Assembly: GCA_038061995.1 (NCBI GenBank) | Contig: JBBTYA010000001.1 | Span: 10,441-74,440, forward strand | DNA length: 64,000 nucleotides | Direction: 5' to 3' | Origin: Patescibacteria group bacterium | GTDB lineage: Bacteria > Patescibacteriota > Minisyncoccia > 2-02-FULL-40-12 > GWA2-44-9 | Made by a program: the position numbers and the translations under genes | Shown: positions 1 to 64,000 of the stretch, one piece after another | How positions within the stretch are numbered: the stretch's first letter is position 1 | How the letters are laid out: each line of letters starts with the position of its first letter | Notes under the pieces: generated by a model | What the model was told of the DNA's origin: nothing | What the model saw: only the letters and a program-made list of their open reading frames with translations | Database searches by the model: none

Positions 1-55
1 TTTTTTGTATCTTGTTGCGGGCTTGCCCGCCGTAGATCCGCTTCCATGGATCGAA

Positions 56-128
56 GGCGGGGGCGCCAGGATTTGAACCTGGATACCTGGTTTTGGAGAC
101 CAGAGTCCTACCGTTGAACGACACCCCC
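56..128 (-). tRNA. tRNA-Trp (anticodon CCA); 3' end encodes CC then U, not a full CCA
   Basis: Cloverleaf read by hand on the reverse complement. Acceptor stem is GGGGGTG/CGCCCCC, T-arm is CCAGGTTCAAATCCTGG, and the anticodon loop CTCCAAA gives CCA. Confidence 0.8.
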
Positions 129-167
129 ATGACAAAGACCTGCGCACGGGTGCACAGGCTTTGTAAA

Positions 168-332
168 CTAGCCGGTCAGTTTTGCTTCTTTGTGAATCGT
201 CCGCTTTTTGCAAGAAGAGCAGAACTTTCGTAACTCAATCTTTCGCTCTACTTTCTTCTTGTTTTTCGACGTGTAGTAATTGGCCTCTTTACACACGGCG
301 CACTTCAGACGAATAAGGTTGTCTTGTGACAT
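168..332 (-). CDS. rpmG: 50S ribosomal protein L33
   Basis: The translation MSQDNLIRLKCAVCKEANYYTSKNKKK...CSSCKKRTIHKEAKL shows the L33 zinc-ribbon signature. The internal ATG at 332 was preferred over the track start at 386. Confidence 0.85.
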   Translation of the reverse strand: MSQDNLIRLKCAVCKEANYYTSKNKKKVERKIELRKFCSSCKKRTIHKEAKLTG

Positions 333-361
333 ATATGTAATTACGGTTATGACGAACCGTG

Positions 362-433
362 AGCCGACGGTGAGAATTGAACTCACGACCTACTCCTTAC
401 CATGGAGTTGCTCTACCTCTGAGCTACGTCGGC
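362..433 (-). tRNA. tRNA-Thr (anticodon GGT); no encoded CCA
   Basis: Acceptor stem GCCGACG/CGTCGGC, D-arm TAGCTCAGAGGTAGAGC, anticodon loop ATGGTAA and T-loop GTTCAATTC. Confidence 0.8.
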
Positions 434-452
434 ATGCTTCCCTTCTCCTCAC

Positions 453-595
453 TGTGGGGGCGGTAGGCTCTCCTTCGCCTCTCGACTTGCCGTCGCAAGT
501 CTCGGGCTAGGCACCGACTCGCGATCGCATAAGCTTTTGCGATACCGCTCCGTCGTTCGAATCCCACCGCTTCAGAACGACGATGATTTTTTACA
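453..595. other. Unresolved structured segment between tRNA-Thr(GGT) and tRNA-Tyr. It holds an exact 15-nt copy of the tRNA-Tyr 3' end (tgtgggggcggtagg), GC hairpins, and a + strand hairpin followed by a U-run. By E. coli-like synteny this is where a tRNA-Gly would be expected, but no cloverleaf could be folded.
   Basis: The 15-mer at 453-467 is identical to 623-637. There is a perfect 7-bp hairpin cgacttgc/gcaagtc and an 8-bp hairpin ccgtcgttc...gaacgacg followed by ATGATTTTTT. No T-arm or anticodon arm could be found on either strand. Confidence 0.25.
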
Positions 596-623
596 TGCCT
601 CAAGGCATCTAAAAAATACATTG

Positions 624-708
624 TGGGGGCGGTAGGATTCGAACCTACGTAGGCCGATCGGCCGACAGATTTACAGTCTGTTGTGATTGACCACTCCACC
701 ACACCCCC
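624..708 (-). tRNA. tRNA-Tyr (anticodon GTA), class II with a long variable arm; no encoded CCA
   Basis: Acceptor stem GGGGGTG/CGCCCCC, anticodon stem-loop ACAGA-CTGTAAA-TCTGT, long variable arm CGGCCGATCGGCC and T-arm GTAGGTTCGAATCCTAC. Confidence 0.85.
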
Positions 709-724
709 ATGTAATGAACTGCGG

Positions 725-796
725 AGCCGGCGGTCGGGATTGAACCGACGACCTACTGTTTACAAAACAGTTGCTCTACCACTGAGCTACGCCGGC
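725..796 (-). tRNA. tRNA-Thr (anticodon TGT)
   Basis: Acceptor stem GCCGGCG/CGCCGGC, anticodon stem-loop ACTGT-TTTGTAA-ACAGT and T-arm GTCGGTTCAATCCCGAC. Confidence 0.8.
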
Positions 797-841
797 GCAT
801 TCGTAGAGCACGAAGAAGTATAGCGTATCTAACCCAATTCT

Positions 842-1483
842 TCAATTCACATTCCCCTGCGAAAGCGCCTCGAGACCCGCCCGCAAACCAGCATGTGTTG
901 AATCTAATTTGAGCCCTGCTTCAAACGCTTCACGAGCATCCTGTGGCTGTTCCAGCTCTGCATAGACAGAGCCGATCTGCTCATAGAGCTCAACATTCTT
1001 TGGGGCACGTGCGATCGCAATAATGAGTTCTTGCTCACGCGCAATAAGCTCATCACGACGCGCTACTACAGGATCAACAACTGGCACATCTTCTACAGTA
1101 CTCCCTTCGCCTTCTGATTGCGCTTCTCCATCTTCAGGTGCCACAGGATCAGTGCTCAAGTGCCCTTCAGTCACGCCTGGGGCACGCATCGTGCGTAAAG
1201 TTGAAATAGTGCGCGTGCTTAGCGTATCAAGTCGCATCACCGCGACACGGAATGTGCGCATCATTTTCTCCAATTCGTGAGTTAAGATTGTACGAAATGG
1301 GATCGCCCGCACCGCTCCCACAAAGCTAATAGCTTCTGGGAACATGGCGTGAAACCATGTTTCATGCTCTTCTTCATGGAGCGCTGGATCAAGTTTTTTG
1401 AGGTACGGAATTTTGCGTGAAACCACCCACGCGATGCTTGCGCACGCGAGAAGAGCAATAGCAATGAGAATAAGAATACTCAC
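842..1483 (-). CDS. Hypothetical membrane-anchored protein with an N-terminal TM helix and a C-terminal TPR-like helical region
   Basis: 213-aa ORF. The N-terminus is hydrophobic (ILILIAIALLACASIAWVV) and there is an acidic linker. No family was recognised. Confidence 0.4.
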   Translation of the reverse strand: MSILILIAIALLACASIAWVVSRKIPYLKKLDPALHEEEHETWFHAMFPEAISFVGAVRAIPFRTILTHELEKMMRTFRVAVMRLDTLSTRTISTLRTMRAPGVTEGHLSTDPVAPEDGEAQSEGEGSTVEDVPVVDPVVARRDELIAREQELIIAIARAPKNVELYEQIGSVYAELEQPQDAREAFEAGLKLDSTHAGLRAGLEALSQGNVN

Positions 1484-1485
1484 AA

Positions 1486-1938
1486 TTACACTTCAAGCAG
1501 GGAGAACGAATCGAGCTGGATATTCTCCCCTAGTTTGCCGACTGCTTGGGTTATAGCGTCGCGCACCTTCATGCTTGGATCACGAATAAATTCCTGATCT
1601 AGCAACTCTTCTTGCGAGGAAGGCTTCATCGCCGCAACATGCATCGCAAGCTCTTTCGTCAGCGTTTGGAACTCTGGGTTTCGTGCTACGAAATCTGTTT
1701 CGCAACGCACGAGCACCATCGCGGCCACTTTGCCATTCGTATGCACGTAGGCACCAATGCCGCCTTCCGTGGTTGCGCGATCAGCTTTCTTCGCAGCTGC
1801 GGAAGCGCCAAACGCTTTGAGCGCTTCACGAGCTTTTACTACATCACCGCTCGCATCAGAGAGCGCTTTCTTGATCTCTCCAAATGAGAGTCCCGTTTCA
1901 TCACGAAGCGCTTTGATTGTCTGGATATCGTCTGCCAT
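1486..1938 (-). CDS. tsf: Elongation factor Ts (short form)
   Basis: The translation MADDIQTIKALRDETGLSFGEIKKAL...LVRCETDFVARN matches the EF-Ts UBA-like N-terminus and core. An AGGAGG Shine-Dalgarno sequence lies 5 nt upstream of the ATG at 1938. The track start at 1968 was rejected. Confidence 0.85.
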   Translation of the reverse strand: MADDIQTIKALRDETGLSFGEIKKALSDASGDVVKAREALKAFGASAAAKKADRATTEGGIGAYVHTNGKVAAMVLVRCETDFVARNPEFQTLTKELAMHVAAMKPSSQEELLDQEFIRDPSMKVRDAITQAVGKLGENIQLDSFSLLEV

Positions 1939-1968
1939 AAGCCTCCTCTTCACCTGCAGGCGAGACAA

Positions 1969-2661
1969 CTAGCGAACGAGCAATTGTTCGCGAATCGTGT
2001 TCAGCAACAGGTCAACAGAAATTTTCGAACGATCGTTTGCCGGGATCGCGACGGCGATGTCGCGAGGGTTTGAGTCAGTATTCGCAATAGCAATCACAGG
2101 AACATTCATGCGTGCTGATTCACTCACCGCAAGCTTCCCTTCTTTCAGTGATGCAACGAATACGAGATCCGGCATGCGCGTGAGGCGCTTGAGGCCGCCG
2201 AAGCGATCCTGCATTTTCGCGAGCTCGCGGCGCATGCGCACTTGCTCGTGTTTTGCATATTTCTCAAGGCCACCTTCCGCTGCCATCTTTTCTAATTCCT
2301 CAAGCTTGCGCACGCGACTGTTAATCACCTTGAAATTGGTGAGCGTGCCGCCAAGCCATCGGGTGAGTACGTACGGCATCTGCACTTCGTCGGCAATGGC
2401 ACGAATGCCCTCTTCCGCTTGCTTAGTCGCCGCAACGAAGAGCACAAGCTTCCCGCTTGTAAGTGCGGTTTTGAGCTCTTCAGCTGCTGCGATCAGCTTC
2501 TCCTGCGTTTTTAGGAGATCGATAATGCAGATACCATCTTTCACAGTAAACAAGAATTCATCCATACCTGGATGAAACACTGTGCGCTTGCGTCCGAAGT
2601 GCATGCCTGCTTTCAGCATGTCCTCGTAAGCCAAAATGGTGTTTGTTGTATCTAATGCCAT
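1969..2661 (-). CDS. rpsB: 30S ribosomal protein S2
   Basis: The translation MHFGRKRTVFHPGMDEF...VLFVAATKQA...VPVIAIANTDSNP shows S2 family motifs. The rpsB-tsf arrangement is conserved. Confidence 0.9.
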   Translation of the reverse strand: MALDTTNTILAYEDMLKAGMHFGRKRTVFHPGMDEFLFTVKDGICIIDLLKTQEKLIAAAEELKTALTSGKLVLFVAATKQAEEGIRAIADEVQMPYVLTRWLGGTLTNFKVINSRVRKLEELEKMAAEGGLEKYAKHEQVRMRRELAKMQDRFGGLKRLTRMPDLVFVASLKEGKLAVSESARMNVPVIAIANTDSNPRDIAVAIPANDRSKISVDLLLNTIREQLLVR

Positions 2662-2771
2662 AATAAATATGAAGCCCGATTAGGATAGCAGAGAAAGACC
2701 CCTAAAGTCAACGCTGGGGGCTAGACAGAGGGGCTCCCCCGTGATACCCTGAATCGCACATAAATCCATAT

Positions 2772-3011
2772 ATGAAGACTGATATTCATCCAACGTACTA
2801 CCCCGCCGCCAAGGTAACTTGCGCTTGCGGCAATACCTTTGTTACTGGCTCTACGAAAGAGTCCTTGTCTGCTTCCATCTGTGACAAGTGTCACCCGTTC
2901 TATACGGGGAAAGAAAAGATCGTAGACACTCGCGGTCGCGTTGAAAAGTTCAAAAAGCGCCTGGAGAAAACGACAGCTGCCAAGACGGGAGCAAAAACCA
3001 AGAAGAAATAA
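2772..3011 (+). CDS. rpmE: 50S ribosomal protein L31
   Basis: The translation [11 protein letters not shown]...CACGNTF...[11 protein letters not shown] shows the L31 family signature. Confidence 0.85.
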
Positions 3012-3026
3012 GCACAAAAGCTCCCT

Positions 3027-3863
3027 ATGGGAGCTTTTGCTTTTTGCAACATTCCTATGAATTACGATTGGAAACAGTATCAAACATCACAAAAGGTTCA
3101 TACGCCTAGCAACCCCACAGACGAGGCGATCGTTGAAATTCGCGCTGGTGCCGGTGGGCAGGAAGCTGCAATCTTTGCGGGCGACCTTTTCTCTATGTAT
3201 CGCAAACACGCCCAGAACAAAGGCTGGCGTTTTGAAATCCTTGATACTGCCCTCGGAGACTCTGGAGGATATAAGAACGTCTCCTTTGAAGTCCGTGGTA
3301 AGAATGCCTTTAAAGACATGCGCTATGAATCTGGCGTGCATCGCGTACAGCGAGTTCCCGACACTGAACGCAGTGGCCGCGTCCACACCTCAACCGCCAC
3401 CGTTGCGGTCCTCCCTATCGCCTCAGAGCAAGAAGTGAGTATCCGCCAAGACGAGATCGAACTCACCTTCTCGCGCGCCGGTGGTCCTGGTGGTCAGAAC
3501 GTCAACAAGGTTGAAACCGCAGTCCGCATCCTACATAAGCCAACGGGCATCGTGATCTCCTGTCGCCAAGAACGAAGCCAGCACGGCAATCGCGAGAAAG
3601 CTATGGAGATGCTTCGCACAAAGATTGCCGAGCTCAAGCGCGTTGAAGCAACGGGTAACATTACCGAGGAACGCCGCAAGCAGATCGGCACTGGAGATCG
3701 CTCCGAGAAAATTCGCACTTACAACTTCCCCCAAGACCGCATCACCGACCACCGTATTAAAAAGAACTGGGGCAACATCGAGCGTATTCTTGCTGGCAAC
3801 ATGGATGCTATCTTTGAAGCTATGCAAGAAGGTATGACAAACCCCGATCAACCTACGCAGTAA
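3027..3863 (+). CDS. prfA: Peptide chain release factor 1 homolog, N-terminally short (278 aa), with a PDT tripeptide in place of the usual PAT/PVT
   Basis: Aligns to E. coli RF1 from about residue 108 onward: [34 protein letters not shown] and [15 protein letters not shown]. It carries the GGQ motif ([12 protein letters not shown]) and [12 protein letters not shown]. An in-frame TAA at 3009-3011 excludes any longer N-terminus. Confidence 0.8.
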
Positions 3864-3888
3864 CCTTCCCTACCCTCTTATATCCTTT

Positions 3889-4347
3889 ATGAATGTTGCC
3901 GACTCCCCAGAGATTCTCAAAAGCCCCATCTTTACTCCTCGCCCCGGGTGGCGCCGCTTCTTCCCTGCGTGGGCAGTGATTGGTGCGCTCGTTTTTATTA
4001 CCGCTGCAGTCATTCTTTTTTCTCGTGCAGAAAATACTGATGTGGATAACATGGCGTCTCCAACACCAGACACAACGGACACATTCTCTATTACTATTGA
4101 ACGTGGCGATGGCCCCCTCCATGTTGCACGAAAAGCAGTAACTACCGTTACCCCGCTTCTCTCTATTTCTGTAGATCCAGCAATCCTTCTTCTTGCAGAG
4201 ATGCGTATCGCACAAGAGCTTCCCCTGCTACTCATTCCGGAAGCGCAATATACATTCACCACCTCACACGTCCTCTCCGTTATTTCAGAGACGGCTCAAA
4301 CCATTACGCCCAAACAACGTCAGTCCCTCGCCCCGTATTTGAAATAA
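3889..4347 (+). CDS. Hypothetical protein with one predicted TM helix
   Basis: 152-aa ORF with the hydrophobic segment AWAVIGALVFITAAVILF. No family was recognised. Confidence 0.35.
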   Translation: MNVADSPEILKSPIFTPRPGWRRFFPAWAVIGALVFITAAVILFSRAENTDVDNMASPTPDTTDTFSITIERGDGPLHVARKAVTTVTPLLSISVDPAILLLAEMRIAQELPLLLIPEAQYTFTTSHVLSVISETAQTITPKQRQSLAPYLK

Positions 4348-4366
4348 ATAAGAAGAGCTTGTAGGA

Positions 4367-4501
4367 GGGATGGGTGTTATTTTCACTACCCTCTCGCAGC
4401 CCGAACAGTAAAGATTGCTCTATAACATAAGGTGAGGGCGAGTAGGAGCGCGAGCATTCGCAGGATGCTCGACGCGTGGTAGGGAAAGTAACACCCATCC
4501 C
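4367..4501 (+). repeat. Structured repeat family, copy A. It has 18-bp inverted-repeat arms (gggatgggtgttattttc / gaaagtaacacccatccc) around a conserved core (cctctcgcagcccgaac ... ggtgagggcgag ... a hairpin with loop tcgcagga).
   Basis: Shares the core motifs with the copies at 5332-5484, 21560-21696 and 27891-28021. Its arms are specific to this copy but self-complementary. Confidence 0.5.
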
Positions 4502-4518
4502 GATTGATTTTATAAAAC

Positions 4519-4546
4519 AAAACACGCCCATCGGGACGTGTTTTGT
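4519..4546. terminator. Bidirectional rho-independent terminator between the convergent genes 3889-4347 (+) and rplY (-)
   Basis: Stem aaaacacg/cgtgtttt with T-runs on both strands. Confidence 0.5.
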
Positions 4547-4560
4547 AATGAGTGAGAGGG

Positions 4561-5259
4561 TTACTCCTCCTTTGGAGCTTCCTCTGCTGCGCCTTCTTCG
4601 GCAACAGCTTCCTCGCCTTCTTCCTTCTCACGCTTGATCTCTTCAACAGCGGAGACGTCAGTGGTTGGCTCGGCAAGAGATGCATCGAGCTCTTCCTGGC
4701 TGATTGGTTCTTGGACGGTCGCCAAGATCTCATTTCCTTCTGCGCGGATCTCTGCTTTTTCAAGCTTGATGTCTTTTACCAAGATTTGGTCACCAAATGC
4801 TTTGAGCAACGAAAGATCTACCGAGATTTCTTGTGGCATCTCCTCAGGGAGTGCTTCCACTTCAACTTCGTTCAAGCCACGGACGAAGACTGCCTTGAGC
4901 TCCTCTACTGCGGAAGATTCGCCGACAAAGACGATTGGCACATTTGCGCGGATCTTCTGGTCGAGGCGTACTTTATGGAAATCAACGTGCATGATCGTGT
5001 CGGTGACTGGATCACGTGAGATGTCTTTTACAACGGTTGGGATTGCAGTGCCATCGATGGAGAGGTAGACGACTGCCGTTTCACCGGCCTTCTTAAATGC
5101 GCCATCAAATGCCTTTGCGGGCATTTCAATGCTCTGCGCCTCCATGCCTTGGCCATAGACCACGGCTGGGATCATGCCTTCGGCGCGAAGATGGCGAACT
5201 GCAGCCCCTGTTCGGGTGCGTGCGCTCGCCTGTAATTCGATTTTCTGTGCTTTTGCCAT
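4561..5259 (-). CDS. rplY: 50S ribosomal protein L25 / general stress protein Ctc
   Basis: The translation MAKAQKIELQASARTRTGAAVRHLRAEGMIPAVVYG...IMHVDFHKV shows the L25/Ctc fold signature and has an acidic C-terminal tail. The ATG at 5259 was preferred over the track start at 5406. Confidence 0.85.
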   Translation of the reverse strand: MAKAQKIELQASARTRTGAAVRHLRAEGMIPAVVYGQGMEAQSIEMPAKAFDGAFKKAGETAVVYLSIDGTAIPTVVKDISRDPVTDTIMHVDFHKVRLDQKIRANVPIVFVGESSAVEELKAVFVRGLNEVEVEALPEEMPQEISVDLSLLKAFGDQILVKDIKLEKAEIRAEGNEILATVQEPISQEELDASLAEPTTDVSAVEEIKREKEEGEEAVAEEGAAEEAPKEE

Positions 5260-5331
5260 AGTAGTATAGAGAGAATACGAAGCTCGGATATCGTACCAAA
5301 GCCAAGCCAAAAAGGCAAGAAGTCTCATCGG

Positions 5332-5484
5332 CAAAGAAGCCTTCGCATCCCTCCAGACACGCGTCTCATGCTTCCTGCGAGCATGAGCGCTCCCTCTCAC
5401 CCTCACCCAAGCTTCTGTACTAGAAGCTCGACCAAGCGGTTTGGGTTCCGAGAGGTCTTACGGGATTACGAAGGCTTCTTTTGG
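5332..5484 (-). repeat. Structured repeat family, copy D (minus orientation), in the 5' leader region of rplY
   Basis: Its reverse complement reads ...agacctctcggaacccaaaccgcttgg...gggtgagggtgagagggagcgctcatgctcgcaggaagcatgagac..., which is near-identical to copy B. Compensatory changes are ctcttgc/gcaagag in B versus ctcatgc/gcatgag here. Flanking 14-bp arms are caaagaagccttcg/cgaaggcttctttg. Confidence 0.55.
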
Positions 5485-5616
5485 GCTGGTTGCGCAACAT
5501 ATAAAAACGTTGTATAATAATAGTGCTGGGATGCTACGGCATCACCGGTGTGTCCGAATCAGCGCCTAAGGGTGCAATGGTGGGATACCCTTAACAATAA
5601 AGAAAGGACGTAGGCC

Positions 5617-6582
5617 ATGCTATTCATGCTCGGCGTGATTGGTGCTGCCGTCTTCTGCCTGGGAGGGCTAATCCGGGGGTTGGCTCGTAATTGGAGAAAC
5701 CTCCCCAACTTCGTCTGCAACAAGGTTGGCGGCGTGACCGCCTACTGCTCAGTAGAAGACTTCCGTGCTGGAAAGCGCATCCCTGGCGACATGGTAGTGG
5801 CTCCCGGCACCATCTCGTTCATCGAAAAGCCATGGTCAGGCATGCCATGCGCGGCCTATCTCATGAACGCGTCACCATGGCCCTTCTTCTACGGCGACGC
5901 AAAGAACGAGCCACAGCTCTTCGTGCCGTTCGCGTCGGAGCGACACATGCCATTCAAGGCTCAAGCCAGCGTCTTCAGCTTCGCCCCGAAGACGCTGGAA
6001 GAGCTCGAAAAGATGATCAGAGACAAGCGAGAGAGAAACACTCGCAATGATGCGCGCTTCCGTCTCCTCAAATTCGAGCGCAAGTTCGATGAGGAGATCT
6101 TCACAACAAGACTGGTTGCCTTCTTCCTCGTTTTGGTGGTGATAGCTGTCGGATCACTGAGAGGGCTCGACCGATGGGAGAAGGAGCGCCTCGCAGCACC
6201 GGCAGCGTTCTACACCACGACCGCCGGCTCCTCTGAGCTCACCGAGCATCGCGGGACCGAAGGCGATCTGCGAAAGCTGATCGTCTACGGAGGTATCAAC
6301 GATACCATCGTTGCAGGGCCGGTCACGGATATCATGGCTCTCGGCGGAGGACTTTCGTACGTCTGCGTCCGCGTGGGCTCCCCCGAGCGCAGAGAGTGTG
6401 GCTTCGGAGGCCTGGAGACGGTGGCCCAGAAGATCGGGCAGACCGCCTACATTCGCAAGAGCCTTGGGAAAAACTGGTTCGTGCCCAACAGCCCCGAAGG
6501 CTACAGTGATTCCGTCTCGTGGCTCATCACCAAGCCCGAGGCAAGAGCGCTCGCCGCGAAAGGCTACGCGCTCAAGGAGTAA
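5617..6582 (+). CDS. Hypothetical membrane protein
   Basis: 321-aa ORF with hydrophobic segments at the N-terminus and mid-protein (FFLVLVVIAVGSL). No family was recognised. Confidence 0.4.
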   Translation: MLFMLGVIGAAVFCLGGLIRGLARNWRNLPNFVCNKVGGVTAYCSVEDFRAGKRIPGDMVVAPGTISFIEKPWSGMPCAAYLMNASPWPFFYGDAKNEPQLFVPFASERHMPFKAQASVFSFAPKTLEELEKMIRDKRERNTRNDARFRLLKFERKFDEEIFTTRLVAFFLVLVVIAVGSLRGLDRWEKERLAAPAAFYTTTAGSSELTEHRGTEGDLRKLIVYGGINDTIVAGPVTDIMALGGGLSYVCVRVGSPERRECGFGGLETVAQKIGQTAYIRKSLGKNWFVPNSPEGYSDSVSWLITKPEARALAAKGYALKE

Positions 6583-6587
6583 TCCCC

Positions 6588-6625
6588 ACAGCCCCAGAGA
6601 AATCTTCTGATTTCTCTGGGGCTTC
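6588..6625 (+). terminator. Rho-independent terminator after the 5617-6582 ORF
   Basis: Stem ccccagagaaatc...gatttctctgggg followed by a T-rich tail. Confidence 0.5.
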
Positions 6626-6659
6626 TTCATTTATAAAGCTGAAAGCTGGCAGGGTATAC

Positions 6660-6694
6660 AAAAAGAGAGGCGCTTAAGCGCCTCTCTTTTTTCT
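6660..6694. terminator. Bidirectional terminator hairpin
   Basis: Stem aaaagagaggcgc ttaa gcgcctctctttttt, with an A-run on the 5' side and a T-run on the 3' side. Confidence 0.5.
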
Positions 6695-6709
6695 TACACA
6701 TACCACCCT

Positions 6710-7426
6710 CTAGAACCCTGAACGATTACGGCGCGAGGCGTTCCAGCGCCATGCTGCGAGCGCTACAAGAATAACTGCCGCCAGCACTCCCCACGTGCGA
6801 GTCGTAAGGCCGAGGAAGAATGCTGCCTGTGTAAGGTCAGGCGTTTCGCCCTCTGTTTCTGTTCCTACAGTATTACCTTCAAGTGGCGTTGGGCTTACTG
6901 ATGCCCCTGCAATTGCTCCTGCATCAGGTGACGCAGTTGCCGCTGCTGGAGCTGGCGTACGCACCGTAACTGCTACCGTGCTACCGCCAGTGAAAAGGTT
7001 TGCGTTCGTGCCATCAAGCATGAGTGTAGCGCCTGCTACTGCGATAGTTGCAGTGCCTGCCTGCTTTGCGCGAAAGGTTGCCGTACCTAATGCGCGAGGC
7101 GTGTTGAAGCCACCCGCGACACCGCCTGTTTTAATGAGTGCGCCTGTGGCGTTATCAATGGCATCATAGCCAGGTTGCGCTACGGGAAGCCATCCCGAAG
7201 CAAACGTGAAACCGGTTACTTCAAGAACTGCTGGATCAAACGAGACGTTTGCACGCGCTGTCGTAATGGTTGCGCCAGTTGGATTTGCGGTCACGGTAAC
7301 GGTGAAGCGCTGCCCGGTAGATACCGCACGTGATGCTTGGCCAAGCGAGATCGTTGCCGCATGTGCGGAAGTCGCCACAGCCCCCACTAATACAACCGCG
7401 AGAACGAAAGAATAAAGATGTTTCAT
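6710..7426 (-). CDS. Secreted cohesin-like beta-sandwich domain protein with a C-terminal TM anchor and a basic tail
   Basis: Signal peptide MKHLYSFVLAVVLVGAVATSAHA. Domain pattern RFTVTVTANPTG...VSFDPAVLEV...YDAIDNATGALIKTGG...GTATFRAKQAGTATIAV is cohesin-like. The C-terminus reads TPDLTQAAFFLGL...ILVALAAWRWNASRRNRSGF. Confidence 0.5.
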   Translation of the reverse strand: MKHLYSFVLAVVLVGAVATSAHAATISLGQASRAVSTGQRFTVTVTANPTGATITTARANVSFDPAVLEVTGFTFASGWLPVAQPGYDAIDNATGALIKTGGVAGGFNTPRALGTATFRAKQAGTATIAVAGATLMLDGTNANLFTGGSTVAVTVRTPAPAAATASPDAGAIAGASVSPTPLEGNTVGTETEGETPDLTQAAFFLGLTTRTWGVLAAVILVALAAWRWNASRRNRSGF

Positions 7427-7431
7427 AAAGA

Positions 7432-8109
7432 TTATACGCTCCAGTTAGTAAGCAAGAGATTAAAGTCGAAGATGTCTACCGTGCCGTCACCGGTGATATC
7501 GGCTGCACGGTTTGCTGGGTTCGGACCCCAGTTTGCCATCAAGAGGTTAAAGTCGAAGATGTCTACGCGACCATCACCGTTAATGTCGCCGCTACGTACT
7601 GCGTTGTTCGTCTGACCCGCAGTTGGCGTTGCGGTTGGAGTCGGTAATCCGCCACCCCCGCCTCCTCCACCTCCACCGCCCCCACCACCACCACCGGAAG
7701 GCGTGGGTGTTGGTGTGCTTGGTGCCGAAGAGCTAATGGTATACGAAAATGTAACCACCGTAGATGAAGCGCCGCCGCTATAGCATGCGATTGCCTTAAG
7801 CGTTGTGTTGCCACTAATACCAACAATGCCCGACGCGCCAGTGATAAGCGTGCCCGTGCTACACGTTGGCACTGTGCCGTCATCGGTGTAGCGAATGCTC
7901 TGTGCGCCAGATGCGCTCAAGGTCACACTTTGAGTCCCTATATAGCTTCCCGTGCTTGGGCTTGCTGTTGGTTCATTCACGAGCGTGCCGCCAATAGATT
8001 GACTCGTGACTGTATTTGGTTGATTGACCGTCCCCGTTACTTCCGACGCAAGTACTCCGGCGGGAACCGCCAGGAGTACTGCGAGGATAAGAGAAGAAGT
8101 GATACGCAT
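7432..8109 (-). CDS. Secreted dockerin-containing protein with a CHB_HEX_C-like (Fn3-like) domain, a 16-residue poly-Gly linker and two dockerin repeats
   Basis: Signal peptide present. IRYTDDGTVPTCSTGTL...LKAIACY matches the chitobiase/hexosaminidase C-terminal-like motif. G16 linker. The two repeats GDINGDGRVDIFDFNLLMANWG and ADITGDGTVDIFDFNLLLTNW match the dockerin calcium-binding pattern. Confidence 0.65.
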   Translation of the reverse strand: MRITSSLILAVLLAVPAGVLASEVTGTVNQPNTVTSQSIGGTLVNEPTASPSTGSYIGTQSVTLSASGAQSIRYTDDGTVPTCSTGTLITGASGIVGISGNTTLKAIACYSGGASSTVVTFSYTISSSAPSTPTPTPSGGGGGGGGGGGGGGGGLPTPTATPTAGQTNNAVRSGDINGDGRVDIFDFNLLMANWGPNPANRAADITGDGTVDIFDFNLLLTNWSV

Positions 8110-8114
8110 AGAGG

Positions 8115-11100
8115 TTAGAGACTTTGAATACCGTAGTCCGCGGAGTAGACGCCTCCTGCGGAGCCAGTCGGGATTTTAGCTTCCACGATAATGCGAATCT
8201 GGCGACCAGCAGTGTTTGCATCCAAGTCACCCGTCATGGTCATGGCGCCAGCGTAGGTGCCTGCCGCCGATACGGTGATAGCCGCACCGCTCGTTGCCGC
8301 ATTTGATGACTCGGCGCTGTAGTAGCGGATATTACTTGCCGCGACGATCGTGTTCGTGCCACTCACGAAATTACTGAATTGCATGGAGACACTCGCCTCA
8401 AGCGTTGGCACGGTTACATCGAAGAACCATTTCCAACCACTCGCATAGGTATCGTTCGCAATAGCGAAGGCACGAGAAGGGTCAGAGCTAATATTCGTCA
8501 CCTCAAGCGCCGCTGCACCTTCTGCTTCAGTGATAATACGAGAGTTGCTGGTTCCGCTCACATTACCCGCCGCATCTGTGGCGGTGACGGTAAATGTATT
8601 CGCTACGTTCTGCGTCAGTGGGGCGATGAACGACCAACTAGTAACACCTGTGGGCAGCGTGAGCGAACCAACCACTACACCGCCACGATAGATCGTGATG
8701 ATGCGTGCGCCATCAGTTGGAAGATCTGCGCCTGCAGTGCCACTCAACGTGTACGATGTCGCGTCTACTGAAGTATCGGCGCCACTAATCATTGGCGTTG
8801 CCGGAGCTGTTGTATCTCCAACAGTTGCTGCTTCGGTGATAGTGACTGTACTCGACGCTGTGCTGGTGTTGCCGACAACGTCCGAAGCCGTGGCAGAGAA
8901 GACGTTTGTCGTCCCCTGCGTCAGCGCAGTAAGGAATGACCACGTAGTCTGTCCTGCTGGTACTACCGTGGAACCAACGAGTGTTGCTCCATTAAGAATG
9001 CGGATCGTGCGAGCACCCCCGTCATCAGTCACCGTTCCCGCAAGGGTGTAGGTGTCTGCATCTACCGTTGCGGCGCCCGTGGTAAACACCGGAACTGCTG
9101 GTGCCGTGGTGTCGGGAGCTGTCGCCGATTCAGTGATCGTGACGGAGCTTGATGCTGCGCTTTCATTGCCGCTTACATCTGTCGACGTTGCAGAGAATGC
9201 ATTCGTCGTACTCTGGAGTAATGGCGATACGAATGACCAGGCAGTCTCACCTGCAGAGAGTGATAAAGATCCTACAACCGTTCCATTGCGACGGATAGTG
9301 ATCACGCGCACGCCGTCACTTGGGAGATCAGCGCCCGATGTACCCGTAATGGTATAGGAATCCGCATCAACGGTAATCGCGCCCGTAGTAATGACCGGAG
9401 TTGCTGGATCTGTCACGTCACCAATAGTAGCTGCTTCAGTAATGGTGATTGTGCTCGATGCACCACTCGTGTTGCCAGCGACATCTGATGCGGTTGCGGA
9501 AAATACATTAGCCGTATTCTGCGTCAACGCTGTGATGAGAGACCAGCTTGTCTGTCCGGCAGGTACAACCGTAGAACCAACGAGAGTCGCTCCGTTGTAG
9601 AGCTGGACAGTTCGTGCACCGCCATCGTTAGTCACTGTGCCCGCAAGGGTGTAGGTGTCTGCGTCAGTTGTTGCTACGCCTGTAGTGAACACTGGGACTG
9701 CTGGAGCGGTAGTATCAGCAACCGCAACTGTCGTAAAGGTGTTGTCGGTTGAGGTTACAGAGTTGGTAAGCGCGTCTGCTGATGTCACGCGGAAGTGATA
9801 TTCCGTTCCTGATGCCAAGCCAGAGATGGCAACCGAGTGGCTCGTTGCATTTGCGGTTATATCTACCGCGCTGGAAGAACCATAACTAGATGTGGTGCCA
9901 TACTCCACGTTTGATGTAGCGTTTTCATCGGTCGTCCACGTAATCGTGACGCCCGTGGTTGTGATGCTCGTCGCCTGGACGTTACTAATCACTGGAGCAT
10001 CGACATCAGTGCTGGCATTGTTCGTAATAACCACCGCGGCACTTGCGGCACTTGAATTACCAGAGGCATCGGTCGATGTTGCTGTGATGCTGTTGCCCGT
10101 ATCAAGCGAGAGGCCAACTACTACTGACCAACTTGTTTGACCAATAGGAAGCGTTACCTGGCCTGCGAGCGTTGCACCGTTGTAGACGCGAATCACGCGT
10201 TCAGAATCAGAAGGTGTATCCGCTGCCGCTGTTCCTAAAATCGTATATGTGCTTGCGGTTGTTGTCGCCACACCAGTGGTAATCGCTGGCACTGGAGGAG
10301 CAACGATATCGCTGGAATCAGCAACCGTAGTGAACTCGTACGAAGCCTTCGTAGTTGCGTCGAGCGCCGTTGCAAGCGCATTGCCAACGATGTCTTGCAC
10401 TCCCGTAGAAACTGCGACGTAGTACTGTGTTGCAAAACTCAAGTTGCTCGTTGGCATAATGTGAGCAACCTTATTGCCTTCAATCAGGGAGATAGAAGCT
10501 GGGATCACAGAGTCGTCGCTGTATTTGCGAAGCTCAATGGTTGTTGAGCTAATGGTTGATTCCATCATCTCTTCGTTGAACGTTACGGCGATGGAAGTGC
10601 TAATACCAACATTGGTTGCATTATCGGCAGGAGAGATGCTCACCACTGTTGGAGCAGTAACATCTGCTGAAGATGCTTCGGTGGTGAATTCCTGACTTAC
10701 TGCGGTGGTATATGCGGTGACATCATTTCCTGCCGCATCTTTGGCACCAGAGACCCAGATATAGTAGTTCGTGCTGTAATCCAATGCGGAGCTTGGGTTC
10801 AAGGTTGCAACAAGGCGGCTATCGCTCAACGTTACCACTACACCGGTCACATCAACATCACCCGCAACCAGCTTCAACTTCACAGTGTTGGAGTTTACCG
10901 TTGATGGATCCATGACTTCCGAAAATGTCACCGTTGGAGAGACTGCTACCGAAACGCCTGTTGCGTTATCTGCTGGTGTCTGCCCTGTTACTGTCGGCAC
11001 CGTGGTGTCTGGCTGAAGCGTGGTGAAGACAATTGCTTCCCATTGGCCAGTATTTCCACCTGCGTCCTGACAGCGCACATAGTAGGTATGCTGTGCCCCC

Positions 11101-14100
11101 GCGAGAAGACCCGAAAGTGCGTGCGAGTGACTTGTACCGCCCGTTGTGCCCATAGCAAGCATGGCACTATATACCGTGTTCACATTTGAATAACGGCACG
11201 TTGCAGTCTCATCCGTCGTTGCGGTGAGTGTTGCCGCTGTCGTGGTCACACCCGTTGCGCTTGCCGCGGTAATCACTGGGCCGGCGTTATCGATAGAACG
11301 CGTGTTGTTCGTTGCAGTTGCGTTCGCGTTACCCGCGAGGTCGGTCGCGGTAATCGTAACAGTTGCTGTGCCTTCCTCATCTTGTGCACCAGGAGTCTGC
11401 CAGTTGTAGGTCCACACCGTGTTTGAGGTCTTCGTCATGTTTACGGTTGCCGTGTCACCATCACCAGCAGTCGTAATTGTAATAGTTGGCTTACCAACCA
11501 AAGGTTCGTGGATTGCTTCGCTGAAGGTTGCAGTAATCACCACACCCTCAAACCAGCCGTAGGCTGCTTTATTTGGTGAATAGGTCAGAGCAACAGTTGG
11601 AGCAACAACATCGCCCGTGTTTGCTGTAGTACCCACTACTTCAGCACTTGAAAGGTAGTTGAGCGCGGCGTCGCGGATTTTACTTGCCGCTGGCGTTACG
11701 GCGATCACGTCTCCATTGCGAAGGTAGGTTGCAGTATCAGTGGCGCTTTCAGCAAGCGTAATAGTGAGCGCGCTTCCCGAATACGAGAAGTTCGCACCCG
11801 TAAGGTTAAGTGCTGTGCCATCTGGGCTTTCGATTGCCGAAAATTCATTTGTAGACCACGTACCGTCATGTGCAATCACCGGTTCGCTAAAGGTGATCAC
11901 AATAGTATCGTTCGCGCCCTGAATAGTTGCACCGACGATATTCCCAGCTGGGAGTGTTGGGATCACCGTATCCTTCAAGGCCGTGTCCGTACCTGCGGCG
12001 CTCGTGTTGCCAGCCGCATCTGTTTGCGTGATGCTCAAGGTGAGATCGAGATCATCATCAAGCGAAGAAACGTTAATGCCAGAGATAGAGATAGCACCAA
12101 GTCCATCAACAGTTCCTACGCCCGTTACTGCCGGCGTCAACGCGTTATCGTCATTAATAGACCATGCGAGTGAGGCATTCGCTTCGCCAGTGCCCGTGAT
12201 AGTCACCGCCGTTACGTTGCCAGCATTGATTGGGTCGAGGAGTGTTGGGATTGGAGCCGCTGGCGTGTTCGCGTCCACTGCAACCGTGTTTGCGGTCACG
12301 GTGGTATACGCCACATTCACGTTCCCTGCCGCATCCACGAGCGCAACGCTCGCGGGCACCGTTCCTGAAGCGCGGTCAGTGTTGCCCTCTACAATTGTGT
12401 AGGTTGCTGTGTACGTACCAGCGCCTGCATCGTTATACGCAGTCACCGCAACACCGTTCACCGTTACTGCGCTTGCCGTATATCCCGCCGCATCTGCGGT
12501 GATTGTGATGGTAACAGCATCGCCAACGCCATGGAGGCCGTTTGGAGACAGTACAATCGCACTCACCACTGGCTCTGTGGTATCCACTATAATTGCTGCG
12601 TTTGCCGCAAGGTTGGAACCGGGCACAAAGCTTGCCATCGCATTACTGGCAAGATCTGCTGCGGTGCCCGTGATGCCGGTGGTCGTAAGGTCTGCACTGT
12701 TCTCGCCATCAGCGATCGTGTAGTTGCATGAGCCACTCGTTGCGCTCGTGACTGCAAAAGAACACGAGCCGGTCGTGTCGAGGGTCACAATGAAGTTTAC
12801 TGAAGACGTGATCGCCTCTGAGAAGTTAACCGTGATGTTAATGACATCTGGGTTGTTATATGAGCCATTCGACGTTGTTGACGTCACCGATGTGATAACA
12901 GGATCGACATTATCTGTCGGCGTTATTGTCTGCCCGAGAGGCGAAATATTCCCCACCGAATCCTGCACACCATTCCCAAGGGCACTCATCGTAATCAACA
13001 GTGTATCACCAGTGCCAAATGCAGAGGTCGTGAGCGTAATCACCCCAGCAAGTTCTGAAGTTCCAGAAACGGTTACGCCAGCAACGGTAAAGTCAGAAGC
13101 GGCATCCGTTGTTCCGTTGAGATCCTCGCTGAACGTGACGTTGACAGTTGTCGTTGACGTGGTTTCCGCAGAGATCATCACCGGGCTAGCGCCATCAGTC
13201 TCCGCTTCATCGCCATTAGCAACCGATGCGAGAAGGTTGCCTGCAAGGTCAGCACCGCTTCCTGCCGTATACGTCACCTGCTTTACGTCCGTACCTACAA
13301 TTTCCGGAGCAATCGTAACGTCAAATGTGTTGTCATCTGCCGTTCCTGTGGTAATCCCCGTTGCCGCCGAGCCGCCGATCGTGAAATTGCCAGCAGAGAA
13401 CGTTGAGCCATCAACGGCCGCATCAAATACGATCGTTGCTGTGTCTACCGAACCATTTCCGTTTGCATCTTTTGTAGTAATGCTGGAAATCGTCGGGATC
13501 GTTTCGTCATAAGTAACTGAAGAGCTGTTCGTTGTTGCAGTAACAGCTGCTGCAGCCGCATTTCCGTTCACGTCAGAGAATGTAACCGAGAAAGGCACTA
13601 CGCCTTCCGCTTCTGTGCCAGCAAACGTGTAGGTAGCTGTCCAGTTCGTTGGGCCACCGGCTACAAGCGCGGGATTGCCAGCGATGGTGACCGTCGGCGC
13701 ACCAATACTCTCACTAGAGGTAAATGTAAGCGTGGCTACCGAACCAGTCTGCGCAAACGCCGTATTTACATGGTTTGAGGCGATAGAAACGCTGGTAAGC
13801 GTTGGACGGGTTCCGTCAATCGTAACCGTAACATCGGAACCACTCTGTGCGGCACTTACATTACGCGCATCCGCATGATCCCCCATAGTCACACCAGAAA
13901 TTTGAAGTGCGGAACTTTGGTCAGCACTTCCCGAAGCGACGGTATATGTTGCCGTATATGTAACACCGGAATCTAGCGTAACCCACGGTGTAAGAGCTGT
14001 TCCGTTGTATGAACCAGTAACAAGAGCGGCAGGTTCCGTCGTCGTTGCCGAAGCAGTAAAGGTAATCGAATCGCCAATCTGTAAAACGCCAGCCGGTGCT

Positions 14101-14576
14101 CCATCCGTTACAGATGAGGTGATGGTGTTCAATACTGGAGCTGTGTTGTCGATCTCAAAAGCTCCAGAGAAGCCGATAGGAGCTGCCTGCCCTGCGCGCC
14201 GCATAATGATTGAATACCCCGTATCATCCGTTGTCGGCCCCGCAAGTGTAGTTGCGGTGTTCCAACTATACACACCATCATTTGTCTCACTAAGAGCGAT
14301 AGTGGTCTCATTGTTTAAAGAGTCTCGCAGAAAAATATCAACGGTTTCCGGATCTGCCAAGGGGAGTGTCGTCCACGTGATATTGTGTGTACCACTCCAA
14401 ATTTCACCACCAGCTGGCGAGCCAACCGTAATGCCAGCAATCACCGCTTGCGCTGGAGCCAAAGGTACAAAAAAGCCGCCAAGGAGCATGAGGGCGGCGA
14501 GAACAGCAGCGCTGCGCGATCGCAACGTGCGAGGGGTAGTGACATTCGTGCGTGACAACATAAGTTCCGAATACAA
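8115..14576 (-). CDS. Giant (2153 aa) secreted cell-surface protein made of tandem Ig-like (Big-like) and fibronectin type III-like domains
   Basis: N-terminal signal peptide (AVLAALMLLGGFFVPLAPAQA). At least six ~100-aa repeats of the type TTAPAVPVFTTG...YTLAGT...NGATLVGS...SATASDVAGN, plus Fn3-like units (TITWTTDENATSNVEYG...YHFRVTS). Rich in Thr, Ser, Ala and Val. The start codon is ambiguous. Confidence 0.7.
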   Translation of the reverse strand: MYSELMLSRTNVTTPRTLRSRSAAVLAALMLLGGFFVPLAPAQAVIAGITVGSPAGGEIWSGTHNITWTTLPLADPETVDIFLRDSLNNETTIALSETNDGVYSWNTATTLAGPTTDDTGYSIIMRRAGQAAPIGFSGAFEIDNTAPVLNTITSSVTDGAPAGVLQIGDSITFTASATTTEPAALVTGSYNGTALTPWVTLDSGVTYTATYTVASGSADQSSALQISGVTMGDHADARNVSAAQSGSDVTVTIDGTRPTLTSVSIASNHVNTAFAQTGSVATLTFTSSESIGAPTVTIAGNPALVAGGPTNWTATYTFAGTEAEGVVPFSVTFSDVNGNAAAAAVTATTNSSSVTYDETIPTISSITTKDANGNGSVDTATIVFDAAVDGSTFSAGNFTIGGSAATGITTGTADDNTFDVTIAPEIVGTDVKQVTYTAGSGADLAGNLLASVANGDEAETDGASPVMISAETTSTTTVNVTFSEDLNGTTDAASDFTVAGVTVSGTSELAGVITLTTSAFGTGDTLLITMSALGNGVQDSVGNISPLGQTITPTDNVDPVITSVTSTTSNGSYNNPDVINITVNFSEAITSSVNFIVTLDTTGSCSFAVTSATSGSCNYTIADGENSADLTTTGITGTAADLASNAMASFVPGSNLAANAAIIVDTTEPVVSAIVLSPNGLHGVGDAVTITITADAAGYTASAVTVNGVAVTAYNDAGAGTYTATYTIVEGNTDRASGTVPASVALVDAAGNVNVAYTTVTANTVAVDANTPAAPIPTLLDPINAGNVTAVTITGTGEANASLAWSINDDNALTPAVTGVGTVDGLGAISISGINVSSLDDDLDLTLSITQTDAAGNTSAAGTDTALKDTVIPTLPAGNIVGATIQGANDTIVITFSEPVIAHDGTWSTNEFSAIESPDGTALNLTGANFSYSGSALTITLAESATDTATYLRNGDVIAVTPAASKIRDAALNYLSSAEVVGTTANTGDVVAPTVALTYSPNKAAYGWFEGVVITATFSEAIHEPLVGKPTITITTAGDGDTATVNMTKTSNTVWTYNWQTPGAQDEEGTATVTITATDLAGNANATATNNTRSIDNAGPVITAASATGVTTTAATLTATTDETATCRYSNVNTVYSAMLAMGTTGGTSHSHALSGLLAGAQHTYYVRCQDAGGNTGQWEAIVFTTLQPDTTVPTVTGQTPADNATGVSVAVSPTVTFSEVMDPSTVNSNTVKLKLVAGDVDVTGVVVTLSDSRLVATLNPSSALDYSTNYYIWVSGAKDAAGNDVTAYTTAVSQEFTTEASSADVTAPTVVSISPADNATNVGISTSIAVTFNEEMMESTISSTTIELRKYSDDSVIPASISLIEGNKVAHIMPTSNLSFATQYYVAVSTGVQDIVGNALATALDATTKASYEFTTVADSSDIVAPPVPAITTGVATTTASTYTILGTAAADTPSDSERVIRVYNGATLAGQVTLPIGQTSWSVVVGLSLDTGNSITATSTDASGNSSAASAAVVITNNASTDVDAPVISNVQATSITTTGVTITWTTDENATSNVEYGTTSSYGSSSAVDITANATSHSVAISGLASGTEYHFRVTSADALTNSVTSTDNTFTTVAVADTTAPAVPVFTTGVATTDADTYTLAGTVTNDGGARTVQLYNGATLVGSTVVPAGQTSWSLITALTQNTANVFSATASDVAGNTSGASSTITITEAATIGDVTDPATPVITTGAITVDADSYTITGTSGADLPSDGVRVITIRRNGTVVGSLSLSAGETAWSFVSPLLQSTTNAFSATSTDVSGNESAASSSVTITESATAPDTTAPAVPVFTTGAATVDADTYTLAGTVTDDGGARTIRILNGATLVGSTVVPAGQTTWSFLTALTQGTTNVFSATASDVVGNTSTASSTVTITEAATVGDTTAPATPMISGADTSVDATSYTLSGTAGADLPTDGARIITIYRGGVVVGSLTLPTGVTSWSFIAPLTQNVANTFTVTATDAAGNVSGTSNSRIITEAEGAAALEVTNISSDPSRAFAIANDTYASGWKWFFDVTVPTLEASVSMQFSNFVSGTNTIVAASNIRYYSAESSNAATSGAAITVSAAGTYAGAMTMTGDLDANTAGRQIRIIVEAKIPTGSAGGVYSADYGIQSL
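8700..10000. repeat. Intragenic tandem DNA repeats with a ~300-bp unit and a ~600-bp super-unit, encoding the repeated Ig-like domains near the C-terminus of the giant protein
   Basis: Repeat pairs b/d and c/e of the protein are ~85% identical. The + strand shadow ORFs in the track repeat near-identical peptides (e.g. ...VLPTTSEAVAEKTFVVPCVSAVRNDHVVCPAGTTVEPTSVAPL versus ...VLPATSDAVAENTLAVFCVNAVMRDQLVCPAGTTVEPTRVAPL). Confidence 0.6.
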
Positions 14577-14704
14577 ACCCGTGCGATAAACGATGCGTGC
14601 AACGGAATAGCATGCACCGCCACCTCAAAGGCGTTCATTAGTATTCCATCCTGTCTACTCTTTTATGTTTTCACTGTCAATGAATAGCGCGAAAGCCCAG
14701 CAAA

Positions 14705-14738
14705 AAAGGAAAACCGGGCCTCTCTGGACCCGGTTGTC
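14705..14738 (-). terminator. Rho-independent terminator downstream of the zinc-ribbon gene, which separates it from the giant gene
   Basis: Minus-strand stem ccgggtccagagaggcccgg followed by ttttcctttttt. Confidence 0.45.
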
Positions 14739-14745
14739 AGCCTCA

Positions 14746-14949
14746 CTATGAGGCAGGTTGCGCCGCCGCGAATTCGGCGGCATGCGCCCACAGCACTCCG
14801 CAGAAGGGGCACGCGCGAGCGTCGCCCTGCAGGCAATTCTCGCACTTGCTCCCGCTACACCGCGAACAGGAATACAGAAGGACTCCATCTTCCCCGCAGT
14901 GTGTACAGTTGCCCGCGTGCGTATGGGCGACTACCTTCTCGCTGGCCAT
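14746..14949 (-). CDS. Small Cys-rich protein with four CxxC motifs (double zinc ribbon)
   Basis: The translation MASEKVVAHTHAGNCTHCGEDGVLLYSCSRCSGSKCENCLQGDARACPFCGVLWAHAAEFAAAQPAS carries CTHC, CSRC, CENC and CPFC. It has its own terminator. Confidence 0.4.
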   Translation of the reverse strand: MASEKVVAHTHAGNCTHCGEDGVLLYSCSRCSGSKCENCLQGDARACPFCGVLWAHAAEFAAAQPAS

Positions 14950-15002
14950 CAGATCACCTCCTCTTCATGTATCTCGATTGGCCCTATCACTATACCACAA
15001 AA

Positions 15003-15857
15003 CTAAGAATTCGTGAAGATTCTCGTTTTGCGCTCTACGATCTCCTCTACCGCCGCGGCGGCATCAGCAAGATATTTATACGGCGTTGTTTCGTCTGGGT
15101 TCTCCGCGAGTTCTTCTTTCAGTTCTTTCTGATATGCAACCCGCAGTTCAGTATTAAAATGTACGTTCGAAACGCCCGCCGCTATCGCCGCTTTTATCTG
15201 CTCGTCAGGCAGTCCAGAAGCTCCATGGAGCACGTAAAACGGTTGTGGTGCAGCGGCAATAATGCGGGAAAAATGCTCAATATCAAGTTTTTCTTCTTGT
15301 TTGGTTACAATCCCGTGGATATTCCCAAACACTACAGCTAGGCGATCTACACCCGTTTTCGCTATAAAATCGGCCGCTTGCGCAGGTTGTGTATAGTCTT
15401 CTGCGCTAATAGAAATCTCCTCCTGTACCTGTGAAGCACCCTTAAGATAGCCGAGTTCCCCTTCTACGGTCACGGGACGCCCACACGCACGCGCATGCGC
15501 CACGACTGCCTGCACCGCCGCAACGTTCTCTTCATAGGAAAGGCGCGAGGTATCAATGATCACTGAATCATAGCCTGCATCAATAGCCATAGTGCACCGC
15601 TCTACGCTCTTGAAGTGATCGGCGTTTAAAAAGATGGGGAATGAAAGCTCTTTCTCCAGTGCGCGCACCAGCGCAACTGCTTCGGTAATGCCAATAAAAT
15701 CAGCTTCCTTTTCTGATGTTCCTACCATCACGCACGAAGCGCCCGCTCTGCGCGCACCCACAACAATAGCGCGCAACACATCTGCGGTCGCAAAGTTAAA
15801 ATGGCCGATGGCCTGCTGGCGCCCTCGCGCCTCGCGCATGTAGTCGTTGAGATGCAT
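15003..15857 (-). CDS. fba: Class II fructose-bisphosphate aldolase family protein
   Basis: FLNADH, HGASG and AAGVSNVHFNTE motifs of class II (zinc-dependent) FBA/tagatose-bisphosphate aldolase. Confidence 0.8.
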   Translation of the reverse strand: MHLNDYMREARGRQQAIGHFNFATADVLRAIVVGARRAGASCVMVGTSEKEADFIGITEAVALVRALEKELSFPIFLNADHFKSVERCTMAIDAGYDSVIIDTSRLSYEENVAAVQAVVAHARACGRPVTVEGELGYLKGASQVQEEISISAEDYTQPAQAADFIAKTGVDRLAVVFGNIHGIVTKQEEKLDIEHFSRIIAAAPQPFYVLHGASGLPDEQIKAAIAAGVSNVHFNTELRVAYQKELKEELAENPDETTPYKYLADAAAAVEEIVERKTRIFTNS

Positions 15858-15859
15858 GC

Positions 15860-17122
15860 CTATACTTCTACAGAACCTTTAATAATATTCTCCGTAAAGA
15901 GCTCATTCATTTTCTCGCGGCCGATATATTCACTAAAGAAACGGTTCCACAACGCCTCCTGATGATGATACGAATAGCGCATCATGCCTTTCACCACCGA
16001 AGACATCACTAAATCGATGAGGTTAAAACTTACAAACTTTTCATTCCCCGCAGAATCTTTAAAGAAATCCCCCACGGCATCGAGACCAGTCCAGTATCCG
16101 AGATCAAACGCTTCCTTTCCAAGCGCTCGCCCAACCTGGCCCAAGTCCTCACCTACTTTATACCAATGCTCTGCTTCTGGGTTAATGTGTGGTTCGCCCA
16201 AGCGCGGATCTGCTTCGGAATCTTTCGCGAGATACCGCTGGATGACACGCCACACCGCCTTTTTACCTTCGCTCGGCGCTGGGAGCGGCCCTTCAGACAC
16301 ATCACCGCGGAGCAGTGACTGTAGTTTTGTAACGAAATCAGCGTCTTTCATGTAGGTACGAAAACGCTCGGTGTAAAACGGCACTTCGTGCAGATAGTGC
16401 ATGAGAAGCGTAAACAAACGCAGTGTTTCACCCTGCGTATCAATCTTGAGCGGGATCACGAAAATCACGCCATACTCCTTTAAGTGGCTTACGTTGTGGT
16501 ACTTCTTCTCTAAAAATTTATCTGCGACGCCAAGCCATTTCGGGTCTAAGATTTTTACTTCAACTTCACGCTCTTCAAAATCTTCTGGTTTTAGCTCACT
16601 GTAGGCCAGGTCAAAAAACGCGTGCATCCAGCCGGTATCCTGCGTGAAGCGAAGTGCGCTCACCACAGACGCGAACCCCTCCTTTTCAACAAGAGTCGCA
16701 ATGTCACTATAGCCAAAGTGTTTGATAAGGTTCTCTGGCTTATATTTTTCCAACAGAGACACCACGCGCTCGCGCTTGATAAACATGCCGCGGGGCGGTG
16801 TGTACACCTTTAGTGCTACTTCACACAGCTTGCCACACACCAGAGACATCTCCGCAAGGTTTGGCTTGTCCAAAAGCTCGTAAAGCTGGGAATCAAGCTG
16901 AGCAAGACGCTTAATCAACGCTCCGTAGACCGTATCTGCCGCATCCGTGCGTGACAGGCCATGCTCTGCAAGAATGCGATCTACGAGTGTTTGGTTCTGT
17001 GAAAGGATCGCATCGATTGCGCCCGTCTTTCCTGTTGCCGCACTTAATTCCGCATCTGCTTTTTCGATAACCGCCGGTGTCGTGTGTAGCAAGCGTGCAA
17101 GTTGTGTGTGAGATTCTGCCAT
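15860..17122 (-). CDS. Hypothetical protein (~420 aa) with no recognised family
   Basis: Long ORF. The probable start is MAESHTQ at 17122, because the upstream 34 codons (MVSKSYVSGNSACG...) look non-coding. Confidence 0.45.
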   Translation of the reverse strand: MAESHTQLARLLHTTPAVIEKADAELSAATGKTGAIDAILSQNQTLVDRILAEHGLSRTDAADTVYGALIKRLAQLDSQLYELLDKPNLAEMSLVCGKLCEVALKVYTPPRGMFIKRERVVSLLEKYKPENLIKHFGYSDIATLVEKEGFASVVSALRFTQDTGWMHAFFDLAYSELKPEDFEEREVEVKILDPKWLGVADKFLEKKYHNVSHLKEYGVIFVIPLKIDTQGETLRLFTLLMHYLHEVPFYTERFRTYMKDADFVTKLQSLLRGDVSEGPLPAPSEGKKAVWRVIQRYLAKDSEADPRLGEPHINPEAEHWYKVGEDLGQVGRALGKEAFDLGYWTGLDAVGDFFKDSAGNEKFVSFNLIDLVMSSVVKGMMRYSYHHQEALWNRFFSEYIGREKMNELFTENIIKGSVEV

Positions 17123-17349
17123 ATGCCCATTCTCGCTGAAACAGCTTAAAGTACAAGGCCCGTGTGTGGGTATATCAAACAATCCACACGCACTATTGCC
17201 CGATACGTAAGACTTTGATACCACGCCTCCTTAAGTAGCGATGAAGCGCTCGGCACCGCTCGAATGCGTAGGCGGACCGAGTACGGCAGTCCCGCAGCAA
17301 AGGTCCTGCACGGTGAGAGATCACCTGTAGGGCACGGAGGAACACAGTT

Positions 17350-17433
17350 ATGTTCCGGCACGGCGAAGCGCGCGAGATGAAGTTCGAAGACGTGCGGCAC
17401 TTCGTGGACAAGGCGAAGGTCCAGAAGGGCTAG
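17350..17433 (+). CDS. Candidate small ORF of 27 aa with a strong Shine-Dalgarno sequence (GGAGGAA, 9 nt upstream), inside a GC-rich intergenic region
   Basis: Sequence cacGGAGGAAcacagttATG..., encoding MFRHGEAREMKFEDVRHFVDKAKVQKG. It is followed by a 10-bp perfect hairpin at 17452-17476 and a terminator at 17538-17566. Confidence 0.25.
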   Translation: MFRHGEAREMKFEDVRHFVDKAKVQKG

Positions 17434-17537
17434 CACCGCGGCTGAAGACGAAAAGATGTGGGGGCCACAAGCCCCCACATCCCCCTCCACTACCGTTCTT
17501 TACAGAATCACAGCGCGCCACACGGCGCACAACAAGG

Positions 17538-17566
17538 GGCCTCGCGGAAACGCTCGAGGCCTTTTT
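17538..17566 (+). terminator. Rho-independent terminator (+ strand)
   Basis: Stem ggcctcg cggaaacgct cgaggcc followed by ttttt. Confidence 0.4.
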
Positions 17567-17618
17567 CATACCTAAAACTGCCTATTTTCCTTGCTTTTTT
17601 CGGCTATATTCGTGGTTG

Positions 17619-17648
17619 TTGACATATATAGTGGAAATGTGATAGTAT
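17619..17648 (+). promoter_or_regulatory. Sigma70-like promoter (TTGACA, then 17-18 nt, then TAGTAT/ATAGTA)
   Basis: Sequence TTGACAtatatagtggaaatgtgaTAGTATatata. It lies upstream of a ~550-nt terminator-delimited unit. Confidence 0.4.
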
Positions 17649-17838
17649 ATATACAGTTCCGTAAAAACCAATAGCGCGGGCCGGGCCACATTGGCCGCCC
17701 GCACACAAGAAAAACCCGTTGCGCAAAATCGCCCCGCTCGGCCGACCCCCTCGATGGGCTCGCGCGCCGACAAGGCACACGCGCAGCATGTCCGCTTGTA
17801 AGAGCGCTGGAAACGCCTTACGAGCAAGGAGAAGCGCT

Positions 17839-17940
17839 ATGCACGCTCACTCCCCGCCCGTCGCGGGAACCCTGGAGAAGAAATTCAAGTTCGACTTCGA
17901 CAAGGGCCTGGCCGGCGACAACGGCACCCTCCTGAAGTAG
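17839..17940 (+). CDS. Candidate small ORF of 33 aa with a Shine-Dalgarno sequence (AGGAGA, 6 nt upstream), inside the promoter-to-terminator unit 17619-18212
   Basis: Sequence caAGGAGAagcgctATG..., encoding MHAHSPPVAGTLEKKFKFDFDKGLAGDNGTLLK. The track shows a longer 73-aa in-frame version starting at 17719. Confidence 0.3.
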   Translation: MHAHSPPVAGTLEKKFKFDFDKGLAGDNGTLLK

Positions 17941-18179
17941 GGCGTCGGCGCCTCCGCTCGTAACCCCCCACTCCGCCATCGTTCCACGACGGGACGAAAG
18001 AGAGATCGGGGGGAACCGGCAACCACAGTCGGCGTAGAGCGTTTCCGAAGGCATTTCTGAAGGTGCCCAAGGAGAAGCCTACGCAGAGAAAGGACTAAGA
18101 ACCGCCACCCACCGCAGCCCTGGCACGGCAGGCACCGCCCCCACACGGGGAGCGCGCCCAAGAGTGGGTTGACCAACAA

Positions 18180-18212
18180 GGGGCTCCGACACATCGGAGC
18201 CCCTCTTTTATT
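18180..18212 (+). terminator. Rho-independent terminator (+ strand)
   Basis: Stem ggggctccg acacat cggagcccc followed by tcttttatt. Confidence 0.45.
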
Positions 18213-18229
18213 ACTCCAAAACGCGGGAA

Positions 18230-18258
18230 TTGACAGTTGTTATAAAAGACAGTATACT
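18230..18258 (+). promoter_or_regulatory. Sigma70-like promoter (TTGACA, 17 nt, TATACT) heading a ~300-nt ORF-less unit that ends at the 18531-18573 terminator
   Basis: Sequence TTGACAgttgttataaaagacagTATACT. Confidence 0.4.
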
Positions 18259-18530
18259 CTTTTTAGCACTTTTCATCCGTCATCCCCATCGCCCCCCCAC
18301 GCAGGTTTCAGCAATCTTCGTGGGGCCAGCCCCTTTTGACTCCTAAAGGGCCGATTCGTGTGCATAGTCTTTCTCCAGGCAAAGGTGCACACGCCATGCA
18401 GCCGTCCGAAGGTCGGCAAAGAAGGAATCGAGAGAGCCCCCTCTCTTGAACGTCTCTGCATGGTCCCGCTGATGCGCAAAGCAAACGCATCAGACCTCCT
18501 TTCGCGGCGCTTGCCGCACGTCGCCGTTCG

Positions 18531-18573
18531 CCCCTCGTGTAATCCGGGATATCACGAGGGGCTTTTTCTTTTT
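18531..18573 (+). terminator. Rho-independent terminator (+ strand)
   Basis: Stem cccctcgtg ... cacgagggg followed by ctttttcttttt. Confidence 0.45.
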
Positions 18574-19555
18574 ATAAACTCGACACCTTCACGGGCACCA
18601 ATGGCCACGGACCCCAATTCCCTTTCGTGAGGATGCCTTTCTTTGCACCGAATTCAGTAACTACCGATGATGCATTTGCAGTGCCAAACTGAATCGCTTT
18701 TGCGATATCTCCAGAGCGCGCATATTCACATACAAACCCAGAGCTGAAGGCATCACCCGCCCCCGTGCGCTCCACTACCGGCGATGCGGGCACGCTCGCT
18801 GTATATACTTTTTTCCCATCAGAGACAGAAACGCCGTTCGGCCCTTTCGTGAGTACAAAAATACCGTCGATGAGGCGATCCATAGTTTCAAAAATGTCTT
18901 TCTCGTTTTGATATGGGATGCCCAAAAAATCAGCAGCTTCTTCTTGATTCATAATCACCACGGAAAAGTGTTTCAGCAGTGGCTTAAGCTTTTCTAAACC
19001 ATGCGCAAGCTCTTTTCCGCCCGGATTGATGGCGAGCTGGATCTTATTGTCACGCGCCCAGAGCGTCGTTGTTTCGAGAACTTCCCAGCTTCCGCCTAGA
19101 CTACTTACAAATGCCCACGTAGATTGAAGGCGGTCGTAGGGAATACCCACGGTTGTGAAGTGTTGCCCCTCACCCTTGTAGGAAAGAATGGTGCGCTCTC
19201 CGTCTTCGTTTACGAGCACCACAGAATAAGCGGTCATGCCATCGTCGTGAGTCAGCACATATTTCGGATCCACGCCTTCTTTGCGCAACACATCAAGAAT
19301 ATCTCGGCCGTTCGCATCATGCCCCACCACGCCAATAAACGCCGTGTTCAAACCTTGACGCGCAAACGTAACTGCCGTGTTCGTTCCCCCACCACCAGAA
19401 GCGAGAACGATCTCGGGTACTTCAATTTTTGAGCCAAGACCAAATGCAAGCCCCCGCTTTTCGGGAAATGCGTCGTTCTGTATTATGAGCGGCGAACGAA
19501 GCTTTAGAAAAGTATCTTGTGTTGCGGATCCAAATACAATGATGTCGTACTGCAT
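18572..19555 (-). CDS. PfkB-family carbohydrate kinase (ribokinase-like)
   Basis: GAGDAF motif near the C-terminus and the ribokinase-like fold signature (DIIVFGSATQD..., GGGGTNTAVTFARQG). Confidence 0.8.
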   Translation of the reverse strand: MQYDIIVFGSATQDTFLKLRSPLIIQNDAFPEKRGLAFGLGSKIEVPEIVLASGGGGTNTAVTFARQGLNTAFIGVVGHDANGRDILDVLRKEGVDPKYVLTHDDGMTAYSVVLVNEDGERTILSYKGEGQHFTTVGIPYDRLQSTWAFVSSLGGSWEVLETTTLWARDNKIQLAINPGGKELAHGLEKLKPLLKHFSVVIMNQEEAADFLGIPYQNEKDIFETMDRLIDGIFVLTKGPNGVSVSDGKKVYTASVPASPVVERTGAGDAFSSGFVCEYARSGDIAKAIQFGTANASSVVTEFGAKKGILTKGNWGPWPLVPVKVSSL

Positions 19556-19557
19556 GA

Positions 19558-20178
19558 TTAAGAAAAGTCTGAAAGTGCTTTAAGGGGATCCTCGCTATGC
19601 ATAATATAACTACCGCATGCGGCTTCCGCGCATCCTGCTTCAGAAAGCGTTTTCACGGTTTCTGGCGTGACGCCACCATCAGCCATCAGCGGCATGTGCG
19701 TGTGCGCCTTATGGAATACGGCGATGCGCTCTACTACCTGCGGGAGAAACGGGGCTCCATATGTCCCGGGATGCACGGTCATAAACTGGACTCCCTGCGC
19801 ATGCATCACCAGTTCTTCGTGTGTAGCGGTGTCGGTGTCAGGATTGAACGCAATCCACGGCCGCTTCCCTGATTCTACCACGCGAGCGATGAGCGCAGAG
19901 GATATATCTGTTGACTCTGCGTGCATGATGATGCGGTCCGTGCGCGTTGCGAGCCATGCGGCAAGAACATCACTCACGTGAGAGACCATGAGATGCACAT
20001 CAATCGCAACGCCTTCGGGGATGCATGCGATCTCCTCAACGCCTCGCACAGTGTGCGTAGGAACCAGTGTGCCATCAGCGATATCAATGTGGATACGCTG
20101 GGTATGCCCCGCTACGTTGCCCCACAACTGCTGAAACTCTTCAGGGCTCTGCGCGAGAATGGCTGGGATAATAATCAT
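19558..20178 (-). CDS. rpe: Ribulose-phosphate 3-epimerase-like protein
   Basis: IHIDIADGTLVP, MTVHPG and MADGGV motifs of the RPE TIM-barrel family. Confidence 0.7.
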   Translation of the reverse strand: MIIIPAILAQSPEEFQQLWGNVAGHTQRIHIDIADGTLVPTHTVRGVEEIACIPEGVAIDVHLMVSHVSDVLAAWLATRTDRIIMHAESTDISSALIARVVESGKRPWIAFNPDTDTATHEELVMHAQGVQFMTVHPGTYGAPFLPQVVERIAVFHKAHTHMPLMADGGVTPETVKTLSEAGCAEAACGSYIMHSEDPLKALSDFS

Positions 20179-20593
20179 GAAAGTTTCGCGATGCGTCGCA
20201 CATGACGTGCATCGCCAGAAAATGGCGTTTCTAAAAAGGCCTGAACATACGTGATTGCCTCTTCTTGGGTCATACTATCTGCGCCAAGCGCGAGTGCGTT
20301 CACGTCGTCATCGGTGCGCATTTCTCGCACATGCTCGAGCGAGCGCGGCAAACCACAGCGGATATGTGGCGCACGGTTGAGTGCAATATCCATACCGACT
20401 CCCGTACCACAGAGGGCAATGATGCGATCATCTGTTCCCGCTTTTTCACGGGCGAGAATGGCGAAATCGGGATAATCATCATCTTTATTCAACTCTTTGG
20501 CGCCAAGATCTTCAAACGCAATATTCTGCTTGTGAAGCCACGCAGAAATCGCATCTTTCAATAAAAATCCACGATGATCTGCAATGAGATAGA
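20175..20593 (-). CDS. rpiB: Ribose-5-phosphate isomerase B (RpiB/LacAB family)
   Basis: IALCGTGVGMDIALNR motif. The ATG at 20593 (MLYLIADHRGF) was preferred over the track start at 20648. Confidence 0.8.
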
Positions 20594-20599
20594 GCATGG

Positions 20600-21523
20600 T
20601 TATGATTGCCGATTGAGATACTGAACCGCAGTAAGCGCTGCGATGCACCCCTGTCCAGCCGCAATGACAATCTGGTTAAACGGCACATTCGTCACGTCAC
20701 CTGCCGCAAAAAGACCAGAAACGTTTGTAGCACAATGCGCATCAACAACAATCTGCCCGATAGCATCCTTTTCTACTTCAGAAGGAACAACTGAAGAATT
20801 CGGGATGTTGCCAATGTGCACAAAGACTCCTTCTACGTCGAGTACGTGCTCCACGCCTTCCGCATCTTTATATGCGAGGTGCTTTACAAATTGGTCTCCC
20901 TCAATACGTGTGGTGAGCGCATTATACAGTATGGTTACGTTCTGCTTCTTTTGCAGGTTCTCAATGAGCATCTGATCCCCCTTAAAAGCGGTGTTCTTAT
21001 TGATAACGTACACATGCGATGCAATATCAGCGAGCATGAGGGCAGATTCAAGCGCGGAGTTCCCTCCACCAACAGTTGCGGTGATTTTGCCACTAAAAAT
21101 GGGGCCATCACACGTGGTGCAATAGCTTACTCCCTTATTACGAAATTCCTTTTCTCCGGGCACTCCCAGCTCGCGAGGATGGACGCCCGTAGCTACAATC
21201 ACCGCGCGAGATTGGAAAGAAAGCGCCTCGTCGCCTCGCTTGGCGCTTACGGTAAAAATACCATCGGTGCCCTTTACAATACTTTCAACCAGTACACCGT
21301 CTTCTGTAGGAGCCTTATAGAAATCAAGGTGATCCTTAAATTGCTTGGCGAGCGCAAAGCCATCGGTTTGTTGCACGCCGGGCCAGTTACCGACCTCGCC
21401 GGATGTTGCCACCTCGCCGCCAAATTCCTTTGCCACCACTACAAAGTTTAAACCGCGACGAGCCGCATAAATACCCGCAGTAATAGCCGCCGCCGAACCG
21501 CCAATAATCGTTAAATCTCGCAT
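20600..21523 (-). CDS. trxB: Thioredoxin-disulfide reductase
   Basis: FAD and NAD(P) Rossmann motifs (IIGGSAAAITAGIYAARRG, GGGNSALE), the redox motif CTTCDGP, and FAAGDV. Confidence 0.85.
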   Translation of the reverse strand: MRDLTIIGGSAAAITAGIYAARRGLNFVVVAKEFGGEVATSGEVGNWPGVQQTDGFALAKQFKDHLDFYKAPTEDGVLVESIVKGTDGIFTVSAKRGDEALSFQSRAVIVATGVHPRELGVPGEKEFRNKGVSYCTTCDGPIFSGKITATVGGGNSALESALMLADIASHVYVINKNTAFKGDQMLIENLQKKQNVTILYNALTTRIEGDQFVKHLAYKDAEGVEHVLDVEGVFVHIGNIPNSSVVPSEVEKDAIGQIVVDAHCATNVSGLFAAGDVTNVPFNQIVIAAGQGCIAALTAVQYLNRQS

Positions 21524-21559
21524 AGTAATGCCAGTATAGCATAGTGCTTAATATATCTT

Positions 21560-21696
21560 AAGAATACGAGATGTTGTTCTGGAGAGCCTCTCGGAGCCCG
21601 AACCGCTCGGACGAGCGAAGCTCGGGTGAGGGCGAGAGGGAGTGCTCTTGCTCGCAGGAAGCAAGAGACACGTGCTCGGAAGAACAATGTCTCGTA
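21560..21696 (+). repeat. Structured repeat family, copy B. It has 21-22-bp inverted arms (aagaatacgagatgttgttct / agaacaatgtctcgtattctt) plus a U-run, and sits in the 5' leader of the glutaredoxin gene.
   Basis: Core gagcctctcggagcccgaaccgctcgg...gggtgagggcgagagggag...gctcttgc tcgcaggaa gcaagagac. Confidence 0.55.
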
Positions 21697-21741
21697 TTCT
21701 TTTTTGTTGTCGCTGGCCCAGTTGTGCTATACTCGTTACCT

Positions 21742-21975
21742 ATGCCAAAGATCACTATTTATTCAACCCCCTGGTGTGGCTACTGCAAGCAAGCAAAAGA
21801 GTATTTCCAAACAAAAGGATGGGAGTTTACTGAAAAAGACGTGCAGGCAGACACTGTCGCTCGCGAAGAGATGATCAACAAAACCGGCCAACTTGGCGTT
21901 CCGGTCATTGATGTCAATGGAAAGATAATCATCGGCTTTGATCGCCCGAAAATCGATCAATACGCCGCATCGTAA
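21742..21975 (+). CDS. Glutaredoxin-like protein (NrdH/Grx family, CGYC active site)
   Basis: The translation MPKITIYSTPWCGYCKQAKEYFQTKGWEFTEKDV...GVPVIDVNGKIIIGF. The start was placed at the internal ATG. Confidence 0.75.
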   Translation: MPKITIYSTPWCGYCKQAKEYFQTKGWEFTEKDVQADTVAREEMINKTGQLGVPVIDVNGKIIIGFDRPKIDQYAAS

Positions 21976-21978
21976 CCC

Positions 21979-22587
21979 ATGTCTCAAGAACCTAAACCAC
22001 TTCCCTACACCTCTTTGGATGGAATTTCAGAAAAGACACTCGCGATCCACCACGATAAGCTGTATGCGGGATACGTTGCGAAGCTCAATGAAATTCTTCC
22101 TAAGTTTAAAGAGCTGCGTTTGGCGGGCAAGTTACAAGGAAATGCGACATATAGCGAACTTCGGGCCCTTAAGGACGCGGAAACATTTGCAACCAATGGA
22201 GTCTACCTACATGAGTGGTATTTTGATGGTCTCGGTGGTTCCGGGAACCCAGCCGAAGCACCAGAGCTCTCAAAAGCATTAACCGAAAAATGGGATTCAA
22301 TCGAGGTAGCGATAAAATCTTTTTCGGAATGCGCGATGGCCGCGCGAGGCTGGGCCGTACTGGCATGGGATACAAAAGTTGGACGCCTCAAACAGTATAA
22401 CGCTGATGCCCACAACCAGGGCGGCATCTGGGGCTGTTTGCCTATTATTGTGCTCGACGTCTACGAACACGCCTACTTCATCGACTACGGTTCAGATAAA
22501 GCAGCGTATATTGCAGCCTTCTGGAAAAACTTCAATTGGAAAGTTGCCGAGGAGCTCTACGTAAAAGCCCGCGACATCCGCCTATAA
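21979..22587 (+). CDS. sodA: Fe/Mn superoxide dismutase
   Basis: KLYAGYVAKLN, LHEWYF and DVYEHAYFIDYG motifs of the Fe/Mn-SOD family. Confidence 0.85.
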   Translation: MSQEPKPLPYTSLDGISEKTLAIHHDKLYAGYVAKLNEILPKFKELRLAGKLQGNATYSELRALKDAETFATNGVYLHEWYFDGLGGSGNPAEAPELSKALTEKWDSIEVAIKSFSECAMAARGWAVLAWDTKVGRLKQYNADAHNQGGIWGCLPIIVLDVYEHAYFIDYGSDKAAYIAAFWKNFNWKVAEELYVKARDIRL

Positions 22588-22589
22588 GC

Positions 22590-23987
22590 TTAGCGCCACG
22601 TGCTCAACCACATGCGCGCAGAGAATGTCTGCTCACTAAGGGGTAATCCATAGGTGATGGGCGCAAAATAGACAAATACGATACACGCAAGCACGCCAAG
22701 CGCCACGAGTGTGCGGCGCGATATGTTCGCCTTATCACACACATACCCCATCGCCAGAAGTGCGAAGAGTAACGCAGGGAAATAGTGGTACAAGAACATG
22801 ACGCGCGAAATTCCCACAAACGGCAACAATGAAATGCCGTAGCCAGCCACAATAAAGAGTGCGGGAAATGTGCGCTGTTGGGGATCTCGTAACGTAAAGA
22901 AAAGGAATAAGATCGCCGTACTACTTCCCCACCACACGATAGGATTACCTACCAAATAAATCTTGTGCTGCTCGCCGGGACGGTCACTCGTCTGCTGATC
23001 GCTGTTCCAATAAAAAATACTGCGTGTCATGAGTGGCCACGAGTACCACGGGCTTCCGTAGGGATGCGTGGCAGTAAGGCGCGCGTTCGCACGATACATT
23101 TCGATATTGAGCTCAACAATGCTTGCCAGCATGCCCTTCGGTGTCAGCGTTGGGTCCTCTGATGCTGCGTTTCCTTGAAGGCGTGCCTGAAATTCACGGC
23201 TCATGAACGCATCGCCCGGGCCAGTATTCGGGAGGAGTGAAAGGTGCACCCAAAAGATAGCCGCGTAGAGCGCAACCGGAACAACAGTAAAGAATGAAAG
23301 ATCCCGAAACGAAAGTGCACGTTCCTTGCTGGCAACCAGCACACCCTCCGCCTTCGCCCGCCATAGCTGGCTTCGGCGGACACAGTCCGCAAGAAGCGCG
23401 AGCAGTAAGAATGCGCCACCGGTCCATTTGATTGATGCGGCTAAGGCACCAAAGATACTCATGCCCACGATAAAGCGCCATTGTGTAGTCTGACGGAAAC
23501 GAAGATACATGCAGAGCGTCAAGATGCCAAAGAGGAGCAAGAACGCATCTAAGAGGATAAACCGAGACTGCACCACCAGCGCGCTTTCAACCGCCGCGGC
23601 CACCCCCACAAGCGCGGCGTAGGGAGTGCGTATACCTAACAGGCGTGCGAGCCAAAAAAGCGCGAGCGGAATGAGTGTGCCCGCAAGCGTGGGAAGAAAA
23701 CGAAGTGCTTTGTATGAATCGTCGGGATAGGCATCCCCAATATTGGCGAAGCCAAACTCTGGCTTAAAGCCAGCAAGCTTCCCGAATCCTGCGATGAGCA
23801 GCTTCCCCAGTGGTGGGTGAATGTCGAAGTAGTACTCACCTGTTGCATAGCCAGAGATGAATTTTCCAAAATGCACCTCATCAAATACGGTTTCATTCGG
23901 CGCCCCAAACATGAACCAATGCGTTGCAATGCTCAGGAGGGCAATGAGCGCGAGCGCGCGTTTGTCGGTTATCATGTAACGCATCAT
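22590..23987 (-). CDS. Dolichyl-phosphate-mannose-protein mannosyltransferase (PMT/GT39) family membrane glycosyltransferase
   Basis: DEVHFGKF and HPPLGKLLIAG motifs with multiple TM segments. The start was placed at MMRYM (23987). Confidence 0.7.
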   Translation of the reverse strand: MMRYMITDKRALALIALLSIATHWFMFGAPNETVFDEVHFGKFISGYATGEYYFDIHPPLGKLLIAGFGKLAGFKPEFGFANIGDAYPDDSYKALRFLPTLAGTLIPLALFWLARLLGIRTPYAALVGVAAAVESALVVQSRFILLDAFLLLFGILTLCMYLRFRQTTQWRFIVGMSIFGALAASIKWTGGAFLLLALLADCVRRSQLWRAKAEGVLVASKERALSFRDLSFFTVVPVALYAAIFWVHLSLLPNTGPGDAFMSREFQARLQGNAASEDPTLTPKGMLASIVELNIEMYRANARLTATHPYGSPWYSWPLMTRSIFYWNSDQQTSDRPGEQHKIYLVGNPIVWWGSSTAILFLFFTLRDPQQRTFPALFIVAGYGISLLPFVGISRVMFLYHYFPALLFALLAMGYVCDKANISRRTLVALGVLACIVFVYFAPITYGLPLSEQTFSARMWLSTWR

Positions 23988-24061
23988 AGCGTGGAGTGCG
24001 TTCTGTATGCAAGAAAAAGGCCCGCGCCCACACAAGGTGGACACGGGCTGGTGGTGGAGCG

Positions 24062-24769
24062 CTACGCGGCGACCGGCTTTTCTTCCGCACGCGGAAGCTC
24101 GAAGATGAGATAGCGGCCGGGCCCCCAAGACGCGTTGTATTTCAAGTCCTGGAACCAGATCTCGCCAGACATGTGGCGATACATGATCATGAACAGAGAG
24201 TTGCTCAGCGGTTCCGAGGCGATGGTGTGGGATGGCTCCTGGTAGATGGGCCCCGTGTAGTTCTTGTGCGTCATGAGCGCAAGCGCGACCTCTGGCCTAC
24301 AGGGGCGCAAGCCCAGGCGCACCGCACGCTCCAACACTTCCGCATATGAGCGCTGACTCATCCCACGACACCCCAGGCGCGTGCTGCCAACGAGCATGAG
24401 ATCGCATGGCGTCGACTCGGTCGCGATCGGGATGGACTCGAGCGCCGAAAGAGCGGTGGCCAAGATGCAATCACCACGGCCCATGGCTTTCAGGGCGGCC
24501 CGATACTCTCCGAGGCTTTGGTATTCGCCCAGAGTGACGGTCATCCAGACCTCAGGCTTGAGCGTGATCTGAGGCAGCCTGAGTGCGGTGCGAACCGCAT
24601 CCCGCGTCCAGCCATCGATCTCGTCCCAGGGCTTGTCCACTTCCATCAGATCCGTGAGGATGCCGGAGCTCTTCAGGTCCTGCAACCAGTCGCCACTCCT
24701 GTTGCGTCTCTCCAACGTCTCGAGGGCATCTCTGATCTGCTTACCGGAAACGTCTTTCGAAGGGTCCAT
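24062..24769 (-). CDS. Hypothetical protein
   Basis: 235-aa ORF with no recognised motifs. Confidence 0.35.
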   Translation of the reverse strand: MDPSKDVSGKQIRDALETLERRNRSGDWLQDLKSSGILTDLMEVDKPWDEIDGWTRDAVRTALRLPQITLKPEVWMTVTLGEYQSLGEYRAALKAMGRGDCILATALSALESIPIATESTPCDLMLVGSTRLGCRGMSQRSYAEVLERAVRLGLRPCRPEVALALMTHKNYTGPIYQEPSHTIASEPLSNSLFMIMYRHMSGEIWFQDLKYNASWGPGRYLIFELPRAEEKPVAA

Positions 24770-24830
24770 AGGGACTCCTTATATCTACTCTCTTGTGAGG
24801 TAGCACGACATGCTAGCGGACCACCGCGGT

Positions 24831-24880
24831 GATAGTCATAGCCACAAATGTTCGGAAAAGCGCTTGTGGCTATGACTATC
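24831..24880. promoter_or_regulatory. Perfect 17-bp inverted repeat with a 16-nt loop, in the divergent promoter region upstream of tgt; a candidate operator
   Basis: Arms gatagtcatagccacaa and ttgtggctatgactatc. Confidence 0.4.
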
Positions 24881-24994
24881 GCGTGGAGATATGGCAAAGA
24901 ACTAATGGGCACAGGTATACAGGAAATAGAGAAAAACGGCAAGCTGTCACCCCTTTCCTTTTCCCTTGTTTTGCAATACAATTGGAAACCATCT

Positions 24995-26323
24995 ATGTCA
25001 AGAAAGCGGCGCACCCCCACGAAAGGAACGTTCACTATTACAGCGCACGATCACCACTCCAAGGCGCGCGTTGGCATGCTCACAACGCCGCACGGCATCG
25101 TAGAAACCCCCGCGTACGTTATTGTGGGCACACGGGGCTTTGTACGCGCACTCAAGCCAACTGATATTGCAAAAACAAACACGCACCTCATCATCGCCAA
25201 TGCCTACCACTTATGGGATGCCGCCCTCACTCGCCCATCAACAAAAAACAGTACATTCCTTACACGCTCACTCAAACAATCAATCCCCACCATGACGGAC
25301 AGCGGCGGATTTCAAGTATTCTCCTTTGGGGCGGCGCGCGAACATAACGTAGGGAAAGTATTAGAGCGTCCTCGTCGAGCCGTAGGTGAAAAAAGTGCAG
25401 TGATTATTACGGAAGAGGGTGTCGCGTTTACAGATCCCACGGGTAAAGAGCGCACGTTAACACCCGAGCTCTCTATGCAGATTCAGGAAGCCATTGGTGC
25501 TGATATGATTTTTGCATTTGATGAATGCACATCGCCACTGCATAATCGCGTCCACACTCGCGACGCGATGCATCGCACCCATCGCTGGTTGCAGCGGTGT
25601 CTTACCGAAAAAATAACGCGCCCCCTCATGGAGCGTCAAATGATTTATGGCATTGTGCAGGGTGGACGTTTTCAAGATCTGCGCGCACAAAGCGCGCGAC
25701 ATGTAGGGAGCACTGCGGTTGATGGCATCGGCATTGGTGGCTCGTTTGGGAAAGAAGAAATGCGCGCGACACTCGACGCAATCATGCCACACCTCCCCGA
25801 AGAAAAGCCGCGACACCTGCTAGGTATCGGGCGCATCGAAGATATTTTTGATGCCGTTGCCGCCGGTGTTGATACATTCGATTGCGTCATCCCTACCCGC
25901 GAAGCACGTCATGGACGCATTTGGACAACGGATGGCCCTATCGATATCCGTTCTGCACGCTGGCGTGCGAGCACCGCACGCCTCTCACCTCGTTGCACCT
26001 GTCCTGCATGTGTCATAGGCACTACCCGCAGTACGCTCTGTGCACTATTCCGCCTTGATACCCACTTCCCCGCAACCGAAAGCCAGGCTCAGCGCCTGGC
26101 TACGATGCATAACATTTGGTTTTTCCAAAAGCTTGTTACGGATATGCGTACCGCAATTCGTAAAGGTACCTTTACGCAGTTTCAGAAGCGCTACCTGGCG
26201 CGCCTGCATCAGGGGCAGTCGTATCGTGCTCAGGCTTCTTCCCGCGAGCAATCCGCTCAGAGAACACGTAGTAGAACAAAATCTCTAAAATCCCGAACGT
26301 ATTCACCACCAAAAGGGCGATGA
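24995..26323 (+). CDS. tgt: Queuine tRNA-ribosyltransferase with a basic C-terminal extension
   Basis: TITAHDHHSKARVGMLTTPHGIVETPAYVIVGT, DSGGFQVFS, and the zinc site CTCPAC...H. The ATG at 24995 was chosen over the track start at 24848. Confidence 0.8.
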   Translation: MSRKRRTPTKGTFTITAHDHHSKARVGMLTTPHGIVETPAYVIVGTRGFVRALKPTDIAKTNTHLIIANAYHLWDAALTRPSTKNSTFLTRSLKQSIPTMTDSGGFQVFSFGAAREHNVGKVLERPRRAVGEKSAVIITEEGVAFTDPTGKERTLTPELSMQIQEAIGADMIFAFDECTSPLHNRVHTRDAMHRTHRWLQRCLTEKITRPLMERQMIYGIVQGGRFQDLRAQSARHVGSTAVDGIGIGGSFGKEEMRATLDAIMPHLPEEKPRHLLGIGRIEDIFDAVAAGVDTFDCVIPTREARHGRIWTTDGPIDIRSARWRASTARLSPRCTCPACVIGTTRSTLCALFRLDTHFPATESQAQRLATMHNIWFFQKLVTDMRTAIRKGTFTQFQKRYLARLHQGQSYRAQASSREQSAQRTRSRTKSLKSRTYSPPKGR

Positions 26324-26468
26324 ACCACCACTTCGCACTGAGACGGGCGGCCTTCCAAAGCGCAAGGCCTTTCCATACAAATACCCACACAAACGCCGCT
26401 AGAATGATCCAATCAAAGGAGAAAGGAAAGCTTAAGAGGCTCTCGTAGGAGAATGGGTTTTGAGTCAT
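26172..26468 (-). CDS. Small membrane protein (2 TM helices); overlaps the tgt 3' end by ~150 nt
   Basis: 98-aa ORF with two hydrophobic helices. Confidence 0.35.
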   Translation of the reverse strand: MTQNPFSYESLLSFPFSFDWIILAAFVWVFVWKGLALWKAARLSAKWWFIALLVVNTFGILEILFYYVFSERIARGKKPEHDTTAPDAGAPGSASETA

Positions 26469-26487
26469 ATTTCCTAGTATATCACAC

Positions 26488-26841
26488 TTATTCCTTTGAC
26501 AAGAGGTCTAGCTCGTGGCGAATCTCAGCAAGAATATCGGCCGGAATAGGGATCGTATCGCGCACGGGGCTGACCCCAGGATAGCGCCACGCGGTGATGA
26601 CCACCTTTCTCCCCCTCATGGAGTCTTGTCGATACATCACCCAGATCTCTGTTGGCTTTTTAGGAGTCCCCGCCTTCTGCATAACGCCTACCGCCCCCGG
26701 GACTACACTCTCTTCCATACGTGCAGGAGAACGCATCACCCGTTTCACGCGATCAGCCGAAAGCGCATAGTGCTGCATCTTGCGCACCACGTGTGCCGTC
26801 CATCGATATTTGGCATCATTTTTAGGAAGATTAAAACGCAT
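26488..26841 (-). CDS. Hypothetical protein
   Basis: 117-aa ORF. No family was recognised. Confidence 0.35.
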   Translation of the reverse strand: MRFNLPKNDAKYRWTAHVVRKMQHYALSADRVKRVMRSPARMEESVVPGAVGVMQKAGTPKKPTEIWVMYRQDSMRGRKVVITAWRYPGVSPVRDTIPIPADILAEIRHELDLLSKE

Positions 26842-26842
26842 A

Positions 26843-27361
26843 CTACCACTCTACCCCTTTTACTCCCTTTTTTCCGTCTTGATAGGGATGTTTTATTTCT
26901 TTTATCTCACTCACAATATCAGCACGATCAATTAGTGATTGCGACGCATCGCGACCTGTGAGCATAAGATCCATGCCCTTGGGGAGCGCATCGACAAGAG
27001 CTTCAACTTCTGCGAGTTCAAGGAGTCCGAGCGCGAGCGCGTTGTGTACTTCATCTAAAATAAGCATGTCCCACGCACCGCTTTCCATTTCTGTGCGCGC
27101 GAGTGCAAGACCGGCGCGAGCGGCTTCAATATGTTCTTCACGCGGTAGCGTATCTCCTAAGATACCTACAAACCCCTTCCCTGTTTTTATGATTTTAAAA
27201 TCGGGCGCAAGGCGTTGAAATGATTCGTCTTCACCCGAGCGCCATGGTCCTTTAATAAACTGCACCATGAGCACTTTGCGGCCATCGCCAACGGCGCGCA
27301 ATGCCTGCCCCAGCGAGCTTGTGGTCTTGCCCTTTCCATTCCCCGTAATGAGCAAAATCAT
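26843..27361 (-). CDS. cobO: Cob(I)yrinic acid a,c-diamide adenosyltransferase (CobO/BtuR family)
   Basis: MILLITGNGKGKTTSSLG P-loop and DEVHNALALGLL motif. Confidence 0.75.
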   Translation of the reverse strand: MILLITGNGKGKTTSSLGQALRAVGDGRKVLMVQFIKGPWRSGEDESFQRLAPDFKIIKTGKGFVGILGDTLPREEHIEAARAGLALARTEMESGAWDMLILDEVHNALALGLLELAEVEALVDALPKGMDLMLTGRDASQSLIDRADIVSEIKEIKHPYQDGKKGVKGVEW

Positions 27362-27461
27362 GTGCCGCAATCCTAGCATAGAGCCCACAAACGGTCACGA
27401 AAAAAGAAACGGCTCCGCCCACTATGAGTGGACGAGGCCTTCACGTACACCGGCGCAGGCT

Positions 27462-27809
27462 CTAGTCGTGGAACCCGCACATCAGAGCGGCGCGTTCTGC
27501 CGGAGTGAGCTTCGCGAGAGCCTTCTCTCGAAGCTTTGCCTCGGCTTCGGGGTTCTTGCTGATCTCGACGATCTGCGGAGTAAGAACGTAGCGGCCATCC
27601 GACAGCTTCAGAGCGAGCGTAGGCTTCACTTTACCGTCAGGACCCGAGTACCCGAGCCCGCTCGCGCCGAGTACCGCATCGTGATGCGTGAGGTGATACG
27701 AAGCAACGTAACTTCCTTCGTACGTTTCGGCAATCGCAGCGAAGATGGTGACAACTTCGGCAACCACTTGGTCGCCTTCAGCGAGTGGCTTCTTCTTCTC
27801 TTGGTCCAT
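27462..27809 (-). CDS. Hypothetical protein
   Basis: 115-aa ORF. Confidence 0.35.
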   Translation of the reverse strand: MDQEKKKPLAEGDQVVAEVVTIFAAIAETYEGSYVASYHLTHHDAVLGASGLGYSGPDGKVKPTLALKLSDGRYVLTPQIVEISKNPEAEAKLREKALAKLTPAERAALMCGFHD

Positions 27810-27890
27810 TTGAGCCTCCGCGCATGATGTACCACGATTTCAAAACACACGCAAGAATACATAGATGATCTAGATAATTAAAGAAATAAC

Positions 27891-28021
27891 GTGCGATATT
27901 CCCCTGAAGACCATTCGGAGCCCGAGCGGGCAGGGTGTCTCCGTAAGGAGACGAGCGAGGGCGAGTGAGACCGCGCGGTCCCGCTGGGACCGCGACGGGA
28001 GTCGGAAGGGGGATGTCGCAC
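27891..28021 (+). repeat. Structured repeat family, copy C (divergent variant). It has 13-14-bp inverted arms (gtgcgatattcccc / ggggatgtcgcac) around a core cattcggagcccgagcgg...gagcgagggcgagtgag.
   Basis: Shares the 11-mer tcggagcccga and the gacgagcga...gggcgag motifs with copy B. It lacks the tcgcagga hairpin and instead holds other GC hairpins (gtctccgtaaggagac, ggtcccgctgggacc). Confidence 0.45.
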
Positions 28022-28044
28022 GGATTTCGGGGGATTCTGCGCAA

Positions 28045-28075
28045 CATAAAACACCCCTTGCGGGGTGCTTTATGA
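28045..28075 (-). terminator. Rho-independent terminator after the RRM protein gene
   Basis: Minus-strand stem caccccgcaaggggtg followed by ttttatgtt. Confidence 0.45.
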
Positions 28076-28082
28076 CTAGTTC

Positions 28083-28394
28083 TTAGTAGGACGAGCGACG
28101 ACCTCCACCGAAGCCACCTGCTCCGCCTGCGCGGGGTGGGCGTGCTTCCATAGGGCGTGCTTCGTTGACGGTGAGTGCGCGGCCATCGAGTTCCTTACCG
28201 TGCCACATTTCGATTGCCTTTGCAGCCTCGTCATCCGAGCTCATCTCCACGAAACCGAAGCCCTTGGAGCGGCCGGACATCTTATCGATGATGACTTGAG
28301 CTGAAGCAACTGTTCCAGATTGCGCGAACGCATCACGGAGAGTGCTGTCAGTCGTATCATACGACAAGTTACCTACATATAAACGCTTTGCCAT
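28083..28394 (-). CDS. RNA-binding protein with an RRM domain and a Gly/Arg-rich tail
   Basis: RNP2 LYVGNL and RNP1 KGFGFVEM. Confidence 0.8.
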   Translation of the reverse strand: MAKRLYVGNLSYDTTDSTLRDAFAQSGTVASAQVIIDKMSGRSKGFGFVEMSSDDEAAKAIEMWHGKELDGRALTVNEARPMEARPPRAGGAGGFGGGRRSSY

Positions 28395-28557
28395 ACTGTG
28401 CGCGTTTTCCGATCGTCTTCTTCTTCAGAAGGCCTCAGAAAACACGAATTGTTTTTTATTACCGTAGGGTTGACCTTCTCGTCGAGCCCCCTACGTAATC
28501 GCAGGCTGCTACCGCGAGAGTTCCTACACAATCCCCAGTATATCACGAACGGCGACT

Positions 28558-30399
28558 TTACGCAAGCGCCTCTTTTTGGACGCGGCGGGCCTTATCGCGT
28601 TCTGTGCGAGAAAGATAGCGTTTTCGCATGCGAATACGCTCTGGGGTAAGCTCTAAAAGCTCATCATCTTCGATGAAATCAAGGGCCTGCTCCAAGCTCA
28701 TCAGCACTGGAGGCGCCAGGATAGTAACCCCATCGGAGCTCTTCGAGCGCATGTTGGTAAGCTCTTTACCCTTTGTCACATTAATCTCTAAATCTTCACG
28801 GCGACTGTTGAGACCAACAATCATGCCTTCGTATACTTTTTCACCAGGGCCCACAAAGGTACTTCCGCGACCTTGCGCGACTTCGAGTCCAAAAGCGACC
28901 GCCTGTCCCGCTTCTGATGCGATAAGCACACCATTGCGATCGCGTGCGAGCGCTTCTCCTACTGGGCGAAATTCAGAGAACATTGTGTTCATTACGATCG
29001 TCCCCTTCGTAGCGGTCATCAAAATGTTACGCAAACCAAGGAAGGCACGCGTTGGCATGAGATACACCATACGGCTATAGCCGTTGTCGTGGTTGATAAT
29101 GTTCGTCAGCTCTGCGCGACGCTTGCCGAATTCAGTAGTGATCGTGCCTACATACTCTTCAGGGACATCAACAGTAACCTCTTCTACAGGCTCCTTGAGC
29201 ACGCCGTCCATTTCTTTAAAAATAACTTCTGGCTTTGACACCTGCATTTCGAAACCTTCACGACGAAGCGTCTCCAAAAATACTGAGAGGTGTAATTCTC
29301 CACGGCCCGAGAGTACATATTCACCATTTCCCAAAGGATTCAAACGCATACCTACGTTCGTTTCGAGCTCACGCTCAAGACGCTCACTGATCTGGCGAGA
29401 TGTAACAAATTTCCCCTCCTGCCCCATGAACGGAGACGTGTTTGGGCCTAGGGTAATACGGAGGGTTGGCTCCTCAATAGCAATGCTGGGAAGTGGTTCT
29501 GGGTTGGATATGTCAGTGATAGTCCAACTGATGTGCGCTTCGGGAACACCGGTCACTGCAATGATATCTCCCGCGAAAGCTTCCGTTACCTCAGCTCGCT
29601 TGAGGCCTTGAAACACAAACACTTTTTCAATGGTGCTTACGTGCTGCTTACCTGTGGCGTCGATAATAGCGACGCGCTGGCCCGCACGGGCTGTGCCGCG
29701 AGCAAGGCGACCGATTGCATAGCGGCCTTGATACGTATCACGATCAAGTGCGGCAACCAGCATTTGCAGCGTGCCCGATACATCGGCTTTCGGAGCTGGG
29801 ATGTGCGCGACGATTGCATCAAACAGGGGCACAAGGCTCCCTTCGCTTTGGCGTTCCTCTGCGGTTGGGACGTGATCCCACGCCTTACCCTCACGACCGA
29901 TAGCATACACGATAGGAAAATCGAGGTGGGATTCGTTGTGTGCAAGCTGCAAGAACAGGTTCGTGGTTTCATCAATAGTACGAGGAATATCTGCGCCTGG
30001 TTTGTCGATTTTATTGACCACCACAATAACCTTTAAGCCAAGCTCGAGCGCTTTCTTTAATACAAACTTTGTCTGTGGCATGGGGCCTTCTTGCGCATCC
30101 ACAAGAAGGATAGCGCCGTCTGCCATGTTCAGCGTGCGCTCTACTTCGCCTCCGAAATCAGCGTGGCCTGGAGTGTCTACAATATTAATTTTGGTATCAC
30201 CGTACATGACGGCCGTGTTTTTGGCGAGAATAGTAATACCACGCTCACGCTCAAGCTCATTTGAATCCATAATGAGGTCTTGGCTCAACTCCTCTGCTTT
30301 TGCGTGGAAAGTGCCAGCCTGCTTAAGCAAAAAGTCCACGAGCGTCGTTTTGCCGTGGTCAACGTGTGCGATGATAGCGATGTTGCGAATTGGTTGCAT
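28558..30399 (-). CDS. typA: Translational GTPase TypA/BipA
   Basis: IRNIAIIAHVDHGKTT, DTPGHADF, NKID, and the EF-G-like domains II-V. The start was taken at ATG 30399 (MQPIRN), because the track's longer start is a TTG that overlaps a hairpin and T-run. Confidence 0.9.
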   Translation of the reverse strand: MQPIRNIAIIAHVDHGKTTLVDFLLKQAGTFHAKAEELSQDLIMDSNELERERGITILAKNTAVMYGDTKINIVDTPGHADFGGEVERTLNMADGAILLVDAQEGPMPQTKFVLKKALELGLKVIVVVNKIDKPGADIPRTIDETTNLFLQLAHNESHLDFPIVYAIGREGKAWDHVPTAEERQSEGSLVPLFDAIVAHIPAPKADVSGTLQMLVAALDRDTYQGRYAIGRLARGTARAGQRVAIIDATGKQHVSTIEKVFVFQGLKRAEVTEAFAGDIIAVTGVPEAHISWTITDISNPEPLPSIAIEEPTLRITLGPNTSPFMGQEGKFVTSRQISERLERELETNVGMRLNPLGNGEYVLSGRGELHLSVFLETLRREGFEMQVSKPEVIFKEMDGVLKEPVEEVTVDVPEEYVGTITTEFGKRRAELTNIINHDNGYSRMVYLMPTRAFLGLRNILMTATKGTIVMNTMFSEFRPVGEALARDRNGVLIASEAGQAVAFGLEVAQGRGSTFVGPGEKVYEGMIVGLNSRREDLEINVTKGKELTNMRSKSSDGVTILAPPVLMSLEQALDFIEDDELLELTPERIRMRKRYLSRTERDKARRVQKEALA

Positions 30400-30458
30400 T
30401 TCGAATAAAAAACCGCCGCGGGCGGGTCTTGCCAATACGAACTACAGTATACCATACT

Positions 30459-30492
30459 TCTTGAAAAAGACGAGGGGGCGTGTCCTATGCCC
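30459..30492 (-). terminator. Rho-independent terminator after the small membrane protein gene
   Basis: Stem gagggggc gtgtcctat gccccctc followed by tcttttt on the minus strand. Confidence 0.45.
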
Positions 30493-30504
30493 CCTCTCCT
30501 GAGC

Positions 30505-30669
30505 CTAACCCTTTCGGATCGCGTGCGTCAGTAGCCCAACCCCGCACACGAAACATGCAAGTGCAACCGTGTTGGAAAGTTGCAGGTCGCATGCGATGAA
30601 CATGCCAAGGCTGAAGCACACGAGACCGAAGCCAAGAACGCCACGTCGCTTGTAGAGCGCAAGCTTCAT
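30505..30669 (-). CDS. Small hydrophobic protein of 54 aa with a Shine-Dalgarno sequence
   Basis: GGAGGTG lies 5 nt upstream of the ATG. The translation is MKLALYKRRGVLGFGLVCFSLGMFIACDLQLSNTVALACFVCGVGLLTHAIRKG. It falls below the track's 60-aa cutoff. Confidence 0.35.
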   Translation of the reverse strand: MKLALYKRRGVLGFGLVCFSLGMFIACDLQLSNTVALACFVCGVGLLTHAIRKG

Positions 30670-30718
30670 ATCCCCACCTCCGCGCGTCTAGTATGCCAGA
30701 AGTCTGCTAGAGCGCAAC

Positions 30719-32341
30719 TTAGCTCTTTTTAATGTGATCCAGGGCGTACTGCCACGAGCCGCCTACCTTTTTCCCTGGGTTGAAGATATTGTGCGGGTCG
30801 AATATTTCTTTTGTGCGACGGAACAGCGCATAGACCTGCTTCCCATACATCTCTTCGACAAACGGCGTGCGGATAATGCCGTCGTTATGCTCTGCGGTAA
30901 TAGAACCGCCAAACTCGCGCACCAACGTATACACCTTTGATGAAAGCTCTTGAATGGCAATTTGTGTTTTAGGATCTTGCAGCTTCATGAGAGGAATAAT
31001 ATGAAAATTGCCGTTTCCAATATGCCCCACCATTGAGTAGGTGAGTTGATAGGGCTCAAGCATTGCAGTGAGTTGTGGCAAAAAATCTGCGAGGCGTTCT
31101 GACGGAACAATAATATCATCGATAAAAGGCACCGTTTGTCGTCCACGGATGTGGTGACGTAGTAGATTAAAGCTCTCGCGCCGAATCGTCCAATATTTCT
31201 TTGCCTCGTTCGCACTCTGTGTCATGCGCGTGCGAATACCAAGGGAGCGCAGACTCTTTTCTGCAGCCTGTGCGGGTGCGAGTGCCTCTGCGTCGGTGTC
31301 ACCAGAGAACTCAGCCAACACCACTAAGCGTGGCACGCCATGCGTAAGAAGCATCCACGCCTCCGGAATAAATTGGAGCCCCAGCGAAATAATATTGCGC
31401 GCACCTAAGAGCTGGACAAATTCCGGCATGAAGCGCAGCGCCAGCATAAACGTCTTATCATCATAGGATTCAAGGCTCTCTGGCGCATGCGCACGAAGCG
31501 CACCCACAACACCAGCCACGTCCGCGAGGTTGTCGATGAACGAAACGAGCAGTCGGCTAAACGGTTTTGGCTTTATGAGATCAAATGTTGTTTCGGTAAT
31601 GATGCCCAGCGTCCCCTGAGCACCCACCAGCACTTTTGCGGGATTAAATGTTTCACCATCCCACACGCGCCACAGTTGATACCCTGAGGAATTTTTTGAA
31701 ACCTTTGGACGTGCCTGCGCGATGAGATCTGCATTGTGCGTCACGAGCTCATACAGAGCACGGTAGAGATCGCCTTCAAAGTTTTTTTGCGTAAGCTTCT
31801 CCTGAAGCGCATCCCCCTTTATGGGACCAAGTTCATATTCGTTTCCATCAGAAAGCACAGCACGCACTGAATGCACGTAGTCTGCTGTTTGGCCATAGGT
31901 CAGACTCTTTTCTCCTCCTGCATTATTTGAAACCATACCTCCTATAGCACATAGCTCTCGCGATGCGGGATACGTTGGCATGATAAGTCCATGAGCCAAT
32001 GTTACTTTTTCAAAGTCACGATAAAAAACCCCCGGCATTGCCGTTGCTTGATTGCCGCGCACCACGGGCGTGGCACGAAACCCTGGCTTCATATCAAGGA
32101 CAATAGATGAAGAAAGGGGTCCGCCGCTCATGCACGTTCCTGCGGCTCGAGCGGTCAAAGAAACTCCTGCATGCTCCCGTGCATACTGCACCAGCTTTTG
32201 TACATCAGCGCTATCGCTCGGAGCTACAACAACCTCGGGCATCACTTGAAAAATACTCGCATCGCGACTTGCGATTTCACGAGATTCAGTATCAGTGGCA
32301 ACGGTACCGCGCACAAGTGAACGGAGGTCTTCAGCGAGCAT
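30719..32341 (-). CDS. FAD-linked oxidase (GlcD / D-lactate dehydrogenase family; FAD_binding_4 plus a C-terminal oxidase domain)
   Basis: PCMH-type FAD-binding region (VVAPSDSADVQKLVQYAREHAGVSLTARAAGTCMSGG) and C-terminal domain motifs. Confidence 0.75.
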   Translation of the reverse strand: MLAEDLRSLVRGTVATDTESREIASRDASIFQVMPEVVVAPSDSADVQKLVQYAREHAGVSLTARAAGTCMSGGPLSSSIVLDMKPGFRATPVVRGNQATAMPGVFYRDFEKVTLAHGLIMPTYPASRELCAIGGMVSNNAGGEKSLTYGQTADYVHSVRAVLSDGNEYELGPIKGDALQEKLTQKNFEGDLYRALYELVTHNADLIAQARPKVSKNSSGYQLWRVWDGETFNPAKVLVGAQGTLGIITETTFDLIKPKPFSRLLVSFIDNLADVAGVVGALRAHAPESLESYDDKTFMLALRFMPEFVQLLGARNIISLGLQFIPEAWMLLTHGVPRLVVLAEFSGDTDAEALAPAQAAEKSLRSLGIRTRMTQSANEAKKYWTIRRESFNLLRHHIRGRQTVPFIDDIIVPSERLADFLPQLTAMLEPYQLTYSMVGHIGNGNFHIIPLMKLQDPKTQIAIQELSSKVYTLVREFGGSITAEHNDGIIRTPFVEEMYGKQVYALFRRTKEIFDPHNIFNPGKKVGGSWQYALDHIKKS

Positions 32342-32819
32342 GGGAAGAATCTTGCCGCCAAGGACGGACAGTCGCTCCCGCGACTACCATACTTGCCGCA
32401 ACAAGTACAAGATTTTTTATAACAAATTCCCCTTCGACAGTCAGCGCAAAGAGTGACTCGCGCATAAACAGCGCTGGAGCAGATGCGAGGGCGATAAATG
32501 TTCCCAACATCTCTATCCAAAGCAACGCGAACACGAATCGCAACGCACGCTTGGTGAGTAAACCAATCCCCACAACAATTTCAAAGAGGCCGAGAATGAC
32601 CAAAAACTGCTCTAACGGAAGGAGTGTGTATGCGCTCTGTACCACATATCCAACAGGAGACATACCAAGAACCTTTAAGAGGCCGAACCATAGAAACACG
32701 ATACCGAGAGATATTCGCAGCAGAGACACGCCGTAGCGTTGGAGCCACTGCAGAATTTGCGCATCAATAGATTGCAGGAAGGCGTTATGCATGCGGTTGC
32801 GTAGGCGACTCTGTGTCAT
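32331..32819 (-). CDS. DoxX-family membrane protein
   Basis: Four hydrophobic helices and a LRISLGIVFLWFGLLK motif. The start is uncertain: 32819 or 32792. Confidence 0.6.
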   Translation of the reverse strand: MTQSRLRNRMHNAFLQSIDAQILQWLQRYGVSLLRISLGIVFLWFGLLKVLGMSPVGYVVQSAYTLLPLEQFLVILGLFEIVVGIGLLTKRALRFVFALLWIEMLGTFIALASAPALFMRESLFALTVEGEFVIKNLVLVAASMVVAGATVRPWRQDSSHAR

Positions 32820-33336
32820 TCTCGTCGGGCGCGTCTTTCTTCTCCTCCAGTGCATGGGGCACTGATGGAGCGCGTGGTTCGCGTTGCAATACAATAATAC
32901 CCACCACAATAAAGAGTACCGGCCAGATCACCGACCACTGAAACCATGCGAGTGAAAAGAACTCACGCAAGAAGGCAAGCGCACCCAAGGCGATGAACCC
33001 AACGCCTAAGAGCGTGCGGCGCTTGAGAATTTCCCGCTCACGCGCGCGCAAACGATCTGCAACGTCTTGAGCCCCAGAGCGCACTTCTTCAACAAAAGCG
33101 TGGACACGATCTTTCAAGGGCTCGCCCATACCGTGTTCTGCGTCTTGGAGTGGCAAGATGAACATGAGCGCAAGATAGAGCAAGACGGTAAACCCAAAAT
33201 CACCCACAACTGCGAGGATAATGAAGAGGAGGCGGATAAAAACAGGATCGAGATCAAAATACTCGCCCAACCCGCCCGCGACTCCACCGAATATTTTATT
33301 GACTCGCGACCGACGTAATGGTTGATGATTACTCAT
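32785..33336 (-). CDS. PspC-domain membrane protein
   Basis: N-terminal LRRSRVNKIFGGVAGGLGEYFDLDPVFIRLLFIILAV, matching the PspC domain. Confidence 0.7.
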   Translation of the reverse strand: MSNHQPLRRSRVNKIFGGVAGGLGEYFDLDPVFIRLLFIILAVVGDFGFTVLLYLALMFILPLQDAEHGMGEPLKDRVHAFVEEVRSGAQDVADRLRAREREILKRRTLLGVGFIALGALAFLREFFSLAWFQWSVIWPVLFIVVGIIVLQREPRAPSVPHALEEKKDAPDENDTESPTQPHA

Positions 33337-33337
33337 A

Positions 33338-34495
33338 TTAAGATGCTATTGTGCGTTTGAGCCAAATGGCGCGGTACCATACCATCGCGATACCACCGAA
33401 TACCGCGCACCGCATTGCCAATTGCGCCAGCCCGCCAAGCACTGGGATAAAGCCGATAACGCCTATAGTGAGTATACCAAGAGGAATAGTGTACCACGCG
33501 ATTGCGCCAAGAGGTTCTTTCCTTATGAGGTGCATGACAATAGTCCCCCATGCGACGGGAGCGAGTAATGACGTGACGACCCAGAAGAGCGCGTACATAA
33601 GTACCGCCATAACACTTATCGGAAGGCCGACAAGGATGATGGCGCACAAAAGGGCACCCAATGGAATGAGAACAATGGCTCCGATGCCACGCACCACAGA
33701 CCAACCCTTGCCCGCGAACGTTGCGTGCAGAATATCATGAGTGATGCGCGGAAATACATAAACAAATGCGTACGCCGCCACAAGCCACATGAGTACCTTC
33801 AGCGCTATGAGAGCGCCGAAAAGCGCGCCCGCAAGCGCGACAACTGTTTTCTCATCGGGAAGCGCGGCGGCACTGCGAGTATAGATCACCTCTTGTGCTA
33901 AGCGCGCGGACGGGTCAACCTCCGCAGGGCGAGGGCCGCGATACTCGATGCGTTGCCCAAGCACCGCACCCGCACCTATAGCAAAACGATCAGCCCTCAC
34001 AAACACCGGTCCATCAATAATGCCATTCACGGTCATATTCCCTCCTGTCATACGAAGACCGCCCATCACGCGGCCGTCGATGGTAATCGATCCTCCGGCC
34101 GCAAGCACGCTCCCAGAAATAGTTGCATCGCGTGCAATGTGTACCTGTCCACCAGCGATAGCAAGGTCACCCTTCACTACTCCCGTGATAACGGTCGTGC
34201 CCCCAAGAATGCGGATGTCATCGCCGACCGTTCCTGCGATTGTGACGGTGCCGCCAGCAGCAAGCACATCATCACGAACAGCGCCGCCAATACTTACCGT
34301 ACCGCCGACAACCGAAACATCACCGTTCACCGTCGCGCTCACGCTCACCGTACCGCCGACTCCATATACATCTTCATTCACTGGCTGAAGTGGCGCAAGA
34401 ACATATGACTCGCCAGCTCCTATTGTGGCAGCTATTGCAGAGTACGGGACGAAAAGAATCGCGAGAGCGCTTACGAAGATAAAAAATCGTTTCAT
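33338..34495 (-). CDS. Polymer-forming cytoskeletal (bactofilin/CcmA-like beta-helix) protein with a signal peptide and a C-terminal polytopic membrane domain
   Basis: Repeated GDVSVVGGTVSIGG / GGTVTIAGTVGDD beta-helical repeats, then several TM helices. Confidence 0.5.
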   Translation of the reverse strand: MKRFFIFVSALAILFVPYSAIAATIGAGESYVLAPLQPVNEDVYGVGGTVSVSATVNGDVSVVGGTVSIGGAVRDDVLAAGGTVTIAGTVGDDIRILGGTTVITGVVKGDLAIAGGQVHIARDATISGSVLAAGGSITIDGRVMGGLRMTGGNMTVNGIIDGPVFVRADRFAIGAGAVLGQRIEYRGPRPAEVDPSARLAQEVIYTRSAAALPDEKTVVALAGALFGALIALKVLMWLVAAYAFVYVFPRITHDILHATFAGKGWSVVRGIGAIVLIPLGALLCAIILVGLPISVMAVLMYALFWVVTSLLAPVAWGTIVMHLIRKEPLGAIAWYTIPLGILTIGVIGFIPVLGGLAQLAMRCAVFGGIAMVWYRAIWLKRTIAS

Positions 34496-34541
34496 ATACC
34501 ACCCATTGTACGCCACGAAACGGCGCAACTCAATACACAGC

Positions 34542-35030
34542 CTAGGCCTCAGTCCTCAGATGACGATAGTGTTGACTCCACACCGCAAGCCAAACACCAA
34601 AAAGAAGCGAGGAGGTGAGCGCTGATCCCATGCAGTAGATGCAAATAGCGTCGATGATAAAAAGCTGAAGCACAATAAGATAGAGCGTAAACACCATGCC
34701 TATAGGGGTTACAAAGAGCGCAACAGAGAGCGGCGCCGATGTTCTCTTATGGAAGCTGACGAGTGCAGAAATCACAAAAAACGCGTAGTAGAACGCACCG
34801 AGTAAGGCAACGGGGATCGGCCCGATAGCCGCGTAGGCACTCGAAGTTACCGTTTCACAGCCCTCAAGAATACTGCAGGGCGGAACTCGGTTTATAAAGT
34901 GCATCAGTGTAAGGTAGAACGCATCGAGAAAACCGAGAAAGGCGATAATGATTACGGAGCCGACAATAGCGCGCGAAACCGTTGGCGCCTTTTCTGCATA
35001 TGCGTGATAGGTACGAATGATGTTATTCAT
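34542..35030 (-). CDS. Vitamin K epoxide reductase (VKOR) family protein
   Basis: CSILEGC and CIYC redox motifs within TM helices. The start was placed at MNNIIRTY. Confidence 0.7.
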   Translation of the reverse strand: MNNIIRTYHAYAEKAPTVSRAIVGSVIIIAFLGFLDAFYLTLMHFINRVPPCSILEGCETVTSSAYAAIGPIPVALLGAFYYAFFVISALVSFHKRTSAPLSVALFVTPIGMVFTLYLIVLQLFIIDAICIYCMGSALTSSLLFGVWLAVWSQHYRHLRTEA

Positions 35031-36264
35031 AACGAAGTGCTTCCATGGGACTCTTGAGTGCAGCCTGGCGTGCGGGGAAGAGGCCGAAGATAAGACCGAT
35101 GCCAGCTGAAACAAGTACGCCCATTACCATACCTGAAACTGGCAAGATAAATGGCATAGCAATGCCTGCGAATGTCCGCGCCGCAAACGCAGCAAAATAA
35201 CTCAGTGAGAGGCCAATAGCAATGCCGAGAATGCCCCCTGCAACCGTAAGAATAACTGCTTCGGTCAAGAATTGTAAGAGAATGTCATTGTTCTTTGCGC
35301 CAAGAGCTTTGCGTAGACCAATTTCACGCGTGCGCTCCGTCACGGAGACGAGCATGATGTTCATAATCCCCACGCCACCCACCACCAGAGAGATGCCGGC
35401 AACAGATGCGAGCAATAGCGTGAGAACGCTCGTAATGGTGCTGAATGTATCTGCGATCTCCGTTGGTGTTTGCACAAAGAAATCATCTTTTTCAGGGTCA
35501 GTAATATTGTGCATGTCCCGCAACGTTGCTTCGATGTCCTTCACCACCGCATCCATTGTTTCAGGGCTCGAAGCGGTCACGGCGATGCGTTGGATGTACG
35601 AAAAACCAAGGATATATGTTTGCGCGGTTGTATAGGGCATGACAATCGCGTCATCAAAATCAACAAATGGAGATTGCCCCTTATCTCCCAGCACACCAAT
35701 CACTCGCACCGATGAATCTTTCAGTTTTATTTTTTCACCAATGGCTGTAGACGACCCAAAGAGCTCTTTGGCAACATCTTTCCCGATAACTGCAATTTGA
35801 GAACGCTCACGAACATCGTAATCATCAAACATCATGCCCGCAGAAAGATCGAGGTTATAGAGCGGCACGAGAGCATCTGTCCCGCCAAGAACAGTTGCGG
35901 TGAATGCTTCTGAGCCATACGAGGCAACTGCGGGACCAAACACAAATGGCACCACACGAGTTGCGTCAGGAACATTTGATTTCTTACGTAAGGCTTCGAG
36001 ATCACGCTCTTTCAGCGAGTCGTCGAGAATGGTAAAGCCAAATCCATTTGGCCCACTCGGCTCACGACCAGGGATCACAAACACGTTTTGAGCGCCCAAG
36101 CCCTGCACTTCACCAAGAATAAGTCCTTCGGCGCTCTGCCCGATAGAGGTAACAAGCGTTATGGATGAGATACCGATCACGATACCTAAAATAGTTAAAA
36201 AGGAGCGCGACTTGTGTGTCGAGAGCCCCCGAAGCGCCATAGATAGTGTGTCGTGAAGAAGCAT
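35023..36264 (-). CDS. ABC transporter permease (MacB-like, FtsX domain)
   Basis: N-terminal TM helix, a large periplasmic domain, and the C-terminal FtsX four-helix bundle (RKALGAKNNDILLQFLTEAVILT). Confidence 0.8.
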   Translation of the reverse strand: MLLHDTLSMALRGLSTHKSRSFLTILGIVIGISSITLVTSIGQSAEGLILGEVQGLGAQNVFVIPGREPSGPNGFGFTILDDSLKERDLEALRKKSNVPDATRVVPFVFGPAVASYGSEAFTATVLGGTDALVPLYNLDLSAGMMFDDYDVRERSQIAVIGKDVAKELFGSSTAIGEKIKLKDSSVRVIGVLGDKGQSPFVDFDDAIVMPYTTAQTYILGFSYIQRIAVTASSPETMDAVVKDIEATLRDMHNITDPEKDDFFVQTPTEIADTFSTITSVLTLLLASVAGISLVVGGVGIMNIMLVSVTERTREIGLRKALGAKNNDILLQFLTEAVILTVAGGILGIAIGLSLSYFAAFAARTFAGIAMPFILPVSGMVMGVLVSAGIGLIFGLFPARQAALKSPMEALRYE

Positions 36265-36268
36265 AAAA

Positions 36269-36994
36269 TTACTTTTCAAATCCTTGCTCGGCGATAATGC
36301 GTCGTTTATCGATAACGCGATCTTCTTCAATCATACCGTCGCGAATGGATACCATGCGTTTTGCCGCCATCGCCACATATGATTCATGTGTGACCAGCAC
36401 AATAGTGTTGCCCTGGTCATTGAGATCTTGCAAGAAGCGCATGATCACTTCACCTGAACGAGAATCTAAGCTGCCCGTTGGTTCATCGGCAAAAATAACG
36501 CGAGGAGAATTGACAAGCGCGCGTGCGATTGCAACGCGTTGCTTCTGACCTCCAGACAGTTTTGCGGCTGCAAAATCGGAACGATTCGTAAGCCCCACTA
36601 AATCCACCATCGCCTGAGCGCGCTGGGTTCGCACGGGCTCAGGAACACCAGCATAGATGAGTGGCATTTTTACATTTTCAAGAACTGACTGGCGTGGCAT
36701 GAGATTAAATGCCTGAAATACAAAGCCCAGCATTTCGTTGCGCACCTGCGCAAGCTCTCCGTCAGAAAACGAAGTGAGGTTCTTACCCGCCAAGCGGTAC
36801 GTCCCTTTGGTAGGGCGATCAAGACACCCCAGGATCTGAAGCAACGTTGACTTTCCAGAGCCAGAGGGGCCAACAATTGCCACAAACTCCCCCTCCTTAA
36901 TAGTGAGATCAACGCTTGCCAAACCGACCGTTGTTACATCTTGTTCACGGTACTCTTTTCCAAGACCACGAACTTCGATGATAGGTGTTGCCAT
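36269..36994 (-). CDS. ABC transporter ATP-binding protein (MacB/LolD-like)
   Basis: Walker A GPSGSGKST, ABC signature LSGGQKQRVAIARAL, and Walker B IFADEPTGSLD. Confidence 0.85.
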   Translation of the reverse strand: MATPIIEVRGLGKEYREQDVTTVGLASVDLTIKEGEFVAIVGPSGSGKSTLLQILGCLDRPTKGTYRLAGKNLTSFSDGELAQVRNEMLGFVFQAFNLMPRQSVLENVKMPLIYAGVPEPVRTQRAQAMVDLVGLTNRSDFAAAKLSGGQKQRVAIARALVNSPRVIFADEPTGSLDSRSGEVIMRFLQDLNDQGNTIVLVTHESYVAMAAKRMVSIRDGMIEEDRVIDKRRIIAEQGFEK

Positions 36995-36998
36995 GCCT

Positions 36999-38663
36999 TT
37001 AATCAGTCACGATCACATCACCTTCTTCAAGGCCAGAGAGAACTTCTGTGCGGCCGTCGGAGCCGCGAAGTCCTGTTTCTATAGCCACCTCAAATATGCT
37101 CGCTCCTGCTCGCTCCTCAAAGAGAGGCAGCGACGCAAAGCGCTCGGGAAGATCTCCCGTGACGCGCACACGAACCAGTTTTTTGCCTTCTTTCGTAATA
37201 ATATCGCGCGTAGGAACGAAGAGCACTCCTGTGCGCGCATCGGTTTGAATGTCTATGTCCGCCGTTAATCCAGGCAAGATATCATCATGCTGTTCGTCAA
37301 ATTGGAGTGTCACGCGATATGTTGCGACACTCTCCTGCACTTGCGCTGCGGGATCGATGTGCACGACATGCGCAGGAATTTGGCGCTCTTGGCCGTATGC
37401 GTCGAGTACCACGCGCGCAACATCTCCGATTTGTACTTTCGTAATATCAGCCTCTGAAATGGCGGCCTCTATTTCAAATCGCGCGTCACTAATCAGCGAT
37501 ACTGCAGATGTTTGTGGCTGAACAATTTGTCCACGCTCTACATCTACCGAAGTAATCGTACCTGCAAAGGGAGCGGTAAGTGTAAACTTACTCAATTGCG
37601 CTTCAACGAGCGCGAGATTCGCTTGTGCCTGCTCAAGCTGTGCTCGTGCGACTTGCACGTCAAAAGATTCTGCCGGAGCCTCTCCCTGCGCAAGGCGCGT
37701 GCGCGCATCACGCACCGTATTCTCTGCCGTCACCACTGATTGGCGTTGCGTTGTCACAAGCTTCAACTGTGCCGCAACTGTATCGAGCTCTGCAGTAACT
37801 GCAGCACGATCAGTAGCAGTGGCATCAGGTGCGCTTGAAAGCCTTCCCTGCATGAGCTGTAACGCACGTTGCGTTGCTTCAAGTGAGCGCTGGACCGACT
37901 CAAGATACATGGTGAGATCGTCGCTATTCTGTGCCGCAGTAATCTGCCCGCGAAGACCTCCGGTTAAGGAGAGGAAATACCACGCCTGCGTGCGCCCAAG
38001 GTTCCCTTCACCTATCAGCATCTGCAATGCGGTTGATTTCGCATCTGCAAGAGGGCCGGCATCAACACTTGATCCTGCGAAATAGGTATATTGAATATCG
38101 GTAAACGTTTCAAAAGAGTTCAAAGCCGACTGCACTGCAGTTGAAAGGATGCTATAGGTCCCGGAACCTTTCGTCTCTGAAAGAGTACGCTCTGCATTCG
38201 CGAGCGTTGTTTTAAGTACGTCAATATCTTCGGTACGCTTTCCTGCAAGCAATTGATCAAGCTTTGCTTGGGATGCTTTTACAGTGGCTACTTCACGTTG
38301 ACGTTGCGCAATCAGTTCGCCGCCATCTATACGTACGAGTACCTGGCCAGCGCGAACAGCGTCACCAACTCCGACGGGAATGCTTATCACCCGCCCTGAC
38401 CGCTCAAATGCGAGATCCACTGCCTCAGCAGCTTCTACGCGTCCCGTCACGCTTACCTCTTGAACAATATCACCACGCTGCACCACCAAAAGGCCAGCGT
38501 TGCTCTCTTCCTCCCCGCCGGATATAAGAGAAAGTACAATAAAAGCACCAATAATACCTGCGAGAGAACGCCACGGATGATGCTTCATCCACGGCCACAA
38601 TGCTTGGAAAAACCCACGCATACGAGAGAGAAATACAGTAAACATAGGATGCGAAATATACAA
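36999..38663 (-). CDS. HlyD/MacA-family periplasmic adaptor subunit with a long coiled-coil
   Basis: N-terminal TM helix, a biotin-lipoyl-like beta region (VTGRVEAAEAVDLAFERSGRV), and an extended coiled-coil. Confidence 0.7.
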   Translation of the reverse strand: MYISHPMFTVFLSRMRGFFQALWPWMKHHPWRSLAGIIGAFIVLSLISGGEEESNAGLLVVQRGDIVQEVSVTGRVEAAEAVDLAFERSGRVISIPVGVGDAVRAGQVLVRIDGGELIAQRQREVATVKASQAKLDQLLAGKRTEDIDVLKTTLANAERTLSETKGSGTYSILSTAVQSALNSFETFTDIQYTYFAGSSVDAGPLADAKSTALQMLIGEGNLGRTQAWYFLSLTGGLRGQITAAQNSDDLTMYLESVQRSLEATQRALQLMQGRLSSAPDATATDRAAVTAELDTVAAQLKLVTTQRQSVVTAENTVRDARTRLAQGEAPAESFDVQVARAQLEQAQANLALVEAQLSKFTLTAPFAGTITSVDVERGQIVQPQTSAVSLISDARFEIEAAISEADITKVQIGDVARVVLDAYGQERQIPAHVVHIDPAAQVQESVATYRVTLQFDEQHDDILPGLTADIDIQTDARTGVLFVPTRDIITKEGKKLVRVRVTGDLPERFASLPLFEERAGASIFEVAIETGLRGSDGRTEVLSGLEEGDVIVTD

Positions 38664-38680
38664 AAAAAAATCAGCTTACG

Positions 38681-39562
38681 TCAACGCGCCGCATGCGCCT
38701 CAAGTACAGTAGAAACCAGAGCATCTGAACCCTTCTGCCCCTTGTAAACCGCCGCAATACACTCGAGAAATGGGAGCCGTATATGTGCTTGCTGCGCAGA
38801 CGAGTGCATAGAGAGGAGCGCACGAATGCCCTCACTGCCCGCTGGGATATCTTCACCGTCAGCAAGTGCTCTTCCAATGCGTGCGTGGCCCGTATCGCCG
38901 CTAAAAGCTGTGGCGATCAGATCCGCAACACTCGCAGTGAAAAGCGCGTGATCATCGCGCGATGGTGCAAATACATCCATCTCGTGAATAGCGCACGCAC
39001 TCGCGAGTCCAGCGACATTCCATCCCGCGAGAGCGCGCACGGCACTCACGCCGATTGCGTACACATTTTTGAGCGCATTGCGACGTGCAACAACATCAAT
39101 CTGTTTCGTCCACGCAACAGTGATACCACCGGTCGCCAGAGATGCTCGCACGGCGATCGCGGTACTTTCTTCATCACTACCAACTATAAGCATGGTTGGG
39201 GCGCCCGCACGCACTTCTTCAGCAATACATGCACCACCAAGAATTCCCCAAGCACGATGCTTCACGAATATGCGTGCAGCAATTTCATCGGGGCGCCTAT
39301 CGCGATCGATACCTTTTGTAGCAATACAAATCGCCGCACTCTCCGGAGTACATGACGCCACAGTTTCTAGTGCGCCAACAAGACCACCCGACGGCACACA
39401 TACATACACAAGCTCTGCTGCTGCAAGTGCTTCTTCGCATGTTGCGTGCGTGCGGGGTTTCGTCGGCGTCGCGTCCCAGAGAGAGAGCGCATGCTCGCCA
39501 GCCCGCACAGCGTGTGCGAGAGCGCTTCCCAACTCCCCCGTACCAATAATAGTAACGCGCAT
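38681..39562 (-). CDS. gpsA: NAD(P)H-dependent glycerol-3-phosphate dehydrogenase-like protein
   Basis: N-terminal Rossmann motif VTIIGTGELGSALA and a GpsA-like core. Confidence 0.65.
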   Translation of the reverse strand: MRVTIIGTGELGSALAHAVRAGEHALSLWDATPTKPRTHATCEEALAAAELVYVCVPSGGLVGALETVASCTPESAAICIATKGIDRDRRPDEIAARIFVKHRAWGILGGACIAEEVRAGAPTMLIVGSDEESTAIAVRASLATGGITVAWTKQIDVVARRNALKNVYAIGVSAVRALAGWNVAGLASACAIHEMDVFAPSRDDHALFTASVADLIATAFSGDTGHARIGRALADGEDIPAGSEGIRALLSMHSSAQQAHIRLPFLECIAAVYKGQKGSDALVSTVLEAHAAR

Positions 39563-39610
39563 AAATAAGGAGACCTTGCTCTTCCTCCTAGTATACCACT
39601 ACACTACAGC

Positions 39611-40636
39611 ATGCCTGATGATATCCTCGCCCCATACGACTACACCCTTCCCGAAGAGCTCATCGCGAAGCGGCCAGCGTCACCACGTGACGCCGCTCGC
39701 CTTCTTGTCTATACCGCGGCACAGAAAGGTATAACCGATACCATCTTTTCTCGTATAGAATCCTTTCTGCCCCATGACGCGCTTATAGTCCTCAATGATA
39801 CGCGCGTGCTCCCCGCGCGCGTACATTTCACGAAGAGTACGGGAGGAGCCGTTGCACTTCTCTATATCTCTCATACAGACAGCGCATCTCTCTGGTGGTC
39901 ACCAAAGCCGCTACGCCCGGGCGAAAAGCTTAGTTGCGGCCCATATTCTCTCTCGGTGATCGAACGCTCTCCGGATGGCTACACCTGCTCACTCCCAACA
40001 GCTCCGGAAGAACTATTCACTTTTTTGGAAACATACGGTACCACCCCACTTCCTCCCTATATAAAAAACACGCCTCTCTCAGAAGAAGAGGCGCGTACTG
40101 AGTATCAAACAGTATTTGCACAAACGCGAGGATCAGTAGCTGCGCCGACAGCATCACTCCATTTCACGCCAGAGTTACTTCATACCATTAAAAAAACGCA
40201 TGAAGTTATTTCCGTCACTCTGCACGTGAATCGTGGCACATTCGCACCAGTAAGCGAATTGCAGCTCGCCCAAAACGCACTGCACAGCGAGTGGTATCAC
40301 GTGAGTCAGCCAGCTATCAATGCAATTCGCACTGCGCGAGATACCGGGCGACCGATCATCGCCGTGGGCACAACCGTTATCAGGGTATTAGAAACAATTG
40401 CACGCGATGAGCGATGGGAAGCACACAGCGGTACGACAGATATCTTTATTCGCCCGCCACAGCGCCTCCAGCTTGTCACCGGATGCGTGACAAATTTTCA
40501 TGTGCCACGCTCCAGTCTTTTAATGCTGATTGCGACTATGACGGGACGAGGTGAGCTCATGCGCATCTACACGCACGCAATTGCAGAACACTATCGTTTC
40601 TTCTCGTTTGGAGACGCCATGCTCATTCTCCCTTAG
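39611..40636 (+). CDS. queA: S-adenosylmethionine:tRNA ribosyltransferase-isomerase
   Basis: YDYTLPEELIAKRPASPRD start, and the VGTTVIRVLE and THAIAEHYRFFSFGDAML motifs. Confidence 0.85.
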   Translation: MPDDILAPYDYTLPEELIAKRPASPRDAARLLVYTAAQKGITDTIFSRIESFLPHDALIVLNDTRVLPARVHFTKSTGGAVALLYISHTDSASLWWSPKPLRPGEKLSCGPYSLSVIERSPDGYTCSLPTAPEELFTFLETYGTTPLPPYIKNTPLSEEEARTEYQTVFAQTRGSVAAPTASLHFTPELLHTIKKTHEVISVTLHVNRGTFAPVSELQLAQNALHSEWYHVSQPAINAIRTARDTGRPIIAVGTTVIRVLETIARDERWEAHSGTTDIFIRPPQRLQLVTGCVTNFHVPRSSLLMLIATMTGRGELMRIYTHAIAEHYRFFSFGDAMLILP

Positions 40637-42315
40637 AGAGTTGGGGCTGGAGAAAGTGTCGGGGATGGGAACAGCGCATCACGAATAGGAATCAGTTCTG
40701 GAAGCAATGCAACGCCAGCGCGCTCAAGGAAGAGAATATGCTCACGAGCCTCATCGATACGGCCTGTCTGCGCTGTTAGTAGTGCGAGACCTTGATGCGC
40801 GAATGAGTACCACGGATTGATGGCAAGCGCCTGGCGCCAAAGTTGTTCCGCCCCCGCTTCCTTTCCTTGGAACAAAAGTGTGATCGCGAGATTGTGATAC
40901 GCGGGAGGAAATCCTGGGTTTCGCTCTATCTCTTTAGCAAATGCATCTTGCGCGGCAGGAATATTATGCATAAACAGATATACAGACCCAATGTTGTTCC
41001 ACACACGCTTTGCTTCTGGGTGTAACGCGAGTGCGCGTTGGTGTAAAAAGAGTGCTTGTCCTACATTGCGCTTGCGGAAAAATTCTGTACCGAGACCGTC
41101 TTGTGCGCGAGCAAGGCCAGGAGATTGCGCAGCGGCAAGCGTCCAATACGTTTCGCTATCTTTAAACGCCGGCAAACGCTGTACCGTGTGAAAAGCGAAG
41201 AACACTGCAACGACAACCAGCGCTCCACGTGCAATCATGAGTGGCTTTCGCGGGAGAAGACGCACTAAACTAAGCGCTGCGATCATAATGCCTACCATTG
41301 GCATGTAGAGGCGATTCTCGAAAAAGACCTGGCGCGCAGTTGGCTCGTTCGTCACGAGCGACGGAAGCAGAAAGAGCACAAACCACACGAATCCAAATTG
41401 TGCGAGCTGTGTTTTCTTTCGAAAGACAATAATGGTGATAAGCGCACCGAGCGCCAACACGCCACCAATGATCATATTCGTAGGATCGCCCGTTGGCATA
41501 AGCGCTAAACGAACAGGAACCACTGCTTTCGTGATGTATTCCAAAAAGGCACCGCCTGATCGCAGTACAGAGAGGATCGCCTCACCAAAGGAAAGTGTTT
41601 GAACATGTGCCAGTGCTAATGTACGAGCGATGGCGTAGAGTATCCAACCACCAACCCAGACAATGCCTTCTGAAAGTGTGAACGCAGTGCGCCAATGCCA
41701 GCGACGCACTAGTACCACGTACGCATAGGCGACTAGTGGCAACACCACGGCGTATTCTTTCGCACCGAGCGCAATGATCCAGAATAGTGCGTGCGCAAAA
41801 AGATACCAGCGCTTCTGCGTGTGGGTATAGCGAATAAAGAACCAAAAACTCGCCAAGAGAGGAATAGCAGCGAGAATGTCATTTCGCCCAGGCACCCATG
41901 CCACTGCGGGCACCAGTGCAGGATGCGCGGCAAATGCGAGTGCGCCACCGAGCGCGGCCCATGGACCGAAACTCAACGCGCGCAACACGGCAAGTACAAG
42001 CAGGGCCCCCATAGCATGGAGCGCGATGTTCATACCGTGGTACCACAGTGGACGCTCGCCAGCGATATGCGCATCTACCATGAAGGAGAGCGTTTGCACG
42101 GGACGATAGAACACCGAGCGACCAAAAGGATACGCCGTATCAGTTGTAAACGCTTTTGGTACGTTTTCTATACTCTGTAAGAAACTTTGACGATCAATAA
42201 TCAGTTCATCTTCATCAAAATGAACAAAATTAAAACGAAGCGCCTGCGCATAGAGTGCGCAGACACATATGAGAAGCACAGCAACCTGTACCTTCCCTGA
42301 AGGCAAGTACCGCAT
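40633..42315 (-). CDS. Polytopic membrane protein with C-terminal TPR repeats (possible ArnT/PMT_2-like glycosyltransferase)
   Basis: More than 10 TM helices at the N-terminus, and C-terminal TPR motifs (ALHPEAKRVWNNIGSVY..., AYHNLAITLLFQG). Confidence 0.55.
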   Translation of the reverse strand: MRYLPSGKVQVAVLLICVCALYAQALRFNFVHFDEDELIIDRQSFLQSIENVPKAFTTDTAYPFGRSVFYRPVQTLSFMVDAHIAGERPLWYHGMNIALHAMGALLVLAVLRALSFGPWAALGGALAFAAHPALVPAVAWVPGRNDILAAIPLLASFWFFIRYTHTQKRWYLFAHALFWIIALGAKEYAVVLPLVAYAYVVLVRRWHWRTAFTLSEGIVWVGGWILYAIARTLALAHVQTLSFGEAILSVLRSGGAFLEYITKAVVPVRLALMPTGDPTNMIIGGVLALGALITIIVFRKKTQLAQFGFVWFVLFLLPSLVTNEPTARQVFFENRLYMPMVGIMIAALSLVRLLPRKPLMIARGALVVVAVFFAFHTVQRLPAFKDSETYWTLAAAQSPGLARAQDGLGTEFFRKRNVGQALFLHQRALALHPEAKRVWNNIGSVYLFMHNIPAAQDAFAKEIERNPGFPPAYHNLAITLLFQGKEAGAEQLWRQALAINPWYSFAHQGLALLTAQTGRIDEAREHILFLERAGVALLPELIPIRDALFPSPTLSPAPTL

Positions 42316-42349
42316 GGATTTTTACTCTAGCATGGCGTCCTAAAAAAGC

Positions 42350-42602
42350 AATAAAAAATGAACGCCCCCACGATCTCTCGTGGGGGCTGGGGTTGTTCTC
42401 GGCTACCGCGCTAGCGGTAGCCGGCGGGCAACCCCTTCTCGGGGCTCCAGGCACCCAGCTTCTCGCTGGGCCGGAGCCAGGGGGCCGCGGGGGCCGCCTG
42501 GTGCGTGCCCCGCGTGATGCACGCGGGGGTACGGCGCGTCGGCTTGTGAACCATAGTTCACCTCCTGTCTTTAATTATAGCACGTAATAGTATAAAAGTC
42601 AA
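42350..42602 (-). promoter_or_regulatory. Compact expression unit. It consists of a canonical promoter (TTGACT, 17 nt, TATAAT), a perfect Shine-Dalgarno sequence (AGGAGGTGA), a 47-codon GC-rich ORF (42411-42554) made of consecutive perfect hairpins, and a rho-independent terminator. It lies 35-60 nt upstream of the TPR membrane gene. It is either a candidate structured leader/ncRNA or a small protein gene.
   Basis: The -35 is at 42597-42602 and the -10 at 42574-42579. ATG is at 42554 and the stop TAG at 42411. The peptide is MVHKPTRRTPACITRGTHQAAPAAPWLRPSEKLGAWSPEKGLPAGYR. The RNA folds into 9-10-bp perfect stems (cccccgcgtg/cacgcgggg, cggctaccgc/gcggtagccg). The terminator is cccccacga...tcgtggggg plus TTTTTT. 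Confidence 0.4.
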
Positions 42603-42609
42603 CTCCTCT

Positions 42610-43212
42610 TTACGGGCGGTTTACGAGGAGAGAAAAGGGGTTTAATGCCTCTCGGCGCAGATACATCCCTAGGTGAAGGTGCGGTGGTGTTGTCACCGCA
42701 TTGCCCGTATTACCCACAAATCCAATCACTGTATCAGTGGTCACCCACTGCCCTGCCGCTATACCTTCGGCAGATCTATCGAGGTGAGCGTAGTAATAGC
42801 GAAGTCCTCCCGCACCAGCGATCCACACTGTGTTGCCGCCCAGCTCTCGATCTTCTTGAACGCGCACAACGTATCCCTTCGTTGCAGAAAAAATAGGCGT
42901 TCCACGAGATGCAAAAATATCTTGCCCTTCATGCCCGCGATCTTCACCGCGAGGCGCACCCCATGTATCGCTCACTTGGCGCACTGAAACGCCATAGACA
43001 GGCATCACCAACACTGCATCAGGTTCCTGCGCGCTTAAGCGTGCAAGCTTCAAAGGAAACGTGATACGGAATAAAAAAGAGTCTATATACTCTGCAATGC
43101 GTAACGTAGCGTCGGGATGCGTTTCAGGAAAGCGTACTATAAAAAACGCGCCCCAGATAAGCGCGACTACAGCGATACAGGTACCAGCAAAAAGAATGAA
43201 CCGTTGCTGCAT
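42610..43212 (-). CDS. M23-family metallopeptidase
   Basis: HEGQDIF, YAHLD and GNTGNAVTTPPHLHLG motifs (HxxxD ... HxH). Confidence 0.75.
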   Translation of the reverse strand: MQQRFILFAGTCIAVVALIWGAFFIVRFPETHPDATLRIAEYIDSFLFRITFPLKLARLSAQEPDAVLVMPVYGVSVRQVSDTWGAPRGEDRGHEGQDIFASRGTPIFSATKGYVVRVQEDRELGGNTVWIAGAGGLRYYYAHLDRSAEGIAAGQWVTTDTVIGFVGNTGNAVTTPPHLHLGMYLRREALNPFSLLVNRP

Positions 43213-43221
43213 GTCACAGTA

Positions 43222-43740
43222 TTATAACGTACGGCTGTCATATGCCCAATGAAGAAGCGCCTGGCGCTGTTTCGGACGGCATGTAACATCTCCCGCCTTG
43301 CAGTTTTTGCGCACTTGCGCGACGTGGCGCCGAATTGCCTTCCAGCGCTTGATCTGCCGTGCATCTTCTTCTGGCATGCGACGGCCCATATAATACCGAC
43401 AGTACCACTGAAACCACCCGCGAGGATCATCGGGGTGGATCCACCCCTTCTTCTGCCAGACAGAAAGCGGTTGGCTCGCCCGAACCTTAAAAAAGTTTAT
43501 CGAGGGATCATGCCTTTCGGGAGAAAGCTTCGCGTGCATGAACCAATCTGCAGGAAACTCATCACGACAATCGGTCATGTATTTTCCTCCAAAGACACCA
43601 AGTGCGAGCATCTCCTTTGGCGAAAGGCCTGGCGTAAAAACGGGATCAAACTGTTTGCCCATTGGCGCAACGCACCCATATGAATACCCGCGTTGCATTT
43701 TGTCATGCACAACAATCATGCGCTTGGAGACCATACTCAC
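43222..43740 (-). CDS. Hypothetical protein with a W/Y-rich conserved block (GWFQWYCRYYMGRR...IKRWK)
   Basis: 172-aa ORF. The motif was noted but the family is not recalled with confidence. Confidence 0.4.
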   Translation of the reverse strand: MSMVSKRMIVVHDKMQRGYSYGCVAPMGKQFDPVFTPGLSPKEMLALGVFGGKYMTDCRDEFPADWFMHAKLSPERHDPSINFFKVRASQPLSVWQKKGWIHPDDPRGWFQWYCRYYMGRRMPEEDARQIKRWKAIRRHVAQVRKNCKAGDVTCRPKQRQALLHWAYDSRTL

Positions 43741-44117
43741 TATTGGAAAGCGACAGAAAAACTATACATCCCCATAGCACAGACACCGCGCATAGTCGTG
43801 CCGGGAGTCTGCGCTGGAACAGGAATACGCGTTTCACCAGACATTGGCAGGTTCGCACGATACTCGAGAGCTGGAATAGTGAGGGCGCCTGAACAGTCAA
43901 AAGTCCCCTGAGTTATTACGTTAAAGACAGTTGGTAGATTCGCAGATGCCATGGTCTGACGCGGAGCATAGCCACCCTTCGCATAAATAGTAACCACCTG
44001 CACGCCATCAACGACGGCCACATTGTTCTCGTATGATTGGTTATCCCCGCGCGAGAAAAGAAGAGAACCCGCTACTAATGCTATCGCGGCCACCATGGCG
44101 CCAATAATTAATTTCAT
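43740..44117 (-). CDS. Hypothetical secreted/periplasmic protein
   Basis: N-terminal hydrophobic helix (MKLIIGAMVAAIALVAGSLLF), then a domain with Cys/Met residues. Confidence 0.35.
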   Translation of the reverse strand: MKLIIGAMVAAIALVAGSLLFSRGDNQSYENNVAVVDGVQVVTIYAKGGYAPRQTMASANLPTVFNVITQGTFDCSGALTIPALEYRANLPMSGETRIPVPAQTPGTTMRGVCAMGMYSFSVAFQ

Positions 44118-44147
44118 AACAGTGTATCGAGTGTAGCACGACAACCA

Positions 44148-45167
44148 CTAAAAGCCGAGGATCGGTGGCAGTACACCGAGGGCAACCATGCTATTGATCG
44201 CGTTTAGGATGCCGAAGAATAATACGACCAGCCCAGCGGTTTTAAAGAAAACGCTCGACTGCTTCTTTGTACGCACCCCCAGAGACCCGAAGCTCAAGAG
44301 CGCCAATACTGGCAACGTACCGAGCGCAAAGAAAAGCATAGTGAGCCCACCCGCCATAAACCCTCCCACAGATAACGTATAGATCTGCATTGACTGTGTA
44401 AAACCGCACGGCAAGAAGAACGTTGCAACACCCGCAACAAGGGGAAAGATGGAGCTGTGGAGAGCCCGCGTTTTTTGCACCGATGCACCGAAGAATGCTG
44501 GAAGTGACGGTTGTAGTTTACGCGCCCAAGGAAATACATCAAGTAAATTAAGTCCGAGGATCATGAGCACCAGCGCTACGATCATCCCCAAGAGGAACGT
44601 CCCCGTAGCTCCGAGCTGGAACGATGCGCCAACCATACCGATCACACCCCCAAGGACAAAGAAGGAAATAAGGCGCCCTACATGAAATAGAAGCTGCGGT
44701 CGCATCTTCTCACCCTCTTGAGCAAAGTGCGTTGAGAGCGAGAGCACGAGGCCACCAACGACCGCCATACATGTTGAGATAGATGCGATAGCACCAATAA
44801 GAAATGCGGTGCCATACCCTACCTCTGATGCATTTACCCAATTCACCACTCCCATACTCTGTAAAAGAATAAACACTCCAACAAAGATACCCGCGAATGG
44901 GAGCGCGAGCGCAAAATCACCCCATCGCGCCTGGTGCGCTTCCTGAACAAGCGAAACGGTGTATCCATGCGGTTGCATCACCGCAGTAAGGTCTTCGGCG
45001 ATATGCTGCGGTTGCTTGTCACCGAAATCACCGGTAACGGTAATAGTCTTTGTATCAAGCGATGCACGTATGTGTGAGACTTCAGGCAACTCCCCTATAA
45101 GCGTTTCTGACAAAGCAGCGCAAGATTTGCAACGCATGCCATTAAGGTGAAATGTGTATGTACTCAT
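44148..45167 (-). CDS. Heavy-metal-associated (HMA) domain fused to a DsbD/CcdA-like thiol-disulfide transmembrane permease
   Basis: N-terminal HMA motif GMRCKSCA, then about six TM helices with Cys residues in TM segments (STCMAVVGG, FFLPCGFTQ). Confidence 0.6.
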   Translation of the reverse strand: MSTYTFHLNGMRCKSCAALSETLIGELPEVSHIRASLDTKTITVTGDFGDKQPQHIAEDLTAVMQPHGYTVSLVQEAHQARWGDFALALPFAGIFVGVFILLQSMGVVNWVNASEVGYGTAFLIGAIASISTCMAVVGGLVLSLSTHFAQEGEKMRPQLLFHVGRLISFFVLGGVIGMVGASFQLGATGTFLLGMIVALVLMILGLNLLDVFPWARKLQPSLPAFFGASVQKTRALHSSIFPLVAGVATFFLPCGFTQSMQIYTLSVGGFMAGGLTMLFFALGTLPVLALLSFGSLGVRTKKQSSVFFKTAGLVVLFFGILNAINSMVALGVLPPILGF

Positions 45168-45168
45168 T

Positions 45169-45438
45169 TTATTTTCGCTTCAAACGATATACGGTTAATA
45201 TCTCTTCCTGCGCCTTCTGTGTCTGCCCTGCGCGGATTTGCTCTACGACACAGGTGTTTAAATGCCCCTCCAGCAATAGGTCTTCGACGCGAGAAAGCCC
45301 CTGTTTTACGGCCGATGTTTGCGCAATAACGTCGATACAATAGACGCCCTTCTCCACGAGGTCTTGCAAGCCACGCACCTGACCTTCAATAATTTTGAGG
45401 CGGCGTACTATAGAATGTATGTTTGGTATGCGTGTCAT
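45169..45438 (-). CDS. csoR: CsoR/RcnR-family metal-sensing transcriptional repressor
   Basis: 89 aa with the Cys, His, Cys pattern of the CsoR family (YCIDVIAQ...LEGHLNTCV). Confidence 0.75.
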   Translation of the reverse strand: MTRIPNIHSIVRRLKIIEGQVRGLQDLVEKGVYCIDVIAQTSAVKQGLSRVEDLLLEGHLNTCVVEQIRAGQTQKAQEEILTVYRLKRK

Positions 45439-45449
45439 AGATACGGTGT

Positions 45450-45635
45450 ATGAAAAGTGAGGGATGAGGCCGTATAAACGACCCCACCCCTCGTGTTAGG
45501 GAGCAGCTCGAACGAGAGCTACTCCCTGGTACCGCAGCCCTCTTCGCAGTGGGCCACGGCCCGAAGGAACCACTTGCAGCGCATGGTGCACCTCCTTTCA
45601 CATTCCAGTATACCCCCCTGGGGTATCTATGTCAA
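45450..45635 (-). promoter_or_regulatory. Leader unit upstream of csoR. It consists of a canonical promoter (TTGACA, 17 nt, TATACT), a Shine-Dalgarno sequence (AAGGAGGTG), a 21-codon Cys-containing ORF (45519-45584) and a terminator-like hairpin ~10 nt before the csoR start.
   Basis: The -35 is at 45630-45635 and the -10 at 45607-45612. The peptide is MRCKWFLRAVAHCEEGCGTRE. A hairpin gggagtagctc/gagctgctccc is followed by gaggg...ccctc and TTTTCAT. Confidence 0.35.
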
Positions 45636-46115
45636 TAGGCTGTTCAGTTGATAAATGCTCCAGTTTAGATATGCCGCAAAACTCACCCACGCGATGTAGG
45701 GCACAAGCAAAAGCGTCGCAGTGCGTGAAATAGGGTAAAACGCACGCATAGTTGCAAGAATCGCAATGATTAAAAAGAGAATCTCAATGAACGCGGCCCC
45801 GGGATTTCGCAGGCCAAAAAACACAATGGACCAGAGCGTATTAAGCCCGAGCTGAATAAGAAAGATGCCGAGCGCTACACGAACATCCTGCCGACGCATT
45901 CCCCTTTCCCACACCAACCATACTGCAATGCCCATGAGAAAAAAGAGGGTGACCCACACGGGGCCGAACACCCAGCTTGGCGGCGCGAACGCTGGCCTTA
46001 AGAGATACACGTACCAGCTCGAGATGGCATTCACCGTAAAGAACGATCCGAGAATTCCAGCGAGTTGAGAAGCGCTAATAGTAATAACGAGTCGGAGAAA
46101 TGAGTTACGCTTCAT
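45627..46115 (-). CDS. tspO: TspO/MBR (tryptophan-rich sensory protein) family membrane protein
   Basis: Five TM helices with PPSWVFGPVWVTLFFLMGIAVWLVW. Confidence 0.8.
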   Translation of the reverse strand: MKRNSFLRLVITISASQLAGILGSFFTVNAISSWYVYLLRPAFAPPSWVFGPVWVTLFFLMGIAVWLVWERGMRRQDVRVALGIFLIQLGLNTLWSIVFFGLRNPGAAFIEILFLIIAILATMRAFYPISRTATLLLVPYIAWVSFAAYLNWSIYQLNSLLT

Positions 46116-46162
46116 TACACACTAGTATACCACTGAATATGCTACAGCACATAAGAAAACAC

Positions 46163-46190
46163 AAAAACCGCGCAGTGCGCGGCTCTCATG
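46163..46190 (-). terminator. Rho-independent terminator after rpmH
   Basis: Minus-strand stem ccgcgca ctg tgcgcgg followed by tttttgtgtttt. Confidence 0.45.
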
Positions 46191-46203
46191 AGTGTAAAAA
46201 CGT

Positions 46204-46332
46204 TATTTCGATTTCTTTGTCTTGCGTGCGGCAAGCATTGCGTGCTTGATCGCCATGCGCTTACTCGTCTTGTGAGAGCGAGGTTTATTTTTAAGTGAAT
46301 TGTGCCCAAGGGCGCCACGTCGTTTTGCCATA
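46204..46332 (-). CDS. rpmH: 50S ribosomal protein L34 (42 aa; below the ORF-track cutoff)
   Basis: The translation MAKRRGALGHNSLKNKPRSHKTSKRMAIKHAMLAARKTKKSK aligns with the L34 consensus ...SxLKRxRSHGFRARMATKxGRxVLAARRxKGR. A TATGAT -10 element lies 8 nt upstream of the ATG. Confidence 0.6.
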
Positions 46333-46470
46333 GAAAAGCATCATACGGTATTTTCCAAAAAATTACCAGTATAAAAAGATGGGGGCCCACAGTAATGGTA
46401 TTAGTAGCACCACGGCTGCGTGGAAGTGATTCATTGACACGGGTGGCATGCGGCGCACAATGGAAGTACT

Positions 46471-47127
46471 GTGGTCATCTCAATCTCAAAACGCACAATC
46501 ACACTCTTACTCATCGGCTTTGGTATTGTTACATATTTCACCACTCAGTTCTGGCCGCTACCAGAGACTCTCTTATTAGACGTACCTTTCACTAACCAAG
46601 CTCCGACGGGCATGTGGGACCGCAACGAAGACTGTGAAGAAGCAAGTATTGCGATGGCACAAGCATATCTCTCCGGCGACACGGAAAATCTACTACCATC
46701 TGCGGGGGCAACGTCCTATATCAGTAGGTTGCGCGCATGGAAACAGGCAAATATTGGCTACAATGCCGACACTGGCGCATATGCAACCTCTCGTATGGCG
46801 GAAGGTGCGTTTGGTATTACCGTGAAGCAAATTCATAATTATACCGAAACTGATCTGAAGCGTGCGCTAGCTAAGAACCACGTTGTGCTATTACCGATTG
46901 ATGCACGCATGCTGGGGGCGCAATCGTATACGAACTCCGGTCCCACCTACCACATGGTTGTTGTGCGAGGATACACCGCCACCCACTTCATCGTGAATGA
47001 CCCCGGTACCACAGGTGGCAATGGCGTAGAGTATTCGTTTGACACCCTTTTTGCAGCAGCAGCGGACTGGAATAATGCTGCAAAAATTATGGACTCGACA
47101 ATCAAGGTCGCCCTTATCCTTTCTTGA
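46471..47127 (+). CDS. Peptidase C39-like (papain-fold, BtrH-like) domain protein with an N-terminal TM helix
   Basis: Catalytic-type Cys context NEDCEEASIAMAQAYL and a His near HMVVVRGYTA. N-terminal hydrophobic helix. Confidence 0.5.
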   Translation: MVISISKRTITLLLIGFGIVTYFTTQFWPLPETLLLDVPFTNQAPTGMWDRNEDCEEASIAMAQAYLSGDTENLLPSAGATSYISRLRAWKQANIGYNADTGAYATSRMAEGAFGITVKQIHNYTETDLKRALAKNHVVLLPIDARMLGAQSYTNSGPTYHMVVVRGYTATHFIVNDPGTTGGNGVEYSFDTLFAAAADWNNAAKIMDSTIKVALILS

Positions 47128-47206
47128 TGAAGTGAAGCTATATACAGTCCCCACATATAAGCGCACACTATAGGAGAGTAAGGAAGGTCATTAACATCTT
47201 AACTAT

Positions 47207-47569
47207 ATGGATTCATCATACAGCTCTTCGACCACGAAACCCATATACCGAGGTACTCAAATTATCTGGTATGTGTTCGGGACAGTAGAGATACTGCTCG
47301 CATTTCGGTTTGTTTTGAAGCTACTGGGGGCCAACCCCGGCGCCGGATTTACAAATGCGGTGTATAACATAACACACGTCTTCGTATCTCCGTTTCTCAA
47401 CGTCTTTCGCGTTACCCAGGCCTCGGGTAGCACGCTCGAGTGGACAACATTACTCGCAATGCTGGTGTATTGGGTGCTGGCAGTCGCCATCATCCAACTA
47501 TTCCTCATGGGGAAAACCGTATCAACACCGGAAGCTGCGGATAAATTAAACAACCAAGAAAACAAATAA
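47207..47569 (+). CDS. YggT-like small integral membrane protein
   Basis: Two hydrophobic helices with a YggT-like pattern. Low certainty. Confidence 0.35.
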
Positions 47570-47570
47570 T

Positions 47571-47819
47571 ATGAGCATTATACTTTGGATAGTATTCGGT
47601 GCGTTAGCAGGGTGGATCGCATCTATGGTCATGGGCACCAACGCACAACAGGGAGCAATCGCGAATATCGTTATCGGTATTCTCGGAGCTGTTATTGGAG
47701 GCTTTGTCGTATCGTCTTTTGGCGGTTCTGGATCTACGGGCTTCAATCTGTATAGCCTCCTTGTGGCGGTTCTCGGTGCAGTGATCCTCATCTGGCTGAT
47801 ACGATTACTCAAGCGCTAG
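47571..47819 (+). CDS. GlsB/YeaQ/YmgE-family (transglycosylase-associated) stress membrane protein
   Basis: [17 protein letters not shown]...[16 protein letters not shown] signature. Confidence 0.75.
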
Positions 47820-47845
47820 AAAGCAGCCATGCTCTCTAACATAAA

Positions 47846-47872
47846 ACGACCCACGTGGGTCGTTTTATTGCA
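47846..47872 (+). terminator. Rho-independent terminator after the yeaQ-like gene
   Basis: Stem aaacgacccac gtgggtcgttt followed by tatt. Confidence 0.5.
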
Positions 47873-47889
47873 TTCTATATAGAAAATGT

Positions 47890-48212
47890 AAAGAAAAAGG
47901 GCCCCGATGCGTTGGGGCCCAGAACGACAGCAACCCTACCAGGGCGTAACACTGAGAACTCCACAACGGTGAAGCCCTCCTTCTCGGCATTCAGCCAGTT
48001 GAGCTCTCACTGGCCTGAGGCTTGAAGTCGCCTCCGTAGCTTCGGTAGCGAGTTTTCGCATTTAGGAACCTTAGCTAACGGTCTGGGTTTACGTCTCAGC
48101 GATGTGCTGCTGAAAAAAGGTACGAACGATCCTCCCTCTCGTCTCTATACGAACCAGTCCCAAAACCTCGGCTTCTGGTATGCCCTAGCTTGGGTAGAGA
48201 CTTTCAGGCTGC
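47890..48212 (-). ncRNA. Candidate ~320-nt GC-rich structured ncRNA of unknown class, with no ORF, delimited by a promoter (TTGACG, 17 nt, TAAACT at 48220-48248) and a rho-independent terminator (47898-47921)
   Basis: No ORF of 60 aa or more on either strand. Promoter and terminator geometry are good. Internal hairpins include GCCAGUGAGAGCUCAACUGGC. The tests made for RNase P P4 (GGAAAGUCCGG), the tmRNA termini and the SRP domain IV motif were negative. Confidence 0.35.
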
Positions 48213-48247
48213 CACGACAAGTTTAGTACACTCAGAAAAATCGTCAA

Positions 48248-48273
48248 GAAAAAGCGACGGTCGAAACCGTCGC
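48248..48273 (-). terminator. Rho-independent terminator after the island gene 48391-48669
   Basis: Minus-strand stem gcgacgg tttcga ccgtcgc followed by tttttc. Confidence 0.4.
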
Positions 48274-48390
48274 CTGCAGGCCTCCTGGTTTTTACACCAT
48301 CAGCCCGCCGAAGTAGCGATGCTCACCGAGCACCGTCCCGGCAGGAACAGCCAGTCTCCCTCAATGTGTAATGTGGCTCCAAAACAAGGA

Positions 48391-48669
48391 CTACTGGATC
48401 TCCTTTCTCTTAGTAAGAACGTCTTCGGCCTTTTTAGAAAGTCCGAGGTCTCCAGTAAGATCGATTAGTTGATTATCCGATAAGAATATTAGTCCCTCGG
48501 ACAACTCCGCTTCAACTTTTATTTTTTCTTCCAAGTCTTCTGAAGACACATTTTGAACATTTATCTTATCACCGGGCATGGCTTCATAGGCTCGAATAGA
48601 AGTCTTCCTTAGAAGCTCCTTATACCTTTTAAATAGCGCTTGATATTTTTTTACAGAATTTATATCCAT
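48391..48669 (-). CDS. Hypothetical Lys/Glu-rich small protein (AT-rich island gene 4 of 4)
   Basis: 92-aa ORF in a segment whose GC is visibly lower than its flanks. Confidence 0.35.
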   Translation of the reverse strand: MDINSVKKYQALFKRYKELLRKTSIRAYEAMPGDKINVQNVSSEDLEEKIKVEAELSEGLIFLSDNQLIDLTGDLGLSKKAEDVLTKRKEIQ

Positions 48670-48672
48670 TAC

Positions 48673-49236
48673 TTATTTTCTTACCCACACCTGTTGTCGA
48701 GTATTAATTGTTGACCAATCATAGGCAGAAATATAGGTTTGGCTCCCTTTAAGTTTAGCTCCATTTTCTGTTAACTTCATTAAGAAAGCGCCTTTGCCCA
48801 TATTATTACTATCTCTAGCCTTACTATTACACATAAGTATGGTGTCAACGAAAGTACCTTCAAACTCAAACAACTTTCTACACTTTTCACCACTAGGTTG
48901 TTTTGTTAAAAGTAACTCTCCATAAATCTTATTCCCTTGTTGGTTTAAAATTACTGTTGATTCTGAGTCCGGCCCAACCACATACTCACCTCCCTCAATC
49001 GTTGCCGCATATCCAAGCCATTCCCCACGTATATTAATACCCTTGTAAATTAAATTCTGATACCAGGGAAGTACTATTTTTCTAAAAATAGAGATTGTAA
49101 ACCCAATAATAACGTAGGTTATTATACCAGCCACTACGCCCAAAAAAAGATTTACAGCTGCATAATTTATGTATGCATTCATAGAAGCCATCGGCTCCGA
49201 GTCGTAAACGACGTTAGAACTATTGCGCAACAGCAA
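48673..49236 (-). CDS. Hypothetical membrane-anchored protein (island gene 3 of 4)
   Basis: 187 aa with one N-terminal TM helix (LFLGVVAGIITYVIIGFTISIF) and then a soluble domain. Confidence 0.35.
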   Translation of the reverse strand: MLLRNSSNVVYDSEPMASMNAYINYAAVNLFLGVVAGIITYVIIGFTISIFRKIVLPWYQNLIYKGINIRGEWLGYAATIEGGEYVVGPDSESTVILNQQGNKIYGELLLTKQPSGEKCRKLFEFEGTFVDTILMCNSKARDSNNMGKGAFLMKLTENGAKLKGSQTYISAYDWSTINTRQQVWVRK

Positions 49237-49268
49237 AATCGGTATATCTACATTCCTGATTTAAGGAA

Positions 49269-49463
49269 TTATCCTACTCTCATCAGCGCTCCTAATGCAT
49301 CAGCCCAGAGTTGGTCGTAATCTTTACTTCTTGAAATAAAAATTCTTGAGCCGTCTTTCTTCATGCCCCAAATCTCCAAATCCTGTCGGATTAAAGCCAT
49401 ATCCTTTTGGAGTGCCAAAAGCACTGCTTCCTCTTTATCTTTTTGTCGCTGTTCTTCGGTCAT
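49269..49463 (-). CDS. Hypothetical small protein (island gene 2 of 4)
   Basis: 64-aa ORF. Confidence 0.3.
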   Translation of the reverse strand: MTEEQRQKDKEEAVLLALQKDMALIRQDLEIWGMKKDGSRIFISRSKDYDQLWADALGALMRVG

Positions 49464-49469
49464 TATATT

Positions 49470-50060
49470 TTACCCCACGGGGCTACTCACTATTATCTTT
49501 AATAGCTCATCAAGAATAAGTGGATATTCTTTTATGTTATCGCTTCCTCCTATATGCCCCTTGCCTTTTACCACAATCGTTTTAGCTCCTAACCTATCTT
49601 CGAATAAATCCTTGTTCTCCAATGGAACATATGGGTCATTATCTGAAAAAATAGCTGTTATGTGATTAATAGTATGTTTTACTTTTTCATTATTCATCGG
49701 AGTATCAAGCCACGGTTGAGCGGTTTGCTTATCTTTTTCATCATCAAAAGCATCGTCGGTAAGAGTGTACCAGCCAGCCACCGCCACAACGCCACCTACT
49801 TTTGTATGAGCTTTTTCTAAGTATCTTAAAATAGTTTGGACTCCTATGCTATGGCCAACAAAATAGGTGTTCTCGTCTGGAGTTTCGACTAGATTATCTA
49901 GAAAGGAAACCCATGTATCTATTTTGGGAGCTTCTGCCTCTGGCATTAATGGAACCTCTGCCTGTATCCCTCGTTTTTCTAACTCTTCTTCCAGCCATAA
50001 AAACCAGCACTCCTCTGGATAGCCAGCCCAGCCGTGGATGATATAGACTCGTTTTAACAT
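49470..50060 (-). CDS. Alpha/beta-hydrolase (YdeN/RBBP9-like serine hydrolase) (island gene 1 of 4)
   Basis: IIHGWAG and the GHSIG nucleophile elbow, with a later His. Confidence 0.6.
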   Translation of the reverse strand: MLKRVYIIHGWAGYPEECWFLWLEEELEKRGIQAEVPLMPEAEAPKIDTWVSFLDNLVETPDENTYFVGHSIGVQTILRYLEKAHTKVGGVVAVAGWYTLTDDAFDDEKDKQTAQPWLDTPMNNEKVKHTINHITAIFSDNDPYVPLENKDLFEDRLGAKTIVVKGKGHIGGSDNIKEYPLILDELLKIIVSSPVG

Positions 50061-50253
50061 AAAACCTATCTTATCATTTTTTACTCAAAAGTTCTAACGT
50101 CCACAAAGGGTCAAAGCAAAACACCGCAGAAGATGCGGTGTTTTGGAACTGCTCCGAGTCTTTGGGGGTATTAGAAAGTATTATCTCCTATCTTCAGTGC
50201 ACCATAATTGATGAACTAAAGAACGGAGTAGGTCAACAAGCGGACCTGCAACG

Positions 50254-50529
50254 CTATCCTAGTGCGGGGATTAGCACCCTCCAGAGAGTGATAGCAGCCA
50301 TAAGGAATGGCACTACCACCCCGAAGAATGCGACAAACTTCTTGAAACCGGAAGTCTCTAAAAACGCCTTGCTCCATGTCACGAACACGAAGCCGTTAAT
50401 ACAGAGCTGAAGCAAACCTGCGAGCAGATTAGCTCCCACGAACAGGTTCGTACAGTTGGCGATCAAGAAGAACGAAAGTCCAGCTAAACCAGAAGCGGCC
50501 ATGAGCCTTGAGTTCTTATCCAATTGCAC
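50254..50529 (-). CDS. Hypothetical small membrane protein
   Basis: 91-aa hydrophobic ORF between the island and the tRNA. Confidence 0.3.
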   Translation of the reverse strand: MQLDKNSRLMAASGLAGLSFFLIANCTNLFVGANLLAGLLQLCINGFVFVTWSKAFLETSGFKKFVAFFGVVVPFLMAAITLWRVLIPALG

Positions 50530-50575
50530 CCTCCAAAAAACATAATACCACTTTTGTGGTATTATGTCAATAATC

Positions 50576-50854
50576 TGGCTCCGCGGGTAGGACTCGAACC
50601 TACAACCCTCTCGTTACACGAATTCCAGTATTTTCATACCGGCGTGGACTATATCTTCACCATATCGCATATGCGACACAGGCGTTCTGGTATCTAGTCT
50701 CTACGGCGCCCCCGCCGAGGCGGGGTTCCCACGGTATTACCTCTCGTAAAAAACGAAGGGGCTTCACCGTTATCCCAGAAAGTTTCAATGCGCCTTTCGA
50801 CGCAAAGCTGCGTTTATCTCACAGCGAGACGCTCTACCATTGAGCTACCGCGGA
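50576..50854 (-). tRNA. tRNA-Asn (anticodon GTT) interrupted by a ~204-nt group I intron (50617-50820) in the anticodon loop between positions 35 and 36. It encodes the 3' CCA.
   Basis: The 5' exon TCCGCGGTAGCTCAATGGTAGAGCGTCTCGCTGT and the 3' exon TAACGAGAGGGTTGTAGGTTCGAGTCCTACCCGCGGAGCCA join to a canonical cloverleaf. The intron carries group I conserved elements: the S-like AAGATATAGTCC and the R-like GTAGAGACTAGATACC. The internal guide sequence GCAGC pairs with exon GCUGU, giving a U.G pair at the 5' splice site. The intron ends with G. Confidence 0.7.
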
Positions 50855-51177
50855 ATATTTTTTGTATAAGTGCTTGGAATCTTTCTTACCTTTGCGTGTA
50901 TCTCTCGATGACAATTTGCACACACCAGAATGCATTTATCAGCTTCCGCCTTTATCTTTTCTAGAGATCGCGTAAGCCCCCGAGCTGAAAGCCCGAACTC
51001 TTTCTGATGCGCGACTACGTGATGCAGATCAAGGGCCCAAATAGACCGCTTATATCCGCAAAACACACACGCACCACCTCTATATGCCACAACGAGAGAT
51101 CGAAGCTTGCGCCTTCGCGCTGCAACAGCCTTTTTGAGATACTCAGCTCGATCGCGATAGGTTCTCACATCTGGCAT
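50845..51177 (-). CDS. HNH endonuclease, free-standing, immediately upstream of the intron-containing tRNA
   Basis: CVFCGY...LDLHHV...CANCHREIH HNH zinc-finger motifs. The start was placed at MPDVRTY (51177), which has a TATACT element 9 nt upstream. Confidence 0.6.
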   Translation of the reverse strand: MPDVRTYRDRAEYLKKAVAARRRKLRSLVVAYRGGACVFCGYKRSIWALDLHHVVAHQKEFGLSARGLTRSLEKIKAEADKCILVCANCHREIHAKVRKIPSTYTKNIPR

Positions 51178-51259
51178 ATACACTGTAGTATACCACAAAA
51201 CCCCATGCCTGAGAACCCTATCGCAACCAAGTATATTGAGGATAGCCCCAAAAAGCAAC

Positions 51260-52486
51260 CTAATACCCCTTCAGGCGCTCGACGTTCTCATGCTGGCGGA
51301 TCTTTTCGAGTGCCTTTGCTTCAATCTGACGAATGCGTTCGCGGGTGACGTTGAACACCTTCCCCACTTCTTCTAACGTGTGGGTGACACCGTCCGTAAG
51401 GCCAAAGCGCATGTCGAGGATCTTTTGCTCACGCTGGGAAAGATCTCCGATGATTTCATCAATATACTTCTTGAGAATCTTGCGGCCGGCAGAAACGTCG
51501 GGCCCCAAAGCATTCTCATCAGGAATGAAATCCTCCAGGTGGCTATCTTCATCTTTTCCATCTCCCACTGGGGTTTCAAGTGAAATAGTATCTTGAGAGA
51601 TCTTAATAATGTGGCGCACCTTGTCTACATCCATATCCATTTCTGCGGCAACTTCTTCTGGCAGTGGATCGCGGCCCAACTCTTGCACGAGACGGCGTAC
51701 CACCTGCTGATATTTATTGATGGTTTCCACCATGTGCACGGGAATGCGGATCGTACGTGCTTGGTCTGCGAGTGCGCGAGTAATCGCCTGACGAATCCAC
51801 CACGTAGCATAGGTAGAGAACTTGAAGCCTTTGCGGAAGTCGAATTTCTCAACCGCTTTAAAGAGACCGATGTTTCCTTCCTGGATGAGATCGAGTAATG
51901 AGAGGTTCGCCGAACGCCCCACATATTTCTTTGCGACAGAAACAACGAGACGCAAGTTCGAAAGCGCAAGCTTTTGGCGCGCTGATTCATCATTGCGCTC
52001 GATGCGCTTGGCAAGCTCAATCTCCTCTTCGCCTTTCAACAGAGGGTACTTTCCAATCTCGCGGAGATACATCTGCACTGAATCTGAAGAAGAACCTTCG
52101 CTGAATTCATCTTCGATTTTCTTTTTCTGTTCGTACTCTTTTGCTGCCGTTTCTTCAAAGACGCTTACTGATTCAATAACGGTAACGTTTTCACCTTCAA
52201 GGCGCTCGTAGAGTGCTTCAAGACCCACGATATCTTGTTCGATGGTGGGGAATGCACTTAAAATTTCTGCCTGCGTGACAAAGCCGCGAGTCTTGCCGCG
52301 TTCAATGAGTGCGAGCGTAGCGCTCTCGCTCATCACCTCTGGCTTTTTACGCGGGGAGCGTGCGACGCTCTTCTTTTTCTTCACTGCTGAACGTGCAGGC
52401 ACGTGGCGCGCTGGTTTGCGTGCACGAGACTTTGTCGGCGCACGACGAGGAGTTGCAACTTTCTTTTTCTTTTTTGGAGTTGGCAT
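51260..52486 (-). CDS. rpoD: RNA polymerase sigma factor RpoD (sigma70)
   Basis: Regions 1.2 to 4 are present: [24 protein letters not shown], and the region 4 HTH. The N-terminus is Lys-rich. Confidence 0.9.
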
Positions 52487-52494
52487 ACGAAAAA

Positions 52495-54276
52495 TTAAAC
52501 GGAAAACAGAGCGAGCTGTTGCGTGAGCGTTGCCGCACGACCGGCGAGGGTTTGAATTTCCTCGGCGCTCTTGCGAGCTTCCGCATCACGAATTGCTGAT
52601 TCAAGATCACGAAGTTGAGAACGAACAAGCTCAGTGTGTGCACGAGCCAGCATTGCTCGGAAGAAAAGTGGGAGCTCTCTTTCACTCACACCATCCCACA
52701 CGTCGTGCGCACGCATGTAGAGCGCATCAAGCGAAAATCGAGATTCAGGATCAATGAGCGTAAAAGCATCTGGGGCTCGGAGAGATTCTGGGGTACTTCG
52801 CGAAATGGCAAGAAGCGCATCGCGAAGCACGGGATCCACGGTCGCTTTCATGAGCATGGGTTCTTCAGCTGCAACTATCGTTGGATAGACAAACGCGAAG
52901 GTAAGCAGCGCGTCATCAAGGGCGCTCCCTCGTAATGCCGCTGGCGCAGCTACTGGCGTTGCGGGCACTTCAGGGCGGGTGTAGGCGTCAAGATCATCGC
53001 GCACATTCGCGAGGTCTGCGCGCACCGCAGCCTCATCGCTCCGCACGAGTTGAGCCACTCGCTTTGTCCAGTGATCTTGCTCCACACGACTCGCCATGCG
53101 ACGAATCATAGGAGCGAGAAGGGCTAACGCCTCTTTCTTTCCTTCAGCGGTGGCAAGGGGCAAGGTTGCTTCTGCGCGCGCGATGTAGAAGTCCATGATA
53201 GGCTGTGCATCTTTCGCAACAGCGAGCCATGCCTCATTACCCTGCTCACGCACGTAGTCGGCCGGATCCTTCATGTGCTCACCGCTTAATCGCAATGCAC
53301 GAACAGTGAACTCTTGCGCAAGAGCGAGCCCGATGCCACGCCGGAGCGCCTGCTCACCTGCTTGGTCTGCATCGAAGCAGAAATCGATAGTCTGCGTGTA
53401 ACGATGGATTAGCTTGAGCTGTTGCGGTGTCAGTGCCGTGCCCGAAGTAGCAATAGTATTCGTTGCACCTGCTTGGTGCGACATAATCACATCCATATTC
53501 CCTTCCACCACAATGCACGAGCCAACGCTACGAATAGCGAGTCGTGCCTTATCAAGACCGAAGAGAATGGAGCCTTTTTCGTAGAGTGCCGTTTGCGGTG
53601 TGTTGATGTACTTCGCACCCACATCATCAGCGCCCGGTAAGACGCGAGCCGTAAACGCTACGATGCGGCCGTTCACATCAGCGATGGGAAACGTGATACG
53701 TCCACGGAAGCGGTCATAGGAACGACCCTCTTTAGGAACGGCGAGACCGCTCGCAATCACCTCTTGGCGCGTATAGCCACACGATGTGAGATAGGTTGAG
53801 AGCGCGTGCCAATCGTTGGGCGCATAGCCAATACGGAAGAGGCGAATTGTTTCGTCGGTCAAGCCACGATCGCGAAGGTACGCGAGCGCGCGTGCTCCCG
53901 CAGTACCATTCCAGAGCTGTGCTTCAAAGAACTTCGTGGTGCGCTCATGGATATCCAAGAGCCGCGTCTTTTCGGAATGCTGTTGGTGTTGTGTATGCTC
54001 GAGCGTGACGCCCGCCTTCTGCGCAAGCATGCGGAGCGCCTCGGGAAATTCCACTCCCTCGATATCCTGCACAAACGAAAACATGTCGCCCCCTTTTGAA
54101 CACCCAAAGCAATGCCATGATTGGCGCTCGGGAGAAATATAAAATGATGGGGTCTTCTCGTTGTGAAACGGACAACGCGCTTTGAAATTGACGCCGGAGC
54201 GCTGAATCTGGATGTATCCAGTAATCACGTCGACAATGTCGAGTCGTGACTTAATATCGGCAACATGGTCCGGCAT
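52495..54276 (-). CDS. dnaG: DNA primase
   Basis: CHC2 zinc finger [30 protein letters not shown] and the TOPRIM domain (IVVEGNMDV). The dnaG-rpoD operon order is conserved. Confidence 0.9.
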
Positions 54277-54391
54277 TGGGCATTCCCTCCCACCCCTGCC
54301 ACCTAAGACGCAGAAAAGGAGTGCGAACGGCTTCGCCTCCTTGGTGACACTGGGTTAGGTATAGTGTACCACGAAACAAGACAAGTGCAAC

Positions 54392-55189
54392 CTACTCGTT
54401 AGTAGCATCAGTGGGCACAACGTATTCGGTAATAGCTGCAAGTTTGGCAAGTGTAATCGGCTGCATTTCAACACCCAGTTGATCGCTCCGAAGAATCACC
54501 TGTACATCTTCTAGACTGCCGCCTTGCGCCTCACCTACGATGCGCGAGATACGCCAAGGAATGTTCTTGATAATCACCTCGCGACCTTCCATCTTTTCTG
54601 GAAGCGATACGAGCGACGCGCTCTCGGCGGCGATAGAGCGAATATCAGACTCAAACATTTTGGTAGTACGCCCCCCGATCACCTCTTCAAGCATAACGAC
54701 AAATTTCTTCTTCTTTTGAGAATCACTTTCTCCCGGATCTTCAGATAACACGGGGATCCCACGTGCATCGCGCTCATACCCAATCACGCGCCACTGCCCA
54801 TCATTATCACCCGTAGCAAGAATTTCTGGGTCCGTGATCTCTACGACTTCTCCATCATGAAATTTCTCAACACTAGGTACATTAATGGTTGTCTCGCCAC
54901 TTTCTTCAAAGCCACCGAGTTTATATTCCTTTGTAGTGCCGTCATCCTCTACTACTGCTTCTGGCGGTAGAGGATTCGTAAGCTCTGCTTCAGGAAGCAC
55001 GCGTTCAGTTTGCCCACCTACGTCGCTTTGTTTGATATCTAAGTCTGCCATAGTTCCCATAGTATGAATGATCCCCGCCACGCCGTCAAAGCAGCGTATC
55101 TTGCGGCACGAGAAGCTTGCGAAATACATCAGTCGCAAGGCGCGCGCCGTTGATGGCGCGGTGTACTTCGGGTTCTGGCGGGATACCAA
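54392..55189 (-). CDS. Hypothetical acidic protein
   Basis: ORF with no recognised family. The true start is probably the internal MGTMADLD. Confidence 0.35.
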   Translation of the reverse strand: MVSRQNPKYTAPSTARALRLMYFASFSCRKIRCFDGVAGIIHTMGTMADLDIKQSDVGGQTERVLPEAELTNPLPPEAVVEDDGTTKEYKLGGFEESGETTINVPSVEKFHDGEVVEITDPEILATGDNDGQWRVIGYERDARGIPVLSEDPGESDSQKKKKFVVMLEEVIGGRTTKMFESDIRSIAAESASLVSLPEKMEGREVIIKNIPWRISRIVGEAQGGSLEDVQVILRSDQLGVEMQPITLAKLAAITEYVVPTDATNE

Positions 55190-55643
55190 GCTCTTCGGCC
55201 ATACTACTTAAACGGAATTTTACACTGTTTTTGTGACGCATTTTTTCCCACGCGATGCTGGGAATATCAATAGGATGGTAGTCTAAGAAATCACGTACGC
55301 CCGTTGAGCGAAATGCCTCTTCGATAAATTTCCAGTCGAAAGTAATGTTCCATGCACAAAAAATTGCATCGCGCGTCTTGGCGCTATACTGCTTCATGGC
55401 ATCAGCGAGTGGCACAGCATTTACCCATTGCTCGGGTACATACCCATTCACCTTGAGCGCTCCCGCCTCTGCGGTTTCGATATGCGCCGGCTGTACTTTG
55501 AGATCCAGCTCGTCAATCACGCGGAATGTTTTCTGATCCACAACCACAAGGCCTATTTCGATGATCTCATGGCGGCGCACATCAAGACCCGTGGTTTCAA
55601 CATCGGTAATCGCAAACGGTTTATCAAAAAAAGAATCTGCCAT
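55086..55643 (-). CDS. DEDDh 3'-5' exonuclease (DnaQ/epsilon-like)
   Basis: Exo I FAITDVETTGLD, an Exo II region, and Exo III YHPIDIPSIAWE...HRAINGARLATDVF. Confidence 0.7.
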   Translation of the reverse strand: MADSFFDKPFAITDVETTGLDVRRHEIIEIGLVVVDQKTFRVIDELDLKVQPAHIETAEAGALKVNGYVPEQWVNAVPLADAMKQYSAKTRDAIFCAWNITFDWKFIEEAFRSTGVRDFLDYHPIDIPSIAWEKMRHKNSVKFRLSSMAEELGIPPEPEVHRAINGARLATDVFRKLLVPQDTLL

Positions 55644-55647
55644 AGTG

Positions 55648-55731
55648 CGGAGGGTGTAGGATTCGAACCTACGAGGGCTTTCGCCCACCTGTTTTCAAGA
55701 CAGGCGCCTTAAACCACTCGGCCAACCCTCC
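55648..55731 (-). tRNA. tRNA-Ser (anticodon TGA), class II with a long variable arm
   Basis: Acceptor stem GGAGGGT/ACCCTCC, D-arm GCCGAGTGGTTTAAGGC, anticodon loop CTTGAAA and T-arm GTAGGTTCGAATCCTAC. Confidence 0.8.
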
Positions 55732-55744
55732 AATAAAACTGTGA

Positions 55745-55828
55745 GCCTGCGTGGTTCCTGGGCCCTTGTTTAGGGCCCGCCCATTCCTCCACGCATTCGG
55801 AATGGGCCCACTCGGCCAACCCTCCAAT
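55745..55828. repeat. Partial duplicate of the tRNA-Ser 5' end (20 nt, cactcggccaaccctccaat) and of its upstream flank, plus two GC hairpins
   Basis: 55809-55828 duplicates 55715-55734. ccaataaaactg is also repeated at 55731-55742 and 55848-55859. Confidence 0.4.
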
Positions 55829-55879
55829 CAACAACTCTCCAATAAAACTGATGGATTCTAGCAATAAAAACGCCGTTCT

Positions 55880-56803
55880 TCAAGCAGTTTCGCGAGGGTA
55901 ATCCATGCCCCGCAATGCGCGAACACGGTCAGCAACGGGAGGATGCGTCATGAAAAGTTTCGTAAACCATGAGAGCGCGTCCTTACCCTTAAATGGGTTT
56001 GCGAGAAAGAGGTGTGCTGTTGCGTTGTGTGCGTTAGGCATAGGCGCGCTGTCAGCGCCTATTTTTTCTAGCGCGCTCGCAAGGCCCTCGGGATAGCGCG
56101 TGAGAAGTGCTCCCGATGCATCGGCGAGATACTCACGCTTGCGAGAAACAGCTAAACGAATAAGGGTTGCGGCAATAGGCGCAAGAATCGCGGCAATGAG
56201 CGCGACAACGAGCAACACAGCGCCACCCTGCTTATTATTATCCGAAGAGCGCCCGTGTAAACCAGCGCGCAATCCAATGTCAGCGAGAATAGAGATAACG
56301 CCCGCAAGTACAACCGCAACGGTTCCTACTAACATATCTCGATTTCCAATGTGTGACAGCTCATGCGCAAGCACTCCCTCAAGCTCGTTATCATCGAGCT
56401 TCTCGAGCGCACCACGCGTTACCGCAACTGCCGCCTTTTGCGGATTACGTCCCGTGGCAAAAGCGTTAATCTGTGCGCCCGGGATGATATAAAGCCGAGG
56501 CATCGGCAAACCTGCAGTGATAGAAAGATTCTCTACCATGCGATGCAGGCGTACGTTCTCTTCACGCGACACTGGGCGCGCGCCCGACATACGCAACGCA
56601 ATGCGATCTGAAAACCAGAACGCAATAATATTACTCCCCGTACTAAAGAGCACGGCAACGTAGAGAATCTCTGGCGCTTGGAACGCTTGGCTAAAGAGAA
56701 AGCCGATACCGATCACAAACACGAGGAAGCCCGACATGAGCATCCACGTCGTGCGAATGTTGCCGTCACGATGTTCGTACAGCGTTTGTGCCATAGGTAT
56801 CAC
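55880..56803 (-). CDS. htpX: Protease HtpX (M48 zinc metalloprotease)
   Basis: HELSHIGNRDM HExxH motif and N-terminal TM helices. Confidence 0.85.
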   Translation of the reverse strand: MIPMAQTLYEHRDGNIRTTWMLMSGFLVFVIGIGFLFSQAFQAPEILYVAVLFSTGSNIIAFWFSDRIALRMSGARPVSREENVRLHRMVENLSITAGLPMPRLYIIPGAQINAFATGRNPQKAAVAVTRGALEKLDDNELEGVLAHELSHIGNRDMLVGTVAVVLAGVISILADIGLRAGLHGRSSDNNKQGGAVLLVVALIAAILAPIAATLIRLAVSRKREYLADASGALLTRYPEGLASALEKIGADSAPMPNAHNATAHLFLANPFKGKDALSWFTKLFMTHPPVADRVRALRGMDYPRETA

Positions 56804-57348
56804 TAGAATGCTACCTTCACGTTCTCACGCTGAGCTGCGTCTTCGATTTCGAAGAATTCTTCCTTCTTGAAGCTAAACAGGTTCGCAATGATGTTCGAGG
56901 GGAATTGCTCCACTTTTGTGTTGAGCGACATCACTGTTGAGTTGTAGAAACGACGTGCGGCCTGGATCTTATCTTCTGTATCAGTGAGTTCGTCCTGCAA
57001 TTTCGTGAATGACTCAACTGCGCGAAGCTGCGGATATGCTTCGGAGAGTGCAAAGAGTGATTTCAATGCTCCAGAGAGTTGGTTCTCAGCCGCACCATGC
57101 TCAGCAACACTTTTTGCCTGCATTGCCTGCGAGCGCGCTTGAATAACGCGGTCTAGCGTTCCTTGCTCATGCGCTGCGTATCCCTTCACCGTTTCTACAA
57201 GGTTAGGAATGAGGTCGTAGCGACGCTTGAGTTGTACATCAATATCAGACCACGCCTCTTTCACGCGATTACGAAGCGTGACAAAACCGTTATAGGAGAG
57301 GGCAAACCATACTGCGATGACTACGAGAATAATAATAGGCCACATCAT
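56803..57348 (-). CDS. lemA: LemA-family protein
   Basis: N-terminal TM helix and the LemA signature NGFVTLRNRVKEAWSDIDVQLKRRYDLIPNLV. Confidence 0.8.
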   Translation of the reverse strand: MMWPIIILVVIAVWFALSYNGFVTLRNRVKEAWSDIDVQLKRRYDLIPNLVETVKGYAAHEQGTLDRVIQARSQAMQAKSVAEHGAAENQLSGALKSLFALSEAYPQLRAVESFTKLQDELTDTEDKIQAARRFYNSTVMSLNTKVEQFPSNIIANLFSFKKEEFFEIEDAAQRENVKVAF

Positions 57349-57419
57349 TGCTCAAATGCGCTCTGTCACAAAGCGTGTTATGCGCTCACAGTATAGCAAC
57401 CACGTGCTACAACGCAAGC

Positions 57420-57456
57420 AATCAAAAGGGAGCCATGTGGCTCCCTTTTGATTGCT
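57420..57456 (-). terminator. Rho-independent terminator after groEL
   Basis: Stem caatcaaaagggagcc atg tggctcccttttgattg. Confidence 0.5.
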
Positions 57457-57469
57457 TCACCTAACGTTC

Positions 57470-59402
<1,933 letters not shown>

Positions 59403-59469
59403 AGTCGCAGAAACGACGGCGGGCGGTACGGTGCGCGGCTCTCCCCGCACAATGCCGCCAGCCATTGAA

Positions 59470-59496
59470 TTAGCAGTTGCACTACGAGAGTGCTAA
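59470..59496. promoter_or_regulatory. CIRCE operator (HrcA binding site) upstream of groES
   Basis: TTAGCAgTt-N9-GAGTGCTAA against the consensus TTAGCACTC-N9-GAGTGCTAA. It sits directly downstream of a TTGACA, 17 nt, TAGAAT promoter at 59504-59532 (minus strand). Confidence 0.7.
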
Positions 59497-59528
59497 CGAG
59501 AGCATTCTAGGCAAGACGCGAGAGAGTG

Positions 59529-60479
59529 TCAAGCGATCTCGCATGCGTCTGACCCAAGACCAGAATCTGGAGCGCGCACTACTATCCCCGCCGAATCACA
59601 AAACGCTTCGTAGCGCTTGAGAATGGCGCCTTCTTGTGAGCGCGGGTGGAATTCTAATACACGATGAGTCGCCTGGATTCTTCCCCGCCCTACCGTTGCT
59701 ACGCCGCGAGCAATGCGGCCCACTTGAATGCGTTGCGCAAAAGGTTCTGCAAAGAAAAGAGCAAGCTCGAAGAAACGCTTTACCCACACCGAAAGGCGAG
59801 ATACGCGCACGACTCGCTGTGGTGAATGGGGCGCACGATACGCTAGATACTTCCCCATCCATGCCTGATGGTGTATCCATTGCTGTGCATAGGCAGCACC
59901 ATACACGGGCACCATGTGCGCGTAGACCCACGCAGTGTAGATACTCTGATGGCGCAGCGCGCTCCCATCATCAACAATCCAGTGGTTCATGCATAGCTTG
60001 TCTGGCGCGCGCACATCGTGCGCCGCTCGCCGAACGCCCGATAGCGATGTAAGCACTAGCGCACAGAAGCGCGCAGAAAATATGTGTCCGGGCATTACTA
60101 AGCACACCACATCAACGTCGCCATCTGCGTCACTTGCGTCATAAGCGAGCGAACCACTCACCCACACTACACGGATCCACGGCACCCACGCCAGCACTTG
60201 CAGGGCGCGCAATGCATGCAACCACTTTACCCGAGTAAGCGCCGCGCGTGATTCGTACTCTTCGATAAGCGCCCGAGTTTCAGGTCTGATACCAAAGCGC
60301 CCATGCCATGAGGAGATCACACCGCGGGCAGCAAGGTTCTCAACTCCAAGCACCACAGCATCAAGAGAGCGGGGACACTGTACGCGTTCTGCAATGCCAC
60401 TAAGAGTAAGTGGAAAACCCACACTCTGCCCATAGGCAATAGCGCGAAGAATATCCTCTTCGAGGGACGGAAATGCCAT
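59529..60479 (-). CDS. Nucleotidyltransferase-fold (Pol-beta superfamily) domain protein
   Basis: GSLAYDASDADGDVDVVCLV, a GS...D.D motif. The start is uncertain: the track gives 60521. Confidence 0.4.
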   Translation of the reverse strand: MAFPSLEEDILRAIAYGQSVGFPLTLSGIAERVQCPRSLDAVVLGVENLAARGVISSWHGRFGIRPETRALIEEYESRAALTRVKWLHALRALQVLAWVPWIRVVWVSGSLAYDASDADGDVDVVCLVMPGHIFSARFCALVLTSLSGVRRAAHDVRAPDKLCMNHWIVDDGSALRHQSIYTAWVYAHMVPVYGAAYAQQWIHHQAWMGKYLAYRAPHSPQRVVRVSRLSVWVKRFFELALFFAEPFAQRIQVGRIARGVATVGRGRIQATHRVLEFHPRSQEGAILKRYEAFCDSAGIVVRAPDSGLGSDACEIA

Positions 60480-60564
60480 GCCTCCAGCATACCGTACCCA
60501 TTCATTTTCGCCATGCCCCAAGGATTGATTTTCTTAAAAAAGACGGTATAATAATCACCTTCGT

Positions 60565-61842
60565 ATGACACCGGCCCAGCTCACGACACTCATTCGCACC
60601 GCACCTCGCACCCCGGGTGTCTATCGCTTTTTGCACGGGAAAAAACCGCTCTATATAGGAAAGGCCACGCAACTACGCTCACGTCTTGCGTCATATGCCC
60701 GCGCCGGCGACCCACGCATTGCGTATATGGTCTCACAAGCAACAAAAGTAACATGGGAAGAACTCCAATCACCCATTGAAGCGCTCATTGAGGAAGCGCG
60801 ACTCATTAAAAAACTGAAGCCCCACTACAACATCGTTATGCGCGATGATAAGCAGTACCTTTTTGTTGAAATAACTGAGGAGGCATTCCCGCGCATCATC
60901 GTTACTCATCAGCCATCTCGCGCAGATGCCCTTGGACCGTTCACTGATTCTGGCGCGCTGAAACAGACACTCCGTATCTTGCGCACTCTTTTCCCGTACT
61001 GCACCTGCACACAAAAACACTACGTGCGCTGTCTCAACGCGCATATTGGCAAATGCCTTGGTGTTTGTTGCTTGAGAGAAACGGACGGAGTCGATACAAA
61101 GCCATACCGACGCAACATCCAGTCGATCGTAGGCATCTTGAGCGGTAAACGCACATCAGTACTCGCTACGCTCACCCGCACCATGAAACGCGCTGCGAAA
61201 GCAGGCGCGCTTGAAGACGCCCTCGCACTACAGAAAACGATTGATCACATGGAGCGCATCTTTGCGCATGCCCAGATTCATGCGCGCCTTCAACCCGTAG
61301 CACACAGCGACGCCCTCGCCGCACTACAGAAAACGCTCAGACTCCCCAAGCCACCAGTACGCATTGAGGGCTACGACATCGCACACATGCAGGGGGCCTA
61401 TGCGACTGGCTCATTGGTCGTATTTAAAGAAGGCGCACCGTGTAAGAACGCCTACCGTAAATTCCGCATCCATGCGAGCGGAAAGCCCGACGATACCGCG
61501 ATGCTCACCGAAGTACTCACCCGGCGCCTCGCCCATCGCCCCGGCGTGGCGCGCGGAGCAAACGCGTGGGAACTTCCGGATTGCATCGTTGTTGACGGAG
61601 GCAAGGCGCAGTATAACGCCGTGCGCGCAGTGCTTGAAAAGCAAGGGCTTACGATCCCCGTTATCGCTTTCACAAAAGATGAGCGGCATGTGGGTAGCCA
61701 CCTCACCACATCGCGAGGCGTCCTCCCTCTCCCCACACTCCCTCGCGACGTACAAACGCTGGTAAGCCACATAGATAATGAAGCCCACCGGTTCGCTATT
61801 CAGTATTATCGGAGCCTTCACCTCAAGGGGCAGCGTGGTTGA
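60565..61842 (+). CDS. uvrC: UvrC-like excinuclease (GIY-YIG N-terminal domain), shorter than canonical UvrC
   Basis: GIY-YIG GVYRFLHGKKPLYIGKATQLRSRLASY, the UvrC Cys-rich region, and a central domain. No obvious C-terminal HhH was found in 425 aa. Confidence 0.55.
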   Translation: MTPAQLTTLIRTAPRTPGVYRFLHGKKPLYIGKATQLRSRLASYARAGDPRIAYMVSQATKVTWEELQSPIEALIEEARLIKKLKPHYNIVMRDDKQYLFVEITEEAFPRIIVTHQPSRADALGPFTDSGALKQTLRILRTLFPYCTCTQKHYVRCLNAHIGKCLGVCCLRETDGVDTKPYRRNIQSIVGILSGKRTSVLATLTRTMKRAAKAGALEDALALQKTIDHMERIFAHAQIHARLQPVAHSDALAALQKTLRLPKPPVRIEGYDIAHMQGAYATGSLVVFKEGAPCKNAYRKFRIHASGKPDDTAMLTEVLTRRLAHRPGVARGANAWELPDCIVVDGGKAQYNAVRAVLEKQGLTIPVIAFTKDERHVGSHLTTSRGVLPLPTLPRDVQTLVSHIDNEAHRFAIQYYRSLHLKGQRG

Positions 61843-61878
61843 AGCACGACAGGGAATGTGCTAGGATAGCCACTGCTT

Positions 61879-62229
61879 ATGATCATTCGCTTTGCAACGC
61901 GAACGGTAGTAAATGCGCTCGGCCTCTACGTGGCAGCCCTCTTTATTCCGGGCTTTTCCATCTCGGCAAGCGCGTCGATCTACCTCCTTGCAGGCGCAGT
62001 GCTTACCATCCTCCACGGAGTGATTAGGCCGATCATGACGTTCATTTCATTTCCCCTCATCATTGTCACGTTTGGGCTTTTTAGTATCATTATCAACGCC
62101 CTTCTCCTTGGCATTGTCGATTGGAAGTTCGCCGCTATCGAAAGCACAAGCGCGTGGTCACTCATTGGCGCGACTCTCATCGTCTCGCTCGTAAATCTCG
62201 CACTTGCACGTATGGAACGCACCGTCTAA
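61879..62229 (+). CDS. Small membrane protein (DUF360 / phage-holin-4-like, 4 TM helices)
   Basis: Four hydrophobic helices with a GVIRPIM...IIINALLLGIVDW pattern. Confidence 0.45.
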   Translation: MIIRFATRTVVNALGLYVAALFIPGFSISASASIYLLAGAVLTILHGVIRPIMTFISFPLIIVTFGLFSIIINALLLGIVDWKFAAIESTSAWSLIGATLIVSLVNLALARMERTV

Positions 62230-62242
62230 TATCTCACTACCT

Positions 62243-62461
62243 ATGGAAACCATTCTCTCCTACGCACATATTGCAGTATCAGTCCTCCTGGTCATTGGCA
62301 TCCTCATGCAGCAACGCGGAGGCGGCCTTTCTTCCGTCATGGGGGCTGGCGCTATGGAATACGCTACAAAGCGTGGCGCAGAGCACACTATCTATATCGC
62401 CACCATTGTGTTTGCCGTTCTCTTCGTCGGAATCTCGATCGCACGCATTGCGCTGAGCTAA
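62243..62461 (+). CDS. secG: Preprotein translocase subunit SecG
   Basis: METILSYAHIAVSVLLVIGILMQQRGGGLSSVMG signature. The internal ATG at 62243 was used. Confidence 0.75.
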   Translation: METILSYAHIAVSVLLVIGILMQQRGGGLSSVMGAGAMEYATKRGAEHTIYIATIVFAVLFVGISIARIALS

Positions 62462-62479
62462 GCGCGACGTGCTTTTCGC

Positions 62480-63990
62480 ATGCCACATAACGAACACCAG
62501 TTAGACGACTTCTTTTCCGCGCCTGCACCACAGACGGCGGGAGCTCCCTCTGAGCGCGAAGGCGATCCTGTCGCGGCACGCATTTTCTGGCGCCAACGAT
62601 TCCGTCTTCTTCCAAAAGTCCTCTCATTCCGCGAACGCTACAGCATCGCAGCTCTCGCACTTGTTGTTATCGCAAGTATCGCACTCATTCCCGTCGCACT
62701 GTGGCGATCTTCTACAGTTGTTGGCGCCGACACCGGCGGTTCATTTACTGAAGGCATTCTCGGCGAGCCTCGTTTTATTAACCCCGTACTTTCGTATGCG
62801 AATGAAGTAGATCGCGATCTTGAAACGCTTCTCTTTTCGGGGCTTCTCTCTTTTGATACCCAAGGAAACCTCATCCCCGATCTCGCGAAAACATTCCCAG
62901 AGATTTCAAGTGACGGGCTGAACTATACCGTCTACTTAAAAGAACACGCGCTCTGGCACGACGGTAAACCCGTTACCGCAGATGACGTCTTATTCACTAT
63001 TGAAACGATCCAAAACCCTGATTTTGGAAGCCCGTTACGCATCGCGTGGCAGGGAGTTACCGTTGAAAAAGTAAATGAATTCGCGGTGATGTTTAAGCTG
63101 AAAACAGCATACGCACAATTCCCCAACACGCTTACTGTTGGTCTTATCCCAAAGCACATCTGGCAAGACATTCGGCCCGCATCATTTGCGCTTCATGATC
63201 TCAATACACGCCCTGTCGGCGCTGGGCCCTATCGCTTTGAGAAACTTGAGAAAGATAGCGTGGGGCGCATCTCGTCATACACGGTACGTGCATTTGAAGA
63301 CTTTCATGCGGGTCGCCCTTATATCGATCGCGTGACAATACAATTCTTCCAAAGTGAAGATGCGCTCATCGACGCATTCAAACGTCGCCAGATCGATAGC
63401 ATCGCCGGAATTTCTCCAAAAGCCCAGAAGGAGATCGGGTCACCACGACGCATCACCTATGCCGACACAAGCATCCCTCGTTACTTTGCAGTTTTCTTTA
63501 ACCAGAGCCGTAGCGCGCTCATTGCCGACAGAAATGTGCGCCTTGCGCTTTCACATGCAACCGATCGCGATGCGCTTATCACCGATGTCCTGCATGGCAA
63601 AGGCGTATCCGTTGATCGCCCGTTTGTTGAAAGTGTTCTTTCTATTCCAGACGACGTTGCCGCTCCAGCATTTGATCCAGAAAAAGCGAAAGCAGTACTC
63701 ACCGCCGATGGATGGGCGCTCGGAAATGATGGCATCTTTGCAAAGCGCGGCACGCGGCTATCTCTTACGCTCACCACCAGCACGCAGCCGGAGCTTGCTG
63801 ACGTAGCGCAACGCATCGCGACACAGTGGCGCACTGCGGGGGTAGAACTTACCGTTTCTTCGCTCTCGTTTGTTCAGTTGCAACAAGCTATTAAGGATCG
63901 TTCCTATGACATGCTTCTCTTTGGAGTGGTAATGAGTTTGGATCCCGATCCATTCCCAGTCTGGCACTCATCGCAAAAGCGTGAGCCGGG
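62480..63990 (+). CDS. ABC transporter substrate-binding protein, family 5 (peptide/nickel, OppA/DppA-like); C-terminally truncated by the window end
   Basis: N-terminal TM/signal anchor and SBP_bac_5 motifs (GGSFTEGILGEPRFINP, YTVYLKEHALWHDGKPVTADDVLFT). The ORF is open to position 63990 and is absent from the track because it runs off the end. Confidence 0.7.
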
Positions 63991-64000
63991 CGCAAATATC

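What the first reader, a model, noticed from the sequence alone, without database searches (positions are those of the whole stretch)
48391..50560. AT-rich four-gene island next to the tRNA-Asn, with a degenerate tRNA-end-like repeat at the far boundary
Positions 48391-50060 hold four co-directional minus-strand ORFs: an alpha/beta hydrolase (YdeN-like), a 64-aa protein, a TM-anchored 187-aa protein and a 92-aa K/E-rich protein. Their GC content is markedly lower than the surrounding DNA. The island ends near a tRNA gene, and tRNAs are a classic integration target. At the distal end, the stretch ggctccaaaacaaggactactgg (48377-48399) resembles the tRNA 3' end ggctccgcgggtaggactcgaacc, with GGCTCC and AGGACT blocks conserved. 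No integrase gene is visible, so this may be a decayed genomic island. The four-gene module has no obvious metabolic role and could be an accessory system such as an abortive-infection or defence cassette.
Basis: partly seen in the sequence, partly recalled or inferred. Interest (0 to 1): 0.6.

Follow-up and report, generated by a model that had tools for sequence, protein, structure and literature searches.

The report
Acquired gene islet beside tRNA-Asn
A 1.7-kb AT-rich block of four small genes in a Patescibacteria genome is foreign DNA sitting in a spot next to a tRNA-Asn gene where mobile elements repeatedly insert in related bacteria; it is an ordinary decayed genomic islet, but it carries a rare, uncharacterised two-gene membrane module.

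Summary
Four co-directional minus-strand genes (48391-50060) have 38.6% GC against 52.3 ± 1.9% elsewhere (z = -7) and atypical codon usage. The host is a Patescibacteria (CPR) bacterium. The closest relative found (about 84% nt identity) keeps both flanks but has a different 3.2 kb between them. The window also retains a frameshifted stub of that relative's DUF5680 gene, so island-specific DNA is 48358-50092.

The tRNA-Asn is real, but a 204-nt group I intron splits it. It lies 516 bp from the island, separated by a 91-aa gene and a conserved terminator. The far-boundary repeat matches the tRNA 3' end plus flank at 17 of 25 positions, the best match in the window (local shuffle P about 5e-4).

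In relatives, dnaG-rpoD-tRNA-Asn is conserved. The DNA downstream is usually low-GC and variable, sometimes bounded by exact tRNA-end repeats, and six relatives carry a large serine recombinase there.

The island is composite. One part is a YdeN-type hydrolase plus a 64-aa domain protein. The other is a conserved pair: a single-pass membrane protein with a cytoplasmic 8-stranded beta-barrel, plus a 92-aa helical partner. PADLOC finds nothing. A defence or toxin-like role is only suggested by context and architecture.

The parts
48358..50092 (-). Island-specific AT-rich DNA, 1735 bp. It has no counterpart in the close relative L002.
   Evidence: BLASTN of the window against L002 and junction sequences. 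GC profile.
49470..50060 (-). YdeN/RBBP9-type serine hydrolase, 196 aa. The GHSIG nucleophile motif places Ser at residue 71.
   Evidence: PF06821, E 5.8e-22. PDB 1uxo YdeN, E 4.2e-21, and RBBP9, E 4e-13. The motif was read from the translation.
49269..49463 (-). 64-aa protein (p64). It belongs to a small domain family that elsewhere is fused to NUDIX, glyoxalase, metallophosphoesterase, RNase H and DUF3850 domains.
   Evidence: 41 cluster representatives with E <= 1e-3. Pfam scan of the longer members.
48673..49191 (-). Single-pass membrane protein, 172 aa. It has an N-terminal helix with a conserved G-V-x-x-G-x-x-T motif, a PWYQxxIYxG junction, and a cytoplasmic 8-stranded beta-barrel.
48391..48669 (-). 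92-aa four-helix partner protein (p92) with a conserved FLSDxQLIDLSGD motif. Its start lies 3 nt after the stop of the membrane-protein gene.
   Evidence: Alignments A1, A5 and A6. AF2 pLDDT 80.9. Family of 14 clusters.
48369..48393 (-). Degenerate direct copy of the tRNA-Asn 3' end plus 5 nt of its flank (TAGTCCTTGTTTTGGAGCCACATTA; 17 of 25 positions match). It looks like an attR remnant.
   Evidence: A comparable remnant (GAGCCAGATT) lies 50 nt after the pair in L087.
48300..48357 (-). Frameshifted 3' stub of a DUF5680 gene that is intact in L002 (15944-16468). It marks the deletion that accompanied the replacement.
48252..48275 (-). Intrinsic terminator conserved with L002. It originally ended the DUF5680 gene and is now the first terminator downstream of the island genes.
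50093..50156 (-). Conserved block holding a terminator hairpin (50117-50145). In L002 it directly follows tRNA-Asn. It forms the tRNA-proximal boundary of the island.
   Evidence: repeat I9.
50157..50575 (-). 419-bp segment absent from L002. It carries a near-consensus promoter (50542-50570, 11 of 12 matches) and a 91-aa membrane ORF (50254-50529, host-like GC). CGGAGC sits at both of its ends.
50576..50854 (-). tRNA-Asn(GTT) split at position 35/36 by a group I intron. The exons are 50821-50854 and 50576-50616; the intron is 50617-50820.
   Evidence: This class of intron is described in PMC13011429.
49210..49230 (.). One arm of an 18-of-21 inverted repeat. The other arm is at 50081-50101. Together they bracket the hydrolase + p64 unit.
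   Evidence: repeat I1. Its significance is uncertain.

Best explanation
The AT-rich block (48358-50092) is horizontally acquired accessory DNA in a Patescibacteria chromosome. It occupies the hypervariable region just downstream of the conserved dnaG-rpoD-tRNA-Asn locus, which in this clade serves as an integration hot spot.

Shown:
- The block is compositionally foreign.
- The closest relative has different genes between the same flanks.
- The window keeps a truncated stub of one of that relative's genes.

Inferred:
- The DNA, or its precursor, arrived through integrative elements that target the tRNA-Asn 3' end. Large serine recombinases sit at exactly this position in six relatives.
- The integrase was later lost and the region was rearranged. 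What remains is orphan cargo and a degenerate copy of the tRNA 3' end plus flank at the far boundary.

The cargo is composite.
1. A YdeN/RBBP9-type serine hydrolase plus a 64-aa domain protein. Both are typical of the small-enzyme arrays found in variable regions of Patescibacteria.
2. A tightly coupled two-gene module. One gene encodes a single-pass membrane protein whose conserved GxxxG-type helix probably self-associates and whose 8-stranded beta-barrel faces the cytoplasm. The other encodes a 92-aa helical partner.

My working mechanism for the pair, at low confidence (about 0.3), is a membrane-acting conflict module. The barrel protein would act as the effector by oligomerising in the membrane, in the manner of the Cap15/OptE type of TM-beta-barrel effectors. 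The small partner would regulate or neutralise it.
For: Composition:
- GC is 38.6% against 52.3 ± 1.9% (z = -7.1). GC3 is 0.34 against 0.52 ± 0.06.

Comparison with the closest relative:
- L002 has DnaG 92% identical in protein sequence and about 84% nt identity over shared genes.
- Its flanks align with window 50093-50156 and 48246-48357. Between them lie 3.2 kb of unrelated genes, including NUDIX and DUF5680 genes.
- The DUF5680 3' stub is frameshifted in the window.

Hot spot in relatives:
- dnaG-rpoD-tRNA-Asn synteny occurs in more than 25 related contigs.
- GC drops downstream of the tRNA in about 12 of 19 loci.
- Exact tRNA-end direct repeats of 17-19 nt occur in L008 and L010.
- Resolvase + Recombinase + Zn_ribbon_recom proteins abut or overlap the tRNA 3' end in L017 and L022. 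Homologues lie at the same relative position in L006, L078, L070 and L009.
- Several contigs end at the tRNA.

Repeats:
- The far-boundary repeat matches 17 of 25 positions, the best non-self match in the window, local P 5.5e-4.
- In L087 the pair sits 8 nt after tRNA-Asn at the same dnaG-rpoD locus. It has 30% GC against about 47% in the flanks, and GAGCCAGATT follows 50 nt after the pair.
- In L082 tRNA-end-like repeats separate cassettes downstream of tRNA-Asn.

The pair:
- It is conserved in window, L087, L082-86, L088, L089, L103, L106 and L108, with gene gaps of 2-17 nt.
- AF2 gives pLDDT 91.8.
- G18, G22 and T25 are conserved in 45-48 of 49 members. The positive-inside rule puts the barrel in the cytoplasm in 45 of 49 members.
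- Neighbours include EcoRI R-M and a HEPN-like gene (L082), a type III R-M system (L106) and DUF3800 (L108).
Against: - No integrase or integrase remnant is present in the window.
- The island lies beyond a terminator that directly follows the tRNA in L002. A single clean integration at the tRNA 3' end therefore cannot explain the present layout.
- The distal repeat mismatches the tRNA at all six central positions, and its significance rests partly on choices made after seeing the sequence.
- In L088, L089 and L103 the pair has no tRNA-Asn or tRNA-like repeats nearby. The pair is therefore not itself a tRNA-targeting cassette.
- Functional part: there are no PADLOC or Pfam hits. Foldseek ranks avidins first, at E about 1e-3, and Cap15 is not in its top 50, so the Cap15 resemblance is at fold level only.
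- The protein has one TM helix rather than two, and there is no nucleotide cyclase nearby.
- Distant homologues in Nitrospirillum and Pseudomonas are solo genes in unremarkable contexts.
Confidence: 0.55

Rival explanations
1. The block was exchanged by homologous or illegitimate recombination between related Patescibacteria, using conserved flanks as anchors. On this view the proximity to tRNA-Asn is incidental to the mechanism and the far-boundary repeat is a chance match.
For: - Both boundaries fall in or next to sequence conserved with L002, and the change is a replacement with a deletion rather than an insertion.
- A Ser_hydrolase is also the first gene after tRNA-Asn in the distant relative L033. 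A lower-GC relative with a similar gene order could therefore have been the donor.
- On 20 nt alone the repeat scores 13/20, which is common in the window.
- No integrase is present.
Against: - With its flank the repeat matches 17 of 25 positions, the best non-self match in the window, and it sits within 35 nt of the boundary.
- Relatives show real site-specific signatures at this tRNA.
- In L087 the pair is inserted exactly at the tRNA end with a displaced end remnant.
Confidence: 0.25
2. All four genes form a single functional cassette, for example a defence system in which the serine hydrolase is an enzymatic component.
For: - The genes are co-directional, with gaps of 6, 77 and 3 nt, and no terminator is predicted inside the block on the coding strand.
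- An alpha/beta hydrolase lies near the pair in two other contexts: a Ser_hydrolase in L103 and an Abhydrolase_1 in L108.
Against: - The pair occurs without any hydrolase or p64 in L087, L082, L088, L089 and L106.
- p64 relatives are fused to unrelated small enzymes.
- An 18-of-21 inverted repeat brackets only the hydrolase + p64 unit.
- PADLOC gives no hit.
Confidence: 0.1
3. The genes are native and vertically inherited. Their low GC would reflect functional or expression constraints, and the relative has simply lost them.
For: In low-GC hosts the pair has host-like GC, as in L089, so the family may intrinsically prefer AT-rich coding.
Against: - GC3 of all four genes is at or below the minimum of 49 reference ORFs.
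- The window, not the relative, carries the truncated gene stub at the boundary.
- The same pair is also 15-17 GC points below its host in L087.
Confidence: 0.05
4. The block is a remnant of a prophage or plasmid.
For: An HNH endonuclease with strong phage-family matches lies 0.8 kb away.
Against: - The four proteins have no convincing PHROG matches; the only hit is marginal (p92, E 0.066).
- IMG/VR contigs hold no relatives of either pair protein.
- The island DNA gives no BLASTN match in the phage or plasmid collections.
- The HNH gene goes with the tRNA intron, not with the island.
Confidence: 0.03

Closest known systems
tRNA-gene-associated genomic islands and decayed integrative elements (integrase-less remnants, comparable to cis-mobilisable elements)
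   Same: - The composition is atypical.
- The block is absent from the closest relative.
- It lies downstream of a tRNA gene that is a proven integration target in relatives.
- A partial direct copy of the tRNA 3' end sits at the far boundary.
   Different: - No integrase is present.
- The block is only 1.7 kb.
- It is separated from the tRNA by a host-like gene and a conserved terminator.
- The repeat is strongly degenerate.
- The recombinases seen in relatives are large serine recombinases rather than the usual tyrosine integrases.
Cap15, OptE and PanE (S-2TM-beta effectors of the CBASS, Panoptes and PanDA systems)
- The gene sits in a two-gene operon of small genes.
- It occurs in variable or defence-rich neighbourhoods.
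   Different: - It has one TM helix, not two.
- There is no sequence match to S_2TMBeta or PADLOC models.
- The partner is a 92-aa all-helical protein, not a nucleotide cyclase (CD-NTase, mCpol or mDAC).
- The gene order is effector first.
- Avidins and designed barrels match the fold equally well.
YdeN (B. subtilis) and RBBP9 serine hydrolases, Pfam PF06821
   Same: Full-length HMM and PDB sequence matches, and the GHSxG nucleophile motif is present.
   Different: The substrate and role are unknown for bacterial members. Here the gene is a horizontally acquired copy in a variable region.
Type II toxin-antitoxin and small two-gene abortive-infection modules
   Same: Two small, translationally coupled genes that are patchily distributed, AT-rich relative to the host, and found in hot spots next to R-M systems.
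   Different: There is no homology to any known toxin or antitoxin family, no DNA-binding domain is recognisable in the small protein, and toxicity is untested.

Membership tests
tRNA-integrated genomic island | Composition and codon usage differ from the host genome. | tested here: met
   GC z = -7.1. GC3 is 0.34 against 0.52 ± 0.06.
tRNA-integrated genomic island | Absent from closely related genomes at the same locus. | tested here: met
   L002 keeps both flanks but has a different 3.2 kb between them. Only one close relative was available.
tRNA-integrated genomic island | Inserted directly at the 3' end of a tRNA gene. | tested here: not met
   516 bp separate the tRNA end from the first island gene. 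They hold a host-like 91-aa ORF and a terminator that directly follows the tRNA in L002.
tRNA-integrated genomic island | A direct repeat of the tRNA 3' end at the distal boundary. | tested here: inconclusive
   The repeat matches 17 of 25 positions, the best non-self match in the window, local P 5.5e-4. It is degenerate, mismatching at all six central positions, and the query length was chosen after seeing the sequence.
tRNA-integrated genomic island | Encodes an integrase or recombinase. | tested here: not met
   Neighbouring genes carry no recombinase domain. tBLASTN with the relatives' LSRs finds nothing in the window.
Cap15 / S-2TM-beta effectors | Two N-terminal transmembrane helices. 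| tested here: not met
   The AF2 model shows a single continuous helix, residues 2-48, with one hydrophobic segment.
Cap15 / S-2TM-beta effectors | A C-terminal soluble beta-barrel. | tested here: met
Cap15 / S-2TM-beta effectors | Sequence membership (Pfam S_2TMBeta or PADLOC effector models). | tested here: not met
   The window protein has no hit. Across 49 family members, one weak '2TM' hit at E 0.004 is the only effector-model match. A profile search against PDB sequences does not find Cap15.
Cap15 / S-2TM-beta effectors | Operon partner is a nucleotide cyclase (CD-NTase, mCpol or mDAC). | tested here: not met
   The partner is a 92-aa four-helix protein with no family match.
Cap15 / S-2TM-beta effectors | Binds a cyclic nucleotide and disrupts the membrane by oligomerising. 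| not testable with these tools
   This needs biochemistry. The only related observation is a conserved GxxxG-type motif in the TM helix.
PF06821 Ser_hydrolase (YdeN/RBBP9) | HMM score above the curated cut-off over the full length. | tested here: met
   78.9 bits against a cut-off of 22, covering profile positions 1-168 of 172.
PF06821 Ser_hydrolase (YdeN/RBBP9) | Nucleophile elbow G-H-S-x-G. | tested here: met
   GHSIG occupies residues 69-73 of the translation. The Asp and His of the triad were not checked residue by residue.
Known anti-phage defence systems (PADLOC-DB v2) | Any component matches a defence-system model. | tested here: not met
   The four proteins give no hit better than E 0.02.
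Type II toxin-antitoxin | Homology to a known toxin or antitoxin family. | tested here: not met
   No Pfam, NCBIfam or PADLOC match. The gene-pair architecture is compatible.

The most novel reading that the evidence does not exclude
The membrane-barrel protein and its 92-aa partner would be a previously undescribed two-gene conflict module, acting in phage defence or as a toxin-immunity pair. A single-pass, GxxxG-mediated oligomerising TM-beta-barrel effector would be controlled by a small helical protein rather than by a cyclic-nucleotide synthase. That would make it a cyclase-less counterpart of the Cap15/OptE effectors, spreading among Patescibacteria through tRNA-Asn and other hot spots.
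Probability: 0.2. Interest if true: 0.6.

Novelty: new member of a known kind. Interest (0 to 1): 0.4.

Why it matters
As a genomic islet this is routine biology. The comparison does show that the dnaG-rpoD-tRNA-Asn locus is a recurrent, large-serine-recombinase-served integration hot spot across one clade of Patescibacteria. These are organisms with tiny genomes whose accessory and defence gene flow is poorly mapped. The work also isolates a rare two-gene module, with about 52 and 14 sequence clusters among 5.8 billion. It has a confident structure prediction and no annotation, which makes it a concrete candidate for experimental testing as a membrane-acting defence or toxin system.

Tried and rejected
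Searches that found nothing useful:
- PADLOC, PHROGs and NCBIfam scans of the island proteins gave nothing for the three small proteins.
- Pfam and PADLOC scans of all 49 members of the barrel family gave only scattered hits at noise level.
- Profile searches of both pair families against PDB sequences gave nothing meaningful. The only feature picked up was a glycophorin-like GxxxG segment.
- The AFDB Foldseek library was unavailable.
- IMG/VR scans for both pair proteins and BLASTN of the island against phage and plasmid collections found no match.

Ideas tested and dropped:
- I looked for conserved non-coding termini shared by all copies of the pair, which a self-contained mobile cassette would have. 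None exist.
- I considered that the pair always accompanies tRNA-Asn. L088, L089 and L103 reject this.
- I considered the motif GACTCGGAGC as an att core. It occurs in the window only at 50151-50160 and 49194-49203, but it overlaps a Shine-Dalgarno-like GGAG before the membrane-protein start codon, so I leave it as a possibility only.
- I considered that 47820-48390 holds a structured RNA. Rfam finds nothing there. Part of it is the DUF5680 stub and its terminator.
Full report
**What is in the sequence**

The four minus-strand ORFs exist as described. They are a 196-aa protein (49470-50060), a 64-aa protein (49269-49463), a membrane protein (48673-49236) and a 92-aa K/E-rich protein (48391-48669). 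The membrane protein's more likely start is ATG 49191, giving 172 aa; a gene caller on an identical public contig gives 169 aa.

The first protein is a YdeN/RBBP9-type serine hydrolase. It matches PF06821 at E 5.8e-22 and PDB 1uxo YdeN at E 4.2e-21, and it has a GHSIG nucleophile motif. The other three proteins have no Pfam, NCBIfam, PHROG or PADLOC assignment.

The block has 38.6% GC. Equal-length windows elsewhere average 52.3 ± 1.9%, with a minimum of 47.1%, so z = -7.1. Pooled GC3 is 0.34 against 0.52 ± 0.06 for 49 reference ORFs. Every island gene lies at or below the minimum of that reference set.

**The tRNA**

ARAGORN and Rfam at gathering threshold report no tRNA here. The sequence nevertheless contains both halves of a tRNA-Asn(GTT). 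They are separated by 204 nt that match the group I intron model at 44.5 bits (E 2.4e-9), just under the gathering score of 50.

Joining window 50854-50821 to 50616-50576 gives a sequence that ARAGORN calls tRNA-Asn. It is identical to the uninterrupted gene of a close relative. The intron sits between anticodon positions 35 and 36. This class of intron was recently described and shown to splice in Patescibacteria (PMC13011429).

The tRNA is therefore real. However, its 3' end (50576) is 516 bp from the hydrolase start.

**Host and closest relative**

A scan of GTDB species genomes with the neighbouring DnaG protein returned only Patescibacteria/CPR genomes of the Paceibacteria and Yanofskybacteria type. 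The best hit is L002 (JBBTTB010000008.1), with 92% DnaG protein identity and about 84% nucleotide identity over shared genes.

L002 aligns with the window through dnaG, rpoD and both tRNA exons, which are contiguous in L002. It also aligns with a 64-nt terminator block (window 50093-50156), with window 48246-48357, and with the two small membrane genes further left.

Between the terminator block and the 48246-48357 block, L002 has 3.2 kb of unrelated genes. These include two unknown ORFs, a NUDIX gene, a 65-aa membrane protein gene and a DUF5680 gene.

Window 48300-48357 is the last 19 or so codons of that DUF5680 gene, with a 1-nt frameshift, followed by its terminator. The island-specific DNA is therefore 48358-50092. 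The window lineage underwent a replacement that deleted most of a resident gene.

L002 also lacks three other features: the intron, the HNH gene upstream of the tRNA, and the 419-bp segment carrying the 91-aa ORF.

**The far-boundary repeat**

In the orientation of the tRNA, window 48393-48369 reads TAGTCCTTGTTTTGGAGCCACATTA. The tRNA end plus its flank reads GAGTCCTACCCGCGGAGCCAGATTA.

- Over the 20 nt ending in CCA the match is 13/20. Matches at least that good occur at eight other places on that strand of the window besides the tRNA end itself.
- Over 25 nt, including 5 nt of flank, the match is 17/25. This is the best non-self match on either strand of the window. About 0.5 are expected per strand per 64 kb.
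- In composition-matched shuffles of the 120 nt around the boundary, such a match arises with P = 5.5e-4.

The length was chosen after seeing the sequence, so the true significance is weaker. I still judge the repeat more likely real than chance. It keeps the blocks that are conserved among tRNA-Asn variants of the clade, and it keeps the register of T-stem, acceptor strand, discriminator base and CCA.

**The locus is an integration hot spot in the clade**

- dnaG-rpoD-tRNA-Asn synteny recurs in more than 25 of the related contigs.
- In about 12 of 19 loci with enough sequence, GC falls by 5-20 points immediately after the tRNA. In several it recovers 1.5-2.5 kb later.
- L008 and L010 carry exact 17- and 19-nt direct copies of the tRNA 3' end, 1.4 kb and 0.18 kb downstream.
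- In L017 and L022, a large serine recombinase gene (Resolvase + Recombinase + Zn_ribbon_recom) overlaps the tRNA 3' end on the opposite strand. It is followed by Mrr, DUF5677 or methyltransferase genes.
- Homologous recombinases lie at the same relative position in L006, L078, L070 and L009. L006 also has an Eco57I-type enzyme and an SNF2 helicase.
- Several contigs end at or just after the tRNA, including the Logan contig identical to the window. This fits strain-level variability at the site.
- The window contains no recombinase or recognisable remnant of one.

**The island is composite**

Homologues of the membrane protein are rare. A single-sequence search found 3 clusters, and a profile search found 52 among 5.8 billion. 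The p92 family has 14 clusters.

The two genes occur together, 2-17 nt apart, in these contexts:
- the window;
- L087;
- L082-86, where p92 is interrupted;
- L088, L089, L103, L106 and L108.

In most of these contexts there is no Ser_hydrolase or p64 gene. More distant barrel-family members (25-31% identity), including those of Nitrospirillum iridis and a Pseudomonas strain, lack p92.

The p64 family has 41 cluster representatives. Some are fused to NUDIX (three cases), glyoxalase, metallophosphoesterase, RNase H or DUF3850 domains. This places p64 among the small-enzyme arrays typical of variable regions in these genomes.

A Ser_hydrolase 44% identical to the window's is the first gene after tRNA-Asn in L033. 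An 18-of-21 inverted repeat brackets only the hydrolase + p64 unit (repeat I1). Roughly 0.05 such repeats are expected in 3.5 kb by my own binomial estimate, not by a tool result.

**How the pair relates to tRNA-Asn**

In L087, a Parcubacteria MAG, the pair starts 8 nt after tRNA-Asn at the same dnaG-rpoD locus. Its GC is 29-30% against 45-50% in the flanks. The 10-mer GAGCCAGATT lies 50 nt beyond the pair. That 10-mer is exactly the tRNA end plus flank of the window. This layout is what integration into the tRNA 3' end, with displacement of the original end, would produce.

In L082 the pair lies 1.5 kb downstream of a tRNA-Asn at a different locus. Two degenerate tRNA T-arm/acceptor-like repeats separate the cassettes, and an EcoRI R-M system follows.

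In L088, L089 and L103 there is no tRNA-Asn and there are no such repeats. The pair is therefore cargo that is often, but not always, delivered to this hot spot. It is not a self-contained tRNA-targeting element.

The present order in the window is: tRNA, 91-aa gene, terminator shared with L002, hydrolase, p64, pair, repeat, gene stub. This order needs several events, and I cannot resolve their sequence.

**What the pair may do**

AlphaFold2 with a 49-sequence alignment gives a confident model (pLDDT 91.8). It has one long N-terminal helix (residues 2-48) followed by an eight-stranded antiparallel barrel (residues 56-171).

Foldseek puts avidins first at E about 1e-3, and Cap15 is not in its top 50. 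The resemblance is therefore at the level of a minimal barrel fold.

The architecture is still the one that defines Cap15, OptE and PanE effectors: a membrane segment fused to a small cytoplasmic barrel that, in those proteins, controls membrane-disrupting oligomerisation (PMC10419184, PMC12657218, bioRxiv 10.64898/2026.08.10.743972).

Two features of the family support an active membrane role rather than a passive anchor:
- The transmembrane helix carries a nearly invariant G-V-x-x-G-x-x-T motif of the glycophorin type, with G18 in 48/49, G22 in 47/49 and T25 in 45/49 members. A nearly invariant PWYQ motif follows at the membrane-barrel junction.
- The charge distribution puts the barrel in the cytoplasm in 45 of 49 members.

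The differences from the S-2TM-beta family are clear. There is one helix rather than two, no sequence match to any S-2TM-beta or PADLOC model, and no nucleotide cyclase nearby. The partner p92 is a four-helix protein (pLDDT 80.9) with only generic structural neighbours.

Neighbourhoods include EcoRI R-M with a HEPN-like gene (L082), a type III R-M system (L106) and DUF3800 (L108). Others are unremarkable.

I therefore propose a membrane-acting effector plus regulator, working either as a defence or as a toxin-immunity module. I put this at about 0.3 confidence. It is an inference, not a demonstration.

**Verdict**

The reading as a decayed island at a tRNA hot spot is broadly right. The reading as a single four-gene system is not supported. 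Nothing links the block to phages or plasmids.

As an island it is a new member of a well-known kind. The uncharacterised pair is the part worth an experiment.

Noticed in passing
window 50576-50854 (minus strand): The tRNA-Asn(GTT) is interrupted at anticodon position 35/36 by a 204-nt group I intron (50617-50820). Standard tRNA finders miss the gene. The close relative L002 has the identical tRNA without the intron. This intron class was published in 2026 (PMC13011429).
   Followed up: yes
window 50845-51258 (minus strand); L052 5014-5560; L036 3644-3874: A 137-aa HNH endonuclease ORF (phrog_2255, E 1.3e-26) lies immediately 5' of the intron-bearing tRNA, and its stop codon falls inside the tRNA's first bases. 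L002 lacks both the ORF and the intron. In L052 a 57%-identical HNH gene lies inside the tRNA-Asn intron, with the 5' exon upstream of it. The same endonuclease is therefore intron-encoded in one genome and free-standing beside the tRNA in another.
   Followed up: partly
window 50157-50575: A 419-bp segment between the tRNA end and its terminator is absent from L002. It has a near-consensus promoter (TTGACA-17-TATTAT preceded by TG) and a 91-aa membrane ORF with host-like GC. CGGAGC sits at both ends. A similar promoter follows tRNA-Asn in L013, so I cannot tell whether this is an insertion here or a deletion in L002.
   Followed up: partly
window 49194-49203 and 50151-50160 (minus strand): The 10-mer GACTCGGAGC occurs only twice in the 64-kb window. 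One copy lies before the shared terminator and the other lies just before the start codon of the membrane-barrel gene. Both contain the tRNA acceptor-end core CGGAGC, but the second also serves as a Shine-Dalgarno-like GGAG.
   Followed up: partly
window 49210-49230 and 50081-50101: An 18-of-21 inverted repeat brackets exactly the hydrolase + 64-aa gene unit. One arm overlaps the boundary with sequence conserved in L002. No target-site duplication is visible and the origin is unexplained.
   Followed up: no
L017 9275-10894; L022 13836-15452; L006 about 14096-15580; L078, L070, L009: Large serine recombinase genes overlap or abut the 3' end of tRNA-Asn in six related Patescibacteria contigs, followed by restriction-modification or Mrr genes. 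This points to a clade-wide family of tRNA-Asn-targeting integrative elements.
   Followed up: partly
window 46397-47137 and 47928-48245 compared with L002 18113-19782 and 16513-17323: Two further segments near the island differ between the window and L002. One is the C39-peptidase gene region. The other is a 320-nt stretch where L002 has 810 nt holding a 224-aa ORF. The whole 4-kb neighbourhood is mosaic.
   Followed up: no
window 50269-50336 (minus strand): Rfam gives a sub-threshold match to the HCV_SLVII family (32.8 bits against a gathering score of 63) inside the 91-aa ORF. It is almost certainly a chance hairpin.
   Followed up: no
L103 1160-6675: In a contig from the Hainich groundwater site, the same site as L002, the pair is followed by NUDIX, Ser_hydrolase, NUDIX, CYTH and PfkB genes. 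This is an array of small nucleotide- and ester-hydrolysing enzymes resembling the cargo in the window and in L002.
   Followed up: no

What the first reader, a model, noticed from the sequence alone, without database searches (positions are those of the whole stretch)
50576..51258. tRNA-Asn(GTT) split by a group I intron in the anticodon loop, abutted by a free-standing HNH endonuclease gene
The exons at 50821-50854 and 50576-50616 join into a perfect tRNA-Asn cloverleaf. The 204-nt intervening sequence carries the group I catalytic-core signatures AAGATATAGTCC (S-like) and GAGACTAGATACC (R-like). Its internal guide sequence GCAGC pairs with the exon end GCUGU and places a U.G pair at the 5' splice site, and the intron ends with G. 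This is the only tRNA in the window that encodes its 3' CCA. An HNH endonuclease ORF (CxxC...HH...CxxCH) ends about 10 nt inside the tRNA 5' end. It has a leaderless-like TATACT promoter, which suggests a homing-endonuclease-assisted mobile intron. Group I introns are well documented in bacterial tRNA-Leu, tRNA-fMet, tRNA-Ile and tRNA-Arg, so an Asn(GTT) host with the insertion after position 35 is unusual.
Basis: partly seen in the sequence, partly recalled or inferred. Interest (0 to 1): 0.7.

Follow-up and report, generated by a model that had tools for sequence, protein, structure and literature searches.

The report
tRNA-Asn intron with neighbouring homing endonuclease
This is a real tRNA-Asn gene of a Patescibacteria (CPR) bacterium that is split by a self-splicing group I intron of an already published kind; the part not yet described is the intact homing-endonuclease gene just outside the tRNA, which together with the intron is present in some strains and absent from near-identical ones.

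Summary
Exons 50854-50821 and 50616-50576 (minus strand) join into tRNA-Asn(GUU). The 204-nt insert is a complete group I ribozyme (P1-P9, U.G at the 5' splice site, terminal G) with strong covariation support. An intact 110-aa HNH gene ends with its stop codon on tRNA positions 8-10.

The intron is not new. Group I introns at 35/36 of tRNA-Asn are published for Patescibacteria and shown to self-splice in vitro (PMC13011429; Williams 2020). A 97%-identical copy from a sister genome, GCA_030583765.1, is in that paper's table.

Three points about the HNH gene go beyond those papers:
- In CPR genomes its family sits mostly inside this same intron (52 of 75 loci). It lies beside the tRNA in 18 of 75.
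- In phage tRNA arrays it flanks intronless tRNA-Asn, often with the same 10-nt overlap.
- Strains with 99.3%-identical dnaG carry, at this locus, an intronless tRNA-Asn and no HNH. The HNH+intron module is about 94% identical between lineages whose flanking genes are only 80-84% identical.

Best reading: an active free-standing homing endonuclease that moves itself and the ORF-less intron together (collaborative homing). Endonuclease activity and target site are untested.

The parts
50821..50854 (-). tRNA-Asn(GUU) 5' exon, tRNA positions 1-35 (position 17 absent); it ends ...CUGU
   Evidence: ARAGORN on the joined exons. Identical to the 5' half of the intronless orthologues L211-L216.
50617..50820 (-). 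Group I intron, 204 nt, no ORF, inserted between anticodon positions 35 and 36; the terminal G is at 50617
   Evidence: RF00028 at 44.5 bits, full-length match. Covariation on 14 homologues. 97% identical to the published intron of GCA_030583765.1.
50576..50616 (-). tRNA-Asn 3' exon (UAA...), with discriminator G and encoded CCA (50578-50576)
50807..50812 (-). Internal guide sequence CGCAGC (3' strand of P1); it pairs with exon GCUGU plus the first intron G and gives U.G at the splice site
   Evidence: Rfam alignment. P1 pairs are invariant or compensated in 14 sequences. Coordinates.
50625..50803 (-). Ribozyme core. P2 50803-50790; P3 50780-50775 with 50690-50685; P4 50770-50765 with 50736-50731; P5 50759-50740; P6 50730-50705; P7 50699-50695 with 50651-50647; P8 50681-50660; P9 50642-50625
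   Evidence: Helices mapped and tested by pair counts.
50845..51177 (-). Free-standing HNH homing-endonuclease gene, 110 aa (MPDVRTY...NIPR*). Its last 7 coding bases and its stop codon TAG are tRNA positions 1-10
   Evidence: ORF list. All 34 invariant family residues are present. PHROG HNH families, E 7e-27. dN/dS 0.04 against L002. 1320 homologues found.
51187..51195 (-). Extended -10 promoter TGGTATACT, 9 nt before the ATG (leaderless or nearly so); a -35-like TTCTCA lies at 51215-51210
   Evidence: Promoter scan. The same motif sits 8-9 nt before the ATG in most family members, both intronic and free-standing.
51178..51259 (-). 82-nt spacer between rpoD and HNH. It replaces the 73-nt spacer, with its own tRNA promoter, of the empty-site allele. 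The left junction of the module lies just after GGTTGC (about 51255)
   Evidence: 80 of 82 bases identical to L002/L087.
50535..50568 (-). Terminator-like hairpin (13-bp stem, AAAA loop, U6) starting 8 nt after the CCA; it marks the right end of the unit, and homology to relatives stops here
   Evidence: Folding gives -20.5 kcal/mol, z -4.8. Identity profile. The simple terminator scan did not call it.

Best explanation
**What the locus holds.** It carries what is probably the genome's only tRNA-Asn gene, together with two selfish elements that travel as one module.

[quoted passage not shown] After transcription it folds into P1-P9 and binds a free guanosine. It cuts after the exon U that forms the U.G pair with the guide sequence. 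It then uses its own terminal G to join the exons, which yields tRNA-Asn(GUU). The structure is shown here. Splicing itself is inferred from in-vitro results on related introns of this 35/36 kind in PMC13011429.

**Element 2, the HNH gene.** It abuts the tRNA 5' end and carries its own extended -10 promoter and a leaderless start. Its stop codon is the tRNA's U8-A9-G10. It belongs to a homing-endonuclease family dedicated to tRNA-Asn genes.

**Inferred mechanism (collaborative or trans homing).**
- The enzyme nicks or cuts tRNA-Asn alleles that lack the module.
- Repair from a module-bearing copy then co-converts the HNH gene, which starts at the tRNA's 5' end (34 bp from the intron site), together with the intron.
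- Because the module replaced the native tRNA promoter, the HNH promoter probably now drives the tRNA.
For: **Intron.**
- Full-length RF00028 match.
- 82.9% paired cells against about 40% for slid controls, and 41 of 60 pairs with compensatory changes.
- 97% identity to the intron listed for GCA_030583765.1. tRNAscan-SE finds no other tRNA-Asn in that complete genome.
- In-vitro self-splicing of two other 35/36 introns (PMC13011429).

**HNH is a functional gene.** 29 synonymous against 5 non-synonymous differences from L002, dN/dS 0.04. All invariant family residues are kept.

**HNH is tied to tRNA-Asn.**
- Of 75 CPR loci, 52 have it inside a 502-712-nt intron at 35/36 of tRNA-Asn, and 18 have it directly beside tRNA-Asn.
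- 15 of those 18 flanking cases have an intron. By comparison, 15 of 95 complete Patescibacteria genomes in PMC13011429 have a tRNA-Asn intron.
- In 80 viral loci, 47 have tRNA-Asn immediately downstream of the HNH gene, mostly with the same 10-nt overlap, and 21 have it immediately upstream.
- The same promoter-plus-ORF cassette occurs in intronic and free-standing forms.

**Mobility.**
- L212-L216 have an intronless tRNA-Asn with identical exons behind rpoD, and no HNH. Their dnaG is 99.3% and their rpoD 97% identical to the module-bearing L087.
- The window lineage differs from L087 by 16-20% in rpoD and dnaG (dS 1.4-1.8). Yet it shares the module with the same junctions, at HNH dS 0.49, spacer 80/82, intron 198/205 and exons 75/75. 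Fisher tests give p 2e-5 and 1e-7.
- On the right-hand side the two lineages share only the 41-nt 3' exon, as expected for a break inside the tRNA gene.
Against: - No cleavage activity or target site is known for any member of this HNH family.
- Intact HNH genes sit beside intronless tRNA-Asn in L008, L070, L034 and most phage arrays. The intron is therefore not required for self-protection, and the target need not be the 35/36 site.
- Of about 62 ORF-less tRNA-Asn introns sampled from metagenomes, only 3-5 have an HNH gene nearby. Such introns persist without it.
- HNH dS of 0.49 between the two module-bearing lineages means the transfer is not recent. Long purifying selection could instead reflect a host-level role.
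- No co-conversion tract extending into rpoD is detectable.
- The transfer inference rests on two module-bearing lineages and two empty-site lineages.
- Pfam HNH (18.6 bits against a cut-off of 21.4) and Foldseek (E > 0.4) are below threshold. Family membership rests on the motif and on PHROG models.
Confidence: 0.6

Rival explanations
1. The intron is real, but the HNH gene plays no part in moving it. On this reading the HNH gene escaped from the intron, or arrived from a phage. It is now kept for a host-level reason, for example because its cassette supplies the only promoter for the sole tRNA-Asn, or for some nuclease role. The module spread between lineages by ordinary homologous recombination.
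For: - The native tRNA promoter of the empty-site allele (TGTTACAAT) is absent from the module allele. The new spacer is far more conserved (2 of 82 differences) than HNH synonymous sites (29 of 80).
- Purifying selection has lasted over dS 0.49.
- More than 90% of ORF-less Asn introns have no HNH gene nearby.
- HNH genes coexist with intronless tRNA-Asn.
Against: - A promoter role does not explain dN/dS 0.04 on the protein.
- The family is almost exclusively in or next to tRNA-Asn genes across CPR bacteria and phages. That is the signature of a site-specific homing enzyme.
- On the right-hand side, only 41 nt of shared sequence was available for general recombination between the two lineages.
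Confidence: 0.25
2. The HNH protein is a splicing cofactor (maturase) for the adjacent intron rather than a DNA endonuclease.
For: It lies next to the intron and is probably co-transcribed with it. Some intron-encoded endonucleases of other families act as maturases (general knowledge, not tested here).
Against: - Related 35/36 introns self-splice without protein in vitro (PMC13011429).
- Most ORF-less Asn introns have no HNH gene nearby.
- Most phage relatives flank intronless tRNA-Asn.
- All catalytic and zinc ligands are conserved.
Confidence: 0.04
3. The gene is tRNA-Thr(UGU) with the intron between positions 33 and 34, as ARAGORN calls it.
For: ARAGORN in intron mode gives Thr(tgt) i(33,204). 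That alternative also has a U before the 5' site and a G before the 3' site.
Against: - Intronless orthologues with identical exons read CTGTTAA and are called tRNA-Asn.
- P1 pairing puts the U.G pair after CUGU.
- The discriminator is G.
- The window already holds a tRNA-Thr(UGU) at 723-796.
- This exact mis-call is documented, and sequencing of spliced products showed 35/36 (PMC13011429).
Confidence: 0.01

Closest known systems
Group I introns at position 35/36 of tRNA-Asn(GUU) in Patescibacteria (Nakagawa et al. 2026, PMC13011429; 'Asn.4Ug' of Williams 2020, bioRxiv 10.1101/2020.01.27.920355)
   Same: Same host phylum, same tRNA, same insertion site and same size class. The intron of GCA_030583765.1 in their Table S3 is 97% identical to this one. 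The ARAGORN mis-call as Thr(UGU) 33/34 is the same.
   Different: Nothing differs for the intron itself. That paper scored only intron-internal endonuclease genes, in introns longer than 500 bp. It counted this type as lacking one and concluded that mobility is limited. The paper's text does not mention the HNH gene that lies directly upstream in GCA_030583765.1, and no gene is called in that interval of the record.
Intron-encoded HNH endonucleases of patescibacterial tRNA-Asn introns (4 cases in PMC13011429)
   Same: Same protein family (62-73% identity to L009, L011, L012) and same promoter-plus-ORF cassette.
   Different: In those introns the cassette lies in the P1 loop, and the ORF tail is encoded by the guide sequence, P2, P3 and P4 ('ITQLP..EKRGELREA'). 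Here the cassette lies outside the gene and the tail is encoded by the tRNA acceptor stem.
Collaborative or trans homing in phages: T4 mobE with the I-TevIII intron (PMC2790892), and cyanophage S-PM2 F-CphI with the psbA intron (PMC6083498; reviewed in PMC3984707)
   Same: [quoted passage not shown]
   Different: Those cases are phage protein-coding genes with demonstrated cleavage. This is a cellular chromosome and a tRNA gene, activity is untested, and the same enzyme family is also found embedded in the same intron in relatives.
Free-standing homing endonucleases in phage tRNA gene clusters (T4 SegB, GIY-YIG, PMC2330249; HNH genes in phage tRNA arrays, PMC6409571)
   Same: An endonuclease gene is wedged between tRNA genes. 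Relatives of this HNH lie next to tRNA-Asn in Klebsiella phage Muenster and between two tRNA-Asn genes in Bacillus phage Bastille.
   Different: SegB belongs to another enzyme family. None of the papers retrieved in my searches mentions a specific link to tRNA-Asn, use of tRNA U8-A9-G10 as the stop codon, or a link to an intron.
Classical bacterial tRNA group I introns (Azoarcus tRNA-Ile, cyanobacterial tRNA-Leu and tRNA-fMet, Agrobacterium tRNA-Arg)
   Same: A small self-splicing ribozyme of about 200 nt in the anticodon loop.
   Different: Those introns sit at other positions (33/34, 34/35, 36/37) and are of subgroup IC3. The 35/36 introns are classed as IA in PMC13011429; I did not test the subgroup.

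Membership tests
Group I intron (Rfam RF00028) | P1 helix formed with the 5' exon, U.G pair at the 5' splice site, and an intron-terminal G | tested here: met
   The U.G pair and three neighbouring pairs are invariant in 14 sequences. G at 50617.
Group I intron (Rfam RF00028) | Conserved core P3-P9 with the P3/P7 pseudoknot and the R/S elements | tested here: met
   60 pairs, 82.9% of cells paired, 41 pairs with compensatory change, 0 of 500 shuffles reach the score. P7 is invariant.
Group I intron (Rfam RF00028) | Score at or above Rfam's gathering cut-off (50 bits) | tested here: not met
   44.5 bits, E 4e-10 locally. No hit in the default scan. Relatives score 52-92 bits. PMC13011429 used E < 1e-4 rather than the gathering score.
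Group I intron (Rfam RF00028) | Self-splicing with a guanosine cofactor | not testable with these tools
   Shown in vitro for two other 35/36 introns (PMC13011429), not for this sequence.
Patescibacterial tRNA-Asn 35/36 introns | Insertion between positions 35 and 36 of tRNA-Asn(GUU), in a Patescibacteria genome | tested here: met
   The intronless orthologue gives the exact junction. Window proteins match 'Patescibacteria group bacterium' and Ca. Paceibacterota records. 97% identity to a listed member.
HNH (His-Me finger) endonuclease | CxxC ... HH ... N ... CxxCH ... H motif (zinc ligands plus catalytic His and Asn) | tested here: met
   C37, C40, H52, H53, C86, N88, C89, H90 and H94 are invariant in 28 sequences including the window's.
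HNH (His-Me finger) endonuclease | Match to curated family models | tested here: inconclusive
   Pfam PF01844 gives 18.6 bits, below the 21.4 cut-off. PHROG HNH families give E 7e-27 and 2e-20. The PDB profile search hits the group II maturase endonuclease domain and McrA only weakly.
HNH (His-Me finger) endonuclease | Beta-beta-alpha-metal fold | tested here: inconclusive
   The AlphaFold2 model has pLDDT 88. The Foldseek hits against PDB are HNH domains (Cap5, Gme HNH, Cas9 HNH, Endo VII), but all have E > 0.4.
Homing endonuclease acting in collaborative (trans) homing | Endonuclease gene adjacent to an ORF-less intron, with relatives encoded inside the same intron at the same site | tested here: met
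Homing endonuclease acting in collaborative (trans) homing | Presence/absence polymorphism of the element at one locus among close relatives, with the element less diverged than its flanks | tested here: met
   The sample is two lineages with the module and two without.
Homing endonuclease acting in collaborative (trans) homing | The enzyme cleaves the allele that lacks the element, at or near the insertion site | not testable with these tools
   No biochemical data exist for this family. Coexistence with intronless tRNA-Asn leaves the target open.
tRNA-Thr(UGU) with a 33/34 intron | The spliced anticodon loop reads CUUGUAA and the body is Thr-like | tested here: not met
   The intronless orthologue reads CUGUUAA, and the discriminator is G.

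The most novel reading that the evidence does not exclude
One HNH homing-endonuclease family is dedicated to tRNA-Asn genes. In nature it occupies all three stages of the proposed pathway by which mobile group I introns arise.
- Stage 1: free-standing beside an intronless target, in phage tRNA arrays.
- Stage 2: free-standing beside an ORF-less intron that sits in the target, as in this window.
- Stage 3: embedded in the intron's P1 loop, as in most CPR genomes.

On this reading the window's module is still spreading by trans-homing in Patescibacteria populations. That would contradict the published inference that these tRNA introns are essentially immobile.
Probability: 0.45. Interest if true: 0.65.

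Novelty: new variant of a known kind. Interest (0 to 1): 0.5.

Why it matters
The intron itself adds nothing new. It is another copy of a published intron, and it shows once more that standard annotation misses the only tRNA-Asn of such genomes: neither the ARAGORN default nor Rfam's gathering threshold finds it.

The neighbouring HNH gene matters for three reasons.
- The recent survey of these introns looked for endonuclease genes only inside introns. It concluded that most are immobile. Here an 'endonuclease-less' intron has its endonuclease parked 34 bp away, and the pair is gained or lost together among near-identical strains.
- How endonuclease genes get into group I introns is an old question, supported so far by two phage systems. 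This family offers many natural examples of each arrangement on one 75-bp target. The direction and mechanism of the transitions can therefore be tested.
- Ending an ORF on the universal tRNA bases U8-A9-G10 couples an essential tRNA, its promoter and a selfish nuclease in one transcript. This layout recurs in dozens of phage tRNA arrays.

Tried and rejected
**Detectors that miss the gene.** Default ARAGORN and the Rfam gathering scan find nothing at the locus. ARAGORN in intron mode mis-calls it as Thr.

**Vestigial upstream exon.** I looked for a remnant 5' exon upstream of the free-standing HNH gene, as would be expected if a tandem gene copy had decayed. There is none in the window (p 0.79). 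Only L070 has one.

**The 82-nt spacer as a structured RNA.** Its fold is not significant (z -1.2).

**Co-conversion tract into rpoD.** The rise in identity at the rpoD 3' end is shared by the empty-site allele, so it is ordinary conservation and not a conversion tract.

**Simple terminator scan.** It called no terminator after the tRNA. Direct folding shows a strong hairpin followed by U6.

**Fold-based classification of the HNH protein.** Foldseek against PDB gave only non-significant hits.

**Bootstrapped tree of the HNH family.** The run timed out. The claim that free-standing forms arose several times therefore rests on an unsupported NJ tree and on best-hit identities.

**Literature.** Searches for 'group I intron' with 'tRNA-Asn' returned only mitochondrial papers. 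No paper in the library describes a free-standing HNH gene at a CPR tRNA-Asn.

**Maturase and tRNA-Thr readings.** Both rejected; see the rival explanations.

Full report
**1. What is in the sequence**

The following lie on the minus strand.
- The 5' exon TCCGCGGTAGCTCAATGGTAGAGCGTCTCGCTGT occupies 50854-50821.
- The 3' exon TAACGAGAGGGTTGTAGGTTCGAGTCCTACCCGCGGAGCCA occupies 50616-50576.
- They are separated by 204 nt.

Joined, they give a canonical 75-nt cloverleaf that ARAGORN calls tRNA-Asn(gtt). Default ARAGORN and the default Rfam scan of the window report nothing here. With relaxed thresholds, RF00028 aligns over its whole length (model positions 1-253) at 44.5 bits, E 4e-10. That is below the 50-bit cut-off.

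ARAGORN in intron mode shifts the intron by two bases and calls tRNA-Thr(tgt). Both placements have a U before the 5' site and a G before the 3' site. The Asn call is settled by four observations.
- The P1 pairing places the U.G pair after CUGU.
- The discriminator is G.
- A tRNA-Thr(UGU) is already present at 723-796.
- Decisively, intronless orthologues with identical exons read CTGT|TAA.

**2. The intron is a constrained ribozyme**

I collected 14 ORF-less introns from the same site in other genomes (alignment A2). I mapped the window's helices P1-P9 onto the alignment and counted pairs.
- 82.9% of cells are paired, against 36-41% when the partners are slid.
- 41 of 60 pairs have compensatory changes.
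- 0 of 500 shuffles reach the covariation score.
- P1, with an invariant U.G pair, and P2, P4, P6 and P7 are 98-100% paired.
- P3, P5, P8 and P9 score lower (60-79% paired); these fall in variable, gap-rich stretches of the MAFFT alignment, which I take to be the likely cause.

**3. It is already published**

Nakagawa et al. [quoted passage not shown] They show precise self-splicing in vitro and document the Thr(UGU) mis-call. Williams (bioRxiv 2020) had listed this type as Asn.4Ug.

The window comes from a 'Patescibacteria group bacterium' MAG. A sister genome, GCA_030583765.1 (Ca. Paceibacterota, 615 kb, complete), has the same rpoD-HNH-tRNA layout. Its intron is printed in that paper's supplement. 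In that genome tRNAscan-SE finds no tRNA-Asn at all, so the split gene is the only copy.

**4. The HNH gene**

The ORF runs from ATG 51177 to the stop at 50847-50845 and encodes 110 aa.
- It keeps all 34 invariant residues of its family, including CxxC, HH, N and CxxCH.
- It matches PHROG HNH families at E 7e-27.
- Pfam HNH is just below threshold, and fold search is not significant.
- It has no NCBI protein accession in the source record.
- Against the copy in L002 it shows 29 synonymous and 5 non-synonymous differences, dN/dS 0.04.

**5. Where the family lives**

There are 1320 homologues.

*CPR genomes.* I examined 80 species-representative genome loci plus a few others and could resolve 75.

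| Arrangement | Loci |
|---|---|
| HNH inside a 502-712-nt group I intron at 35/36 of tRNA-Asn | 52 |
| Just upstream of an intron-containing tRNA-Asn (window type; L033 has the same 10-nt overlap) | 12 |
| Just downstream of an intron-containing tRNA-Asn | 3 |
| Beside an intronless tRNA-Asn | 3 |
| Unresolved | 5 |

- All forms share a cassette: TGGTATACT or TGGTATAAT placed 8-9 nt before ATGCCAGA.
- In intronic forms the cassette sits in the P1 loop. The ORF tail is then encoded by the guide sequence, P2, P3 and P4.
- Pairwise comparison of L020 (upstream form) with L036 (intronic form) shows the same three blocks in a different order: cassette, 5' exon and core.
- Several free-standing genes have an intronic gene as their closest relative. 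This suggests repeated transitions, but the tree has no support values.

*The reverse test.* Of about 62 ORF-less tRNA-Asn introns from metagenomes, only 3-5 have the HNH gene nearby.

*Viral contigs.* Relatives at 42-60% identity lie in tRNA arrays.
- 47 of 80 have tRNA-Asn(GTT) immediately downstream, mostly with the stop codon on U8-A9-G10 as here.
- 21 of 80 have it immediately upstream.
- Nearly all of these tRNA-Asn genes are intronless.

*Named phages.* In Klebsiella phage Muenster the HNH gene follows tRNA-Asn, and in Bacillus phage Bastille it lies between two tRNA-Asn genes.

**6. Empty-site alleles and transfer**

Contigs L211-L216 encode RpoD of the same 90% cluster as the window. 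They carry rpoD, a 73-nt spacer with its own TGTTACAAT promoter, and an intronless tRNA-Asn whose exons are identical to the window's. They have no HNH gene.
- L212-L214 are 99.3% (dnaG) and 97% (rpoD) identical to the module-bearing L087. The module is therefore polymorphic within one species-level lineage.
- The window lineage is only 80% (dnaG) and 84% (rpoD) identical to L087, with dS 1.8 and 1.4. Yet it shares the module with identical junctions, right after GGTTGC behind the rpoD stop and at the tRNA 3' end.
- Module identity is spacer 80/82, HNH dS 0.49, intron 198/205 and exons 75/75.
- Vertical descent alone cannot produce this pattern. The HNH gene and the intron moved together.

**7. 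Mechanism**

*Shown:*
- the ribozyme architecture;
- an intact, constrained HNH gene with its own promoter;
- the family-wide tie to tRNA-Asn;
- joint presence or absence of the HNH gene and the intron;
- lower divergence of the module than of its flanks.

*Inferred:*
- The enzyme cuts or nicks module-less tRNA-Asn alleles, and repair co-converts the HNH gene and the intron. This is collaborative or trans homing as defined for phages in PMC3984707 and PMC2790892.
- The tRNA is now transcribed from the HNH promoter, because the native one is gone.
- RNase P processing removes the stop codon from the HNH message.

*Open questions:*
- How is self-cleavage avoided where the tRNA-Asn has no intron?
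- Why is the spacer so conserved?

**8. Verdict**

The intron is already known. The free-standing arrangement, the strain-level polymorphism and the link to phage tRNA arrays are, as far as the searchable literature shows, undescribed. I class it as a new variant of a known kind, of moderate interest.

Noticed in passing
window 50254-50570 (minus strand): A 91-aa membrane-type ORF (50254-50529) lies directly after the tRNA. It sits behind an 11-of-12 sigma-70-like promoter (50570-50542) that overlaps the terminator-like hairpin. Like the HNH gene, it has no NCBI protein accession: the rpoD and hydrolase accessions are consecutive.
   Followed up: partly
window about 50570 (tRNA 3' end); L004 3629-5131; L005 2654-4273: Synteny with the sister lineage ends exactly at the tRNA-Asn 3' end. 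In two other genomes a serine recombinase gene lies directly downstream of the intron-containing tRNA-Asn. This suggests that tRNA-Asn is also an integration site for islands.
   Followed up: no
window 51178-51259: The rpoD-HNH spacer differs at 2 of 82 positions between lineages whose HNH synonymous sites differ at 29 of 80 (p 1e-8). It shows no significant RNA fold. It may be constrained because it now carries the only promoter for the tRNA.
   Followed up: partly
L057 1275-2286: This locus has two HNH paralogues: one free-standing upstream of tRNA-Asn, and a second (GTG start) inside its 575-nt intron.
   Followed up: no
L070 about 2440-2937: A degenerate copy of the tRNA-Asn 5' exon (GTGGTAGAGTGGTCGGCTGT) lies upstream of the HNH cassette, and an intact intronless tRNA-Asn lies downstream. 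It looks like a decayed intron-bearing gene copy next to a second copy, and so a possible intermediate for how the endonuclease gene ends up outside.
   Followed up: partly
L298 (Bacillus phage Bastille NC_018856, 5857-6685); L237, L238, L248: The HNH gene is flanked on both sides by tRNA-Asn calls. This may reflect a duplicated target around the endonuclease gene.
   Followed up: no
viral loci L218-L291; window 50845-50854: The HNH stop codon is supplied by the near-universal tRNA bases U8-A9-G10, and the last residues (NIPR, NIPL, NGV) are encoded by the acceptor stem. This recurs in more than 40 phage tRNA arrays with different acceptor stems.
   Followed up: partly
alignment A2 columns 182-220 (L020, L027, L028, L062 against the window): ORF-less Asn introns come in two core types: with extra hairpins between P7 and the 3' strand of P3 (P7.1/P7.2-like), and without them, as in the window.
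   Followed up: no
L087 against L212, rpoD alignment positions 575-608 and 731-965: Two clusters of differences occur in rpoD between strains whose dnaG is 99.3% identical. This indicates mosaic recombination in this region that is independent of the module.
   Followed up: no
window 56-796 and 55647-55731: The five other tRNA genes (Trp, Thr, Tyr, Thr, Ser) all lack an encoded CCA, and only tRNA-Asn has one. Among the intronless orthologues the CCA is variable (CCG in L211 and L212, CCA in L213), so this is probably not significant.
   Followed up: yes
window 51260-52486: The rpoD ORF is 408 aa with a Lys/Arg-rich N-terminal extension. NCBI records of relatives annotate a 357-aa version.
   Followed up: no
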